In this document: positions 1-64,000 of the stretch, piece after piece | How the letters are laid out: every line of letters begins with the position of its first letter | Numbering within the stretch: the first letter of the stretch is position 1 | Assembly: GCA_902572605.1 (NCBI GenBank) | Contig: CACGGD010000001.1 | Location: 95,861-159,860, forward strand | DNA from: an uncultured Pelagibacteraceae bacterium | GTDB lineage: Bacteria; Pseudomonadota; Alphaproteobacteria; Pelagibacterales; Pelagibacteraceae | Reading direction: 5' to 3' | Length of the DNA stretch: 64,000 nt | Program-made: the position numbers and the translations under genes | Notes under the pieces: model-generated | What the model was told of the DNA's origin: nothing | The model's database searches: none | Seen by the model: only the letters and a program-made list of their open reading frames with translations

Positions 1-1332
1 AATAACTTTATTTCCATAATCTTGATAATTTTCATGGCCTTTGCCTGCAATTAAAATTGTTTCATTGGGTTCTGCTTTTGATATAGCCTCTTTAATTGCT
101 TTAGACCTGTTTCCTATATTAAAATAATTGCTACCTTTGAGATAACTTATGATTTCTTTTCTAATTTTCTTTGGATCTTCTTTTCTAGGATTATCATCAG
201 TCACATAAATCTTTTCACAAAAAGATTTTGCAATTTTGGCCATTAAAGATCTTTTCTTAAAATCTCTTTCACCTCCGCAACCAAAAACTAAAGAAATCTT
301 ATTATTAAAACTATTTTTTATCGATTTTATAACTTTTTGTAATGCATCCGGTGTATGGGCATAGTCAATGAATACTCTTATGTTGTTTGGGTATTTTTTA
401 ATTAAATCTAGTCTGCCATCAACATTTTTAATTTTTTTTAATACACTATCAATTTTAATTTGATTTAAATTACATAATCGTGCTGCTAAAATTGCCATGG
501 ATAAATTTTTTATTTGAAATGATCCAACCAAAGATAGAGAGAGTTTTTTAACATTATTAAATGTTCTACTAATATCCAATACTCTCAATTTCCTATTTTT
601 AGAAATTTTTTCTAAAGTTGAATATTCTTTAATAAACTTATCAGTAATCACATAACTTTTTTTAGGTAATAATTTTGAAAATAAAATTAGTTTTGCTTTT
701 AAATAAGCTTTCATTGTCTTATGATAATCTAGGTGATCTTGGCTAAAGTTAGTAAAAATACCTGCTTTTAGTTTAAGATTATCTAATCTATTTTGATCTA
801 AACCGTGACTAGAAGCTTCAATGATAACATTATCAATTTTATTTTTCTTTAATTCTTGTAAATTTTTGTGGAGTGTTATTACGTCTGGTGAAGTAAGATT
901 AGTTTTAATAAATTTCTTTTTATATCTTATACCTAGTGTTCCGATTGAAGCGACAGGAATATTGTTCATTTGTAATATTTGATAAAAAAAATCAGCCACA
1001 GATGTTTTTCCGTTTGTGCCTGTAACTGCGATAATATTTCTTGGTTTAAGTTTATAAAATCTAGAAGTTATCTCACTTAAATAATGTCTGATTTTTTTTG
1101 TTTTAATTACATTAACTTTTGTACTTTTGAATTTACACTTGTTTGAACAGATAATGATAATCGCTCCATTTTTAATTGCTTTATGAATGTAATTTTCACC
1201 ATTAAATTTATTTCCTTTTATTGCAAAAAAAATAAATCCTTTTTTCACGTCTTTACTGTTAAGAGCTAGACCTTTGATTGGTAGCTTTTTGAGATTTTGA
1301 GGAAGATTTTTAATTAAGTTTTTTAGCAACAT
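1..1332 (-). CDS. murE: UDP-N-acetylmuramoyl-L-alanyl-D-glutamate--diaminopimelate ligase (3' end runs off the window)
   Basis: Not in the ORF track. My minus-strand translation from ATG at 1332 gives MLLKNLIKNLP...AVTGTNGKTS...EASSHGLDQ...FSQDHLDYH...DYAHTPDAL...VFGCGGERD...TDDNPRKE...IAGKGHE, all MurE motifs. Overlaps the ftsI stop. Confidence 0.95.
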   Translation of the reverse strand, partial: MLLKNLIKNLPQNLKKLPIKGLALNSKDVKKGFIFFAIKGNKFNGENYIHKAIKNGAIIIICSNKCKFKSTKVNVIKTKKIRHYLSEITSRFYKLKPRNIIAVTGTNGKTSVADFFYQILQMNNIPVASIGTLGIRYKKKFIKTNLTSPDVITLHKNLQELKKNKIDNVIIEASSHGLDQNRLDNLKLKAGIFTNFSQDHLDYHKTMKAYLKAKLILFSKLLPKKSYVITDKFIKEYSTLEKISKNRKLRVLDISRTFNNVKKLSLSLVGSFQIKNLSMAILAARLCNLNQIKIDSVLKKIKNVDGRLDLIKKYPNNIRVFIDYAHTPDALQKVIKSIKNSFNNKISLVFGCGGERDFKKRSLMAKIAKSFCEKIYVTDDNPRKEDPKKIRKEIISYLKGSNYFNIGNRSKAIKEAISKAEPNETILIAGKGHENYQDYGNKVI

Positions 1333-3037
1333 GATTGTTGTAAAATTCTTCATTCTTTATGGCTAAAATAGGTCCAATTTTCTTTATAATTTTGCCCGCA
1401 ACATAAACAGAGTTCCAGCCTGCTTCATTTCTGGTTCCTTTAATTTTCATCCCTCTATAATCATAAATTAAATCAGAAGCAACTTGGGGATTTTCTAACA
1501 TTACAAATAAAACATACTTTGGGTCTTGAGAAGGAAACACTGAAATAAAACTATTAAGATTTTCATTTTCATTTCCATACTTTTTCGAAGTTCCAGTTTT
1601 TCCTCCAACATCATACCCATAAATATCAGCTAAACTAGCAGTACCCTCTTTTTCGGTTACTACTTTTCTTAAAATAGTATTTATTTTTTTACTGGTTTCT
1701 GATGAAATTAACTTTTTATGCTTTTGATATTTTGCTTTCTTAACAATTGTTGGTTTTATAATATTGCCACCATTAGTTAATGCAGCGTAAGTTGTTGTTG
1801 CTTGTAATGGGGTCACTGTAATTCCATGACCATATGAAATAGTCTCTAGCTTACATTTATTCCACTTAAAACTTAAAGGAGTTCCTAGTTCTTCTAATTC
1901 TAATTCTGGTGTATTTAATAAATTAGATTTTTTGATAAAATCCTTATAATTTTCTTCACCAATTTTTTTAGCTAACATTAGAGTACCTATATTTGAAGAT
2001 CGAATTAATATATCTTCTACTGATAAATCTTTGGGAAATTCTTTAATATCTGATATTTCATGGATAGAACATTTAATTTTTCTTGGTATATTTTTAATAA
2101 TCGTTTCAGGTGATACTAAGTTTTTTTCAATAGCTAGAGCAATTGTAAATGTTTTAAAAATAGATCCTAATTCATAAACACCCTTAGTTATTTTATTTAT
2201 ATAATTTTTATCTTTAATATTTTCTCTTACATTGATATTAAAATTAGGCAAAGAGACTAGAGATAAAATCTCTCCGTTGTTAGAGTCTATTAGTATAGCA
2301 GCTCCTCCAGGTGCATTAAAGGTTTCTAAAGCTTTATTTAGTTCCTCATCAATTATATGTTGAATATTTGTATCTAAAGTTAATTGTAACGGTTTATTTA
2401 ATAACATTTTATCTTTGAGTTCTTTATCAAAATATTTTTCAACTCCAGAAACTCCATAGTTATCATAATCAACTTGACCTAAAATGTGGCCATATAGATT
2501 TGCATGAGTATAAATTCTTGATTGGAAAGGTTCAAAAATTATTCCTTTTTCTCCCAGAGACCAAAGTTTTTCTTTGTCGTTTTGATCAAGTCTCTTCTTT
2601 AAATAAAAATATTTATCCTTATCTAATTTTTCCTCAATCTTTTTAATTGGTAAATTAGGAAAATTTAATCTTATTTTAATTAAAAAATTTTCTTTGTTTT
2701 TTATTAGATTAGGTTTGATAGCTGCATGAAAAGACTTTACGTTTCTAGATATTAAAATTCCATTTCTGTCAATTATATCCCTTCTTAAAGCTATAAAATG
2801 AGAAGAATTGTTTTTTTTATTGTAAGTCTGAATATTTTTTAAAGACACAAAAATAATTTTAATAGAAAATATTGTGATTAAAGAAAAAAATAGAAAAAAG
2901 AGAAGATAAACTCTATCCTGAGAAATACTAGAATTTTTAATCTTCTTTTTTTTTTGATTAGTTTCTAAATAATCTTCAAAATAAAAGCTTTTTTGATTAA
3001 TATTAATATCTTTATTTTTTCTGAATTTTCTTTTCAT
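1310..3037 (-). CDS. ftsI: Septal class B penicillin-binding protein (PBP3)
   Basis: Single N-terminal TM, RRDIIDRNG dimerisation-domain motif, SxxK (SIFK), SxN (SSN) and KTG motifs; dcw position between ftsL and murE. Confidence 0.93.
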   Translation of the reverse strand: MKRKFRKNKDININQKSFYFEDYLETNQKKKKIKNSSISQDRVYLLFFLFFSLITIFSIKIIFVSLKNIQTYNKKNNSSHFIALRRDIIDRNGILISRNVKSFHAAIKPNLIKNKENFLIKIRLNFPNLPIKKIEEKLDKDKYFYLKKRLDQNDKEKLWSLGEKGIIFEPFQSRIYTHANLYGHILGQVDYDNYGVSGVEKYFDKELKDKMLLNKPLQLTLDTNIQHIIDEELNKALETFNAPGGAAILIDSNNGEILSLVSLPNFNINVRENIKDKNYINKITKGVYELGSIFKTFTIALAIEKNLVSPETIIKNIPRKIKCSIHEISDIKEFPKDLSVEDILIRSSNIGTLMLAKKIGEENYKDFIKKSNLLNTPELELEELGTPLSFKWNKCKLETISYGHGITVTPLQATTTYAALTNGGNIIKPTIVKKAKYQKHKKLISSETSKKINTILRKVVTEKEGTASLADIYGYDVGGKTGTSKKYGNENENLNSFISVFPSQDPKYVLFVMLENPQVASDLIYDYRGMKIKGTRNEAGWNSVYVAGKIIKKIGPILAIKNEEFYNNHVAKKLN

Positions 3038-3350
3038 TGTCTATTTTAAGAATTGTTATTTTTTTTTGAGAATCTTCAAAATCTTTGTAACTTAAATATA
3101 TTCTTGAAAAATCCATTGGCATATATTCTATAAAAGATAATTGCTTAATCTTTTTTGATAAGTAACCAGGTGATGAAACATAAAAATAGTCTAATTGAGT
3201 TTCATGTAAATCTTTTTGTATTTCTGCAATTTTTCTGTCAATTTTACGAATATCCTTTTCAACAACTCTTGTTTTATTTTTTATTGTAGACGTAACTCCT
3301 AATAAAATTGAAAATATAAGAATTGATATCATTAAATTGATTTTAGACAT
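3012..3350 (-). CDS. ftsL: Cell division protein FtsL-like (TM plus coiled coil)
   Basis: 112 aa, N-terminal TM followed by a heptad region; canonical position between rsmH and ftsI. Confidence 0.7.
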   Translation of the reverse strand: MSKINLMISILIFSILLGVTSTIKNKTRVVEKDIRKIDRKIAEIQKDLHETQLDYFYVSSPGYLSKKIKQLSFIEYMPMDFSRIYLSYKDFEDSQKKITILKIDNEKKIQKK

Positions 3351-4356
3351 GTGATCTCTCCAAATCTAAATATCTTTTAAACTTATTTACTAATTCATTT
3401 GGATAAATAAATTCATTTTTATTTCTAATGGCATATCTCAGTTTAGCTGAACGAGAAGGTGGATTTTTGATAATTTCTTTATTAGAAGGTTTAAATATTT
3501 TATTTTTATATTTATCGAATAAAGAAATATTAAGATCTTTATTTTCAGGAAAATATCTAGAAGGTTTAGAACGACTAGAGGAAAAATTTCTAAAAAAATA
3601 TTTTACAATTTTATCCTCGATTGAATGAAAACTAACAATTAATATTTTTCCTCCAGGTTTTAAAATTTTTGTTGCATTTATAACCCCATCTACTAGCTCA
3701 GTAATTTCTTTATTTACAAATATTCTCAAAGCTTGAAAAGTTTTTGTACTCGGATTTATGTTGTTTCTATGGTTCTTCTTTTTACTTTTTTCAATAATTG
3801 ATACAAGTTCATCAACCCTTGTAATCTTTTTTATTAACCGAGTTTTAATTATATTTCTTGCGATTCTTGATGCTTCTTTTTCTTCTCCTAAAATTTTAAT
3901 AATAGACTTTAGTGTTTGTTCGCTAAAATTATTTACTACTTCTTCAGCAGAAGTTACTGCGAGACCCATCGACATATCTAGTTTATCTTTGGAATTAAAA
4001 GAAAAACCTCTTTTTAAATTTTTTAACTGAATTGAAGATAAGCCTAGGTCAAATACCACAGCATCAACTGATTGGTTTTTAACAACAGTATTCACCTTAC
4101 TAAATCTTTTTTGATGAAATAAAAATCTATTTGGATATTTTTTTTCTAAATCTTTACTGATTTTTATAATGAATGCATCTCTATCTAGGGCTATAACTTT
4201 TGTCTTAGGGAACTTGAGTAATTTCTTTGAATAGCCTCCTCCTCCAAAAGTGCAATCTATGTAAATACCACCTTTACTAGGAGAGCAAATTTTAATTACC
4301 TCATCCAACATCACCGGAAAATGGGGGTATTCCGATGATGAAGTTGGAGTGATCAT
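3343..4356 (-). CDS. rsmH: 16S rRNA m4C1402 methyltransferase (MraW)
   Basis: HFPVML, DCTFGGGGYS, FDLGLSSIQL, RGFSF, TKTFQALRIFVN, SFHSIEDKIVK, NPPSRSAKLR. Confidence 0.97.
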   Translation of the reverse strand: MITPTSSSEYPHFPVMLDEVIKICSPSKGGIYIDCTFGGGGYSKKLLKFPKTKVIALDRDAFIIKISKDLEKKYPNRFLFHQKRFSKVNTVVKNQSVDAVVFDLGLSSIQLKNLKRGFSFNSKDKLDMSMGLAVTSAEEVVNNFSEQTLKSIIKILGEEKEASRIARNIIKTRLIKKITRVDELVSIIEKSKKKNHRNNINPSTKTFQALRIFVNKEITELVDGVINATKILKPGGKILIVSFHSIEDKIVKYFFRNFSSSRSKPSRYFPENKDLNISLFDKYKNKIFKPSNKEIIKNPPSRSAKLRYAIRNKNEFIYPNELVNKFKRYLDLERSHV

Positions 4357-4374
4357 AATGATATAGTTTAATCA

Positions 4375-5862
4375 TTAAAATTTTTGTTTTCTCAAAAATG
4401 CAGGAATTTCAAAATCTTCTTCTTCGTTTGAGTCCAGATCCAAAAGTTTTTCTGTATGTTCATCTCTACCAGTCTCTTCTAATTCTGTTTCGTCTTGAGA
4501 TTTGATATCATGTAAAAAAAGTTGAGGTGTGTGCCCTTCTTCATTGCTTGTCTCAACATCTGAAGCAGTGCTTTCTTCATGAGTGGATTGTGAAATATCC
4601 TCGTTACTTTCTATGTAAGATGCATTTTCTATGGAAACACCTGCAGGGATATTATTCACTTTCGACTCTATCTCTGGTTCAGACGTGTTTAGTTCTAAAT
4701 CATTAATTATAGGTTGTTGTTCTTTATTATTGAATTCAAACTTTTCATCAAGTTTAAGAGCAGTTGCTCCTTCGATTGAATTAAAAGTATTATTCTCTAT
4801 ATTGTTTGTATTTTGTGAAAATAGATCATCAGAATACCCATGGTTTCTATTTTGTATTCTTGAAGTCATATTTAAAACAGTATTAGTTTGAGGTTTATGA
4901 CCGTCTAAAGCTGTGGCAACAATTGAGACTCTCATTTTGCCTTCCATGTTTTCATCTTTTATAGCACCAAAGATTAATTCTACTTCTGGATCAACTTCGG
5001 CTCTAACTTTTTGAACGGTTTGATCGACCTCAAATAATTTTAGATCTTTACCACCAGTAATATTAATTAATAATCCTTTAGCACCTTTAAGAGAATATTC
5101 GTCAATTAATGGATTATTTAGAGCCATTTCAGTAGCAGCCATTGCTCTGTTTTCTCCTTCAGCTTCTCCAGTTCCCATCATTGCTTTACCCATAGAACTC
5201 ATTACTGTCTCTACATCAGCAAAATCCAAGTTAATCATTCCTGGTCTTACCATTAAATCAGTTACACTTTGCACGCCATGTCTCAAAACATTATTTGATA
5301 AATGAAAGGACTCCTCAAATGTTGTTGTCTCACTGGCAATTTTAAAAAGATTTTGATTTGGCACAACAATAGTAGTGTCCAAATGTTTTTTTAATGCCTC
5401 TAGTCCCTCTACAGCTCTTCTCATTCTTTTTGATCCTTCGTAGTCAAAAGGTAATGTAGTAACTCCAACAGTTAAAATATTAAGTTCTTTAGCTGCTTTA
5501 GCTATAACGTGAGAAGCTCCAGTACCAGTTCCTCCTCCCATTCCAGCAGCAATAAAAACCATGTTGCTTCCTTGTATATAATTAACTATTTCACCTATTG
5601 ATTCATCTGCAGCTGCTTGACCAATATTATGTTTTGCTCCAGCTCCTAGACCTTTAGTTAAATTCATACCTATTTGGATTTTTGCATGTGCTTTACTCTT
5701 TTTTAAATCTTGTGCATCTGTATTAATTGCTACAAATTCAACGCCTTCCATTCCGGACTCGATCATTTCATTAATCGCATTTCCACCTGCTCCGCCGATC
5801 CCTAAAACTAGAATTCTAGGCTTTAATTCTTTTAATTCTCCTCCTCCAATATTTATACTCAT
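4375..5862 (-). CDS. ftsZ: Cell division GTPase FtsZ with long acidic linker
   Basis: GGAGGN, NTDAQ, tubulin signature GGGTGTG, T7 loop INLDFADV, C-terminal peptide FEIPAFLRKQ. Confidence 0.97.
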   Translation of the reverse strand: MSINIGGGELKELKPRILVLGIGGAGGNAINEMIESGMEGVEFVAINTDAQDLKKSKAHAKIQIGMNLTKGLGAGAKHNIGQAAADESIGEIVNYIQGSNMVFIAAGMGGGTGTGASHVIAKAAKELNILTVGVTTLPFDYEGSKRMRRAVEGLEALKKHLDTTIVVPNQNLFKIASETTTFEESFHLSNNVLRHGVQSVTDLMVRPGMINLDFADVETVMSSMGKAMMGTGEAEGENRAMAATEMALNNPLIDEYSLKGAKGLLINITGGKDLKLFEVDQTVQKVRAEVDPEVELIFGAIKDENMEGKMRVSIVATALDGHKPQTNTVLNMTSRIQNRNHGYSDDLFSQNTNNIENNTFNSIEGATALKLDEKFEFNNKEQQPIINDLELNTSEPEIESKVNNIPAGVSIENASYIESNEDISQSTHEESTASDVETSNEEGHTPQLFLHDIKSQDETELEETGRDEHTEKLLDLDSNEEEDFEIPAFLRKQKF

Positions 5863-6323
5863 TCTAACTCCCCTTTCTGTTTATTTTCCCATTTTAGATT
5901 TGATCTATTTTGATAAGCTTTTTTTCTTGCTAGTAGTTTAAATTTTTCAAATATTTTTGGCTCCCATATTTGGAAAGTCTTTCCAAGACCAACAAATAAG
6001 ATATTATTCTTTATGTTGGCGTGATTTAGCAATTTTTCCGTTAGTGATACTCTGCCTTCAGTATCAAATTGTAGGTTTACACTTTCCGATAATATTGAAG
6101 TTGCAAAATAATCTCTTTTTTCTTCAAATGGATTTAATGAGTCTATAGTATTAGATAATTTTTCAATTCTATCTTGAGAGCAAGCCTCTAAAGCAGAGTA
6201 ATTAAATGATGGATAACTTATAAATCCGTTATAGCCTAAAGAGCTTAAATGAGATCTAAAAGTAGAAGGCACTGATACCCTTCCTTTCTTGTCCAACTTG
6301 TTTTCGTAACTTGATAAAAACAT
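5859..6323 (-). CDS. mraZ: Division/cell-wall cluster transcriptional repressor MraZ
   Basis: Two DxxGR motifs (LDKKGRVSVP, FDTEGRVSL) and FVGLGKTFQIW; head of the dcw cluster. Confidence 0.95.
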   Translation of the reverse strand: MFLSSYENKLDKKGRVSVPSTFRSHLSSLGYNGFISYPSFNYSALEACSQDRIEKLSNTIDSLNPFEEKRDYFATSILSESVNLQFDTEGRVSLTEKLLNHANIKNNILFVGLGKTFQIWEPKIFEKFKLLARKKAYQNRSNLKWENKQKGELE

Positions 6324-6374
6324 TTCTTTCTAAAACCTCAATTTTCTTCAATATCTTCAAATCACCCTCCATTA

Positions 6375-6417
6375 TGGGATTATTTGGGATCGTATGGGTT
6401 TTAATCTAAATAGTCAA
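6375..6417 (-). promoter_or_regulatory. Putative sigma70 promoter of the dcw cluster overlapped by three TGGGN repeats (MraZ-box-like)
   Basis: Minus strand TTGACT (6417-6412)-N17-TACGAT (6394-6389). Plus strand TGGGA/TGGGA/TGGGT at 6375, 6385 and 6395, an exact 10-bp period. Confidence 0.7.
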
Positions 6418-6473
6418 TATAATAGTTTTTTGATTATTAGTACAAAAAGGGAACATTTTTAAGAAAAAAAAAG

Positions 6474-6828
6474 GCCAGATAGTTTATAAGCCGGGTTCTG
6501 TCATTGAAGATGTCATTTATCTAGGCTTAAGTTCGCACTCAAGCTCAAGCGGTTAACCCAGAAGACTAACTAAAGACTGTTTTTAGCTTTTCAGCAGTGT
6601 CTTCTCTATTTAACCTTGCTCCCAGTGGGGTTTGCCCTGCGTTTTTTGTTGCCAAAAAACCGGTGAGCTCTTACCTCGCCGTTTCACCCTTGCCTTGATT
6701 AGGCGGTTTATTTTCTGTGGCACTATCCCTGAAGTCACCTTCGCCAGTCATTAACTGGCACTGTGTCTTTACGGAGCCCGGACTTTCCTCTATTAGCAAA
6801 GCTAATAGCGACAATCCAACTATCTGGC
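6474..6828 (-). ncRNA. rnpB: RNase P RNA (bacterial type A)
   Basis: Minus strand has GAGGAAAGTCCGGGCTCC near the 5' end and ACAGAACCCGGCTTAT near the 3' end. Terminal P1 helix GCCAGATAGTT/AACTATCTGGC is followed by a T-run. Confidence 0.97.
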
Positions 6829-6870
6829 ACAGAGTGTTTAGTGTTTTAAATGTATAAAATCAAGTAAAAT

Positions 6871-7599
6871 TTAGTGATTTTTAGCTAAATAATCACTTAT
6901 TTTGAGGCATTCTAGGTCTATTTTTCCATTAACCTTTTCTTGTCTAAATCTCCTTTGAAAAGATTTAATTATGAAAATATCAGTTTTTGAGAATTTCTCT
7001 TTATTAAAATATCTATAACCAATTTTATACAAATTTTTAAAAAAAAATTTTCTAATACTCTTTGCTCTCAATTTTTTAAATAAAGAGGTTTGTTTATTTA
7101 AATCTAAAGGATACCAAATCCCTATCTTCTTTTCTTTCAGTTTAAACCAAGGAAATTTCTCTCCTGGATCAAATTTTCTTAATGGAGCTATATCAGAATG
7201 TCCTAAAATATTAGGATTTTTTATTTTATATTTTTTTTTTAATTTAATACAAAGCCTAACTAATGCATTTATTTGCTTTTGGGGAAATTTTTGATAACCA
7301 AATCTATGACCTTTATTTTCAAGCTCAATACCAATAGAATTGATATTAAGATTTTCTAGTTTACCCCACTTTGATTTACCCGCGTGCCAAGCAATATTAC
7401 AATCTTCAACCATTTGAAAAATTTTTCCTTCTCTGCTAATTAAATAATGACAGCTTACTTTATGCTTTGAGCTCAGCAATCTTTTAATAGATGCACGCAT
7501 AGATTGCATTCCAGTATAATGAATAATTAAAAATTTAATTTTTCCTTTATTTCTAGCTTTTTTAGAGAAATTCAAAGATTTAAGAGGTGTTAGATTCAT
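6871..7599 (-). CDS. N-acetylmuramoyl-L-alanine amidase (Amidase_2, AmpD/AmiD-like) with C-terminal PG-binding domain
   Basis: IIHYTG, VSCHYLI, AWHAGKSKW, SIGIELEN, GHSDIAPLRKFDPG, FQRRFR. ATG at 7599 preferred over the TTG start at 7632. Confidence 0.9.
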   Translation of the reverse strand: MNLTPLKSLNFSKKARNKGKIKFLIIHYTGMQSMRASIKRLLSSKHKVSCHYLISREGKIFQMVEDCNIAWHAGKSKWGKLENLNINSIGIELENKGHRFGYQKFPQKQINALVRLCIKLKKKYKIKNPNILGHSDIAPLRKFDPGEKFPWFKLKEKKIGIWYPLDLNKQTSLFKKLRAKSIRKFFFKNLYKIGYRYFNKEKFSKTDIFIIKSFQRRFRQEKVNGKIDLECLKISDYLAKNH

Positions 7600-7708
7600 T
7601 TTTCTGGCTAATTTCTTGACAAATATAAACAAAATTGAAGGTAAAATCTCTTATAAAATAAAGGCATGATTTATGGCAATATCTAACTAATTTATATATA
7701 TAGCTCAT

Positions 7709-8455
7709 ATGAGATTTAAAAAAATATACTCTATAACTTGCTCTATTCTCTTAATGTTATCTGTAAATGCTTATGCAGAAACAAATAATAAAGAGTGTTT
7801 TGAAAAAGTCAGCAGAGGGATTTTTAAATTTAACCAAGGTTTCGATAAAGTAATTTTGAAGCCAGTTGCTAAAGGGTATAATAAACTTCCTGAACCGATT
7901 AGAAATGGAACAAGTAATTTTACTTCAAATATTGCAACATTATTATCAATTCCTAACCATCTTCTTCAAGGGGAGATAAGATTAGCAGGCCATGCCTCCG
8001 GTAGTTTTTTAATTAATACAACTGTAGGAGTACTTGGTCTTGGAAATCCTGCTGGACTGATGGGTTTAGAAAACCAAAAAGAAGATTTAGGACAAACACT
8101 AGGAACTTACGGTGTTCCAGGTGGATGTTATTTTGTATTACCAATTTTAGGACCGACTAATGTTAGAGATTCTGTAGGGATGGTAATAGACAATAATTAT
8201 CTTGATCCTTTTGCTAGAGTTACTTGGCATGAAAAGGAAATTAAGAATATTTCAGGCACCAAAATTGATTACTTAGGTGTAAAAGCTGCAAGTGCTGTCG
8301 ATTTTAGAGGAGATAATATGACTAACTTTGAGAGTTTGGAAAAAAATTCAATTGATTTATACGCAGCAACAAAAAGTTTATATCTACAAAATAGAAAAAA
8401 TAAAATTAATAACTCCAGTGGAGACGAAGATGATTGGGGAAATTTAGATAACTAA
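7709..8455 (+). CDS. mlaA: VacJ/MlaA outer-membrane lipid asymmetry protein
   Basis: FKFNQGFD...LKPVAKGY, INTTVGVLG, EDLGQTLG, YFVLPILGPTNVRD, DLY...YLQNR. Confidence 0.9.
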   Translation: MRFKKIYSITCSILLMLSVNAYAETNNKECFEKVSRGIFKFNQGFDKVILKPVAKGYNKLPEPIRNGTSNFTSNIATLLSIPNHLLQGEIRLAGHASGSFLINTTVGVLGLGNPAGLMGLENQKEDLGQTLGTYGVPGGCYFVLPILGPTNVRDSVGMVIDNNYLDPFARVTWHEKEIKNISGTKIDYLGVKAASAVDFRGDNMTNFESLEKNSIDLYAATKSLYLQNRKNKINNSSGDEDDWGNLDN

Positions 8456-8468
8456 GATTAATTTTATA

Positions 8469-9068
8469 ATGAAAAAATTAAGTCTAATTTTAGTATCTTT
8501 TTTTTTAGTCCTAAAAATAGCTTATGCAAATACTTATAGCTCTGATCCTCAAATATTTATTAAAGAATTAGTAAATGATGCAATTAGCAAACTATCAGAC
8601 AAAAATTTAACTGAGGATGAAAAAAAGAATTTTGTAGAAAAAATAGCTATAGAAAATGTAGATATTAATGCATTAAGCTTATATACGCTTGGAGAGTTAA
8701 GAAAAACAACGGATAAAAATATTTTAGAAAAATATCAAGAGGCTTTTAAAAATTACTTTTTAAAAAGTTTGACTTCAAGACTAACAGACTATTCATCAAA
8801 TAAATTCGAGATAATTAATGCTGAGAAAAAAAGTTCGAACTATACAATTGTAAGGTCAAAAATAGTTTCGAGTGACAATCAACCTGAGATCAAAATAGAC
8901 TGGAGAGTTTATACAAAAAATCCTGAAAAGCCTCTTATAAGAGATTTAATTGTTGAAGGATTGAGTTTAGCTAGAACTCAAAAAGAAGAGTTTTCCTCTA
9001 TACTAAATTCTAATAATAATGACATCAATTTTTTAATTTCCAAATTAGAAGAGTTTATAAATAGTTAA
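8469..9068 (+). CDS. mlaC: MlaC/Ttg2D periplasmic phospholipid-binding protein
   Basis: Signal peptide, IDWRV, IRDLIVEGLSLARTQKEEF; adjacent to mlaA. Confidence 0.88.
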   Translation: MKKLSLILVSFFLVLKIAYANTYSSDPQIFIKELVNDAISKLSDKNLTEDEKKNFVEKIAIENVDINALSLYTLGELRKTTDKNILEKYQEAFKNYFLKSLTSRLTDYSSNKFEIINAEKKSSNYTIVRSKIVSSDNQPEIKIDWRVYTKNPEKPLIRDLIVEGLSLARTQKEEFSSILNSNNNDINFLISKLEEFINS

Positions 9069-9072
9069 TTGA

Positions 9073-9149
9073 TGGTGGGCCCGCCAGGACTCGAACCTGG
9101 GACCAATACATTATGAGTGTACTGCTCTAACCAACTGAGCTACAGGCCC
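9073..9149 (-). tRNA. tRNA with CAT anticodon, most likely tRNA-Ile2 (lysidine-modified)
   Basis: GGGCCTGTAGCTCAGTTGGTTAGAGCA-GTACA-CTCATAA-TGTAT-TGGTC-CCAGGTTCGAGTCCTGG-CGGGCCC-ACCA. Acceptor stem is Ile-like; CCA is encoded. Confidence 0.93.
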
Positions 9150-9263
9150 AAAAAATTATCTTATCAATTATTACCATTAAAATTAGATAACTAAAATCCA
9201 ATAATTATAGATAAACCTTTAGTTTTTCAGATTTATTTGTTAAATCTTAAAGTTCTTATACCA

Positions 9264-9680
9264 ATGAAAATTATTTTAATTATGGGCCTACCTGGTGCTG
9301 GAAAGACTACTCTCGCCAATGAGTTGACTCCTCTATTAAAAGCTAAGAGAGTAAATGCTGATGAGGTAAGAAAAATTGCTAATGATTGGGATTTTTCAAT
9401 AGAGGGAAGGAATAGACAAGCAAAAAGAATGTCTGAAATGGCATTAAAAATGAAAAAAGAGGGAAATTTTGTTATAGCTGATTTTATTTGCCCTACACCA
9501 GCTACGAGAAAACTGTTTCCTGCAGATTATATTGTTTGGGTAGACACTATTTCAGCTGGAAGATTTGAAGACACTAATCAAATATTTGTAAAGCCAGAAA
9601 AATTTCATTATCATGTCACTTCTCAAGATGCTAAGGTTTGGGCTTCTAAGATAGCTAAAGATTTAAACGATGACCTATAA
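9264..9680 (+). CDS. Small adenylylsulfate-kinase (CysC)-like P-loop kinase
   Basis: GLPGAGKTT Walker A, NADEVR (cf. DGDNVR), DFSIEGRNRQ (cf. FSxEDRxEN), IADFICP (cf. xSFISP), FVKPE. ATG at 9264 preferred over TTG at 9237. Confidence 0.75.
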   Translation: MKIILIMGLPGAGKTTLANELTPLLKAKRVNADEVRKIANDWDFSIEGRNRQAKRMSEMALKMKKEGNFVIADFICPTPATRKLFPADYIVWVDTISAGRFEDTNQIFVKPEKFHYHVTSQDAKVWASKIAKDLNDDL

Positions 9681-10044
9681 ATGGGATAATAAAAAGCCAA
9701 CTGCTCAAATGTTAGGTAGATGGCAACCTTTTCATGACGGCCACTATGCACTTTTTGAAAAAATTTTAGAAAAAACTGGTCAAGTATGCATTCAAATAAG
9801 AGATGTTCAAGGAGTTGATGACAATCCATTTGATTTTGAAACAGTTAAAAAAAAAATTGAGAAAAGATTGAATCCGAAATTTGCTGGAAGATTTAAGGTT
9901 ATACTAGTTCCGAATATTACCAATATATGTTACGGGAGAGGTGTAGGCTACAAAATCGAGGAAATTGTTCTTTCTGAAGAAATTCAAAAAATTTCTGCTA
10001 CAAAAATTAGAGCTAAAATGAGAAAAGAAGGAAAGCTTAGTTGA
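9670..10044 (+). CDS. HxGH-superfamily (cytidyltransferase-like/NadM-like) nucleotidyltransferase
   Basis: GRWQPFHDGH, DNPF, C-terminal ISATKIR; 124 aa. Confidence 0.8.
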   Translation: MTYKWDNKKPTAQMLGRWQPFHDGHYALFEKILEKTGQVCIQIRDVQGVDDNPFDFETVKKKIEKRLNPKFAGRFKVILVPNITNICYGRGVGYKIEEIVLSEEIQKISATKIRAKMRKEGKLS

Positions 10045-10988
10045 GATTAATTTATCACTTAGGATATCCTAGAACAGGAACAACATTACTACAAAAAAAT
10101 ATTTTTAGACACCATCCTGAAATAAATTATTTAGGACCGAAAAGCTATGACTCAAATTATAAGGTCCAAATTGATCAAAAAAAAATAGATGAATTTGAGA
10201 TTTTTTTTCAAAATAATAAAGATCTTAATTATAATGAATTACATAAAAAGATTGATATAAAAAAATTTTCTGATCAAAAAGTAAATATTTTTTCTAGTGA
10301 GAAGTACCTTTACTATAAAAATTATGAAAAATATGATGGACTGATTGTCTTAAAAAATTTTTTAAAGAATCAGTTTCATTTAAATTTTGGAGTTATTTAC
10401 ACAGTAAGAAATCAATATGAATTGATAGAATCAATTTATCACCATAGTTATGGCTACCTAAAGACTTTTTTAAAAAGTAAAAGTATTGAAAATTTAGTTG
10501 ATAAAATTCAAAATCTGAATTTTAGTGAAAATGATAATATTTTTCACTTTTTAAGAGCATATGATTTTAATTATACTTATGAGCATATAAAAAAAAAATT
10601 TACTGATGCTGATATAAAAATTTTAAATTTTAAAGATTTGAACGACAATCCTGACAAATATTATGCAGAGTTATCTAATTTCCTTCATGTAGACTTAAAT
10701 GAATTAAAAAAAAGGGTTCCGAATAAAAGAGAGAATCCAAGTAAAATTGAGGATAATAAAAAAATTTTACAAAGTGAATTTCAGAGGGTTATTAGCGAAA
10801 ATAGATTTTATAAAAAAATAAAGTTTATAATCCCATCATATATAAAAGATAAAATACGTAATTTTTCCTACACAAAAAAAAAAATTAATAAAGAAGATGA
10901 AATAAAAATGAAAAAAATAGTTGAAAAATTCTACTCAAAAAGTAATGAGAACTTTGAAAAAAAAACAGGTATTAAAATTTTTTGGTAG
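10041..10988 (+). CDS. PAPS-dependent sulfotransferase-family protein
   Basis: 5'-PSB motif HLGYPRTGTTLLQ, HPEI, SSE, 3'-PB motif RNQYELIESIY, FKDL...P...LSNFL. TTG start overlaps the upstream stop. Confidence 0.8.
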   Translation: MRLIYHLGYPRTGTTLLQKNIFRHHPEINYLGPKSYDSNYKVQIDQKKIDEFEIFFQNNKDLNYNELHKKIDIKKFSDQKVNIFSSEKYLYYKNYEKYDGLIVLKNFLKNQFHLNFGVIYTVRNQYELIESIYHHSYGYLKTFLKSKSIENLVDKIQNLNFSENDNIFHFLRAYDFNYTYEHIKKKFTDADIKILNFKDLNDNPDKYYAELSNFLHVDLNELKKRVPNKRENPSKIEDNKKILQSEFQRVISENRFYKKIKFIIPSYIKDKIRNFSYTKKKINKEDEIKMKKIVEKFYSKSNENFEKKTGIKIFW

Positions 10989-10989
10989 A

Positions 10990-12861
10990 TTATTTCTCTA
11001 AGAAACTCTTAAGTTGTTTTGATCTACTTGGATGTTTTAATTTTCTAAGTGCTTTTGCTTCAATTTGTCTTATTCTTTCTCGTGTAACAGAAAACTGTAG
11101 CCCAACTTCCTCCAAGGTATGATCTGTGTTCATTCCTATACCAAATCTCATTCTAAGTACTCTTTCTTCTCTTGGTGTTAAAGATGCTAAAATTTTTGTT
11201 GTTGACTCACTTAAATTAGATTGAATGGCAGTGTCTAAAGGTTGTAATGCATTTTTGTCTTCAATAAAATCTCCTAAACTACTGTCTTCCTCATCTCCTA
11301 CTGGGGTTTCAAGTGATACTGGCTCTTTAGCAATTTTTAATACTTTCCTAACTTTTTCTAGAGGCATAGCTAATTTTTTAGCTAGCTCTTCTGGTGTAGG
11401 TTCTCTTCCAAACTCACTCATAATTTGTCTTTGAGTTCTTACTATCTTATTAATTGTTTCAATCATATGAACTGGGATTCTAATCGTTCTTGCTTGATCT
11501 GCAATTGATCTTGTAATGGCTTGTCTTATCCACCAAGTGGCATAGGTAGAAAATTTGTATCCTCTTCGATATTCAAATTTGTCAACAGCTTTCATCAAGC
11601 CAATATTTCCTTCTTGGATAAGATCTAGAAATTGAAGTCCTCTATTAGTATATTTTTTAGCAATAGAAATTACTAATCTAAGGTTAGCTTCAACCATTTC
11701 TTTTTTAGCTATTCTAGATTCTCTTTCACCTTTTTGAATTCTGCTTACTAACTTTTTAAATTCTCCAACGGACAATCCTATTTTTTTACTAAAATCTACT
11801 AATCTTTCTCTTATTTCTGAAAAATCTTTTTTAAATTTCTTGAAAAAATTTTTCCATGTTTGATTTTCTTTTAAGAAAGCCTCAAACTTAGGGTTAATTT
11901 CATTGCCTATATAATATTTTAAAAATTCTTCTCTAGAAATTTTGTTATCCATAGCCAACCTTAATAATATTCCTTCTAAAGAAACTATCTTTTTATTTTC
12001 TTTGTAATGTAACTGAACTAATTCTTCCACGACATGTGGAGCTAGCTGAAGATTCTTAAAATTATCAACTAATAATGCTTGGATCTTTTTAAAGTTCTTA
12101 TTTTTAGATATTGAGAGCTCTTTAGAGTCTAATAAGCAATATAATTTTTCCTTTTGATATTTTTGAAGTTTTAAATAGTTTTTATTTAAAGAGTCTAAAA
12201 TATTTATTATCCTAGGCTTAATTTCCTCTTCCATCTTCGCTAAGGAGACATTAAATTCATCATCTTCCGTTGTTGACTCTTCATCTCTTTTTTCATCTTC
12301 TTTTCTATCTTCATCTTTTTTTTCTTCCTTTTTATCTAATTTCTTTTTAGTTTTTAATTCTTCATTCTCTTCTGAAGATTCGAAGTCTTCGTACGTTGAA
12401 TCTATATCAATTATATCTCTGACTAAAAGTTGTTGATTTTCAATTTGTTCTTTCCATTCAAATATTTTTTTTCCAACTAGTGGGCTCTGCGTTAGGGCAT
12501 TTATCATAACATCTTTCCCTGCCTCGATTCTCTTCGCTATAGCAATCTCTCCTTCTCTGGATAAGAGTTCAACTCCACCCATCTCTCTAAGATACATACG
12601 AATTGGATCATCGCTTTTATCTGAGGATTTTTCTTCAGTTGTACCAGTAGTTTCTTTCTTTTTATTTGATTGAAATTGAGATTTTTTTTCTACTAATGTT
12701 ATTTTTTCATCAACAATAATAATAAAAGCTTTTTCGATATTTTCTATTGTTCCGTTTCTTTTACCTAGAGATTTTCCAAGTTCTTCATAGGTAATAAAAC
12801 CCCTGTGTTTTCCTTTATCTAAAAGTCTCTCAAATGATTTTGTAATTATTTTTTCAGCCAT
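10990..12861 (-). CDS. rpoD: RNA polymerase primary sigma factor
   Basis: Region 1.1, [59 protein letters not shown]. Confidence 0.99.
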
Positions 12862-12923
12862 TAAAATTTTTGTTAGAGTAGTGGGATATATATAAGCACT
12901 ACATTAAAAAAATCTATCTTTTT

Positions 12924-14715
12924 TTATTCCCCATTTATTTGGCTTTTAAGCTTTATTAGCTCGGAGTAGGAGTTTTCATCTAAGTTATTGATCAATTTTT
13001 TTTCAAGAGATTCTATTTTTTTAAGATTATTAAGCTCCTTTAATTCTGCTATCAATTCGTTCAGTAATTCTAATATAGCTTCTTCATCCTTTTTCTTTAG
13101 AATTATTTGAATACTAGAATTTTCCTGAATCTCATCAATAAGTTTTTTGTAATCAACGCTAATTTTTGACTTAATGGTGTCCTGGTCATTACCCTTTAAT
13201 AACGAGGCAATTATTAATTTTTTTAAGCTTTCATTTTTATCCGATAAAAAGGTTATTTCAGATAATTCTTCAATTTTTTTTGATACTATATCAAAATAAT
13301 TGAGCATTATAAATAATACAGAAAATTCTTTTATTTGAATTTTTGAAAAATGACTCTTTTTTTTGTGTAAAGTTTTTGTTTCATTCAATAATTGATAATC
13401 TTGATTTTTATTATACTTGTTAAAAGGACGATATGATTGTCTTGCATTTTGAATTGGAGTTAGTTTTTTAATCTTGTCTAAAAAATCTTCCAAAACGTAT
13501 TTTCTAACTACTTCATCTTTAATTAAATAACATAATTTTTTTATTTGTTTTTCAAATTTAGATACTTCAAAAGGATTTGTTAGATCTATTTTATCAAGGT
13601 GGTAATCCCATATATATGTTTGAATTATTTTTTTTTCTTTTAAAAAAGATAAAAATTTTTCCTTTACCGCTTCCTTTTATAAAATCATCTGGATCACTGC
13701 CATCAGGCATAACAGAAAAAAAGATTTTATTCTCCTCGTTAATTAATGGAAAAAGTTTTTCAGCAATTCTTGAAGCAGCATTTTGACCACTCTGATCACC
13801 ATCTAAACATATGATTGGATTTGAAAAAAATTTCCAAATCAAATTTATTTGTCGATCCGTTAGAGCTGTTCCCGAATTTGCAATAACATTTTTAATTCCT
13901 GATGAATAAACACTAACTACATCCATATAACCTTCAACAATAATTACTTCGTTAGTTTCGGCTCGGCATGCTTTAGCTTTGTCTAAGTTAAATATCATGC
14001 CACCTTTTTTATAAAATTCAGTTTCTGGTGAATTAATATATTTTGCTAGTTTACTTTCTTTTATTATTCTCCCTCCAAAAGCAATGGTATCTCCAGATAT
14101 GTTGTTTACTGGAAAAATTATTCTTGAATTAAATCTATCAATATATTTTCCACTTTTATCGTGCTTATAGTATAAACCTGTTAAGTTAATATCTTCTTCT
14201 GAATATTTCTTTAAAAGATCTTCATAAAAATTATTTTTCCATGGAACGTAACCTAATTTAAATTCTTCAATTATGTTTTTTGTTAAACTTCTTTTGTTTA
14301 AATAGTTTAATACTTCTTTATTATTTGAGCTAAATAATTCTTTAGAAAAATAATCTGAATATTCTTTATAAATATTTTTATAAGTTTGGAATCTTAATTC
14401 TTTTTTTTTATCAAAATTTGAAAATCTATAAGGTTGCATCCCAGCCTCTGCTGCTAAAATTTTTACAGCTTCACCAAAGCCAATAGATTTAGTTTTCATT
14501 AAAAAATCAAAAATGTTTCCATGTTCACCGCTACTAAAACAATGATAAAATTCTTTTTCATCATTTACGGTAAAGGATGGACTTTTTTCATTTTTAAAAG
14601 GAGAAAGTCCTATAAATTCCTTTCCTCTTTTTTTAAGTTGTACGGATTTGCTTACAACTTGTGATACTTTTAATCTTAATTTTATTTCATCAAGATATTC
14701 TTTTGGATATTTCAT
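12924..14715 (-). CDS. dnaG: DNA primase, split by a +1 frameshift near 13660-13665
   Basis: Zn-finger-like N-terminus (SPFKNEKSPSF...YHCFSSG), KYINSPET, TOPRIM EGYMDV, DGDQSG, DPDD. The second frame is open from about 13660 (KEKFLSFLKEKKIIQTYIWDYHL...) to the stop at 12924. Span is 3n+1. Confidence 0.93.
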
Positions 14716-15171
14716 TTAATTTAAAAGTCCTTTTATTATTCTGCTTACTTTTGAAAAATCTAATCTATCAGCATGTTTGGATTTTAGTTCTGCCATAACT
14801 TTACCCATATCTTTCATTGATGAGGCTCCAACAGACTTGATTGCTTCTTCACAAATTTTTTTTGTTTCTTGTTCATTTAGCTGTTTAGGTAAAAAGGTAT
14901 TAATAACATTTATTTCCTTTGTCTCATTTTCCAAAAGTTCTGTTCGTCCAGCTTTTTTGTAAACTTCACAGGACTCGTTTCTTTGTTTTATCATTTTTTT
15001 CAAAATCCCAGTTATATCTGGGTCTTTAATCTCCTTTTGACCTTTAGATCGACTCGCTATTTCAGCATCTTTTATTGCTGAGACTATAAGTCTTAATGTT
15101 GGATAGATATTTTTATCTTTGGCCTTTAAGGCTTCGTTTAGCTTGTCTTCTATTTGTTTTTTAAGAGACAT
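14716..15171 (-). CDS. GatB/YqeY domain protein
   Basis: LKAKDK...TLRLI, KQRNES...YKKAGR, FLPKQL, SMKDMGKVM; usual position upstream of dnaG. Confidence 0.92.
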   Translation of the reverse strand: MSLKKQIEDKLNEALKAKDKNIYPTLRLIVSAIKDAEIASRSKGQKEIKDPDITGILKKMIKQRNESCEVYKKAGRTELLENETKEINVINTFLPKQLNEQETKKICEEAIKSVGASSMKDMGKVMAELKSKHADRLDFSKVSRIIKGLLN

Positions 15172-15225
15172 AAATTTAAAAATTTATTTTAATCACAATT
15201 CCTATCTAAAATAAAAAGAACTTTC

Positions 15226-15254
15226 TTGACGATTATATTTCTATTTCATATGTT
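15226..15254 (+). promoter_or_regulatory. Putative sigma70 promoter for carAB
   Basis: TTGACG-N17-TATGTT in the yqeY/carA divergent spacer. Confidence 0.5.
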
Positions 15255-15296
15255 TCGCAAAATTATGTTTATAAGTTTTTTACTTTAACTTATGAG

Positions 15297-16505
15297 TTGT
15301 ATTTGAAGCAATTTGGTCAAAATATAAACTCTTATAAAAATCTTAAAAAGATCGATTCCAACGCTATTTTAATTCTTCAAAATGGTAAGTTTTTTAAAGG
15401 TATAGGTTTAGGTTATCAAGGCACAGCAACAGGAGAGGTTTGCTTCAACACATCTATAACAGGATATCAAGAAATTATTTCTGATCCATCTTATGCAGAA
15501 CAAATTATTAATTTTACTTTTCCTCACATTGGAAATGTTGGATCAAACAAGGAAGATCATGAGTCTGATAAAATTTGGACTAAAGGTGTGATAATTAATA
15601 CTGAAATTACTGACCCATCTAATTACAGATCTTTAAAACATTTAGATCAATGGCTTAAACATAATAGAATAGTAGGTATTACAGGAATTGATACAAGGAA
15701 TTTAACAAATTTTATTAGAGATAAAGGAGCGCCTAAAGGGACTATATCTTTTTTAAAAAATAGTAAATTTAATATTAAAAAACTTCTTAACACTACTCAA
15801 AAGTGGAGCGGTTTAAAAAATTTAGATTTAGCAAAACAAGTTACAACCAAAAAAAATTATATATGGAATGACCTTAAAACTTGGAAAAAAGGAGAAGGTT
15901 TTTTAAAAAATAAAAAAAGGTCCTTGCATGTTGTTGCCATCGATTATGGAATTAAAAAAAATATTTTGAGATATTTTTCTGACTTTAATTGTAAAATTAC
16001 AATAGTTTCCTGTAAAACAAGTGCAAGTGATATTTTGAAATTAAAACCTAATGGCGTCTTTTTATCAAACGGTCCTGGCGATCCAGCGGCAACTGGAAAA
16101 TACGCTATTCCAATTATATTAGAATTAATCAAAAATAATCTACCAGTGTTTGGAATTTGTTTAGGACATCAATTACTGGGGTTAGCTTTGGGAGCAAAAA
16201 CTCAAAAAATGAATTTGGGTCATAGAGGAGCTAATCATCCTGTTAAAAATTTGATCAAAGGCAATGTAGAAATAACGAGTCAAAACCATGGTTTTGAAAT
16301 AGTTAAAAAAAACTTACCAAGAAATATTCAGGTAACTCATCAATCTCTTTTTGATAATAGTATAGAAGGAATTAAGCTTAAATCTAAACCAGTTTTTTCT
16401 GTTCAATATCATCCGGAGTCCAATCCTGGTCCACAGGATAGTGTGTATTTATTTCAGGAATTTATAAAAAGTATGAAAAAAAATGCCAAAAAGAAAAGAC
16501 ATTAA
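15297..16505 (+). CDS. carA: Carbamoyl-phosphate synthase small subunit (start uncertain)
   Basis: [50 protein letters not shown]. Confidence 0.97.
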
Positions 16506-19500
16506 AAAAATTTTAGTTGTTGGAGCGGGTCCAATTATTATTGGCCAAGCCTGTGAATTTGATTATTCAGGTACACAAGCTTGTAAAGCTCTAAAAGATG
16601 AAGGATATAAAGTAATTTTAATTAATTCCAATCCAGCTACAATAATGACAGATCCTAATGTTGCAGACAAAACTTATATTGAACCTATAACTTTAAATAT
16701 TTTAGAAAAAATCTTAATCAAAGAGAAACCTGATGCAATCCTTCCAACCATGGGGGGTCAAACTGCTTTAAATTTAGCGATGGAAGCAGAAAGAAAAGGA
16801 ATTTTAAGAAAATATAAAATTGAACTTATTGGAGCTAACTCGAAGGCAATTTCAAATGCAGAAGACAGAAAAAAGTTTAGAAAAAATATGATTGAAATAG
16901 GTTTAGATTTACCAAAATCAAAGATAGTTAATAGTTATAACCAATCATCTCAAGCTTTAAAAAAAATCGGACTTCCCGCAATTATAAGACCTGCATTTAC
17001 TCTTGGAGGTCTTGGGGGAGGGATTGCTAAGAATAAGAAAGAATTTTTTAAAATAATTAAAAACGGACTCCAGGAATCTCCAGTAAGCCAAGTGCTAGTT
17101 GAAGAGTGTTTAGAAGGTTGGAAAGAATTTGAAATGGAAGTAGTTAGAGACAAAAATGATAACTGTATAATTATATGTTCCATAGAGAACGTCGACCCTA
17201 TGGGAATTCATACTGGAGATTCTGTAACAATTGCACCAGCTTTAACTTTAACAGATAAAGAGTATCAAGTAATGAGGAATGCTTCCATTGCTTGCTTAAG
17301 AAAAATTGGAGTTGAAACTGGGGGCTCAAACGTACAGTTCGCAATAAACCCCAAAAATGGAAGGATGGTCATCATTGAAATGAATCCAAGAGTTTCTAGA
17401 TCTTCAGCTTTAGCTTCAAAAGCAACTGGCTTTCCAATAGCAAAGGTCGCAGCAAAATTGGCGGTGGGTTATACTTTGGATGAATTAAAAAATGAAATAA
17501 CTAAAGTAACTCCTGCTTCTTTTGAGCCAACTATTGATTATGTAGTAACTAAAATACCGAGATTTACTTTTGAAAAATTCTCAACCTCTTTTGCGGTGTT
17601 AGGAACATCTATGAAATCTGTTGGAGAAGCTATGGCTATAGGTAGAAATTTTAAAGAGTCTTTACAAAAAGCCTTGACGTCCCTTGAAACTGGTTTCACT
17701 GGATTAGATGAAATTTTTAATCTCAAAATTAAACAGATTGAAAAAAAACTTAAAGAAAATATTCCAAATAAAATTTTGTTAGTTGGTGAAGCCTTTAGAA
17801 AAAAAATGAATATAAAAAAAATATATAAACTATCAAAAATTGACCCTTGGTTTTTGAGTCAAATAAAAGAAATTATTGATTGCGAAAATACAATTAAAAA
17901 AAATGGTCTACCAAAGAGTTTTAACGAATTGAATTATATTAAATCAATTGGATTTTCTGATAAAAGATTATCAAAGTTAACAAATATATCTGAAAATAAT
18001 ATAAGAAGAAGAAGATCTGCCTTAAAAGTTTTCCCAGTTTACAAAAAAGTAGATACTTGCGCCTCAGAATTTAAATCTTTTACTCCTTATATGTATTCAT
18101 CTTATCAAAGAACCTTTTCTGTAAATTCAGAATGTGAGGCAAATCCATCTAACAAAAAAAAGATCATAATCCTGGGTGGAGGTCCAAATAGAATTGGTCA
18201 AGGAATTGAATTTGATTATTGTTGTTGTCAAGCAAGTTTTGCCCTTAGAGCATTAAAATATGAGACTATTATGGTAAATTGTAACCCCGAAACAGTTTCA
18301 ACTGATTACGATACGAGCGACCGTCTTTATTTTGAACCATTAACAGAAGAATTTGTATTTAACATAATTAGAAAAGAAAAATCTAAAGGTAATTTATTAG
18401 GAATAATTGCTCAATTTGGAGGTCAAACACCTATCAAACTTGCTAAATTTTTGCACGAAAATAAACTTCCTATTTTGGGAACTCAATATTCATCAATCGA
18501 TCTTGCTGAGGATAGAGACAGATTTAGGAAGCTGTTAAATAGATTAAAATTAAAACAAGCGGATAGTGGAATTGCAAAAACTTTTCCTCAAGCTTTAAAA
18601 ATAGCAGAAAAAATTGGATTACCGCTAATGGTTAGACCTTCGTATGTTTTAGGAGGTAGAGCTATGGAAATTGTTTATGAAAAAAAACAATTAAAAAATT
18701 TCGTTCAAGAAGCATTTAAAGTAGCAGAAAAAAATCCAATTTTAATAGATAAATTTATAGACAATGCAATGGAAGTAGATGTAGATGCAATATGTGATGG
18801 TAAACAAGTTTTTGTAGCAGGTATAATGCAACATATAGAAGAAGCAGGAATTCACTCGGGAGACTCTGCCTGTAGCTTGCCTCCTGTATCTATCAAACCT
18901 TTTTTAATAAAAGAAATTGAAAAACAAACTAAAAAACTTGCTTTAGCTTTGAAAGTTAAAGGTTTTATGAATGTTCAATTTGCAATTAAACAAGATGAAA
19001 TTTATGTTATTGAGGTTAACCCAAGAGCAAGCAGAACTGTTCCATTTGTCTCAAAAGCTAAAGATCTGCCTTTAGCTAAAATTGCATCAAGAATTATGGT
19101 TGGAGAAAAATTATCTAATATCAATTTAAGAAGTAAAACTAAAAAAATGTATGCTGTTAAAGAAGCAGTGTTCCCATTCAATAAATTTCCAAACAGCGAT
19201 CTTTTGCTCGGACCTGAAATGAAATCTACTGGTGAAGTTATGGGTTTTGATAAAAACTTTGGTATGGCATTTGCTAAAAGTCAAATAGCAGCTTCTAACT
19301 CTCTTCCAACAAAAGGATTGGCATTTATATCTCTAAAAAATAGTCATAAAAAAGAAGGTGTAGAATTGGCCAAAAAGTTAATAAAATTAAATTTTATTCT
19401 TTGTGGAACTGGAGGAACCGCTGAATATTTTAATCAAAATGGAGTTAAATGTAAAAAAATAAATAAAGTAAATCAGGGATCTCCTCATATAGTAGATATA

Positions 19501-19707
19501 CTTAATGCAAAAAAAATTGCCTTAGTAATAAATACTGGAGGCGGAAATAGTGAAAAACAATTTAGTGATGCTCTGGCTCTGCGAAGAGCGACGTTAGTGA
19601 ATAAAGTTCCCTATTGTACTAATATGTCAACTGCTTATGTCTGTTTGGAGGGTATAAAGTCTCTTAAATCAAAGAAAATGACGGTAAGTTCTCTACAAGA
19701 TATTTAG
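16483..19707 (+). CDS. carB: Carbamoyl-phosphate synthase large subunit
   Basis: [30 protein letters not shown], duplicated ATP-grasp domains, C-terminal MGS-like domain. Confidence 0.99.
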
Positions 19708-19751
19708 TAAAAATGATTAAAACTTCTTACTGTTATCCTTAATTAGTTAGA

Positions 19752-20414
19752 TTATTTTACTTTCCAGTCTGTAGGAAAAGTTACGTAGTTAATTTGAATA
19801 CATCTTCGTTCTTTTTTAATCTCTTTTTTTTCCATGCCATGCCAAGAATCTGGTCCACTTGTGAAGAAGTATCCATAATTATGCTTATAAGGAACTGTTT
19901 TAATTTTTGTAAGTTTTTTATCATAAAAGTCTGTGCCTAAATTTTCAGATTCTTTATGAAGATTAATAAAAACTATTGATGACATAAGCTTTTCTTTAAT
20001 ATCACAATGAGGTTTAAGCCAAAACCCTTCTCTATCACAAATCACTTCTAGTCTTACATAGGAATTACTTAGATCTTTTCCTATAAGACCACCTATCTTT
20101 TTATAAACCTCAGGAGACCTTAATTCATCGATAAAGTTTGTAAGATGAGGAAATTTATTTGAATTTTCTTTAGTAACATAACATCTTAATTTTTTTGCTT
20201 TGCCTCCATCCTTTATGCCTGAACGGAAAGCACCGTCTCCACCGTCTAATGCTCTAGTACCATCATAATTTAAGTTTTCTTTTTTTGGATCTGCAATATC
20301 AGCATTGCTGATTTCTTTAATTGCCTCGTCAGTTAAAGGTTGGTTAATCTCAAAATGTTTAAAAGGATCATTAAAAGATTTTGTTCTACTTTCTAGTGAT
20401 TTAAATAATTCCAT
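19752..20414 (-). CDS. 2OG-Fe(II) oxygenase-like protein
   Basis: PFKHF, WLKPHCD (HxD), LGTDFYD, SWHGM, RRCIQINYV. Confidence 0.75.
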   Translation of the reverse strand: MELFKSLESRTKSFNDPFKHFEINQPLTDEAIKEISNADIADPKKENLNYDGTRALDGGDGAFRSGIKDGGKAKKLRCYVTKENSNKFPHLTNFIDELRSPEVYKKIGGLIGKDLSNSYVRLEVICDREGFWLKPHCDIKEKLMSSIVFINLHKESENLGTDFYDKKLTKIKTVPYKHNYGYFFTSGPDSWHGMEKKEIKKERRCIQINYVTFPTDWKVK

Positions 20415-21351
20415 TTAATTTCATTTTTTCTTTTATAATCGGAACAATTCTATTAATCTCATCTAACTTATCATAACTCCAATTGTCAACTCTTTCAGTC
20501 AATTCTTTTGTTATTCCTAGTTTGCTAAACTGAGAATAAAATTTTGTAAACCTACTACTTGTTCTTTTAGGTTTAAACATAGCTACATAAATTGGCTTTC
20601 CTGTTAGTGCAGCCTCAGAAATCATTGATGTTGAGTCGCAAGTTACAATTACATAATCTGCTATGGCTAAAGAACTTAAATATGCTTTTTTGTTTATATC
20701 TTTAATCACATGATGATTAAAACTAAATGTATTAAAAGCTTTTTTGATTACCAGTTCAGGCGTTCTGTAAGATGGTATAACAACAAGTTTATATTTGTCA
20801 GGGGTAAACAAAGCTTTTACTTTATTAAAAACAAAATGAACTTCTTCTTCAGAATAATTATAATGTTTATTGGGCCCCCCAATAATAAAAGCTACGATCT
20901 TTTTCTTTTCTTTGTTAAACCTTAAATATTTTGAATTCTCTGAAATTTCTTTTTTTGTTAAATAGTGAATGGATCCTGTAGTTTTTAAGACATTGTCACC
21001 ATTTAAATTGTCATGCTCAGGACAAACTATTAAATCAAAATTTTTTAATGATACTTTAGGATCTTGAATATGAATATTAAAAATTTCTTTTCCAAATCTT
21101 TTTTTTAAGGCGATTGAAGGAATCACGCTTTTCCTCCCGCAAGAAATGATGATTTTAGAGTCGCAGACAAATTTCTTTGTTAATAAGTTTTCAGAAATAG
21201 GAGTAAATTTTGGGGGAATATAATTCCAAAAAGGTTTAAGTTTTATAGTTTCGTGTTTAAATGCTAGTTTTAATCCTTTGGCTAACCCTTCAACTTGGCT
21301 AACCATTCCGTGCATACCTTGGGTTAAAAGAAGAGCTTTTAATTTTAACAT
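20401..21351 (-). CDS. ELM1/DUF1022-family protein (putative glycosyltransferase fold)
   Basis: GMVSQVEGLA, ISCGRKS, IQDPK...FDLIVCPEHD, IGGPN, SYRTP, VTCDSTSMISEA...GKP. Confidence 0.85.
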   Translation of the reverse strand: MLKLKALLLTQGMHGMVSQVEGLAKGLKLAFKHETIKLKPFWNYIPPKFTPISENLLTKKFVCDSKIIISCGRKSVIPSIALKKRFGKEIFNIHIQDPKVSLKNFDLIVCPEHDNLNGDNVLKTTGSIHYLTKKEISENSKYLRFNKEKKKIVAFIIGGPNKHYNYSEEEVHFVFNKVKALFTPDKYKLVVIPSYRTPELVIKKAFNTFSFNHHVIKDINKKAYLSSLAIADYVIVTCDSTSMISEAALTGKPIYVAMFKPKRTSSRFTKFYSQFSKLGITKELTERVDNWSYDKLDEINRIVPIIKEKMKLNGII

Positions 21352-21375
21352 TAGTTACTATATAAACATATCATA

Positions 21376-22323
21376 ATGAATAATAAATCATCTAAACATA
21401 CAAAAGTGTTAATTCTTGGATCAGGACCTGCGGGTTATACAGCCGCAATCTATGCGGCTAGAGCAATGTTAAAGCCAATTTTAGTTCATGGCTCCCAACC
21501 TGGAGGTCAATTAACTACAACTACTGATGTCGAAAATTACCCAGGATATTCAAAAGTGATTCAAGGGCCTTGGTTGATGGAAGAAATGAAAGGTCAAGCA
21601 GAAGCAGTAGGAACTGAAATGATTCAAGACCACATCAACAAAGTAGATTTATCTTCAAAGCCTTTTAAAGTTGTGGGTGATAGTGGTCAAATTTATACTG
21701 CAGATGCTATTATTATTTCGACAGGGGCTCAAGCTAGATGGTTAAACCTAAAATCTGAGCAGAATTTTAGAGGTTTTGGTGTTTCTGCTTGTGCTACTTG
21801 TGATGGTTTTTTCTTTAAAGATAAAGAGGTAGCAGTTGTAGGTGGGGGTAATGCAGCAGTAGAAGAAGCTATGTTTTTAACCAAATTTGCTTCGAAAGTT
21901 AAATTGATTCATAGAAGGGACAAGTTGAGAGCAGAAAAAATGCTTCAAGAAAAATTAAAAGCTAATAAAAAAATAGAAATAATTTGGGATAGCATTGTCG
22001 AAGATGTTTTAGGAAAAACTGAACCTAAAAGTGTTAATGCAATTAAGATTAAAAATGTTAAAGACAATAAAACCAAAGAATTGAAAGTGGATGGGCTTTT
22101 CATCGCTATAGGACATGATCCGGCAACATCATTATTCAAAAATCAATTAGATATGGATAAGGAAGGTTACTTAATTACAAAAGCAGATTCTACTATTACA
22201 AACATACCTGGAGTATTTGCAGCAGGGGACGTTAAAGATAAAATCTATAGACAGGCCGTAACTGCTGCAGGTATGGGTTGTATGGCTGCCCTTGAAGCAG
22301 AAAAGCATTTATCTGATAAATAA
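21376..22323 (+). CDS. trxB: Thioredoxin reductase
   Basis: GSGPAGYTAA, GVSACATCDG, GGGNAAVEEA, GVFAAGDV, RQAVTAAGMG. Confidence 0.98.
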   Translation: MNNKSSKHTKVLILGSGPAGYTAAIYAARAMLKPILVHGSQPGGQLTTTTDVENYPGYSKVIQGPWLMEEMKGQAEAVGTEMIQDHINKVDLSSKPFKVVGDSGQIYTADAIIISTGAQARWLNLKSEQNFRGFGVSACATCDGFFFKDKEVAVVGGGNAAVEEAMFLTKFASKVKLIHRRDKLRAEKMLQEKLKANKKIEIIWDSIVEDVLGKTEPKSVNAIKIKNVKDNKTKELKVDGLFIAIGHDPATSLFKNQLDMDKEGYLITKADSTITNIPGVFAAGDVKDKIYRQAVTAAGMGCMAALEAEKHLSDK

Positions 22324-22325
22324 TA

Positions 22326-23273
22326 GTGAAAAATAATCTACATGTCTTTTTAGGGTCAACAGTTGCTGATGCTGCATCAAGACCTTTACATTGGGTTTAT
22401 AATCAAAAACAATTGCTTAATTATATTAAAGGTAAAAAAGATTTTGCCTTTTTAAAAGTAAATAAAAGCCCTTTCTATAATATTAGAACTGGTAAAGTTT
22501 CAGGGTACAATGATATTGGTCAAACAATGTTTAAAACTTTAGTTGAGGGAAATCACAATATAGAAGAAAGATTTAAAAAGAATATAATTAAAAACTTTGG
22601 TCGAGGAAGCTTATATTGGAAAAACTATAGATTAAGATCTAAATACAGGAAAGTAAAAGACTGGCGAGGAATAATTAAGGGTCCATGGATACATCAAAAT
22701 ATTATTGAAACTGTTCAAAATATTAAGAAAAATAAAAAATTGACTGGTGGAAAAAAAGTTAATGAGTCAGATGGCTATTGCGCTGCTCTACCCTATTTTT
22801 TGTTTGGTTATAATTCCGATAATTTAAAGAAAATTATTTCTATAGTTACAGTTTCAAAAATAAGCGTAAAGTATGCTCTAGCAAAATTTCATTTAATAGA
22901 TCTTGCTCTTAAAGGTTCTAAAGATCCTATAAAAGAATTTACTTTCAAATATAAAAAAGATTCTTATTTCAAAAGTGTTGTAAAGGATATTAAAAAAGTT
23001 ATAAGATTAAGAAAAAAACCTCATGCTTTAATAGTAAAAAAACTTGGCATGGCATGCAGTTACCCCGGAACTTTCAATAGCTCTGTTCACTCGATTATAA
23101 ATTCAAAAAGTTATAAAGACGCTATTTTAAAAACAATTAAAGCTGGTGGCTGTAACTGTTCTCGAGCAAATTTTATTGGCGCTTATTTCGCAGCTTTAAA
23201 AGGATTAAATTCAATTCCTAAAGTCTGGATAAAAAAAACATTAGTAGCTAAAAAAATTTTAAATCAAAAGTAA
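22326..23273 (+). CDS. ADP-ribosylglycohydrolase-family protein, crystallin J1/selenoprotein J-like
   Basis: VADAASRPLHWVY, SPFY, GPW.H, ACSYPG, AGGCNCSRANFIGA, IP..W; GTG start 2 nt after the trxB stop. Confidence 0.8.
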   Translation: MKNNLHVFLGSTVADAASRPLHWVYNQKQLLNYIKGKKDFAFLKVNKSPFYNIRTGKVSGYNDIGQTMFKTLVEGNHNIEERFKKNIIKNFGRGSLYWKNYRLRSKYRKVKDWRGIIKGPWIHQNIIETVQNIKKNKKLTGGKKVNESDGYCAALPYFLFGYNSDNLKKIISIVTVSKISVKYALAKFHLIDLALKGSKDPIKEFTFKYKKDSYFKSVVKDIKKVIRLRKKPHALIVKKLGMACSYPGTFNSSVHSIINSKSYKDAILKTIKAGGCNCSRANFIGAYFAALKGLNSIPKVWIKKTLVAKKILNQK

Positions 23274-23291
23274 AAACATTTATTTATTTTT

Positions 23292-24497
<1,206 letters not shown>

Positions 24498-24531
24498 TTA
24501 TAATGTTTTTTTAAATTATTAATAACACATA

Positions 24532-26700
24532 ATGCAAAATACTTATCAAGAAAAAATACTAGATATTGAAACTACTAACAACTCAATTAAAAAGAAGTTA
24601 GAAGGAGGTATTAAGTTTAAAATTAAAAGTGACTTTCAACCAGCTGGTGATCAACCTCAAGCCATTAAATTATTAACTAAAAATATAAAAGATAAAAAAA
24701 ATGAACAAGTGCTTCTTGGCGTTACGGGATCAGGAAAGACATTTACAATGGCTAAAGTAATTGAGGCAACCAATAGACCAGCTTTAGTCTTGGCTCCTAA
24801 TAAGACTCTAGCAGCTCAATTATATGGGGAATTTAAAAGTTTTTTTCCAGATAATGCAGTTGAATATTTTGTTTCTTATTATGATTATTATACCCCTGAA
24901 GCTTATGTTCCAAGATCAGATACTTATATTGAGAAAGAAGCATCTATCAATGAACAAATAGATAGAATGAGGCACTCAGCAACTAGATCGTTGCTAGAGA
25001 GAGATGACGTAATAATTGTAGCCAGTGTATCATGTATTTATGGACTTGGGTCTGTGGAAGCTTATAGCAAAATGACCATAACTCTTAAAAAAAATAATGA
25101 ATATGAAAGAGATCAATTAATAAGAACATTTATAACTCTTCAATATAAAAGAAATGATCAAAATTTTTTTAGAGGAACTTTTAGAGTGCGCGGTGAGAAT
25201 TTAGAAATTTTTCCATCTCATTTAGAAGATAGAGCTTGGCGAATAAGTTTTAATTTTAATAAATTAGAAAAGATTGAAGAATTCGATCCTTTAACTGGAG
25301 ATAAAACAAATGATTATTCAATTATAAAAATTTATGCGAATAGTCATTACATAACTCCAAAACCAACGATGGAGCAAGCTATTAGACAAATAAAATCTGA
25401 ATTAGCAGAAACATTAAAAAAACATCGTGCAAATAATAAATTATTGGAAGAACAAAGATTGAGGGAAAGAACTAAGTTTGATTTAGAAATGATAGAAGCA
25501 ACAGGAACATGTGCTGGTATTGAAAACTATTCAAGATTTTTATCTGGAAGAAAAGCAGGAGAGCCACCTCCAACGTTGTTTGAATATTTTCCTGACAACA
25601 CAATTATATTTGTAGACGAAAGTCATGTGACAGTTCCTCAATTAAATGGGATGTATAAAGGAGACAGAACTAGAAAAAGTACATTAGCTGAGTATGGCTT
25701 TAGACTGCCTTCTTGTATGGATAACAGACCACTTAAATTTGAAGAATGGGATATGATGAGAACTCAAACGATATTCGTCTCAGCTACTCCAGGACCTTGG
25801 GAATTAAAACAAACTGATAACAAATATATTGATCAAATAATAAGACCAACTGGTTTGATTGATCCACCTGTGGAAATTAGACCAGCAAAAACTCAAGTGG
25901 ATGATTTGATGCATGAAGCTGCAAAAGTTATAGAAAAAGGTTATCGTGTTTTGGCAACCACCCTAACAAAAAAAATGGCTGAAGATCTAACTGAGTACCT
26001 TCATGAAAATGGGCTGAAAGTTAGATATATGCATTCTGACATTGATACTTTAGAAAGAATTGAAATTATAAGAGATTTAAGACTTGGTGTATTTGATATT
26101 TTAGTTGGAATAAATCTTTTGAGAGAAGGGCTAGATATTCCAGAGTGTGGTTTAGTAGGAATTCTTGATGCAGATAAAGAGGGATTTTTAAGATCTGAAA
26201 CATCGCTAATTCAAACTATCGGTAGAGCAGCTAGAAACATTGATGGTAAAGTAATTCTATATGCAGATAAAGTTACTAAAAGTATTGATAAAGCTATCCA
26301 AGAAACGGATCGTAGAAGAAATAAACAGTTAGAGTACAACAAAAAAAATAATATTACCGCGGAGTCAATTAAGAAAGAAATAGGAGATATATTAGAGTCA
26401 GTATACGAGAAGGATTACGTAAATATTAAAGAGTCAAATATAGGCGGTAATCTAAAAAAACATCTGAAAGGATTAAATAAAAAAATGAAAGAGTCTGCTG
26501 CTAACTTAGAATTTGAGGAAGCAGCAAAAATCAGGGATGAAATAAGAAAATTAGAGGCTAGTGAATTAGAAATAACATTGAACCCTAAAATAAGTCAGTA
26601 TAACCTCAAGAACAAAGTATATCCTAAAGGTAGATCGACACTTGGTATGCCTGGAACAAAAACAAAGAAACAACAAAAAAAATGGAAGCCAAAAAAATAA
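24532..26700 (+). CDS. uvrB: Excinuclease ABC subunit B
   Basis: [39 protein letters not shown]-terminal UVR domain [11 protein letters not shown]. Confidence 0.99.
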
Positions 26701-27437
26701 TAGTTACCGGAGGGGCAAATCGAATTGGTAGATCTATAGCTTTAGAACTGGCAAGTTATGATACACAAATTGTTATTCATTATTCAAAATCTTTTGTTGC
26801 AGCAAAAAAACTTAAAATAGAATTAGAAAATTTAGGCTCAATTGTTTACCTTCTAAAAGCTGACTTAAACAATCTTGGGCAAACTCAAAAAGTAATTTCT
26901 TATGCCCATAAGAAGATGAAAGGTCTAGATTGTTTGATTAATAATGCATCTATTTTTGAAAATGATAATTTGATTAATTTTTCAGAAAAAAGTTTTTTAA
27001 AGCACATGAATGTTAATCTGAAAGCTCCTGCAATTTTAATTCAAAATTTTGCTAAAACATATAAAGGCATTAATGGAAATATTGTTAATATTATTGACCA
27101 AAGAGTTGAAAAATTAACTCCTTTCTTTTTTTCTTATACATTAAGTAAGTCAAGTCTAGCCACTTTAACTAAAACTTCAGCTATGAAATTGGCACCAAAT
27201 ATAAGAGTTAATGCAGTTTCTCCAGGACCAACATTAAAAAATAAACGCCAATCAGAAAAACATTTTAAAAAACAGTGGAAATCAACAATACTTAAAAAGA
27301 AAGTAGATACAAAAAATGTTAGTTCAGCTGTAAAGTTTTTAATTAAAAATAATAATATAACTGGCCAAATAATTAACGTAGACAGTGGTCAGCGTTTAGC
27401 TTGGAAAACACCAGATATAATTAATGCAAAAGAATGA
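26682..27437 (+). CDS. SDR-family pteridine reductase-like oxidoreductase
   Basis: [22 protein letters not shown] (YxxxK), [12 protein letters not shown]; directly upstream of folB. Confidence 0.85.
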
Positions 27438-27820
27438 AAATTTTAAAATTTAAAAATAAACAGAAATTTAGATATAATAAAAAAGTTATTATTAAAGATT
27501 TAATTTTATTATTATCAGTTGGAATTCACAAATTTGAAAAGTTAAAAAAGCAAAATGTAAAATTTAATATAGAAATTACTACTGATCCAAACTTGAAACC
27601 AGACGTGAAAACAGTTGTTAATTATGAAAGTATTATAAATGATATCAAAAGATTAACTGAAAAAAAACATTTTGAGTTACTTGAAAGTTTGTCGGAGGCA
27701 ATATTTGATGAAATTTTTAAAAATAAAAAAATTAAAAAAATTAAATTAAAAATTGAAAAATTAGATATTATTAAAGAGACAACATCGGTTGGTATTGAAA
27801 TTGTAAAAACTAAAATATAA
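27434..27820 (+). CDS. folB: Dihydroneopterin aldolase
   Basis: VGIHKFE...Q, VNYE, FELLESL, IEK...SVGIEI. Confidence 0.85.
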   Translation: MKILKFKNKQKFRYNKKVIIKDLILLLSVGIHKFEKLKKQNVKFNIEITTDPNLKPDVKTVVNYESIINDIKRLTEKKHFELLESLSEAIFDEIFKNKKIKKIKLKIEKLDIIKETTSVGIEIVKTKI

Positions 27821-29656
27821 TGGATAGTTTAGAACAAGGGAAAAAAATAATAAAAGATAAGATACCTTTAATATCTAAAAATCCTGGAGTTTATAAAATG
27901 TTGAGCTCATCAGGAGAAATACTTTATATTGGAAAAGCAAAAAAACATTCCCAATAGACTTAAAAGTTACGTAACAGACTCTAATTTACCCATAAGAACT
28001 GAAAGAATGTTATCTCTAACTCATAATCTTGAGACGACAACAACTAATAATGAAAGTGAAGCTCTACTTTTAGAGGCAAACTTAATAAAAAAACATAAAC
28101 CAAGATATAATATTCTTTTGAGGGATGATAAGTCTTTTCCCTATATTTACATTGGTAATAAAGATAAATGGCCACAATTAACAAAGTTGAGAGGGAAAAA
28201 ATCCAAATCCGGATATTATTTTGGACCTTTTGCGTCAATTGGCTCAGCAAACTGGACTATTAAAATATTACAAAAAATTTTTCAGCTAAGAGTATGTGAT
28301 GATACAGTTTTTAAAAACAGAGAAAGGCCATGTATACTTTATCAAATAAAAAGATGTTCGGCTCCTTGTGTGCAACATATTTCAGAAAAAGAATACAAAT
28401 CAACTGTTAATGATGCTATTGATTTTATATCTGGCAAATCTAGAAGAATTCAAAAAAATTTATCCAAAGAAATGGAAAAAGCTAGTAAGGATCTCGATTA
28501 TGAAAAAGCAGCAGTTGCGAGAGATAGAATAAAAGCTTTAACCCAAATACAAACATCCCAAAAAATAAATCAAACTAATTTAAATGAAGCAGATGTTATA
28601 AGCATATATAAAGAGACAGGCAAAACTTGTATTCAAGTCTTCTTTTTTAGATCAAAGCAAAACTGGGGTAATCAAGCCTTCTATCCTAAACATGATCCAG
28701 ATGATACTATTAAAGACATTCTTTCTTCTTTTATATCTCAATTTTATGAAAACAAAACTATACCAGTTCTTATAATTACAAATTATGAAGTTGGTGAAAA
28801 AAAGCTTTTAGAAAAAACTTTTTCAAACAAAGAAAGTAAACAAGTTGTAATAAAACAAGCCAAATCTAAAAATGAAATTAGTATTTCCAAACTTGCAGAA
28901 AAAAACGCAAAACAAGCCTTAACTCAAAAACTAATACAATCAAACACAAATAACGATTTAATTGAAAATTTATCAAAAAAATTCAAGCTTAATAACAATA
29001 TCAATTTAATAGAAGTTTATGACAATAGTCATATTCAAGGATCAGACTCTATAGGAGCTTTAATTTGTTTTGGAGACGAAGGTTTTATTAAAAAAAGATA
29101 TAGAAAATTTAATATTAAAAATGATAAAATTAAAGGTGATGATTATGGAATGATGAAAGAAGTTTTGTTTAGACGATTTTCAAAAGCAATTAAAGAAAAA
29201 TCTGGATCACTTTCTTTACCAGATTTAGTTATGATCGACGGTGGAAAAGGACAATACTCCGTTTCTAGAGAAGTTTTAAACGAACTTGGTTTACATGATT
29301 TGCCTATTTTAGCCATAGCAAAAGGTAAGAGAAGAAACGCCGGTGAAGAAAAAATTTATTATGAAAATAAAGAATTTTTTTTAAACAGAAATGATCCCTT
29401 GTTATTTTTCTTTCAAAGATTAAGAGATGAAGCACATAGATTTGCTATAAGTACTCATAGAGCAAAAAGGAAGAAAAACATAAGTAAATCTTTGCTAGAT
29501 CAAATTCAAGGAATTGGCCGTCAAAGAAAAAGAGCTTTGTTAAATCATTTTGGTTCTGCAAGAGCTGTGGAATCAGCCAGTTTTGACGATTTAAAGTCCG
29601 TAGAAGGAATAGAAGACAGCATAGCTAAGAAAATATATAATCATTTCCACGAATAA
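27820..29656 (+). CDS. uvrC: Excinuclease ABC subunit C, split by a +1 frameshift in an A7 run at 27939-27945
   Basis: ATG at 27820 gives ...PGVYKM...ILYIGKAK (GIY-YIG start), continuing in the next frame as NIPNRLKSY...EALLLE...DNSH...IDGGKGQ...RDEAHRFA and HhH. Span is 3n+1. Confidence 0.95.
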
Positions 29657-29658
29657 AA

Positions 29659-30240
29659 ATGAAAATACCTAATATTTTAACTATAGGCAGAATTATAATT
29701 GTTCCAATTTTTGTTTTAACTTTCTTTATTCCAGGTTTTTTTGGAGACCTAATTCCTTTTTTTATATTTGTTCTAGCAAGTTTTACTGATTATTTAGACG
29801 GTTTATTAGCAAGAATATTTAAAGAAGAGTCTAAATTAGGAGAATTATTAGATCCCATAGCAGATAAAATTATTGTTGCAGCAGCTTTAATATTATTGGT
29901 AATGAATGGAACTATCAAAAACTATGAAGTAATTGCAGCTATAATAATACTTACAAGAGAAATTCTTATTTCTGGTTTAAGAGAATTTCTAGCTAAGACA
30001 AGCGTTTCAATTCAAGTAACTAGTTTGGCTAAATTAAAAACATTATTTCAGATGCTAGCAATTGCAATACTTTTGACAGGTGAAAGTGGAAATAAATTAA
30101 TCAATTTTCAAGATTATAATGCCCAAACTATTGGTATTATTCTTCTTTGGCTTTCTGCATTTTTAACACTGTATACTGGTTACGACTACGTAAGAAAAGG
30201 AATAGACCATGCCATTAGTGAAGATAAAAAGGATGAATAA
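29659..30240 (+). CDS. pgsA: CDP-diacylglycerol--glycerol-3-phosphate 3-phosphatidyltransferase
   Basis: IPNILTIGR, TDYLDGLLAR...LGELLDPIADK; follows uvrC. Confidence 0.95.
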   Translation: MKIPNILTIGRIIIVPIFVLTFFIPGFFGDLIPFFIFVLASFTDYLDGLLARIFKEESKLGELLDPIADKIIVAAALILLVMNGTIKNYEVIAAIIILTREILISGLREFLAKTSVSIQVTSLAKLKTLFQMLAIAILLTGESGNKLINFQDYNAQTIGIILLWLSAFLTLYTGYDYVRKGIDHAISEDKKDE

Positions 30241-30983
30241 TGAGTTTAAGCGAAATAAATATTAGAGAAAAAAATTTTCATAACAAACTTCAATCCAAAC
30301 CTAAAGGAAGGTTTGAGAATATATTCTATAAGGCTATTAGCAATTGTGGAGAAGATTTTTTAATTTTTTTAAAAGACAAGGCCAAAGACTCTGAAATATT
30401 AGATTATGGCTGCGGTGTTGGTTCATTTGCTGAAAAAGTTATAAATTATAAACCTGAAAGAATTACTGGAATTGATATTTCAGAAATCTCAATAGATAAA
30501 GCTAAGAAAAAAGCTAAAGAGCTCAATATAGATGTAAATTATAAAGTAGATAATTGTGAAAAAATGAATTTAGAGTCGAATAGCTTTGATATTGTTTATG
30601 GGACAGGCATCTTACATCATTTAGAAATAGATAAATGTTTAAATGAAATACATAGGGTTTTAAAATCAAAAGGAAATCTATTGTTTATTGAGCCTTTGGG
30701 AACAAATCCAATAATAAATTTTTATAGAAAACTAACTCCTAATTCTCGATCAAAAGATGAACATCCTTTAATAAAAAAGGATTTTGAATATCTGAACAAA
30801 AAATTTATAGAGGTTAAAATAAAATATTATGGATTTTTAACTTTAATATTTTTTCCATTTTACAAATCACCAAAAGAGTCGAGATTCTTTAAAATATTGA
30901 CTTCTTTAGATCAATTTCTATTTAAATTTAGATTATTTCAATTATTAGCTTGGTCTGTATTAATTTCTGCTAAAAAAAATTAG
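30240..30983 (+). CDS. Class I SAM-dependent methyltransferase
   Basis: ILDYGCGVG, GIDIS, SFDIV...ILHHL, RVLK...FIEP. Confidence 0.88.
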   Translation: MSLSEINIREKNFHNKLQSKPKGRFENIFYKAISNCGEDFLIFLKDKAKDSEILDYGCGVGSFAEKVINYKPERITGIDISEISIDKAKKKAKELNIDVNYKVDNCEKMNLESNSFDIVYGTGILHHLEIDKCLNEIHRVLKSKGNLLFIEPLGTNPIINFYRKLTPNSRSKDEHPLIKKDFEYLNKKFIEVKIKYYGFLTLIFFPFYKSPKESRFFKILTSLDQFLFKFRLFQLLAWSVLISAKKN

Positions 30984-31867
30984 GCAGCTGTTTTTTTTCT
31001 AACTAAAGATTGATAGCTTTCATTAAGTTCGGAGATTAGTTCACATATCTTAAATTTATATTCATCGATTTCAGAAACTGGAGTTACCTCTGCTGCTGTT
31101 CCAGTAAGAAAACAGCCTACAAAATCTTTCATTTCCTCTGGCTTAATTTTTCTTTCTACTACTTTTATACCTTTCGCTTTTGCAATTTTTATAACTTCTC
31201 TTCGAGTAATTCCGTCTAGAAAAGAGTCTGGAATAGGAGTATGTAGTTCTCCTTGTTGATTTTTAAAAAAAACATTCGCTCCAGTTGCTTCAGCAACATA
31301 TCCGTCGTGATCGAGCATTAATGAGTCTGTAAACCCTTTACTTTCAGCTTCATGTTTAGAGAGAGTGCAAATCATATATAAACCAGCAGCTTTTGTATCC
31401 CAAGGAATAGAATTTGGATTTGGTCTCCTCCACGCTGAAATATTTAATTTTATACCTTTTAACTTTAACTTAGGGTCAAAATAAGAACCCCACTCCCAAG
31501 TAGCTATAGCAACATGAATTTTATTTTTCTGGGCTGAAATAGCCATCATTTCACTGCCTCTCCATATTACAGGTCTGACATAACCATTCTTAACTTTTTG
31601 AATGTTAACAATATTTTTACAAGCTTCATTAATTTCTTTTTGTGTGTAAGGAACTTTTATTCCCATTCTCTTGGCAGAATAAAATAATCTTTCTGTATGC
31701 TCCTCTAGTTTGAAAATCTCTCCATCATAAACACGTTCACCTTCAAAAACGCAACTGGCATAATGAAGTCCATGATTTAAAACATGTATATTTGCATCAG
31801 CCCAATTAACAGCTTTGCCGTTAAACCAAATTTTTCCAGATCTTTTATCGTATGGTATGCTTTCCAT
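30980..31867 (-). CDS. ilvE: Branched-chain amino acid aminotransferase
   Basis: GLHYASCVFEG, KAAGLY, EATGANVF, LDGITR, GTAAEVTP. Confidence 0.96.
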   Translation of the reverse strand: MESIPYDKRSGKIWFNGKAVNWADANIHVLNHGLHYASCVFEGERVYDGEIFKLEEHTERLFYSAKRMGIKVPYTQKEINEACKNIVNIQKVKNGYVRPVIWRGSEMMAISAQKNKIHVAIATWEWGSYFDPKLKLKGIKLNISAWRRPNPNSIPWDTKAAGLYMICTLSKHEAESKGFTDSLMLDHDGYVAEATGANVFFKNQQGELHTPIPDSFLDGITRREVIKIAKAKGIKVVERKIKPEEMKDFVGCFLTGTAAEVTPVSEIDEYKFKICELISELNESYQSLVRKKTAA

Positions 31868-31922
31868 TAAGAACTAAATATATAGATTTTTTTGTTACAA
31901 AAAAGTATATTTCTTAGTAGGA

Positions 31923-31939
31923 TAAGTCAATATAACTTA
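31923..31939. promoter_or_regulatory. Inverted repeat in the ilvE/MarR divergent spacer, possible MarR operator
   Basis: TAAGT-caatata-ACTTA, 5 nt upstream of the MarR ATG. Confidence 0.35.
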
Positions 31940-31944
31940 CCATT

Positions 31945-32385
31945 ATGAAAGATTTACTTTATCTTAAAGACGAGCAAATTAAAGATTGTATTCAACTTTT
32001 GTTTTATGCTTACCGGGAATCTTTTTCTGATCCAAAAGAGGTTTTGTCAAAAAAATTTTTTGGGCCTGCTCATTTAAGATCTTTAAATCTAATAGAAAGA
32101 CATCCAGGAATAAGCCTTGGAGAGCTAATATTTAAATTAAAAGTAACAAAACAAAGTTTGAATAGAGTATTAAGAGATTTGATCAAATCGAAAATGGTAA
32201 AACAGGTTAAAGATGAAACCGACACAAGAAAGAAGAATTTATTTCTTGATAAAGAAGGAAAAATTTTCTTTGAAGCTGTATACAATGCTCAAAGAAAAAG
32301 AATATTTAATGCTTTAAGAAGTTCAAGCTCAGACTCGGTAATAAAATTTAAAGAAGTTTTAAAAAAGATTATAGATGGAAAATAA
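31945..32385 (+). CDS. MarR-family regulator (PetP-like)
   Basis: LLFYAYR, AHLR, PGISLGEL...VTKQSLNRVL wHTH, DTRKK; alphaproteobacterial ilvE-marR-ompR-envZ arrangement. Confidence 0.88.
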   Translation: MKDLLYLKDEQIKDCIQLLFYAYRESFSDPKEVLSKKFFGPAHLRSLNLIERHPGISLGELIFKLKVTKQSLNRVLRDLIKSKMVKQVKDETDTRKKNLFLDKEGKIFFEAVYNAQRKRIFNALRSSSSDSVIKFKEVLKKIIDGK

Positions 32386-33052
32386 GAAAATACATATTTT
32401 AGTTGTTGATGATGATAATCGAATTAGAGATTTATTAAAAGAATATTTAACTGAAAAAAATTATATAGTTACAACATCAGATAATGCTGAAAATGCTAAA
32501 ATAAAGATCACTCAATTTAAGTTTGATCTAATTGTCTTGGATGTAATGATGCCAGGACAAGATGGCTATGACCTTACCAAAGAAATAAAAAAAAATATGG
32601 AAATACCAATAATTTTACTAACTGCAAAAGGAGAAGTAGAAAACAGAATCAAAGGTTTGGAGTTAGGTGCTGACGATTATATAGGAAAACCTTTTGAACC
32701 AAAAGAGTTGTTGTTAAGAATAAAAAATTTAATCAACAAAATTAAAAAGATTGATTTGAATATCAAACATTTTATAGGCAAAGCTCAAATAGATTTAAAT
32801 AAAATGAATATAATTTTAAAAGAGAAAAATAAAAAAATAAATGTATCTGAAAAAAAAGTTTTAGTAGAAATGCTTGGAAATCCTGGAAAGACTTATTCCC
32901 GAGACGAAATAGGTAAAATATCTGGTATTAGCCAAGAAAGATCAATAGATGTTATGATCACTAGGCTAAGACAAAAAATAGAAGTTAATCCTAAAAATCC
33001 AAAATATCTACAAACTATAAGAGGGTCAGGTTATGTTCTCTGGATTGAATAA
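32375..33052 (+). CDS. OmpR-family response regulator
   Basis: ILVVDDD, LDVMMP, LTAKG, GADDY..KPF, RSIDVMITRLRQKIE, QTIRGSGY. Confidence 0.95.
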   Translation: MENKKIHILVVDDDNRIRDLLKEYLTEKNYIVTTSDNAENAKIKITQFKFDLIVLDVMMPGQDGYDLTKEIKKNMEIPIILLTAKGEVENRIKGLELGADDYIGKPFEPKELLLRIKNLINKIKKIDLNIKHFIGKAQIDLNKMNIILKEKNKKINVSEKKVLVEMLGNPGKTYSRDEIGKISGISQERSIDVMITRLRQKIEVNPKNPKYLQTIRGSGYVLWIE

Positions 33053-34349
33053 ATTTTTAAAAATTATTTTGCCAAAAAGACTATTTTATAGAGCTCTTAT
33101 AATAGTAGCTGCTCCAACAATTATATTACAACTAATTATTACTGTTGTTTTCTATGATAGCATATGGATTAAAACTAATAAAAGTATAACTCGATCTCTA
33201 GTTTCTCAATTAAAAACAATCCAAAATGTGTATTTAAATAATAAAGAAAATTTAGATTTTTTCACTGATAGCTATAAAAATAATTTAAATTTTGAAATAA
33301 GTATTAACAATAATCCATTTCCATCATCAAGTGGTGAAAGAAAATTTAGTCCAATGGATAGATCTTTAAGACGAGAATTAAAATCAGCTTTTGGAAATAA
33401 TAATTATTGGTTTAATACATCAAAATTTAAAAATGCTGTGGAAATCAAAATAAAATCAGAAAATGAAGTTATGGAGTTTTTGGTTCCTAAGGAGATGGTG
33501 GCAACTTCATCAGTAAGATTGTTTATTTTGTGGACAACATTACCTTCAATAGTTCTAGTATTGATAGCATTAGTTTTTCTAAAAAATCAAACTAGGCCGT
33601 TAGCCAGACTTGCAAAAGCAGCAGAAAGATTTGGCAAAGGAGATTACGTTAATGACTTCAGGCCTTCTGGGGCAGCTGAAATTAGAAAAGCTGCCTACGA
33701 ATTTGATAGAATGGCAAAAAGGATTAATCGTCATCTGAATCAAAGATCGGAAATGTTATCTGGAATAAGTCACGACTTAAGAACTCCTCTTACCAGACTA
33801 AAATTACAATTAGCAATGATAAAACAGGAAGATATCTCTAAAAAAATGTCCAAAGACATTGATGAAATGGAAAGTATGCTTAATGATTATTTACAATTTG
33901 CAAAAACTCAAGCTAAAGAAAATACCTCAACAATTAATTTGCTTAATTTGTTTAATGAAATTAAAAAAGATTTAAATAATGAAAATCTTACCCTAACAAT
34001 TTCTGAAGAAACTATTTTAACAGGAAGAGCATCTTCCTTAAAAAGATGTTTTGAGAATGTAATTAACAACGGGTTAACCTACGGAAAAAAAGTATATGTA
34101 AACATCCATAAAAGTTCAAATAGAGTAATAATAAATATAGAAGATGATGGTCCAGGAATACCTGAAGATCAATATAGAAATGTTTTTAAACCTTTTTTTA
34201 GACTTGACAAAAGTAGAAGTCTAAATCAGTCGGGAGTTGGACTTGGTCTGGCTATTGTTGAGGATATAATTAATTCCCATGGAGGCAGTATTCAATTGGG
34301 AAAAAGTCAGTACAACGGTCTACAAGTTAAGATTTCTTTACCTTTTTAA
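33033..34349 (+). CDS. EnvZ-like sensor histidine kinase
   Basis: Two TMs, HAMP, ISHDLRTPLTR, N box, DDGPGI, GVGLGLAIV. Confidence 0.95.
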   Translation: MFSGLNKFLKIILPKRLFYRALIIVAAPTIILQLIITVVFYDSIWIKTNKSITRSLVSQLKTIQNVYLNNKENLDFFTDSYKNNLNFEISINNNPFPSSSGERKFSPMDRSLRRELKSAFGNNNYWFNTSKFKNAVEIKIKSENEVMEFLVPKEMVATSSVRLFILWTTLPSIVLVLIALVFLKNQTRPLARLAKAAERFGKGDYVNDFRPSGAAEIRKAAYEFDRMAKRINRHLNQRSEMLSGISHDLRTPLTRLKLQLAMIKQEDISKKMSKDIDEMESMLNDYLQFAKTQAKENTSTINLLNLFNEIKKDLNNENLTLTISEETILTGRASSLKRCFENVINNGLTYGKKVYVNIHKSSNRVIINIEDDGPGIPEDQYRNVFKPFFRLDKSRSLNQSGVGLGLAIVEDIINSHGGSIQLGKSQYNGLQVKISLPF

Positions 34350-34572
34350 ATTTCTTTTTATTTGATAATTTCTTTAAAGTTAGCTCTTGTTTATGAACCA
34401 ATTTTTTTAAAATTTCAAATTCTTCTCTGGAAACAAGTTGAAATTTATTAATTAACTTCTCTCTAGTAAATTTCAGATCGGTGGATATTTCTTTTCGAAT
34501 ATCTTTTGAGGTTAAAATTCCATTCTCAATTAAACTCGATAAAGTCTTTAATAATTTTTCAGAATTACTCAT
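34327..34572 (-). CDS. UbiK/BMFP-family accessory factor
   Basis: LVSREEFE motif, 81 aa, divergent from lgt as in other alphaproteobacteria. Confidence 0.75.
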   Translation of the reverse strand: MSNSEKLLKTLSSLIENGILTSKDIRKEISTDLKFTREKLINKFQLVSREEFEILKKLVHKQELTLKKLSNKKKFKKVKKS

Positions 34573-34623
34573 AATTCATCTTATTTGATAGAAAAATTAA
34601 TTTCAAATATGATATAAGAAATT

Positions 34624-35412
34624 ATGTATACCCATAATTTAGACCCCGTTTTATTTGATTTCGGGTTTTTAGTTGTCAGATGGTATTCTCTTGCTTACAT
34701 TTTTGGAATTTTGATCGGTTGGTGGCTGGGTAAAAGAATCATTTTAAAAAGATTTCAAAATCTTAATTTTAATTTTGATATTAAAGAATTTGACAATTTA
34801 ATAACCTATATAATTATTTCTATGCTACTTGGAGGTAGAATCGGTTATGTTATATTTTATAATTTCGGGTACTACATATCAAATCCATTTGATATTATAA
34901 AAGTTTGGGAAGGTGGTATGTCTTTCCATGGGGCGCTGGTAGGGATAATTTTTGGTACTTATTGGTTTTCAATAAAAAAAAATATACCAACTTTTTTCTT
35001 GCTAGATATAATTGCCTTCGTTGCTCCTATAGGAATATTTTTTGGACGTATAGCTAATTTTATTAATGGAGAACTAGTTGGTAAAACGACAGATGTTTTT
35101 TGGGGAGTTATTTTTCCTAATGTTGACAATAATATGAGGCACCCATCACAATTATACGAAGCTTTTTTAGAAGGTGCAGTCTTGTTTGTTATTATGAATT
35201 TAATTTTATTTAGAAAAAATTATAAGACTGGAACTTGTTCTTATATTTTTTTAATATTTTATGGTATTTTTAGAATTTTTTCTGAGTTCTATAGAGATCC
35301 AGATTTGCAGGTTGGATATTTATTTGATCTAATAAGTATGGGTACGATGCTAAGTACTTTTATGATTTTAGCTGGTGTAATTATTTTTTTAAAGAAAGAT
35401 GATATCAAATAA
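34624..35412 (+). CDS. lgt: Prolipoprotein diacylglyceryl transferase
   Basis: RWYSLAY, GGRIGYV, GGMSFHG, GRIANFINGEL, RHPSQLYE. Confidence 0.97.
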   Translation: MYTHNLDPVLFDFGFLVVRWYSLAYIFGILIGWWLGKRIILKRFQNLNFNFDIKEFDNLITYIIISMLLGGRIGYVIFYNFGYYISNPFDIIKVWEGGMSFHGALVGIIFGTYWFSIKKNIPTFFLLDIIAFVAPIGIFFGRIANFINGELVGKTTDVFWGVIFPNVDNNMRHPSQLYEAFLEGAVLFVIMNLILFRKNYKTGTCSYIFLIFYGIFRIFSEFYRDPDLQVGYLFDLISMGTMLSTFMILAGVIIFLKKDDIK

Positions 35413-36463
35413 AAATTTTTTCAATAATTCTAAATTACTTCCTGTCGATAAATTTATTGAGAATGTTCTTTACAATAAAAAAGATGGTTATTACTCATCA
35501 AAGAATCCTTTTGGCAAGTCTGGTGATTTTATAACTTCTCCAGGAATATCTAATCTATTCTCTGAAATAATTGGAATATGGCTCATAACAAGTTGGAACA
35601 CCCTTGGTAGACCTCAAAAATTTAATATAGTTGAACTTGGACCCGGAGATGGAAGTTTAACAAAAATTTTACTCAAAACATTTCAAAAATTTCCTAAATT
35701 TAATAAAGCAACTAATATTTTTTTATACGAAAAAAGTAATTTATTAAAGAACTTGCAAAAGAAAAATATAAATAATTCAAAAGTAAAATGGATAAAAAAC
35801 TTTACGAATATAAAAAAAGGACCTGTTATTTTTTTTGGTAATGAGTTTTTTGATGCAATACCAGTTAAACAGTTTTCTCGTAAAAGAAATTTTTTTATGG
35901 AAAAATATTATATGCTAAATAAGAAGAATAAAATTGATGAAATTTATAAAAAAGCATCTGATAAAGATATCTCACGTATAAAAAATTTTAAAATTTTAAA
36001 AAATCTAAATTTTGTAGAGTATCCAAAGTTAGGGTTTGGTGAATTAAACAAAATAGTTAAAAAAATATCAAAACTTGAAGGTGGTCTTCTGCTAATAGAT
36101 TATGGTTATTTAACTCCTAAGAACAAAAATACATTACAATCTCTTGTAAAACACAAAAAAAATAAATTACTGGATAATTTAGGCAAAGCTGACATAACCT
36201 CATTAGTCAATTTCAACCTTTTAAATGAGTATTTTATTAAAAATAATTTAAAAGTTAAAAAAATTGTCACTCAAAAGTTTTTTTTAGAAAAAATGGGAAT
36301 TATAGATAGGGCTAATAATTTAAGTCAAAAAATGAGTTTTAAAGAACAATCTAATTTATACTTGAGACTAAAAAGACTATTGGACAAGAAATTGATGGGT
36401 AATTTATTTAAAGTTATTTTTACTTATAAGTCTAAAAAAGATAATTTTTTAGGATTTAAATAA
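35399..36463 (+). CDS. NDUFAF7/MidA-family SAM-dependent methyltransferase
   Basis: GYY...GDFITSP, VELGPGDG, NEFFDAIP, IDYG, ADIT..VNF, MGNLFKV. Confidence 0.9.
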   Translation: MISNKNFFNNSKLLPVDKFIENVLYNKKDGYYSSKNPFGKSGDFITSPGISNLFSEIIGIWLITSWNTLGRPQKFNIVELGPGDGSLTKILLKTFQKFPKFNKATNIFLYEKSNLLKNLQKKNINNSKVKWIKNFTNIKKGPVIFFGNEFFDAIPVKQFSRKRNFFMEKYYMLNKKNKIDEIYKKASDKDISRIKNFKILKNLNFVEYPKLGFGELNKIVKKISKLEGGLLLIDYGYLTPKNKNTLQSLVKHKKNKLLDNLGKADITSLVNFNLLNEYFIKNNLKVKKIVTQKFFLEKMGIIDRANNLSQKMSFKEQSNLYLRLKRLLDKKLMGNLFKVIFTYKSKKDNFLGFK

Positions 36464-37221
36464 TGTTTTACTCAAAAAGATTTAAAAAATTCAAAAATAT
36501 TAAACATTGTTTCTTTTCCAGAAAAGGAGGGGTTTCAAAAGGAATTTACAAGGGTCTTAATTGCGGTAAAGGGTCTAAGGACAAGAAAAAGAATGTTTAT
36601 AAGAACTTATCTTTAGTATCAAACAAAATGAAAACAAGTCTGAATAGACTATACCTGATGCACCAAACACATAGTAATAAAGTACTTATAATCAATAAGA
36701 GAAATAAAGATTTAAAAAAATTTAACTCAGATGCACTAATAACAAAACTTAAAGGTGTAGCATTAGGAGTTGTAACAGCAGATTGTGTTCCAATTATTCT
36801 ATATGATGTTAAAAATCAAATAATTGCATGTATTCATGCAGGTTGGAAAGGAGCTTCATCTGGAATAATAGAAAATACATTCAAAAAATTTAAAACACTT
36901 AATTCAAAAAATAAAATTTTTGCAAGTATAGGTCCCTGTATTGGAAAGAAAAGCTATGAAGTAGATATAGATTTTTATAAAAAATTTATATTTAAATCAA
37001 AAAAAAATAAAAAATACTTTTTAAAAAAGAATGATAATAAAAAATTATTTAATCTCAGAAAATATGTGAATGACAAACTTACCAAACTTAATGTTAAAGT
37101 TGATCATGTAAATTATGATACTTTTAGGCAAAAGAGTAGATTTTTTAGTTATAGAAGGTCTCAAAAATTACAAGAAAAAGATTATGGGAGGTGTATTTCT
37201 GTAATAAGTCTTAACCAGTAA
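36463..37221 (+). CDS. pgeF: Peptidoglycan editing factor PgeF (YfiH)
   Basis: QTHS, TADCVPI, HAGWKG, IGPCI, FFSYRR. Confidence 0.92.
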   Translation: MFYSKRFKKFKNIKHCFFSRKGGVSKGIYKGLNCGKGSKDKKKNVYKNLSLVSNKMKTSLNRLYLMHQTHSNKVLIINKRNKDLKKFNSDALITKLKGVALGVVTADCVPIILYDVKNQIIACIHAGWKGASSGIIENTFKKFKTLNSKNKIFASIGPCIGKKSYEVDIDFYKKFIFKSKKNKKYFLKKNDNKKLFNLRKYVNDKLTKLNVKVDHVNYDTFRQKSRFFSYRRSQKLQEKDYGRCISVISLNQ

Positions 37222-37369
37222 ACAATTCAATAGAATTGACAAAGTTTAGACAAAATTAATTATTATATTAATAATTGTTAAAGCTCTTTAACGTATAAAC
37301 CTTCAACAACACCTAATTGGGATTTGGTTTGAAAACATTTAAAAATAGCTATATAAGTAATTATACTTC

Positions 37370-38302
37370 ATGAAAATTTTATCTGGAACTAGTAACCTTA
37401 AATTAAGCAAGGACATTTCTAAAAAATTAAAATTAAAGTTAGTTAATACTAATATAAGAAGATTTGCTGACGGAGAAATCTATATAGAGATAAATGAAAA
37501 CATAAGAGGGAATAGTGTTTTTGTAATTCAATCTACCTCTAATCCTGCAAACGATAATTTAATGGAACTTCTTCTTGTTGTTGATGCATTAAAAAGATCT
37601 TCTGCAAAAAATATTACGGCTGTGATCCCATACTTTGGATATGCTAGGCAAGATAGAAAAGTTGCTCCAAGAACATCAATCTCTGCTAAAGTTGTCGCCA
37701 ATCTTATCACTAATGCTGGAGCAAGTAGAGTAGTTACGGTTGATTTGCATGCTGGACAAATTCAAGGATTTTTTGATATGCCTGTAGACAACTTATTTAC
37801 TACTCCTCTTTTTGCAAAATATATTAAAAGAAAATTAAATAACAAAAAATTAATTTGTGTTTCTCCTGATGTTGGGGGAGTTCAAAGGACTAGAGGTTTA
37901 GCAACGAGAATAAAAGCAGATCTTGCAATTATTGATAAAAGAAGACCAGCCCCAGGAAAATCTCAGGTTATGAATATTATTGGAGATGTAAAAAACAAAA
38001 CATGCATCATTGTTGATGACATAATCGACAGCGGTGGAACTATTGTAAATGCAGTTGATGCTCTCAAAAAAAGCGGGGCTAATGAAGTTTATGTTTTTAT
38101 TACTCATGCTGTTTTAAGCGGTGATGCTGTAAAAAAAATTAAAAACTCTAAAATTAAGAAACTTATAATTACAGATACTATTGATAATTCTCAAAAAATT
38201 AAAAATAACAATAAAATAGAGGTCTTATCTATCTCTTCATTAATGTCTGAAGCAATTAAAAGAATAGCTAATTCAAACTCGGTATCAGATTTATTTAATT
38301 AG
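37370..38302 (+). CDS. prs: Ribose-phosphate pyrophosphokinase
   Basis: FADGE, PYFGYARQDRK, DLHA, SPDVGG, VDDIIDSGGT. Confidence 0.98.
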   Translation: MKILSGTSNLKLSKDISKKLKLKLVNTNIRRFADGEIYIEINENIRGNSVFVIQSTSNPANDNLMELLLVVDALKRSSAKNITAVIPYFGYARQDRKVAPRTSISAKVVANLITNAGASRVVTVDLHAGQIQGFFDMPVDNLFTTPLFAKYIKRKLNNKKLICVSPDVGGVQRTRGLATRIKADLAIIDKRRPAPGKSQVMNIIGDVKNKTCIIVDDIIDSGGTIVNAVDALKKSGANEVYVFITHAVLSGDAVKKIKNSKIKKLIITDTIDNSQKIKNNNKIEVLSISSLMSEAIKRIANSNSVSDLFN

Positions 38303-38354
38303 TACTTGTTTTATTAAATAAGTTGAGTTATATAGCTTTTCCAATAAAATTTAA

Positions 38355-39146
38355 ATGAGTAACTTAAAAGCAACAAAAAGAGAGAACACTTCATCCAGCT
38401 CAACTAATAAGTTAAGAGCTACAGGATTTATTCCAGCAATTTTGTATGGAGGAAAAGATCCTAATCAAAAAATTTCTATAGAAAAAAAGGCTGTAAGAGA
38501 CATAATTAAGTCAGATAATTTTTTATCTAAAGTTTTGGAACTTGATGTAGAGGGAAAAAAAGAAAAAGTTTTACCTCGAGAAGTTGCTTATCATGTAGTT
38601 TCAGAAGAACCTATTCATATTGATTTTATGAGAGTGGTCTCTGGTAAAAAAATTATTTTGGAAATACCAGTTAAATTTATTAATCATCCAGACTCTCCAG
38701 GATTAAAAAGAGGAGGAGTCTTAAACATAGTTAGAAGAACTGTGGAATTAAAATGTCCAGCAGAAAATATACCAAACGATATCACAATTGATTTAACAGG
38801 CACAGATATTGGAACAAGCTTGAAAATTTCTTCAGTAAAATTAGGAGAAAACATAGTACCTACAATAACTGACAGAGATTTCGTGATTGCAACGGTAGCA
38901 GCTCCAACGATAATTAAAGAACCTGAAAAACCTGCAGAAGGTGAAACAGCGGAAGGTGTAGAAGGAGAAGCTCCTGCTGAAGGAGAAGAGGCAGCAGCTA
39001 AAGATGGAGATCCAGCTAAAAAAGATGAAAAAGCAAAAGAAGCCTCTGCGGGTGATAAAAAAACTACGACTGATAAAAAGGGTGCTACTGATAAAAAGCC
39101 TGCTGAAAAAAAACCCTCTGAAAAAAAACCTCCTGAAAAAAAATAA
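38355..39146 (+). CDS. rplY: 50S ribosomal protein L25/Ctc with low-complexity tail
   Basis: IPAILYG, HIDF, GLKRGGVL, IP..I.IDL; sits between prs and pth. Confidence 0.95.
   Translation: MSNLKATKRENTSSSSTNKLRATGFIPAILYGGKDPNQKISIEKKAVRDIIKSDNFLSKVLELDVEGKKEKVLPREVAYHVVSEEPIHIDFMRVVSGKKIILEIPVKFINHPDSPGLKRGGVLNIVRRTVELKCPAENIPNDITIDLTGTDIGTSLKISSVKLGENIVPTITDRDFVIATVAAPTIIKEPEKPAEGETAEGVEGEAPAEGEEAAAKDGDPAKKDEKAKEASAGDKKTTTDKKGATDKKPAEKKPSEKKPPEKK
39052..39146 (+). repeat. Degenerate 15/18-bp in-frame tandem repeats in the rplY tail
   Basis: Encodes DKKTTT-DKKGAT-DKKPA-EKKPS-EKKPP-EKK; DNA units resemble CTGAwAAAAArCCyn. Confidence 0.7.
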
Positions 39147-39151
39147 TTAAT

Positions 39152-39724
39152 ATGCTTTTACTCGTCGGATTAGGAAATCCTGGTTCTAATAATGTTAATA
39201 ACAGACATAACATTGGTTTTAAAATTATTGATGCAGTCAATGCGCATTTCAAACTATCAAAACAAAAACCAAAATTTAAAGGATTGTTAACAACAGGAAA
39301 TATAGACTCAAAAAAGATTTATGCTATCAAGCCTTTAACTTTTATGAATAATTCAGGAACAGCAATTAAAGAATTAATTGACTACTTTAAAATTGATGCA
39401 AAGGATGTTTTTGTCTTTCATGATGACATGGATATTGATTTTGGAAAAGTAAAGGCAAAATTTGGCGGCAGTAGTGCTGGTCACAATGGAATCAATTCGA
39501 TAGATAAATTTATAGGAAAAGACTACTCAAGAATTCGAATAGGAATAGGTCACCCTAAACAAAAGAATAAAGTTAATAATCATGTGTTAGAAGATTTCAA
39601 AGAAGATGAAGAAGAGAAAATAAAAGAAATTGCTGAAATTATTGTAAAATTAATACCTACGCTTATTGAGAAAAAAATGGAACTATTCTCAAGCAAAGTT
39701 AATCAAAATCTTAATGGGATTTAA
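39152..39724 (+). CDS. pth: Peptidyl-tRNA hydrolase
   Basis: VGLGNPG, RHNIGF, KPLTFMNNSG, HDDMD, GHNG, RIRIGIG. Confidence 0.97.
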   Translation: MLLLVGLGNPGSNNVNNRHNIGFKIIDAVNAHFKLSKQKPKFKGLLTTGNIDSKKIYAIKPLTFMNNSGTAIKELIDYFKIDAKDVFVFHDDMDIDFGKVKAKFGGSSAGHNGINSIDKFIGKDYSRIRIGIGHPKQKNKVNNHVLEDFKEDEEEKIKEIAEIIVKLIPTLIEKKMELFSSKVNQNLNGI

Positions 39725-40784
39725 ATGTGGAATTGTTGGACTTCCTAATGTTGGGAAATCTACATTATTCAATGCGCTGACCGCTTCAAAAAATGCAGAA
39801 GCAGGCAATTTTCCTTTTTGTACAATTGACCCAAATATTGGAATAGTAGATGTTATTGATGAAAGATTAGACCACTTATCAAAATTATCTAAATCTAAAA
39901 AAAAAATTTACACAAATATTACATTTGTAGATATTGCGGGATTAGTAAAAGGAGCTTCTAAAGGAGAGGGTTTAGGTAATAAATTTCTCTCTCATATTAG
40001 AGAAGTTGATGCAATTATTCACTTAGTAAGATGTTTTGAGTCTGAAAAGATCACTCATGTAAATTCAAAAATAGATCCAGTAAACGACCTAGAGACAATC
40101 AAAACTGAAATTATACTTTCAGATATTGATGTTGTTCAAAAAAGATTAGAGAAAGGTAAAAAAAAACTTCTTAATGAAAAAGAAATAAAGATACTAAAAA
40201 ACAAATTAGAACTATTAAATCAAAATAGAAACATAACAATTGATAATGAAGAAGAAAAAAAGCTTTTATCTAACATAGGCTTATTAAGCATAAAACCTAG
40301 AATAATTGTCTGTAATGTAGATGAAGGAAGTTTAAATAAAGGAAACAGTTTTACAGAAAGTATCAAATCTATGTATCCAGAAGAAAAAATTATAAACATT
40401 TGTGCAGACATTGAAGATCAAATCATGGGTTTAGATAAAAATGAAAAAGAAACATTTATGAAAGAAATTGGACTTAATAGAACTGGTCTAAATCAATTGA
40501 TAAAAGAAGGATATGATCTTCTTAAATTAGATACCTTTTTTACATCAGGCCCAGAAGAAAGCAGAGCATGGACAATTAAAAAAAATACATTAGCACCTAA
40601 AGCAGCAAGCATTATTCATACTGATTTTGAAAAAAATTTTATACGAGCAGAAGCAGTGTCCTGTGATGATTTTATAAAATTTGGTAGCACAGAAAAATGT
40701 AAAGAAAATGGGAAGCTAAGGATAGAAGGAAAAGATTATATTGTGAAAGATGGAGACGTATTATATTTCAGAGTCAATCCTTGA
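39714..40784 (+). CDS. ychF: Redox-regulated ATPase YchF (Obg family)
   Basis: ATG at 39714: MGFKCGIVGLPNVGKST, FPFCTIDPN, DIAGLVKGAS, GKLRIEGKDY. Confidence 0.97.
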   Translation: MGFKCGIVGLPNVGKSTLFNALTASKNAEAGNFPFCTIDPNIGIVDVIDERLDHLSKLSKSKKKIYTNITFVDIAGLVKGASKGEGLGNKFLSHIREVDAIIHLVRCFESEKITHVNSKIDPVNDLETIKTEIILSDIDVVQKRLEKGKKKLLNEKEIKILKNKLELLNQNRNITIDNEEEKKLLSNIGLLSIKPRIIVCNVDEGSLNKGNSFTESIKSMYPEEKIINICADIEDQIMGLDKNEKETFMKEIGLNRTGLNQLIKEGYDLLKLDTFFTSGPEESRAWTIKKNTLAPKAASIIHTDFEKNFIRAEAVSCDDFIKFGSTEKCKENGKLRIEGKDYIVKDGDVLYFRVNP

Positions 40785-41546
40785 CCAAATTTTCTTCATA
40801 CTTAAATAAACTAAAATAGTTAAAAGTATTAAATATATAATAACTTTAAATCCAATTCTGTGTCTCTCTTCTAATTCAGGTTCTGCTGCCCATGCTAAGA
40901 AAGTAGTCACGTCTTTAGCCATTTGATCCATTGTTGCCTCTGTGCCATCAGAATATTCTACAATGCCGTCAGCAAGCGGTGATGCCATTTTTATTTTTTG
41001 ACCGATCATATATTTATTATAATAAACACCATCATCTAGCTTCATGCCTGCAGGCGGCTCTTCGTATCCCATTAAAACTGAATACATATAATCTGCTCCA
41101 CCTGGTCGTGCTTTAACAAGTACTGACATATCAGGCGGGTAAGCTCCACCATTAGCAGCTGTTGAGGCCTCAACATTTGGATATGGACTCTTAAATTTAT
41201 CTGATGGTTTACCAGGTCTAGTAAACATGTCACCCTGGCTGTCTGGACCATCTTCGATTTCTACACTAGCTGCAATTGCTTTTACTTCTTCTTGAGTAAA
41301 TTCTGGTCCTCCGGGCTCACCTAAATTTCTATAGCTCAAATATTGCATGGAATGGCAAGATGCACACACTTCTTTATAAACTTGAAATCCTCTTTGCAAT
41401 GAAGCTCTGTCAAATTTCCCAGTTAATTCTTTAAAACTCCAATTAACTTTTATTGGGTCAATAGTTTCCGCGCTGAGTAAAGGCTTGGTAAAGATTAGTG
41501 TTGATAAAATTACAATAATTAATCTTTTAAAGTTAAATCTTATCAT
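40761..41546 (-). CDS. petC: Cytochrome c1
   Basis: [22 protein letters not shown]-terminal TM anchor. Confidence 0.97.
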
Positions 41547-42792
41547 AATCCTTCTTGGCTAAAGCTGGGTCTGCGCCACTAGATAAAACTGGCGTAGATA
41601 TACTCATAGGTACCGGATCAGTTTTTTCTAATAAGCCTACAACTGGTAACACGACTATAAAGTGTAAAAAATAATAAATTGTTCCTATTCTTGCTAAAAC
41701 CAAATAAATACCCTCAGCAGGCATAGCTCCCATATATCCAAGCAACAGAACATCAACTACAAATATCCAATAAAAATATCTGTACATTGGCCTAAATACT
41801 GCTGACCTTACTTTTGATGTATCTAACCAAGGAAGTACAAAAAGAATAAAAATTGATCCAAACATTAAAATAACTCCACCTAATTTATCTGGAACAGATC
41901 TTAGTATTGCATAAAAAGGTAGAAGGTACCACTCAGGAACAATATGAGCTGGAGTAACTAGTGGATTAGCTGGAATATAATTATCCGAGTGGCCCAATAC
42001 ATTTGGAGAAAAAAATACAAACCCTGAAAAGATAATCATAAATAACAATAACGCAAAGGCATCTTTAATGGTTATATATGGATGAAAAGGCACTGTATCC
42101 TTAGAAGGTTTTTTTAAATCTATTCCAATAGGATTATTGTTACCTGGAACATGTAGCGCCCAAATGTGCAAAATTACTAATCCAGCAATTAAAAAAGGGA
42201 ATAAGTAATGTAAACTAAAAAATCTATTTAAAGTTGGATTATCAACCGAGTAAGCACCCCATAACCATGTAGTTATACTTTCTCCAATTAAAGGTATCGC
42301 ACTAAATAAACTTGTTATCACCGTTGCACCCCAAAAACTCATTTGACCCCAGGGTAAAACATAACCCATGAAAGCTGTTGCCATCATTAATAAATAAATT
42401 AATAAGCCAATTATCCAAATCACTTCTCTTGGTGATTTATAGGAACCGTAGAACAAAGATCTAAAAATATGAATGTAAACTGCCAGAAAGAACATTGAAG
42501 CTCCATTGCTGTGTATATACCTTATTAACCAACCATAATTTACATTTCTCATTATGTGTTCCACACTTGCAAATGCTAGATCAGCATGAGCAACATAATG
42601 CATTGCTAAAACAATTCCCGTAATTATTTGAGTCAATAAACAAAAAGTTAATATTCCTCCAAAAGTCCACCAATAGTTTAAATTTTTGGGGGTAGGATAA
42701 TCTGTCAAATGAGACCCTAGAGTTAATAATGGTAAACGATCGTTAAACCACTTTCCGGCTTTTGATTTTGGTGTATATTCTTGATCGCTCAT
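41533..42792 (-). CDS. petB: Cytochrome b
   Basis: [28 protein letters not shown] motif. Confidence 0.99.
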
Positions 42793-42800
42793 AAATTTTA

Positions 42801-43322
42801 TTATCCAATTTTAATTGTATTATTATCTACAAATTCAAATTTAGGTATCTCCATATTTGTTGGCGCTGGTCCTTTTCTAATTCTTCCAGATAAATCATAA
42901 TGAGAGCCATGGCATGGACAAAACCAACCTTTAAAATCCCCTTTATCTTTTAAAGGCACACAACCAAGATGAGTGCAAACACCTAACATTACTAACCACT
43001 CATCTTTACCTTTTTTAACTCTATCCTCATCTTTTTCAGGGTCTGGTAAATCCTTTAAGCTAACTGATCTCGCTTCAGCTATTTCTTCCTGTGTTCTTCT
43101 TTTTAAAAAAACAGGTTTGCCTCTCCATAATACTGTAATTGACTTACCAGGTTCAATTTGACTGATATCAACCTCTGTTGTTGCTAGTGCTTGTTGGGCT
43201 TTATCAGGATTCATTTGATGTACCAAAGGCCAAACAACCGCTCCAAGACCAACAGCTCCAACAGTATAGCTAGCTGTAAATAAAAAATCTCTTCGATTAA
43301 CTTTTTTTTCTTCTTTGCTCAT
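42801..43322 (-). CDS. petA: Rieske Fe-S subunit of the bc1 complex
   Basis: Tat motif RRDFL, CTHLGC, CPCHGS. Confidence 0.98.
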
Positions 43323-43424
43323 TTATTATGTATGTGTTTATAATGTAAGTATTAAATAAATCTAAATTTTAATATTTACTAGGGTCAGAATGACACATAA
43401 ATTAAGGAAAAATAAGCAAAAGTA

Positions 43425-43874
43425 ATGCACATAGCTCTATATAAGCCTGACATACCCCAAAACACTGGCGCAATAATAAGATTAAGCTCATGTTTAGGCC
43501 TAAAGGTACATATTATAGAACCTTGCGGTTTTAGCTTGGAAGATGAGAGGTTTAAAAGAGTTGTGATGGATTATATTGGTTTAAGCAAAATTTTTCGATA
43601 TGCAGACTATGATATATTTTTAAAAAAAAACTCGAAATTTAGAATTATTCTAATGACCACAAAAGCAAAGAAATCGTATCTCAAATTTAAATTTAAAAGT
43701 AGCGATATACTTTTATTTGGTAGAGAAAGTTTGGGAGTTCCAAAACTTTTGCACCAAACTATAAAAAATAAATTAAAAGTTCCTATTAGCAAAAAAGCCC
43801 GCTCTCTTAACGTAGCTATGGCAGTCGCAATGGTAGCTTCGGAAGCTTTAAGACAAAATAATTTTTTAAAATAA
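43425..43874 (+). CDS. trmL: tRNA (cytidine/uridine-34 2'-O)-methyltransferase, SPOUT
   Basis: PDIPQNTG, IEPCGF, LFGRES.G, RSLNVA. Confidence 0.92.
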   Translation: MHIALYKPDIPQNTGAIIRLSSCLGLKVHIIEPCGFSLEDERFKRVVMDYIGLSKIFRYADYDIFLKKNSKFRIILMTTKAKKSYLKFKFKSSDILLFGRESLGVPKLLHQTIKNKLKVPISKKARSLNVAMAVAMVASEALRQNNFLK

Positions 43875-44698
43875 TGATAAATTCTGATTTTAGAAAAAAA
43901 ATGGCTGATAGTTGGTTTTCTTATTTACAAAGTCAAATTTGTAAAGAATTTGAAATTTTTGAAAAAGGAAAAAAAAAATTTATTAGAAGAGACTGGTATA
44001 AAAAAAACAAGAATGAGGGAGGCGGAACATCTTTTTTACTATCAAAAGGAAATTTATTTGAAAAAGTCGGGGTTAATAAATCCACCGTTTCTGGAACATT
44101 TTCAAAAGAATTTAGAGGAAAAATATTAGGAGCAAAGAAAGATGGAAAATATTGGGCATCCGGGATCTCAGTTGTTGCTCATATGAAAAATCCAAAAATA
44201 CCTGCCATACACTTTAATACAAGATTTATAGTAACAACTAAAGAATGGTTTGGAGGCGGAATGGATGTAACTCCTAGTTATCAAGATGTTAAAGAAAAGA
44301 GTTTAGTACACAATATGTTAAAAAAAGTATGTATTAAAAACAAAAAAAATTATAAAAAATATAAAAATTGGTGTGATAAATATTTTTATTTGCCTCATAG
44401 GAAAGAAATTAGAGGAATTGGTGGAATATTTTTTGATTACGAAACTGGTAATTGGAATAATAACTTTAAATTTGTAAGAGAACTTGGATTGTCTTTTATA
44501 GATATATCTAAAAAAATTATTAAAAGAAAAAATAATTTAAAGTGGAAACAGAAAGACAAAGAAAAACAATTAATCAAAAGAGGAAGATATGTTGAATTTA
44601 ATCTTTTATATGATAGAGGTACAAAATTTGGATTAAACTCTGGTGGTAATGTAGAGTCTATTTTAATGTCGCTGCCGCCAGAAGCAAAATGGAAATAG
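43874..44698 (+). CDS. hemF: Oxygen-dependent coproporphyrinogen III oxidase
   Basis: FEKVGVN, HFNTR, WFGGGMD, RGIGGIFFD, RGRYVEFNLLYDRGTKFGL. Confidence 0.97.
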   Translation: MINSDFRKKMADSWFSYLQSQICKEFEIFEKGKKKFIRRDWYKKNKNEGGGTSFLLSKGNLFEKVGVNKSTVSGTFSKEFRGKILGAKKDGKYWASGISVVAHMKNPKIPAIHFNTRFIVTTKEWFGGGMDVTPSYQDVKEKSLVHNMLKKVCIKNKKNYKKYKNWCDKYFYLPHRKEIRGIGGIFFDYETGNWNNNFKFVRELGLSFIDISKKIIKRKNNLKWKQKDKEKQLIKRGRYVEFNLLYDRGTKFGLNSGGNVESILMSLPPEAKWK

Positions 44699-44701
44699 AT
44701 A

Positions 44702-45177
44702 ATGGATAAAGAACCTATTACAGTTATTGGTCTTAAAAATTTGAAATCTGAACTAGAAGATTTAAAAAATGTTCAAAGACCTAAAATAGTTGAAGCAATT
44801 GCTGAAGCAAGATCTCATGGTGATTTGAAGGAAAATGCTGAGTACCATGCAGCTAAAGAACAACAAGCTTTGATTGAAAGTAGAGTAATTGCAATTAATG
44901 ATCTGATAGCTAGAGCAAATGTTATAGACGTTACTAAAATTGACAATGATGGAAAAGTTATTTTTGGCTCTACAGTAAAAGTTCAAGATTTAGAAACTAA
45001 TAAAGAAATCACTTACAAATTAGTTGGACAAGATGAAGCTGATATTTCAAAGAATTTAATATTTTATAAAAGTCCAATAGGAAAAGCTTTAATTGGAAAA
45101 ATAAAAGTGAAATAGTAATTGTAAGCACCCCATCTGGTGAGAGAAATTTTGAAATAAAAAATGTTCAATATATTTAG
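44702..45177 (+). CDS. greA: Transcription elongation factor GreA, with a one-base deletion in an A5 run at 45097-45101
   Basis: HGDLKENAEY, SPIGKALIGK. The alternate frame continues NKSEIVIVSTPSGERNFEIKNVQYI to TAG at 45177, giving a normal 158-aa GreA. Confidence 0.95.
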
Positions 45178-46430
45178 TGGTTTTGGTCTTTAATAATCTT
45201 TAATACTCTTTTATCCGAGATGTTAAAATTATTATCAAGCCATTCGTTTTCTATCAGTTTCAGAGTTTTACCAATTAGTGCCCCCTCTTTCATTCCTTTT
45301 TCTTTTAAATAATTTCCATCAAAAGAAAATTTAGGTATATCAATTTTTTTTATACTATTTAGTACATCTATATAATTTTTTAATTTCATTTTTTTATTAC
45401 TTGTAAATTGAAGAGTATTGAGTGTCATTAAGTGCATTTTACCAAAAAAATAAATATTCTTTTTTAAATCTTTAAAAAAAAATTCTTTATTTTTTTGAAT
45501 GCTTGCAAAGCTTTTTGCGGTTAAGCTTAGAGTTTCTTTTAATTCATTTGAAACATTGTATTTATGTGAAAAATATTCATGATTATTTTGTTCATCTATT
45601 AGCATTACGGCTAACAAAGTTTTTTTATCAAAATTTGAGATATTATTTTGATTATCTAGTTTGTTGAGTCTTTCTAAATATTTAAATTCAGGAAAGATTA
45701 ATGAAAAAATTTCTTTTAGACGTTTATTATTATTGAGTCTAACAAAATTTTTTGTGTTTAAGATTTTAAATAATTCACTTAATATTCTTTCTTTAGAAAT
45801 TTTTTTAATTCCATCTAGATTTAATTTTATAGCTTCAATTGTTGTTTGTTCTATTTTGCTTTCATACTCAAGAGAAAATCTTACAAAACGTATAATTCTT
45901 AAGTAATCTTCTTCAATTCTTTTTTGAGGATCACCAATGAATTTTATATTATGGTTTTTTAAATCCGTGATACCTAATTGAGGGTCAAAAATTTTTCCGT
46001 TTATATCTAAATAAATTGCATTGATGGTAAAATCTCTTCTTTCTGAATCTTTCTCCCAATTATCCGTATATTCTATTTCGGCGTGCCTCCCATCAGTTTT
46101 GATATCTTTTCTTAGCGTAGTTAACTCGAGTTTAAATTTTTTTGAAACAAGAGTCACAGTCCCATGTTTAATACCACTCTCAATAATATCAAATTTTGAG
46201 CCTTCAAATTTTTTTTTAATTTGATCCGTGGTCAAAATAGTAGCTATATCAATATCGTCTATTTCTTGATTCAATAAATATTTTCTAACGCATCCACCAA
46301 CAAACATTGCTGTTTTTGGTTGTTTTGGAAAATCTTCTTTTAATTTTTTAAAAACAAATTTTAAATCACTATTTCTATAGAAAGGAAAAAAAATTTTTTT
46401 AATTTTTCTTATAAAATTAGAGTCAAGCAT
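45174..46430 (-). CDS. cca: Class II tRNA nucleotidyltransferase (CCA-adding)
   Basis: VGGCVR, DIDIAT, ELTTLRKD..TDGRHA, RRDFTINA, EDYLRIIR, SKERI..E. Confidence 0.88.
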   Translation of the reverse strand: MLDSNFIRKIKKIFFPFYRNSDLKFVFKKLKEDFPKQPKTAMFVGGCVRKYLLNQEIDDIDIATILTTDQIKKKFEGSKFDIIESGIKHGTVTLVSKKFKLELTTLRKDIKTDGRHAEIEYTDNWEKDSERRDFTINAIYLDINGKIFDPQLGITDLKNHNIKFIGDPQKRIEEDYLRIIRFVRFSLEYESKIEQTTIEAIKLNLDGIKKISKERILSELFKILNTKNFVRLNNNKRLKEIFSLIFPEFKYLERLNKLDNQNNISNFDKKTLLAVMLIDEQNNHEYFSHKYNVSNELKETLSLTAKSFASIQKNKEFFFKDLKKNIYFFGKMHLMTLNTLQFTSNKKMKLKNYIDVLNSIKKIDIPKFSFDGNYLKEKGMKEGALIGKTLKLIENEWLDNNFNISDKRVLKIIKDQNH

Positions 46431-46435
46431 GTTTT

Positions 46436-46509
46436 TGGCTGGGGCACTAGGATTCGAACCTAGGATGGCGGTATCAAAAACCGCTGCCTTACCGCTTGGC
46501 TATGCCCCA
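46436..46509 (-). tRNA. tRNA-Gln (TTG)
   Basis: TGGGGCA-TAGCCAAGCGGTAAGGCA-GCGGT-TTTTGAT-ACCGC-CATC-CTAGGTTCGAATCCTAG-TGCCCCA-GCCA. Confidence 0.96.
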
Positions 46510-46544
46510 ATATTAAGTTTTTGATATATCATAAATCTATTAAT

Positions 46545-47384
46545 TTAAATAGTTTTTGCAATCGATAACCAATATTTAGGATACTTCGTTTTCATTCTTT
46601 TTAAAGCAGCTTTAGCGGCTTTTTCAGTTTTAAACAAACCGTAACAAACTGACCCAGATCCAGTCATTCTAGAAAAGTGGCATCCCTTGATTTGGCCGAT
46701 TTCTATAATAAGCTTCTTAATAATTGGATGCTTGTTTTCTACAATTGATTGAAGATCATTATTTTTCTTAATAAGAAAGCTTACATATTTATTTTTGTCA
46801 TTAATCTTTGTAAAGTTGTGTTTAGACTTTGGAAAATGCTTCTTTACTTTAGAATAAACATCCCTAGTAGAGCATCTAATATTTGGATAAACTAATAAAA
46901 AATATAGTCTATATTTTTTGGGAAAAACATTGACTGTTTTAATATTTTTTAAAAAACCTTGTTTATAAAAAAACAATTTTAAATCTGAGCCTATTTCTTT
47001 ATTTAAAGTGCTCAATAAATTTTTGTTAACTTTTTTTCTAACAAAATATTTAATCAAGCATGCAGCATTGCTAGTTCCACCACCCATTCCTGAAAATAAA
47101 GGTATTTTCTTATTTACCAAAATAGAATAGTAATCTGAAATTAGATTTCCTTTTCTTAATATCTTTAAAGTATTAATAATTGAATTATTAGTTTTCTTAA
47201 TGTTTTTAGAAAATTTTCCTTTAAATTTTACAATATCTTTTTGGCCTTGAATTTTTTTTATTTTTATTTGATCAAATAAGTCAATTAAACAAAAATAAGA
47301 CTCAATATCATGTAGCCTATTTTTTTTTAATTTTCCATTAACATTAAGAGATAAATTAATTTTTGAGAGAGATTTTAATTCCAT
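46545..47384 (-). CDS. ispE: 4-(cytidine 5'-diphospho)-2-C-methyl-D-erythritol kinase
   Basis: KINLSL, KKIPLFSGMGGGTSNAA, IGSD, NDLQ, MTGSGS. Confidence 0.93.
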   Translation of the reverse strand: MELKSLSKINLSLNVNGKLKKNRLHDIESYFCLIDLFDQIKIKKIQGQKDIVKFKGKFSKNIKKTNNSIINTLKILRKGNLISDYYSILVNKKIPLFSGMGGGTSNAACLIKYFVRKKVNKNLLSTLNKEIGSDLKLFFYKQGFLKNIKTVNVFPKKYRLYFLLVYPNIRCSTRDVYSKVKKHFPKSKHNFTKINDKNKYVSFLIKKNNDLQSIVENKHPIIKKLIIEIGQIKGCHFSRMTGSGSVCYGLFKTEKAAKAALKRMKTKYPKYWLSIAKTI

Positions 47385-47390
47385 TATGTA

Positions 47391-49085
47391 CTATAGGCCT
47401 AAAATTAATTTATTTTTTATATTTTTTTTCAAATCCTCTTCTGTATCTTCAAGATTAAGTACATAATTCCAGTAATATCTTGCTTGAATTTCATTACCAT
47501 TTTTCCAGAGAACATCTCCATAATGATCGTTAACTATTGGATCCGCAGGCATTAATTTTACCGCTGATTGAAGAAGAAGCTTGGAGTCTTCGTATCTTTT
47601 TAATTTAAATAAAGCCCACCCTAAAGAATCAATAATATAAGGGTCATTAGGTTTTAAATCATTTGCCTTTTTAAGCATCTTTAAAGACTGTTCTATATTT
47701 TTACCTTGTTCGATCCATGAATAAGCAAGATAATTAATTACATATGCCTGATCAGGACTTAATTCTAATGAGGACAATAAATCTTCCTCTGCTTTTTTCC
47801 ACTCCCCTATTCTTTCATAAGCAACTCCTCTTCCATCTTTAACCTTTGGATACAAAGGATGATCTTTTTTTATCTTTTGAATAATTGCAGAATAAAGATT
47901 TATAGAGTCCTCAAATTTATCATTGTTTTTTAAAAATCTCGCATGATCAAACATTACATAAATATCTTTCTCTAACAATTTTTCATAAGAGTTAGTTATA
48001 AGTTTTAAAGCTTTTTCTTTTTTACCTTCCTGAATATAAATTTTGGCATTTTGTTTCGCGCTATACCAAAAAAAGGCTTCTCCTTTTTTACTTAATTCTT
48101 TATAAATTTTTTTAGCTTGAGTAAGATTATCTGTATTGTAAAAATTTTCAGCTAGCAATGTATTAAATGAAAAAAATTTTGCATTTAAATATTTTGATAA
48201 ATTTAAATAAAAATTAGAAAATGTGTAAATCTGTTGAGAAGATAAAGCATTGGCAGTTATATAAAAAATCTCTGCAATTATATTTGATAAACTTTCACAA
48301 TTAAAGTTATTCGTATATTTTCCATTATTTAAATCTAATTTGTATTGGTTTAATAATAAATTTCTTGGATATATTTCAAGTGAAGAATTTATAATTTTTT
48401 TTGCTTGCTCAATTTTTCCTTTGTTTGTTAAATATGTCGCGTACAAATAATTATATCTAGAAAAATCTATTTTTTGATTTAAAGTAAGTTCTTCAAAAAA
48501 AAATTCTGTCTTTTGACTTTTATAAAAACAATGCAAGAAAACATTTTGAATATTCTTTAAATTATTAAATCTAGTATCCTTATCATTAATTTTATTTCGA
48601 GCACTATTTAAATCTAAATCTTTAAGACTTGACCAGTTTAAAAGAACTTTTGATATGAAATCATCTAAAATAAAATTAGACTCTCTACTTTTAAGTTTTG
48701 AAAAATATTGTTTTGCTAAATCATGTTTTTTATTTTTAAGATAATATACTCCTATAATTAAATCGGTCTCAAAATTAGCTAAATTTCTTTTTTCTAGCTT
48801 TTTTGAGTAATTAAAAGCTTCGTTGAATCTTCCCGAATTAACTAATGAATGAATATATTTTGAAGAATAATTTAAATGACTTTTTTCAAGACCTTCTAGT
48901 TTCTTTAAAAAACGATATGATTCGTTGTACTGATTATCATTTAAAAGCAATAGTCCCAAAAAGTATTCAGAAATATTATTTCCTTCATTAAATTTATCTG
49001 GGGTTTTAGCTTGTAGTGTGGAAAAAAAAATGATGACAAACAATATTTGTACGATAAGCTTAATGTTACATTTAAATATATTCAT
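47391..49085 (-). CDS. Exported tetratricopeptide-repeat protein
   Basis: Signal peptide; C-terminal TPRs with NYLAYSW, IIDSLGW, DHYGDVLW; usual position upstream of ispE. Confidence 0.88.
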   Translation of the reverse strand: MNIFKCNIKLIVQILFVIIFFSTLQAKTPDKFNEGNNISEYFLGLLLLNDNQYNESYRFLKKLEGLEKSHLNYSSKYIHSLVNSGRFNEAFNYSKKLEKRNLANFETDLIIGVYYLKNKKHDLAKQYFSKLKSRESNFILDDFISKVLLNWSSLKDLDLNSARNKINDKDTRFNNLKNIQNVFLHCFYKSQKTEFFFEELTLNQKIDFSRYNYLYATYLTNKGKIEQAKKIINSSLEIYPRNLLLNQYKLDLNNGKYTNNFNCESLSNIIAEIFYITANALSSQQIYTFSNFYLNLSKYLNAKFFSFNTLLAENFYNTDNLTQAKKIYKELSKKGEAFFWYSAKQNAKIYIQEGKKEKALKLITNSYEKLLEKDIYVMFDHARFLKNNDKFEDSINLYSAIIQKIKKDHPLYPKVKDGRGVAYERIGEWKKAEEDLLSSLELSPDQAYVINYLAYSWIEQGKNIEQSLKMLKKANDLKPNDPYIIDSLGWALFKLKRYEDSKLLLQSAVKLMPADPIVNDHYGDVLWKNGNEIQARYYWNYVLNLEDTEEDLKKNIKNKLILGL

Positions 49086-49093
49086 AAGATCAC

Positions 49094-49795
49094 ATGATAA
49101 AGAAAATTAATACTAAAACAATTAAGTTAATTAAGTTTTACAACTTTATTAACTATAATTTAATTTACAATAACAAGGCAATCAATAGGTATAAAAAAGA
49201 TACTTTTCATATATCAGGAGATAAAGCAGAAAAACTAGAGAAACTAAAAAAATCTATTTTAAATATCAAAAATTGTGAATTAAAAAAAAGTGCTACTAAT
49301 GTAGTATTCTCAGATGGTAACCCAAAAGCGAAAATTATGCTTATAGGAGAAGGTCCAGGCGCTAATGAAGATCGAGAAGGACTTCCTTTTGTAGGTCGAG
49401 CTGGGGCATTATTGGATAAAATGTTGGCATCAATAAATTTAGACAGAAAAAACACTTACATTACAAATGTTGTAAATTATCGGCCACCTGAAAACAGAAG
49501 ACCAACTGAGGAAGAGATAACAAAATATTTACCTTACCTCAAACAGCACATCGAAATAATCAATCCAAGAATATTAGTTTTATTGGGAAGTACTGCTTTA
49601 AATGCTATTATTGGAAACAAGATTGTGATCTCTAAGGCCAGAGGTCAATGGACTGAAAAACAGTTTGGAGAATGTAAAGCATCTGTCATTGTCACATTTC
49701 ACCCTGCTTTTTTAATGAGACAACCGGCTCAAAAAAAAATGGCTTGGATAGATCTTAAAATGATAAGAGAAAAAAAATCTAAATTAAGAATTTAA
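49094..49795 (+). CDS. Uracil-DNA glycosylase, family 4
   Basis: IGEGPGANED, PFVGRAG, YITN...RPPENR, TFHPAFLMR. Confidence 0.93.
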   Translation: MIKKINTKTIKLIKFYNFINYNLIYNNKAINRYKKDTFHISGDKAEKLEKLKKSILNIKNCELKKSATNVVFSDGNPKAKIMLIGEGPGANEDREGLPFVGRAGALLDKMLASINLDRKNTYITNVVNYRPPENRRPTEEEITKYLPYLKQHIEIINPRILVLLGSTALNAIIGNKIVISKARGQWTEKQFGECKASVIVTFHPAFLMRQPAQKKMAWIDLKMIREKKSKLRI

Positions 49796-50368
49796 TTGAA
49801 ACAAAATTTAATTACAGCAGGGGTTGATGAAGTAGGAAGAGGATGTTTAGCAGGTCCAGTTGTTTCAGCAGCAGTAATATTGAACGAAAATATTGATTTA
49901 AAACTATTAAAAGACTCAAAAAGAATTAACTTTAAAAATCGAATAAAAATAGCTGAACATATAAAATTAAATTCACAATATGCAATAGGTCAAGCATCCG
50001 TTAAAGAAATTCTAGATTTGAATATCCTTCAAGCAGCACTGCTTTCTATGAAAAGAGCAATTAACAAACTATCCATTAAACCAGAATTAATTTTGATTGA
50101 TGGAAATTTTGCTCCCAAAGGAATAAATAATTTTAAAACTATAATTAATGGTGATGAAAAAATAAAATGCATCAGTGCAGCCTCAATTATTGCGAAAACA
50201 CATAGAGATTTATTAATGATAAAATTATCAGAAAAATTTTCTAATTATGCCTGGGAAAGAAATTTTGGTTACGGCACTAAAGCTCATTTGGACGGTTTAA
50301 AAAAATTTGGTATAACTTCTCATCATCGAAGAGGTTTCAAACCTATACACAAGATATTGTCGAGTTAA
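49796..50368 (+). CDS. rnhB: Ribonuclease HII
   Basis: GVDEVGRG.LAGPV, DSK, IDGN, ISAASIIAK, GYGTKAH, HRRGF. Confidence 0.97.
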   Translation: MKQNLITAGVDEVGRGCLAGPVVSAAVILNENIDLKLLKDSKRINFKNRIKIAEHIKLNSQYAIGQASVKEILDLNILQAALLSMKRAINKLSIKPELILIDGNFAPKGINNFKTIINGDEKIKCISAASIIAKTHRDLLMIKLSEKFSNYAWERNFGYGTKAHLDGLKKFGITSHHRRGFKPIHKILSS

Positions 50369-50441
50369 GAATCTCAAACACAAGTGGACTCTTTTTTTAG
50401 CTAAAATGGTTTGACCTTAGATTCAATTTAAGGTTGAATCT
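50369..50441. promoter_or_regulatory. ccrM leader with four GANTC sites and an inverted repeat
   Basis: GAATC 50369, GACTC 50387, GATTC 50420, GAATC 50436; inverted repeat AGATTCAA-N7-TTGAATCT at 50419-50441. Confidence 0.7.
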
Positions 50442-50446
50442 TTTAA

Positions 50447-51520
50447 ATGTTTAAATTCTCTAACAAAATTGTTAACGGTGATTGCTTAAAGGAATTAAAA
50501 AAGATTCCTGATAAATCTTTTGATCTAGTTTTTGCCGACCCTCCTTACAATATGCAAATAGGAGAAAAATTAACTCGGCCTGATGCAAGTAAAGTTAATG
50601 GTGTCAATGATAAGTGGGATCGGTTTAATGGTTTCAAGCATTACGATGAATTTTGTAATATTTGGTTAACTGAATGTAAAAGAATATTAAAAGATAATGG
50701 AAGCATTTGGGTGATTGGCTCTTATCACAATATTTTTCGTTTGGGTTATCTTTTACAAAATTTAGACTACTGGCTGCTTAACGATGTAATTTGGAGAAAA
50801 AATAATCCAATGCCAAATTTTAGAGGCTCTAGATTTACTAACGCTCACGAAACATTAATTTGGGCATCAAAAAGTAAAAAATCAAAATACACTTTTAATT
50901 ACCAATCTTTAAAATGTTTAAATGACGATTTGCAAATGAGGTCTGACTGGACACTTCCAATCTGTAATGGAAAAGAGAGATTAAAGAAAAATGGAAAAAA
51001 AATTCACTCAACACAAAAACCTGAAGCTTTGCTTCACAGAATAATTTTAGCTACTACTAATAAAGGTGACACTATATTTGATCCATTTCTAGGCACTGGA
51101 ACCACTGCTGTTGTTGCAAAGAAGCTAGGCAGAAATTACTATGGTATAGAAAAAGATAAAAAATATATTAAAGCTGCTCAGGATAGAATAAATAAAGCTA
51201 AGAAAATTGAGGATAATTATCTAGACACAATTCAAAACAATAGATCTAAACCAAGAATACCTTTTGGATCATTAGTTGAATTGGGAATTTTAAAACCGGG
51301 CACAACTCTCTTCGACCCTAAAAAAAAAATTAATGCCAAAATAATGATTGATGGAAGCATTAAATATAAGGAAGCTGAAGGATCTATACATAAAATAGCG
51401 GCAAAGATCATGGGCACTGAGAGCTATAATGGATGGACTTATTGGCATTGTGATATAAATGGATCTACTGTGCTTATTGATAGTTTAAGACAAAAATTTA
51501 TATCTTCAAAACAAGTCTAA
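50447..51520 (+). CDS. ccrM: Cell-cycle-regulated orphan DNA adenine methyltransferase (beta class)
   Basis: FADPPYN, GSYHNIFR, NPMPNFRG.RFTNAHETLIW, HSTQKP, DPFLGTGTT, C-terminal GSIH...NGWTYWH domain; downstream of rnhB, no cognate nuclease. Confidence 0.93.
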   Translation: MFKFSNKIVNGDCLKELKKIPDKSFDLVFADPPYNMQIGEKLTRPDASKVNGVNDKWDRFNGFKHYDEFCNIWLTECKRILKDNGSIWVIGSYHNIFRLGYLLQNLDYWLLNDVIWRKNNPMPNFRGSRFTNAHETLIWASKSKKSKYTFNYQSLKCLNDDLQMRSDWTLPICNGKERLKKNGKKIHSTQKPEALLHRIILATTNKGDTIFDPFLGTGTTAVVAKKLGRNYYGIEKDKKYIKAAQDRINKAKKIEDNYLDTIQNNRSKPRIPFGSLVELGILKPGTTLFDPKKKINAKIMIDGSIKYKEAEGSIHKIAAKIMGTESYNGWTYWHCDINGSTVLIDSLRQKFISSKQV

Positions 51521-52647
51521 TTTTTATAAACAGATCCTAAATAACTATTAATAAAATATTTTTTCTTAACCAAAAATTTTAAGAAGAAATTTCTTATTTT
51601 TTGCATAAAAGAACTTGTAAAATGAAAAGCAAAAAAATTAAAATTTGATCGTCTTCTTACAGCTGTAGTTCTTTCAAATCTCTTTTTAAAGTAGATATTT
51701 GATGCATCTAAATTTTCATCTTTAATTAAATTAAATAATTCATAAGCACTCTCTATTGATTGCCCTGCGCCTTGAGCCATTGTAGGAAGAAAACCATTAA
51801 ATGCATCACCGATATAAAATACTTTATTGTTAGATGAGGGAAGAATTTTAGAAGTTGAATATAAAGGCCAGGATTGTAAATCAGTTTCAAATAAATCTTT
51901 TAAATTTGAATTTTGAGTTATTAACTTTCTCTCAATTAAAGATTTAATGTTATCAGGGTCGTATTTTTTATCTCGGATAATACAAACTAAATTTAATTCA
52001 TTTTTTTGATTAATTGGATAAATGACTAAATGTAAATTTGATCCCATAAATAAACTAATATTTTTTTCGTTTATATCTAAATTATGTTTTTTGAAAATTA
52101 ACCTCACGGCGATTGCTTTTTTAAATAAAGGTTGACTCTTTTTCTTTTCAAAAAAAGATCTTGTGTTTGAAAAAATACCATCAGCTCCTACAACATAATC
52201 AACAAGATCATTAGTGTTGTCAGTAAATTTTATTAGGACTTTACCTTTTAACTCTGTCACTTCTTTAATAGATTTTCCAAACCTTAAATGTTGATTATAA
52301 ATTTCGTCTTTTAAAAATTCAATCAATGTAGATCTTTTTAAAGTAGTATATTTTGAATATTCAGAATTAAACTTACTAATTTCTAAATCACATATTTTTT
52401 CATTCTTAATTGAGAAAAAATCCATAGACTTAGGGTGAAAAATATCTTTTGAATTAACTTTGCGAAAGTCAATTGTATTTAAAATTGAAACACTGTTTGG
52501 AGCTAGTTGAATACCAAAACCATCATCTAAAGATAAACTTTCTTTCTTTTCATAAATCATGAATTGAAAGTCAGAATTTTTTTTTATTAAATTTGCAAAA
52601 GTCAATCCTGCAACTCCAGACCCAATAATTGCTATTTTCTTTTTCAT
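51517..52647 (-). CDS. FAD-dependent monooxygenase (salicylate hydroxylase-like)
   Basis: GSGVAG, GIQLAPN, GADGIFS, IGDA...PTMAQGA. Confidence 0.85.
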   Translation of the reverse strand: MKKKIAIIGSGVAGLTFANLIKKNSDFQFMIYEKKESLSLDDGFGIQLAPNSVSILNTIDFRKVNSKDIFHPKSMDFFSIKNEKICDLEISKFNSEYSKYTTLKRSTLIEFLKDEIYNQHLRFGKSIKEVTELKGKVLIKFTDNTNDLVDYVVGADGIFSNTRSFFEKKKSQPLFKKAIAVRLIFKKHNLDINEKNISLFMGSNLHLVIYPINQKNELNLVCIIRDKKYDPDNIKSLIERKLITQNSNLKDLFETDLQSWPLYSTSKILPSSNNKVFYIGDAFNGFLPTMAQGAGQSIESAYELFNLIKDENLDASNIYFKKRFERTTAVRRRSNFNFFAFHFTSSFMQKIRNFFLKFLVKKKYFINSYLGSVYKN

Positions 52648-53648
52648 TAAAATAAAACCGATACTTGTCTAAATATTTTTTTTGTAAAAGTTGGAATGAA
52701 TTCTTCGTTCTTATCGATTGAATGCCAAATGAAAGATGAAGGTATCTTATTTGAAAATTTATAGTATAAATTAATATTTAATTTCTTATTTGAAATAGAT
52801 TTTTTGTATTTTTTTAAAAGTTTCCAGTCTTTGGTTTTTATATTTTTTTTTGCTTCTCTAATCTCAGGTAAACTAAATTGATTAAGGAAACCTAGTTTAT
52901 TTTCTTTGGTAAGTGCTATTTGTTTTTTTTTATTTATATAACAAAACACATCATAATTTTTACTTTTTATCATCTTTTTCTTAATAGTTTTTATTTTTTT
53001 TGAAGAGTTAAAATATTTACAATTTTTATTCAAATTACAAATGCCGCATTTTGGGTCTTTTGGTTTACAAATTAGTGCACCAAACTCCATTAAAGCCTCT
53101 ACAAAATCTGAGTTTCTTTTTGTATTAAAAAATTTTTTTTTATTTTCCTCTATAAATTGATCAAAATTGATTTTGCTTTCTTTTTTGTTAATTATTCTTG
53201 AGAAAACTCTTTTTACATTTCCATCTAAAGCAATGCCAGGTTTGTTATGAACCAGACTCAGCAATGCATTAGCTGTATAGTCTCCCACCCCTGGAAGTGC
53301 TTTAATTTCTTTAAATGTGCTTGGCAATTTTGAATTATGTTCAAGGACTAATATTTTTGAAGTTGCTAAAAGATTTCTTGCCCTTCTATAGTAACCAAGT
53401 CCTTCCCATAACTTTAAGGTTTTTTTTTCATTTGATTTTGAAAATGACTTTAAAGTTTTATATTTTTTAGTAAATTTTTTAAAATATGGAATTACCGTTT
53501 TAACTTGAGTTTGTTGCAACATAAATTCACTAAGAAGTCTATAATAGACCTTTTTAGACGAATTTTTGCCAACACGCCAAGGAAGGGTGCGTTTATTATT
53601 ATCGTACCAACCTAGAATTTTTTTTGATAAATTAAAATTTAAATGCAT
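52647..53648 (-). CDS. mutY: A/G-specific adenine glycosylase
   Basis: RTLPWR, SEFMLQQT, WEGLGYYRRARNL, HhH LPGVGDYTA, DGNVKRV, Fe-S motif C-x6-C-x2-C-x5-C. Confidence 0.95.
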   Translation of the reverse strand: MHLNFNLSKKILGWYDNNKRTLPWRVGKNSSKKVYYRLLSEFMLQQTQVKTVIPYFKKFTKKYKTLKSFSKSNEKKTLKLWEGLGYYRRARNLLATSKILVLEHNSKLPSTFKEIKALPGVGDYTANALLSLVHNKPGIALDGNVKRVFSRIINKKESKINFDQFIEENKKKFFNTKRNSDFVEALMEFGALICKPKDPKCGICNLNKNCKYFNSSKKIKTIKKKMIKSKNYDVFCYINKKKQIALTKENKLGFLNQFSLPEIREAKKNIKTKDWKLLKKYKKSISNKKLNINLYYKFSNKIPSSFIWHSIDKNEEFIPTFTKKIFRQVSVLF

Positions 53649-54125
53649 AGTAAAGATAATAATAAATCAAAGAATTTCATACAAGGGCTTAGACCTTTCT
53701 CAAGTTCAATACCAAAAACACTGAAAAAACATTTGAAAAAAGGTGGATATAACTATTCTAACATTGTTGATAATTGGACAAAAATGGTAAACAAAAAAAT
53801 ATCTGACGCCTGCTACCCTATAAAAATAAAAATGGGAAAAGGGATGAAGGATGGAACTTTAGTTTTAAATGTGCTTCATGGTAAAGAACTAGAGATTGAA
53901 TATGAAAAAAATAATATCATAGATAAAATAAATAGTTTTTTTGGATATAGCTGTATAAACAAAATAATACTTAAAGTTATTCAAGAAAAAATTAAGATTA
54001 ACAAAAATAGATTTTCCAAGATTAAAGATATTTCAATAATTAATCAGAAATTAGAAAAAGTAAGCAATAATCATTTGAAGAACTCTTTAAGTGAACTTTT
54101 AAAAGCATACAATGAAAAGAATTAA
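53643..54125 (+). CDS. DciA/DUF721-family protein
   Basis: NW..MV, P.KI, GTL.L.V, IIDKINSFFGY; conserved mutY-DUF721-dsbA-smc synteny. Confidence 0.8.
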   Translation: MHSKDNNKSKNFIQGLRPFSSSIPKTLKKHLKKGGYNYSNIVDNWTKMVNKKISDACYPIKIKMGKGMKDGTLVLNVLHGKELEIEYEKNNIIDKINSFFGYSCINKIILKVIQEKIKINKNRFSKIKDISIINQKLEKVSNNHLKNSLSELLKAYNEKN

Positions 54126-54744
54126 GAAATCTTTTTTTAAAATAGTATTTCTTCTTATTTTAATAATTCCAATAAGTTGTGATAATAATAAAATAGTTAA
54201 AAATCCTGAAGTTAAAACAGAAGCAAAAGCCTTAAAAATAGGAAATGCCGATTCTAAAATTACTATCAAAGTATTTTCATCTTTAACGTGTCCGCATTGT
54301 GCAAGTTTTCATATGAATATTTTTGAAAAATTAAAGAAAGAATATATAGACGAGGGAATAGTAAAATTTGAACACCATAGTTTTCCGCTAGATTTAGCAG
54401 CGTTAAATGCAGAAATTATTGTTAGATGTCACTCGGATAACAATAAAAGTTTTCAATTATTAGGTGAGATATATAAAAAACAAAGTCAATGGGCTGTTGG
54501 ATCTGATATAAATATTATTAACGAATCTATCAAAAAAATTGGTTTAGATTCTGGTTTAGACAACAAAAGAATGGAAAAGTGTCTTAATGATGAAAATGTC
54601 CAAGAAGAAATTTTAAATGAAAGGATTGAAGCCCAAAAAATTTATAATATTGAGTCAACCCCAACTATTTATGTCAATAAAAAACTTTATAGAGGTAAAC
54701 ACGATTATAAGCAATTTAAAAAGTTAATAGAAAAACTTTTATAG
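54112..54744 (+). CDS. DsbA-family thioredoxin-fold lipoprotein
   Basis: Lipobox-like IPISC, SLTCPHCA, FPLD, STPT. Confidence 0.88.
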   Translation: MKRIKKSFFKIVFLLILIIPISCDNNKIVKNPEVKTEAKALKIGNADSKITIKVFSSLTCPHCASFHMNIFEKLKKEYIDEGIVKFEHHSFPLDLAALNAEIIVRCHSDNNKSFQLLGEIYKKQSQWAVGSDINIINESIKKIGLDSGLDNKRMEKCLNDENVQEEILNERIEAQKIYNIESTPTIYVNKKLYRGKHDYKQFKKLIEKLL

Positions 54745-57189
54745 ATGAAATTTAAAAATTTAGAAATAAATGGTTTTAAATCTTTTTCTGATAAGACAAC
54801 TTTTTTAATTGAAGAAGGTTTGACTGGAATTGTTGGTCCTAATGGATGTGGAAAATCTAATATTGTCGAAGCTTTAAGATGGTGTATGGGAGAAAATTCA
54901 CCAAAAAGCATGAGGGGGTCTGGGATGGAAGATGTTATTTTTTCTGGAACATCAAATAGACCTTCTAAAAATATTTCTGAGGTAGTTTTATCACTAGACA
55001 ATAAATCCAAAGAAGGCACTTCTCATTATAATGAATTTGACGAAATAACAGTTAAAAGAAAAATAGAAAAAGATAAAGGATCAAAATATTACATTAATGA
55101 TAAAGAAGTCAGAGCAAGAGATGTTCAAACTTTCTTTGCTGATCTATCAACTGGAGCTCACTCTCCATCTCTAATTAGTCAAGGAACAATAGGTCAGCTC
55201 GTAACATCAAAGCCTATAGAGAGAAGATCCATACTTGAAGAGGCTGCAGGTATTTCAGGGATTCATGCAAGAAGGCAAGAAGCTGAAACTAGACTTAATG
55301 CAGCAGAAAATAATCTTAAAAGAGCTGACGAACTTAAAAGACAACAACAAAAACAATTAGATAATTTAAAGAAACAAGCAGAAGAGGCAACGAGATATAA
55401 AGAAATATCTAAAGAAATAAAAAGTGTTGAAGCAGGATTATATTATTTAAAAATTCAAGAAATAGAAAAAGAAAAAAAACAAATAATAGAAAAACTCAGC
55501 GAACTAGAAGATGAAATAAGTGCAATAAATATAGACTTTAATCACAATAATACTTTATTGGAAGAAGAAAATAAAAAGCTTTCACCATTAAGAGATAAAA
55601 AAATGGAAAGTGCAGCAAAAATTCAAAAGCTTAACTTAGATATGACCAGTCTTGAAGAGGAAGAGTCTAGAGTAAAATCTTTGCAAATTAAGCTTGAAAA
55701 ATCTATCAAAACAATTGTGTCAGACCTAGAGCGAGAACGAAGTATTTCTTTAGACTCTGACTTAAATGAAAAAAGAATTTCACAAGAAAAAGACGCTTTG
55801 TTAAAAACTGAAAATGAGCTTATTGAAGTAGAGTCTGAGTCTTCTAAAGAGCTTAATAAATCAAAAATAAATTTAAATAATTTACAGAATAAACTTGATG
55901 ATCTTCTAAGTGAAATAGAAAGTTATATAGATCAAGAAAAAAAACTTACAAAAGATATTTTTCAAGAGTTAAAAAAATTAGTAAAAGAAATAACTTTATC
56001 TCAAGAGGAATATGCAGAAAAATACGGTAAGAACAAATCAATACAAAGTGATTCTATAAAAAGAAAAGAAAGAATTAAAAATATAGATATTGAACTTGAA
56101 AATTGGAGAAATTTAAAATCAAATTCAGAAAAAATGATTTTAGAACTTAATCAAAGAAAAGATAAAATTCGTGCAGAACAAGATGAAAACCTTAAAAATC
56201 CTGAAAGGATAGCTACCTCAAAAGGGCAAAACTTACAAAATCTGGAAAATACTAAAAAAAGAAATGAAGAAATTGAAAATGAATTAATTGAATCAGAAAA
56301 AAAATTTAATTTAATTAACCAGAATTTAAAAGAAATACAGTCGAAATTATCAAATTTGAAAGAAAATAAAGCTAGATACGAAGCTACAACTGAGGGAATT
56401 GATAACAGAAAAAAAGATTTGCTATATTCAGTTAAGAATGAACTTAATATTCAAAATGAGGCATCACTATTAGCTAATTCAGATTTTAACAGTTTATCTA
56501 TTCAGGATTTTCCTAATATAGATGATCAAATTCAAAAAGTAGAAAAAATAAAAAAACTAAGAGAGTCCTTAGGCTCCGTTAACCTTCGAGCTGATGAAGA
56601 AACAAAAAAATACGAAATAGAAATTAAAAAAATGGAAGATGACAGAGCAGATCTTTATTCTGCTATAGTAAAATTAAAAGCTAGTATAGATGAACTTAAC
56701 CAAAAAGGAAGAGAAAGACTTCTTGAAGCTTTTACAAAGGTAAATAGAAAATTTAATGAAGTATATACAAAGTTATTTAGTGGAGGAACTGCAAAAATTG
56801 AATTGGTAGACTCGGATGATCCTTTAGAAGCAGGTTTAGAAATGTTTGTTTCACCTCCTGGAAAAAGACTTCAATCAATCACTCTCCTATCCGGAGGAGA
56901 GCAAGCTTTAACAGCTTTATCTTTAGTTTTTGCTGTTTTTTTAGTAAATCCTTCCCCTATCTGTGTCTTGGATGAAGTTGATGCTCCTTTAGATGATGCT
57001 AATGTTACGAGATTTTGTGGTTTGCTTGATGAACTTACAAAAATAACAAAAACTAAATTTATAATCATAACACACCATGCCCTAACTATGTCCAGAATGC
57101 ATAGGCTTTACGGTGTTACGATGGCTGAACAAGGAATTAGTCAATTGGTTTCGGTCGACTTGCAAAAAGCCGAAGATCTTGTAGCCTAA
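54745..57189 (+). CDS. smc: Chromosome segregation protein SMC (short, no recognisable hinge)
   Basis: GFKSF, GPNGCGKSN, ISQG, EEAAGI, LGSVNLRA, PPGK, LSGGE, LDEVDAPLD, ITH. Confidence 0.92.
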   Translation: MKFKNLEINGFKSFSDKTTFLIEEGLTGIVGPNGCGKSNIVEALRWCMGENSPKSMRGSGMEDVIFSGTSNRPSKNISEVVLSLDNKSKEGTSHYNEFDEITVKRKIEKDKGSKYYINDKEVRARDVQTFFADLSTGAHSPSLISQGTIGQLVTSKPIERRSILEEAAGISGIHARRQEAETRLNAAENNLKRADELKRQQQKQLDNLKKQAEEATRYKEISKEIKSVEAGLYYLKIQEIEKEKKQIIEKLSELEDEISAINIDFNHNNTLLEEENKKLSPLRDKKMESAAKIQKLNLDMTSLEEEESRVKSLQIKLEKSIKTIVSDLERERSISLDSDLNEKRISQEKDALLKTENELIEVESESSKELNKSKINLNNLQNKLDDLLSEIESYIDQEKKLTKDIFQELKKLVKEITLSQEEYAEKYGKNKSIQSDSIKRKERIKNIDIELENWRNLKSNSEKMILELNQRKDKIRAEQDENLKNPERIATSKGQNLQNLENTKKRNEEIENELIESEKKFNLINQNLKEIQSKLSNLKENKARYEATTEGIDNRKKDLLYSVKNELNIQNEASLLANSDFNSLSIQDFPNIDDQIQKVEKIKKLRESLGSVNLRADEETKKYEIEIKKMEDDRADLYSAIVKLKASIDELNQKGRERLLEAFTKVNRKFNEVYTKLFSGGTAKIELVDSDDPLEAGLEMFVSPPGKRLQSITLLSGGEQALTALSLVFAVFLVNPSPICVLDEVDAPLDDANVTRFCGLLDELTKITKTKFIIITHHALTMSRMHRLYGVTMAEQGISQLVSVDLQKAEDLVA

Positions 57190-57195
57190 ATAATA

Positions 57196-57480
57196 ATGAC
57201 AAAGCCTGAAGATTTTAAAACTCGCCTAAAAATTGCAAAATCTAAAATAAAAAATCAAAATCTTTCAAGCAGTGAAAAAAGAGGCTCTTTTATGGGGAAC
57301 GCATTCAAATTAGGCACTGAATTAGTCGCAGCAGTTGTAGTTGGGACAATAATTGGGTTTATTTTAGATAGTTGGTTTGGTACTACACCCTGGTTAATAA
57401 TAATTTTCTTTTTTTTAGGAGCTGCAGCTGGAATGTTAAATGTCATAAAAGCAGCTAATCGGATGCAAAAAGAAGATTAA
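57196..57480 (+). CDS. atpI: AtpZ/AtpI-family ATP synthase protein
   Basis: ELVAAVVVG..IG..LD.WFGT.PW, two TMs, first gene of the F0 operon. Confidence 0.88.
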   Translation: MTKPEDFKTRLKIAKSKIKNQNLSSSEKRGSFMGNAFKLGTELVAAVVVGTIIGFILDSWFGTTPWLIIIFFFLGAAAGMLNVIKAANRMQKED

Positions 57481-57494
57481 AACAAAGGATTTTT

Positions 57495-58229
57495 ATGGCT
57501 AGTAACCCAATGCAACAATTCAGTGTTCATAAGATAGGACCTGAAATTAAAATAGCTGGAATAGATTTGTCTTTTACTAATGCTAGCTTATTTATGTTTA
57601 TTAGTGTGGGTTTAATTTTACTTTTTCTATTCTTAGGAACAAGAGAAAAGAAAATAATTCCTGATAAAATTCAATTAATTGCGGAAATGCTCTATAACTT
57701 CGTTGCTAAGATGATAAGTGATACTGCTGGTTCTAAGGCTAAGCCATATTTCCCTTTTATATTCAGTTTATTCATGTTCGTTCTTTTATGTAATATGGTT
57801 GGTATGCTGCCTTATTCTTTTACAGTAACTAGCCACATCATAGTTACACTAATAATGGCCTTATTTATCTTTATTGCTGTAACTGTCATTGGATTCTATA
57901 AACACGGTTTTAAATATTTAAGTATATTTGTTCCTAGTGGAGTACCTGTAGTTCTCTTGCCTCTTATTACTATCATAGAGATTATTTCTTATTTAAGTAG
58001 ACCAGTAAGTTTATCGGTTCGATTATTCGCTAACATGATGGCGGGTCATACTATGTTAAAAGTTTTTGGAGGATTTGTAATTAGTTTAGGAATGCTGGGC
58101 GGTTGGTTACCGCTCAGTTTTTCAGTAGCATTAACTGGCTTAGAAATATTAGTAGCATTTCTTCAAGCCTATGTTTTTGCAATACTAACCTGCATCTATT
58201 TAAATGATGCATTAAATTTACATCATTAA
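57495..58229 (+). CDS. atpB: F0 ATP synthase subunit a
   Basis: SFTNAS, SRPVSLSVRLFANMMAGH, LQAYVF. Confidence 0.98.
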   Translation: MASNPMQQFSVHKIGPEIKIAGIDLSFTNASLFMFISVGLILLFLFLGTREKKIIPDKIQLIAEMLYNFVAKMISDTAGSKAKPYFPFIFSLFMFVLLCNMVGMLPYSFTVTSHIIVTLIMALFIFIAVTVIGFYKHGFKYLSIFVPSGVPVVLLPLITIIEIISYLSRPVSLSVRLFANMMAGHTMLKVFGGFVISLGMLGGWLPLSFSVALTGLEILVAFLQAYVFAILTCIYLNDALNLHH

Positions 58230-58246
58230 CTAATAAAGGAGGAAAA

Positions 58247-58474
58247 ATGGAGTTAGAAGCGGCAAAAATGATTGGGGCAGGTCTTGCAGCAATCGCATTA
58301 GCTGGAGCTGGCGTAGGTATCGGAATTATTTTTGGTAACTACCTATCTGGAGCTATGAGAAATCCATCTGCAGCACAAAAACAATTCCCTAATTTGCTAT
58401 TAGGATTTGCTTTAGCTGAAGCAACTGGATTATTTGGGCTTGTAGTAGCGTTGATTATTTTATTTGCATTTTAA
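58247..58474 (+). CDS. atpE: F0 ATP synthase subunit c
   Basis: GAGVGIG, RNP loop, FALAEA; strong AAAGGAGG Shine-Dalgarno. Confidence 0.98.
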   Translation: MELEAAKMIGAGLAAIALAGAGVGIGIIFGNYLSGAMRNPSAAQKQFPNLLLGFALAEATGLFGLVVALIILFAF

Positions 58475-58485
58475 TTAAATAAATT

Positions 58486-59061
58486 ATGAAACGTTATCTG
58501 GCTTTAATATTAGTCTTATCGACTGTTTGTACTAATTTAATTGGAGCTGAGGCTGGTATGCCTCAGCTAGATCCAAAGTATTGGGCATCACAAGCCTTTT
58601 GGTTAATTTTAGTATTCTCGATTTTATATTTATCTATTTCAAAATTTTATTTACCAAAAATAAAAAAAAACCTCGATGATCGGGAAAGCAAAATAAAGGA
58701 AGATTTAGATGAGGCTAATAAATTAAAAAATTTGTCAGAAAAAAAGCTCAAAGAATATGAAATCATTTTAGAAAATTCAAAAAAGGAGGTTATAAAAATT
58801 TTGTTAGAATCTAAAGTTACTTTGAATAAAGATATTCAAAATAAAAAAACTTCTATGGAAAAAGAAATTGAGAGCGAGATGTTAAAAGCACAAAAAGAAA
58901 TCTCAGAAGTTAAAAAAAATTCTATCAACTCTATAAATAATATATCCCAAGAAATTGCTTCTAATATAATTGAAAAAATCTCAGGTGATAAACTTAATGA
59001 AAGTAGTATTAAAGCTGTAATAGAAGATATTTCGAAAAAAAATATAGGTAAATATTTATGA
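58486..59061 (+). CDS. F0 ATP synthase subunit b'
   Basis: GMPQLD...SQAFWL, LPKI, R...I..DL; position after atpE. Confidence 0.92.
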   Translation: MKRYLALILVLSTVCTNLIGAEAGMPQLDPKYWASQAFWLILVFSILYLSISKFYLPKIKKNLDDRESKIKEDLDEANKLKNLSEKKLKEYEIILENSKKEVIKILLESKVTLNKDIQNKKTSMEKEIESEMLKAQKEISEVKKNSINSINNISQEIASNIIEKISGDKLNESSIKAVIEDISKKNIGKYL

Positions 59062-59555
59062 TGATAGATGCTTCATTTTGGGTTGCAATTTCTTTTTTTA
59101 TTTTTCTTGGCATACTAATTTATTTTAGAGTCCCTCAAAAAGTAAAAAACGTTTTAAATGAAAATATCTTAAATATTAGAAATCAAATAAGTGAAGCTGA
59201 AAAACTTAAAGAAGAAGCAAAAAATATTTTAAGTGAACAAGAAAAAAAAATCAGTAATTCAAAAGCTGAGGTTAAATCAATGATTGATAAAGCCAACGAA
59301 GACTCTGAAAAGAATATTATTAAAACAAATGAAGAATTTCATATATTAATGGATAATAGAAAAAAAAATGCTGAAGAAAGAATTAAACAAATGAAAAATC
59401 AAGCTGTTAAAGATATTAAGAACGCTTCTATAAAAATAGCTATAGAATCTGTTGAAAAACTTCTTAAGAATTCCTTGGATAAAAGCAAATTAGATAAGAT
59501 CTATTTATCGAGTATTGAAGAAACAAAATTAGCACTTAAGAAAAAATCCAGTTAG
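59058..59555 (+). CDS. atpF: F0 ATP synthase subunit b
   Basis: FWVAISF TM followed by coiled coil, EAEKLKEEA. Confidence 0.93.
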   Translation: MMIDASFWVAISFFIFLGILIYFRVPQKVKNVLNENILNIRNQISEAEKLKEEAKNILSEQEKKISNSKAEVKSMIDKANEDSEKNIIKTNEEFHILMDNRKKNAEERIKQMKNQAVKDIKNASIKIAIESVEKLLKNSLDKSKLDKIYLSSIEETKLALKKKSS

Positions 59556-59572
59556 AATAGGCCATAATAATT

Positions 59573-61039
59573 ATGGCAAAAAAAATAATAGTAATAGGCT
59601 CAGGCTTTGGTGGTCTAGCTGCATCATTAAGACTTAAAGCTAAAGGTTATGATGTAACTTTAGTTGAAAAACATCCTGATTTAGGCGGCAGAGCAAGGGT
59701 TTTTAAAAAGGGAAATTTTACTTATGATGGTGGACCTACTGTAATCACAGCACCATATCTTTTTGGAGAATTATTTAATTTATTTAACAAAAAAATTTCG
59801 GATTACGTAGACATAGTTCCTTTAGATTTATGGTACCGGTTTGTGTTTAGTAATGGACAAACATTTGATTACTCTGGCGATTCAAAATCAATGGAAAAAG
59901 AAGTCAAAAAATTTTCAGATAAAGATTTTAAAGGATATAACAATTTAGTTAATTTTACTGAGAAAATTTTTAATAAAGGTTTTACAGATTTATCGGATAA
60001 ACCCTTTAATAATCTTACTTTTATGCTCAAACAAATTCCATCTTTATTGAGTTTAAAAAGTTACAAATCTGTTTATCAATTAATTTCAAATTATATATCT
60101 GACGAAAAATTAAGAAAAGTTTTTAGTATGCACCCTCTTCTAGTAGGTGGTAATCCTTTTACAACAACTTCAATTTACGCATTAATCTTATTTTTAGAAA
60201 AGAAATGGGGCATCCACTACTCAATGGGAGGTACAGGCAGTGTGGTTAAAGCTTTAGAAAAATTAATGAAAGAAGAAAATATTGAGATTATTAAAAACTC
60301 TGAAGTAACTGAAATTATTTCTGACAATTATAAAGTTAAAGGGGTGAAGATAAATAATTCAAAAATTATTCTGTGTGACTATATTATTTGTAATTCAGAT
60401 CCTCCAAATGTGTATCAAAATTTAATTAAGTCAAAAAATAAATATAATTTTTTATTTAAACAAAAAATCAAAAGAATGGATTATTCTATGGGTCTGTTTG
60501 TTTATTATTTTGGATCTAAAAAACAATACAAAGATGTAGCCCACCATACAATTTACTTTGGGGACTCATATGAGAAACATTTAGATAAAATTTTTGAGAA
60601 GAAAATATTATCTGAAGATATAAGTTATTATCTTCATAGACCTTCAGCTACAGATCCTAACATGGCTCCAAATGGTCAAGATGCATTTTATGTTTTAGTC
60701 CCAGTTCCAAATAATCTATCTAGTATAAATTGGTCTAATGAAGGTAAAAAATTTAAAAATCTAGTCTTGGATAAAATGGATAAATCTGTATTACCTGGAA
60801 TAAAAGAAAATGTAGTAAGTGATTTTTATTTAACTCCTGATTATTTTGAAAAAGATTTAGCAACCTTACATGGATCAGGATTTTCAATCCAGCCGAAATT
60901 CTCACAATCAGCATATTTTAGATTTCATAACCAGTCAGAAATATTTAACAATTTATATTTTGTCGGAGCTGGAACACACCCAGGCGCAGGAATGCCAGGT
61001 GTGCTTTCTTCTGCTAAAGTATTAGATAGGTTGTTTTAA
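59573..61039 (+). CDS. crtI: Phytoene desaturase
   Basis: IGSGFGGLA, GGRA, DGGPTVIT, LLVGGNPF, FVGAGTHPGAGMPGV. Confidence 0.96.
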   Translation: MAKKIIVIGSGFGGLAASLRLKAKGYDVTLVEKHPDLGGRARVFKKGNFTYDGGPTVITAPYLFGELFNLFNKKISDYVDIVPLDLWYRFVFSNGQTFDYSGDSKSMEKEVKKFSDKDFKGYNNLVNFTEKIFNKGFTDLSDKPFNNLTFMLKQIPSLLSLKSYKSVYQLISNYISDEKLRKVFSMHPLLVGGNPFTTTSIYALILFLEKKWGIHYSMGGTGSVVKALEKLMKEENIEIIKNSEVTEIISDNYKVKGVKINNSKIILCDYIICNSDPPNVYQNLIKSKNKYNFLFKQKIKRMDYSMGLFVYYFGSKKQYKDVAHHTIYFGDSYEKHLDKIFEKKILSEDISYYLHRPSATDPNMAPNGQDAFYVLVPVPNNLSSINWSNEGKKFKNLVLDKMDKSVLPGIKENVVSDFYLTPDYFEKDLATLHGSGFSIQPKFSQSAYFRFHNQSEIFNNLYFVGAGTHPGAGMPGVLSSAKVLDRLF

Positions 61040-61884
61040 TGACTAACTTGTTGAAAAAACACGCAAAATCATTTTACTGGGCAAGTTTTTTTTTATCTAA
61101 GGAAATATTTGTTAAATGTTCATCTCTATATAATTTCTGTAGAACTTTAGATGATATAGTTGATGAAGATAATACATTAGAAACTAAAAAAGAGAATTTT
61201 TTAAATTTTAAACAAGATTTCAAAACTAAAAATCTCAACAATCCCATAATAAAAGAAATGTGGTCAATAATAGATAGTGAAAAAATTTCCAAACAAGTCG
61301 CAATTGATTTATTTGATGGAGTTCAAACAGATTTGAGGGAAAAAGTTCAAATTAATTCTAAAAAAGAATTATTGGTTTATTCTTATAGAGTTGCAGGGAC
61401 AGTTGGCATCATGATGTCAAAAATTCTCAAAGTAAATAACAAGGAAGCTTTAAAGGGTGCAATAGACCTTGGTATTGCTATGCAACTTACTAATATTGCC
61501 CGTGATGTTTGTGAGGATAAAGCCCGTAATAGAGAATATATTAAACATGATTTTTCATCAATTAAAGAAATTATCAAAGACTCTCAAGAGTTTTATGAGA
61601 AATCTTTTCACTCCATTAGCTGCATACCAATAAGATCTAGATTTTCAGTTATTGTAGCAAGGCGTGTTTACAAAAAAATTGGTGACTATATTCTTAAACA
61701 AAAAAATATAGATAATTATAATAAAGCTGGAAAAATATATGTTCCAATATTTGAGAAAATAATTCAAACTTTCTTATCTTTTTTTGACTTTGTAAAGTTA
61801 TTATTTGTTAAAAACTTAAACTACGATAATCATATAAATCACAATATTTTGAAAGAGGAAGTAAATATAAATGAGAGAATTTAA
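61039..61884 (+). CDS. crtB: Phytoene synthase
   Basis: KSFYWAS, LYNFCRTLDDIVD, YSYRVAGTVG, LGIAMQLTNIARDV.ED. Confidence 0.95.
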   Translation: MTNLLKKHAKSFYWASFFLSKEIFVKCSSLYNFCRTLDDIVDEDNTLETKKENFLNFKQDFKTKNLNNPIIKEMWSIIDSEKISKQVAIDLFDGVQTDLREKVQINSKKELLVYSYRVAGTVGIMMSKILKVNNKEALKGAIDLGIAMQLTNIARDVCEDKARNREYIKHDFSSIKEIIKDSQEFYEKSFHSISCIPIRSRFSVIVARRVYKKIGDYILKQKNIDNYNKAGKIYVPIFEKIIQTFLSFFDFVKLLFVKNLNYDNHINHNILKEEVNINERI

Positions 61885-62938
61885 TTATGTTATAATCGGC
61901 GGAGGTTGTGCAGGATTATCGTTAGCATATGAACTTGAAATTAATGATAAATTAAAAGACAAAACCCTTGCTATAATTGAAACTCGTGAAGAATATAAAA
62001 GAGATAAAACATGGTCTTTTTGGAAAGTTTTTGATCATAACTTTGATGATTGTGTAATAAAAAGTTGGAATAATTTTACAATTAATACCTCAGAGAGTTC
62101 TCATGAATTAAGAAATAAAAACTTTCCTTATCAAAGTATTGACAGTGGAAAATTTTATAAAAAAATAAATTCTAAGCTTTCTGGTAATTCTAACATTAGT
62201 TTTTTCAAAAATCTCGGTGATATTAATTCAGAAAATTCATTAATTTTTAACAGTGTCTTTGAAGGAGAGCTCGATAAATCTGAGATGTGGCAACACTTTC
62301 AAGGTATTGAGATAGAGACACCGAAGAATATTTTTGATGAAGAAATAATAAATCTCATGGATTTTAATTGTGACCAGAGAAATGACCTACACTTTTTCTA
62401 TACATTGCCATTTAGTAAAAATAGAGCTTTAATCGAAACTACTTGGTTATCAAATTTAGAAGATCAGAGTCTTATGGATTATGATCTTCAATTAGAAAAT
62501 TATATAAAAAATAATCTTGGAATAAAAAATTATAAAATAAATTTTACTGAAAAAGGAGCTATACCACTATTTTATCCTTCTTTTAAAAATGATAATAAAA
62601 CTATAAATATTGGCTCTGCCGGTGGAATGACTCGGTTAAGTACAGGATATACTTTTTTAAATATTCAAGAACATAGTAAATATATAGTAGAAAATATTGA
62701 TAAAGTTAAAAAGGTAAAAATATTCGATCTAGGAAAAAAATATCAATTCCTAGATAAAGTATTCTTAAGAGTTTTAGAAGAACACCCAGAAAAAATGCCA
62801 AAGATATTCTTAGATATGTTCAAAACCTCTTCAAATACTGTTATTAAATTTTTATCAAACAAAAGTAATATTTTTGAAGATATAAATATTATTAGTAAAA
62901 TGCCAAAATTAATTTTTTTAAAGGCATTATTTAATTAA
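61871..62938 (+). CDS. crtY: Lycopene beta-cyclase
   Basis: IIGGGCAGLSLA, DKTWSFW, LMDF, FFYTLPF...ALIETT, E.GAIP, STGYTF. Confidence 0.9.
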   Translation: MREFNYVIIGGGCAGLSLAYELEINDKLKDKTLAIIETREEYKRDKTWSFWKVFDHNFDDCVIKSWNNFTINTSESSHELRNKNFPYQSIDSGKFYKKINSKLSGNSNISFFKNLGDINSENSLIFNSVFEGELDKSEMWQHFQGIEIETPKNIFDEEIINLMDFNCDQRNDLHFFYTLPFSKNRALIETTWLSNLEDQSLMDYDLQLENYIKNNLGIKNYKINFTEKGAIPLFYPSFKNDNKTINIGSAGGMTRLSTGYTFLNIQEHSKYIVENIDKVKKVKIFDLGKKYQFLDKVFLRVLEEHPEKMPKIFLDMFKTSSNTVIKFLSNKSNIFEDINIISKMPKLIFLKALFN

Positions 62939-63843
62939 TGGAAAAAATAAACTTTAAACACTCTATTATATTCTTCAATTTTTGTATTTTGATAAGTCCA
63001 TTTTATATCATTCTAAATTTTGAACCAATAATATTCTGTTTATTCTTAATTTTAATTTTGGGAATTTCTCATGGAGCATTAGATGATTTTAAAGGAAAAA
63101 AACTCTTAAAATTATTTGGATATAAATCAACTATTTTGTTTTATCTTGCCTATATATTAATTTCTCTTTTGATAATAGTTTTCTGGTTATTATTTCCTAA
63201 TACTGTTTTATTTTTATTTTTGATTGTTGCAGCTTATCACTTCGGTAAAGAGGATACGGTATTTTCTTTTAAAAAAAATTTTTTCATATCTGAATTTCTA
63301 TTTTTTTTGAAAGGTTCAGCAGTAATTATAGCTCCATTATTATTACAAAGACAAGAGACAAATGAAATATTCAGAATACTAAATTTTAGTGTTTTCGAGT
63401 CTCAAGTTTTCAGTGATCAATTATTAATTACAATATTATGTTTAAGTTTTTTATCATCTCTTTATATTTCTTACAAAAAAAATGCTAACTTAAAGGGAAT
63501 TATGATTATGGATTTTTTATCATTGATTATATTAAATCTTTTCTTAACACCTATTATAGCTTTCACACTCTATTTTTGTTTTCTTCATTCAACAAGACAT
63601 TCTATTACGTTAATTTTTGAACTAGATAAATCTTTCAAATCTGGGTTAAAAAAATTTATAAGAAAGGCAATTCCACTTACTTTTGTGTCTGGAGTAATAT
63701 TTTTATTTGCGATATATTTTTTAAACTATATCTACACTCTTGATGAGGCCGTTTATAAAGTGATATTTATTGGTTTGGCGTCACTTACTTTTCCGCATAT
63801 ATTACTTGAATACTTATTAGAAAAAAATGAAAAAAGAACTTAA
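62938..63843 (+). CDS. blh: Brp/Blh beta-carotene 15,15'-dioxygenase (retinal-forming)
   Basis: Multi-TM; [26 protein letters not shown] His ligands; follows crtY. Confidence 0.93.
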
Positions 63844-64000
63844 AATCTATTTAGCATCACCGAGAGGTTTTTGTGCTGGTGTTAAAAGAGCAATAGAAAT
63901 AGTTGATAAATCAATAAACAAATATGGCTCTCCAGTTTACGTGAGACATGAAATAGTTCATAACAAACAAGTAGTTGAGGAGCTCAAACAAAAAGGCGCT
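63827..64000 (+). CDS. ispH: 4-hydroxy-3-methylbut-2-enyl diphosphate reductase (5' part only)
   Basis: Not in the ORF track. ATG at 63827 gives [23 protein letters not shown]...[14 protein letters not shown]. Confidence 0.95.

What the first reader, a model, noticed from the sequence alone, without database searches (positions are those of the whole stretch)
9264..10988. Candidate minimal sulfation system: APS-kinase-like + tiny HxGH nucleotidyltransferase + sulfotransferase
Seen: three co-oriented genes chained by overlaps (11 nt, then a 4-nt TTGA overlap), wedged between tRNA-Ile and rpoD. They encode a CysC-like kinase, a 124-aa HxGH nucleotidyltransferase (GRWQPFHDGH...ISATKIR) and a protein with both PAPS-binding motifs. 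Established: sulfotransferases need PAPS, made by ATP sulfurylase then APS kinase. Sat-type ATP sulfurylases belong to the HxGH/HIGH superfamily and end in an SGTxxR-like motif, but are about three times larger. Cultured SAR11 are known to lack assimilatory sulfate reduction. Inference: the small protein is a stand-alone 'mini ATP sulfurylase', and the trio activates seawater sulfate only for sulfating a product such as a surface glycan or lipid (possibly for phage or grazer evasion), not for nutrition.
Basis: partly seen in the sequence, partly recalled or inferred. Interest (0 to 1): 0.82.

Follow-up and report, generated by a model that had tools for sequence, protein, structure and literature searches.

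The report
Mini ATP-sulfurylase sulfation cassette in SAR11
Three overlapping genes in a SAR11 marine bacterium probably make activated sulfate (PAPS) and transfer it to a cell product, and the 124-residue middle enzyme looks like an undescribed, very small ATP sulfurylase that sits where the long-missing sat gene should be in SAR11.

Summary
Observation confirmed. The three ORFs are an insertion between tRNA(CAT) and rpoD: absent there in 9 relatives, present in six other assemblies. The kinase is a lid-trimmed APS kinase. The third gene is a sulfotransferase (ST) with both PAPS motifs invariant. The 124-aa HIGH nucleotidyltransferase (NT) descends from NadM by sequence but lacks the NMN pocket, and it lacks Sat's QxRN loop, so it is not a Sat. 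Its contexts mirror Sat's. It lies within 7 kb of aprA in 27 SAR11 genomes (upstream of aprMBA in the loci mapped), and 14 aprA-positive genomes have it without any kinase. Among aprA-positive genomes, 53/59 SAR11 have NT and 3 have Sat; in other Alphaproteobacteria 15/16 have Sat and none has NT. NT is absent from 62 SAR11 genomes lacking both aprA and an APS kinase. Kinase-NT fusions lie near STs in 14/50 soil loci (0.2 to 1.1 expected). Best reading (0.78): a third, minimal ATP sulfurylase class; here it supplies PAPS. No activity is shown, and the acceptor and any anti-phage role are untested. This scan noted the same pair before on other DNA; I found no paper describing it.

The parts
9073..9149 (-). 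tRNA, anticodon CAT (probably tRNA-Ile2); left flank of the insertion
   Evidence: about 27 nt from the rpoD stop in relatives without the cassette
9264..9680 (+). Compact APS kinase (CysC family) with shortened lid; keeps the P-loop and R36, D33, F44, R49, P77, R82
   Evidence: Pfam APS_kinase; family profile ranks APS-kinase-domain chains first, E to 3e-21, against 5e-8 for shikimate kinase; conservation; structure Z 17.7, rmsd 1.7 over 124 residues to M. tuberculosis CysC
9670..10044 (+). 124-aa HIGH-superfamily nucleotidyltransferase, NadM-derived, NMN-binding helices deleted; proposed minimal ATP sulfurylase
   Evidence: sequence and fold; context
10041..10988 (+). PAPS-dependent sulfotransferase (Sulfotransfer_1-like), 21% GC; 5'-PSB loop G8-T15, R123 and S131 of the 3'-PB motif, S85 and E87
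   Evidence: more distant homologues lie in glycan islands
10990..12861 (-). rpoD, convergent; right flank of the insertion

Best explanation
The cassette is a lineage-specific insertion that makes and uses PAPS. Step 1 (inferred): the 124-aa NT catalyses ATP + sulfate <-> APS + PPi by HIGH-type adenylyl transfer, the acceptor being a bare oxyanion held by invariant Arg residues (R17, R44, R90, R114) where NadM holds NMN. Step 2 (family assignment shown, activity inferred): the compact CysC phosphorylates the 3'-OH of APS and pulls the unfavourable first step. Step 3 (family shown, acceptor inferred): the ST moves the sulfuryl group to an acceptor, most likely a surface glycan. Elsewhere in SAR11 the same NT takes the place of sat upstream of aprMBA and would finish sulfite oxidation (APS + PPi to ATP + sulfate). 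It would be a third ATP sulfurylase class beside Sat and CysDN, evolved from a NadM-like ancestor.
For: (a) Position. NT-aprM-aprB-aprA in SAR11 genus g1 and kinase-NT-CADD-aprMBA in g4, g9, g11 (AprA 993 bits and AprB over cut-off), versus sat-aprM-aprB-aprA in three other Alphaproteobacteria and A. vinosum (PMC3779200). NT is within 7 kb of aprA in 27 genomes. (b) Complementary distribution. aprA-positive SAR11: 53/59 have NT, 3/59 Sat, none CysD. aprA-positive non-SAR11 Alphaproteobacteria: 15/16 Sat, 0/16 NT (positive control). (c) NT is in 0/62 sampled SAR11 genomes with neither aprA nor an APS kinase; 14 have NT + aprA and no kinase; only 1/10 CysD-positive genomes has NT. (d) The kinase tracks STs: of 56 genomes, 31 have both, 19 neither, 6 one only; at this same site one lineage keeps kinase + ST without NT. 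(e) Fusion. PHROG 10255 covers both halves; 78/80 soil loci and 55/82 viral loci are fusions; one fusion (P0224) has a full-lid CysC. (f) STs lie within 6 kb in 14/50 soil loci against 0.17 expected, or 1.1 if ST counts were fivefold higher. Phage Sano has an ST-like gene two ORFs upstream (weak Pfam hit, both motifs); DLP6 has a Sulfotransfer_2 elsewhere. (g) The family motif YGR(D) aligns to Sat's GRD loop and the C-terminal motif to SGTxxR; NadM's nicotinamide-binding helical segment is missing. (h) CoaD and NadD are separately encoded in this genome and four others.
Against: No activity data. Sequence and fold place NT nearer NadM and PPAT (Z 10.1-10.5) than Sat (best Z 8.7). Sat's sulfate-binding QxRN loop (PMC3779200) is replaced by a NadM-type loop. 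The Sat profile match is weak (probability 46-51%). In genus g8 the pair lies 47-417 kb from aprA, and a HIT protein, another candidate APS consumer, sits upstream of aprM there. Six aprA-positive SAR11 genomes (mostly 62-78% complete) and one 99% complete alphaproteobacterium (G518) show neither NT nor Sat. Four of the five Sat-positive SAR11 genomes also have NT. Most marine phage loci show no ST nearby: 1/82 with my profile, 0/26 records with PF00685; these are mostly fragments. The counts are across kin, so they are not independent events.
Confidence: 0.78

Rival explanations
1. NT handles a related but different adenylate in sulfur metabolism (for example it adenylylates thiosulfate or a small sulfonate, or works only in the APS-consuming direction). 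PAPS for the ST then comes from Apr-made APS, and the HIT protein may be the real APS sink of the apr operon.
For: No QxRN loop. HIT is co-oriented upstream of aprM in g8 and near suyAB in g1. xsc, suyAB-like and YeeE-type genes lie nearby.
Against: Genus g2 (0/21 aprA, 0/21 CysD, 1/21 Sat) has kinase-NT fusions, and all six g2 genomes tested carry STs. 15 of 20 kinase-positive genomes with no Apr, Sat or CysD have NT. They need an APS source from sulfate.
Confidence: 0.11
2. Split NadR-like NAD salvage: a ribosylnicotinamide-type kinase plus an NMN adenylyltransferase, with the ST a chance neighbour.
For: NadM is the closest sequence relative (HHalign 98.9% on the N-terminal half). Kinase + HIGH fusions exist in NadR, and phages carry NAD salvage genes.
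Against: The kinase is CysC-like by profile and fold. The NMN-binding segment is deleted. NadD is present. No NAD-pathway gene recurred among the neighbour clusters I annotated, whereas aprMBA and STs did.
Confidence: 0.06
3. CoA-synthase-like or sugar-activating pair (PPAT + dephospho-CoA kinase logic, or a nucleotide-sugar step of a glycan island).
For: Top structural hit is PPAT, tied with NadM (Z 10.5). Some databases name the protein PPAT. Fusions often lie in glycan islands.
Against: CoaD is present. The PPAT profile match is poor (13%). Dephospho-CoA kinase scores Z 11.6 against 17.7 for CysC. It does not explain kinase-free NT at the head of aprMBA.
Confidence: 0.05

Closest known systems
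Sat-type ATP sulfurylase (PF01747) and the sat-aprMBA operon of Allochromatium vinosum (PMC3779200)
   Same: HIGH fold core (Z 8.7, rmsd 3.5 over 118 residues to T. thermophilus 1v47); HxxH, GR(D) and S-x-T-x-x-R motifs in the same order; same position upstream of aprMBA; same pairing with APS kinase.
   Different: 124 versus about 335-400 aa; no PUA-like N-domain, no QxRN loop, no GxxKxxD loop, no zinc site; not detected by PF01747; NadM ancestry.
Bifunctional PAPS synthases (human PAPSS1, kinase then sulfurylase; Aquifex Sat-CysC; CysNC and rhizobial NodPQ as dedicated PAPS suppliers, the last from own knowledge)
   Same: APS kinase plus adenylyltransferase serving sulfotransferases; kinase-first order in the ~260-aa fusions as in PAPSS.
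   Different: About 260 aa in all versus 550-630; trimmed kinase lid; split into two overlapping genes here; the sulfurylase half is neither Sat nor CysD.
NadM / archaeal NMN adenylyltransferase (TIGR01527, PRK01153)
   Same: Closest sequence relative over the first 80 residues (E 9e-13).
   Different: Scores 25-29 bits against cut-offs of 127-181; the NMN-binding helices are deleted; invariant R44 and YGR replace the NadM residues; sulfur context.
CysC APS kinase (PF01583, TIGR00455)
   Same: Fold and APS-site residues; annotated cysC in SAR11, with the same strain pattern as aprA in Table 3 of PMC5069961.
   Different: 138 aa, lid shortened; 39 bits against a 139-bit TIGR cut-off.

Membership tests
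Sat ATP sulfurylase (PF01747) | Match to PF01747 | tested here: not met
   No hit for the protein or in the genome
Sat ATP sulfurylase (PF01747) | QxRN(P) sulfate-binding loop before HxxH | tested here: not met
   NadM-type G16-R17-x-Q19-P20 instead; Sat loop and PMC3779200
Sat ATP sulfurylase (PF01747) | GRD loop after strand 4 and SGTxxR motif | tested here: met
   G89-R90 invariant, D the majority residue at 91 (G in this protein); S109, T111, R114 conserved; aligned to Sat by HHalign at low probability. GxD-type loops also occur in other HIGH enzymes
Sat ATP sulfurylase (PF01747) | Three-domain ~400-aa architecture | tested here: not met
   Single 124-aa domain
ATP sulfurylase activity (EC 2.7.7.4) | ATP + sulfate <-> APS + PPi | not testable with these tools
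   Inferred from context only
CysD (TIGR02039) | PP-loop CysD subunit with CysN GTPase | tested here: not met
   HIGH fold; no CysD found in the assembly
NadM/NMNAT | Score over the family cut-off | tested here: not met
NadM/NMNAT | Helical NMN-binding segment with nicotinamide-stacking Trp between strands 3 and 4 | tested here: not met
   Segment absent against a phage NadM; role of the Trp from own knowledge
HIGH nucleotidyltransferase superfamily | Rossmann core with HxGH and a C-terminal SxT/S-x-x-R motif | tested here: met
APS kinase (CysC) | P-loop NMP-kinase fold closest to APS kinases | tested here: met
APS kinase (CysC) | APS-site Arg/Phe/Arg and the ISP-type loop | tested here: met
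   R36 invariant; F44, R49, P77 at 90% or more; aligned to solved CysC; residue roles from own knowledge
APS kinase (CysC) | Full lid region and equivalog cut-off | tested here: not met
   Lid shortened; below cut-off; so a divergent subfamily
PAPS-dependent sulfotransferase (PF00685) | 5'-PSB loop and 3'-PB R-x7-S motif; Pfam gathering score | tested here: met
   22.4 bits against 22; motifs invariant in 22 homologues
PAPS-dependent sulfotransferase (PF00685) | Acceptor specificity | not testable with these tools
   Glycan acceptor inferred from homologue neighbourhoods

The most novel reading that the evidence does not exclude
The 124-aa NadM-derived protein is a third, independently evolved class of ATP sulfurylase, about a third the size of Sat. 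It completes the Apr sulfite-oxidation route in SAR11 with ATP gain and, with a trimmed CysC, supplies PAPS for sulfation in SAR11, soil Alphaproteobacteria and many phages.
Probability: 0.75. Interest if true: 0.85.

Novelty: new variant of a known kind. Interest (0 to 1): 0.74.

Why it matters
SAR11 is described as having AprBA and cysC but no sat or cysDN (PMC5069961), which leaves APS with no known exit or source. If this protein is an ATP sulfurylase, the sulfite-to-sulfate route of the ocean's most abundant bacteria is complete and could yield ATP from organosulfur. SAR11 and its phages could also sulfate surfaces without assimilating sulfate. Genome annotations that score sulfur pathways on sat and cysDN would be missing a family with thousands of members, now labelled cytidyltransferase or PPAT. 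The claim needs one enzyme assay on a 124-residue protein.

Tried and rejected
Four of the paper searches returned nothing and none described this family; the library lacks most subscription journals, so this does not prove novelty. Whole-protein HHalign of NT against five divergent SAR11 Sats gave only the HxxH region. The repeat search found no att-like direct repeat at the insertion ends, only chance AT-rich matches. The promoter scan was at chance level. A 48-sequence tree of NT was mostly unresolved, so no donor is named. The ESM Atlas gave only 'cytidyltransferase' clusters. A SulP transporter was not found in this assembly. aprA was not found in this genome or in G695, but both are incomplete. 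The first genome scan with the deep alignment failed for lack of a conserved word. No complex prediction was run, since binding is not claimed and the halves are often fused. cysH and cysIJ were not searched in this genome.

Full report
Observation. The three ORFs, their 11-nt and 4-nt overlaps, the motifs and the flanks are as described. The host is a SAR11 genome (about 29% GC; neighbours named Pelagibacter), 909 kb and 82% complete. In nine relatives from three genera, rpoD runs straight into the tRNA with no cassette, and BLASTN leaves a gap at about window 9155-10986. The same trio sits at the same site in six other assemblies, but the ST orthologue is in only 2 of 178 species of the genus and has 21% GC against 29-34% for its neighbours. 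It is therefore a lineage-specific insertion. One lineage has only kinase + ST at this site.

Kinase. A profile of 33 family members ranks APS-kinase-domain chains first (E to 3e-21; shikimate kinase 5e-8). The model (pLDDT 97) matches M. tuberculosis CysC at Z 17.7 and rmsd 1.7, ahead of gluconate kinase (15.5) and dephospho-CoA kinase (11.6). The P-loop and R36, F44, R49 and P77 are conserved; in CysC these bind APS (own knowledge). The lid is shortened, and the protein is far below equivalog cut-offs. It is a divergent CysC. PMC5069961 lists cysC in SAR11 strains with the same pattern as aprA.

Sulfotransferase. It just passes the Pfam Sulfotransfer_1 cut-off, and the 5'-PSB loop and the R123/S131 pair are invariant in 22 homologues. 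Two more distant homologues lie among epimerases, NDP-sugar enzymes, glycosyltransferases, NeuB and Wzy. A surface glycan is the likeliest acceptor; this is inference.

Nucleotidyltransferase, anatomy. The family is large: 7987 hits among 8000 scored candidates and 1455 clusters at 50% identity. The model (pLDDT 94) is a bare HIGH core; PPAT and NadM score Z 10.1-10.5 and the best Sat 8.7. The first 80 residues are NadM-like. After strand 3 the chain goes directly to strand 4, dropping the helices that form the NMN pocket. Invariant or near-invariant residues are G16, R17, Q19, H22, H25, R44, N82, Y88-G89-R90, G93-Y94 and R114. HHalign places YGR(D) on Sat's GRD loop and the last motif on SGTxxR, at low probability. 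Sat's QxRN loop, which binds the sulfate of APS (PMC3779200), is absent. So the protein fails membership in both Sat and NadM. Several fixed arginines and a removed organic-substrate pocket fit a small oxyanion acceptor, but I could not inspect coordinates.

Context 1, APS reductase. In the window's own genus NT heads aprM-aprB-aprA, beside TauE-like, suyAB-like and xsc genes that release or export sulfite. In g4, g9 and g11 the order is kinase-NT-CADD-aprMBA. In three other Alphaproteobacteria the same position holds sat, as in A. vinosum (PMC3779200). In a 151-genome SAR11 sample, 53 of 59 aprA-positive genomes have NT, 27 of them within 7 kb; Sat is in 5 genomes and CysD in 10. Sixteen aprA-positive genomes from other alphaproteobacterial families have Sat in 15 cases and NT in none (control). 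Fourteen genomes have NT and aprA but no kinase, and none of 62 genomes lacking both aprA and a kinase has NT. These genomes are kin, so the counts describe a few evolutionary events, not 151.

Context 2, kinase and sulfotransferases. Kinase-NT fusions of about 260 aa are the common form outside SAR11: PHROG 10255, 78/80 soil loci and 55/82 viral loci. In SAR11, ST presence follows the kinase (31 both, 19 neither, 6 discordant). Genus g2 has fusions next to STs and no aprA or CysD in 21 genomes, so APS there most likely comes from sulfate. Phage evidence is thinner. Sano has an ST-like ORF two genes upstream, DLP6 has a Sulfotransfer_2 elsewhere, and two neighbour clusters in marine phage loci match Sulfotransfer_2. 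Most marine fragments show none.

Mechanism. One protein linked separately to APS reductase and to APS kinase has APS as the common metabolite, and HIGH enzymes interconvert ATP + X-O(-) with AMP-X + PPi (established). ATP + sulfate <-> APS + PPi is the simplest fit. Here the kinase would pull the reaction to PAPS for the ST; in apr operons it would run towards ATP. Shown: gene identities, fold, motifs, positions and distributions. Inferred: all three activities, the direction and the acceptor. The apr region of this assembly is missing with its flanks, so the APS source in this cell is open.

Rivals. A HIT protein upstream of aprM in g8 could be an alternative APS sink, and NT might act on a related sulfur adenylate (0.11). 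NAD salvage (0.06) and CoA or sugar activation (0.05) conflict with the CysC-type kinase, the deleted pocket, the presence of NadD and CoaD and the sulfur contexts.

Prior knowledge. PMC5069961 states that cysDNCHIJ and sat are absent from Pelagibacter ubique and that AprBA may detoxify sulfite. I found no paper that assigns this family. Earlier notes of this scan reach the same idea on other genomes and phages. I had found the apr linkage and the HIT gene before reading the notes that mention them, and I count none of these notes as evidence.

Verdict. A real cassette, best read as a minimal PAPS synthase plus sulfotransferase. The noteworthy part is the candidate third class of ATP sulfurylase: confidence 0.78, new variant of a known kind, interest 0.74.

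Noticed in passing
L281:5534-5935, L282:5538-5936; L198:2944-3342: A small HIT-domain gene is co-oriented directly upstream of aprM in genus g8 and lies near suyAB in g1 and g4. HIT proteins include APS hydrolases and phosphorylases (own knowledge), so it may be a second APS sink.
   Followed up: partly
L206:5034-6014, L201:5530-6495, L209:6191-7198, L231:8428-9417, L232:7035-8030, L041:4088-5023: A ~325-aa pyruvate-kinase-barrel-only gene repeatedly abuts the NT or kinase-NT gene in glycan islands and in one viral contig. It might regenerate ATP for PAPS synthesis; unexplained.
   Followed up: partly
L112:6561-7148 (Xylella phage Sano gp33): Annotated hypothetical; 195 aa with PAPS-binding-like motifs and a weak Sulfotransfer_4 hit, two genes upstream of the kinase-NT fusion, with a NADAR gene between them.
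   Followed up: partly
L278 (G518, 99% complete alphaproteobacterium): aprMBA present with neither Sat nor the mini-NT found: a further unknown APS route.
   Followed up: no
window 12924-14715 (-): dnaG is split into 373-aa and 189-aa ORFs, whereas close relatives have one 596-aa gene: probably a sequencing frameshift.
   Followed up: no
window 3343-6323 (-): ftsZ lies between mraZ and rsmH at the head of the division cluster; the same order is in L247 and L248.
   Followed up: no
L233-L237; CysD-positive genomes: A minority of SAR11 genomes carry divergent Sat (5/151) or CysD with CysNC-length partners (10/151), in one case next to a sulfotransferase (G130): several PAPS suppliers seem to be exchanged within SAR11.
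   Followed up: partly
L194 (G022, 98% complete): NT remains at the usual site between the CADD and TauE-like genes although aprMBA is gone; a canonical-type CysC lies elsewhere in the genome.
   Followed up: partly
L240:1929-2687 (G031): A different 252-aa gene is inserted on the other side of the same tRNA, so this tRNA region takes up cargo more than once.
   Followed up: no
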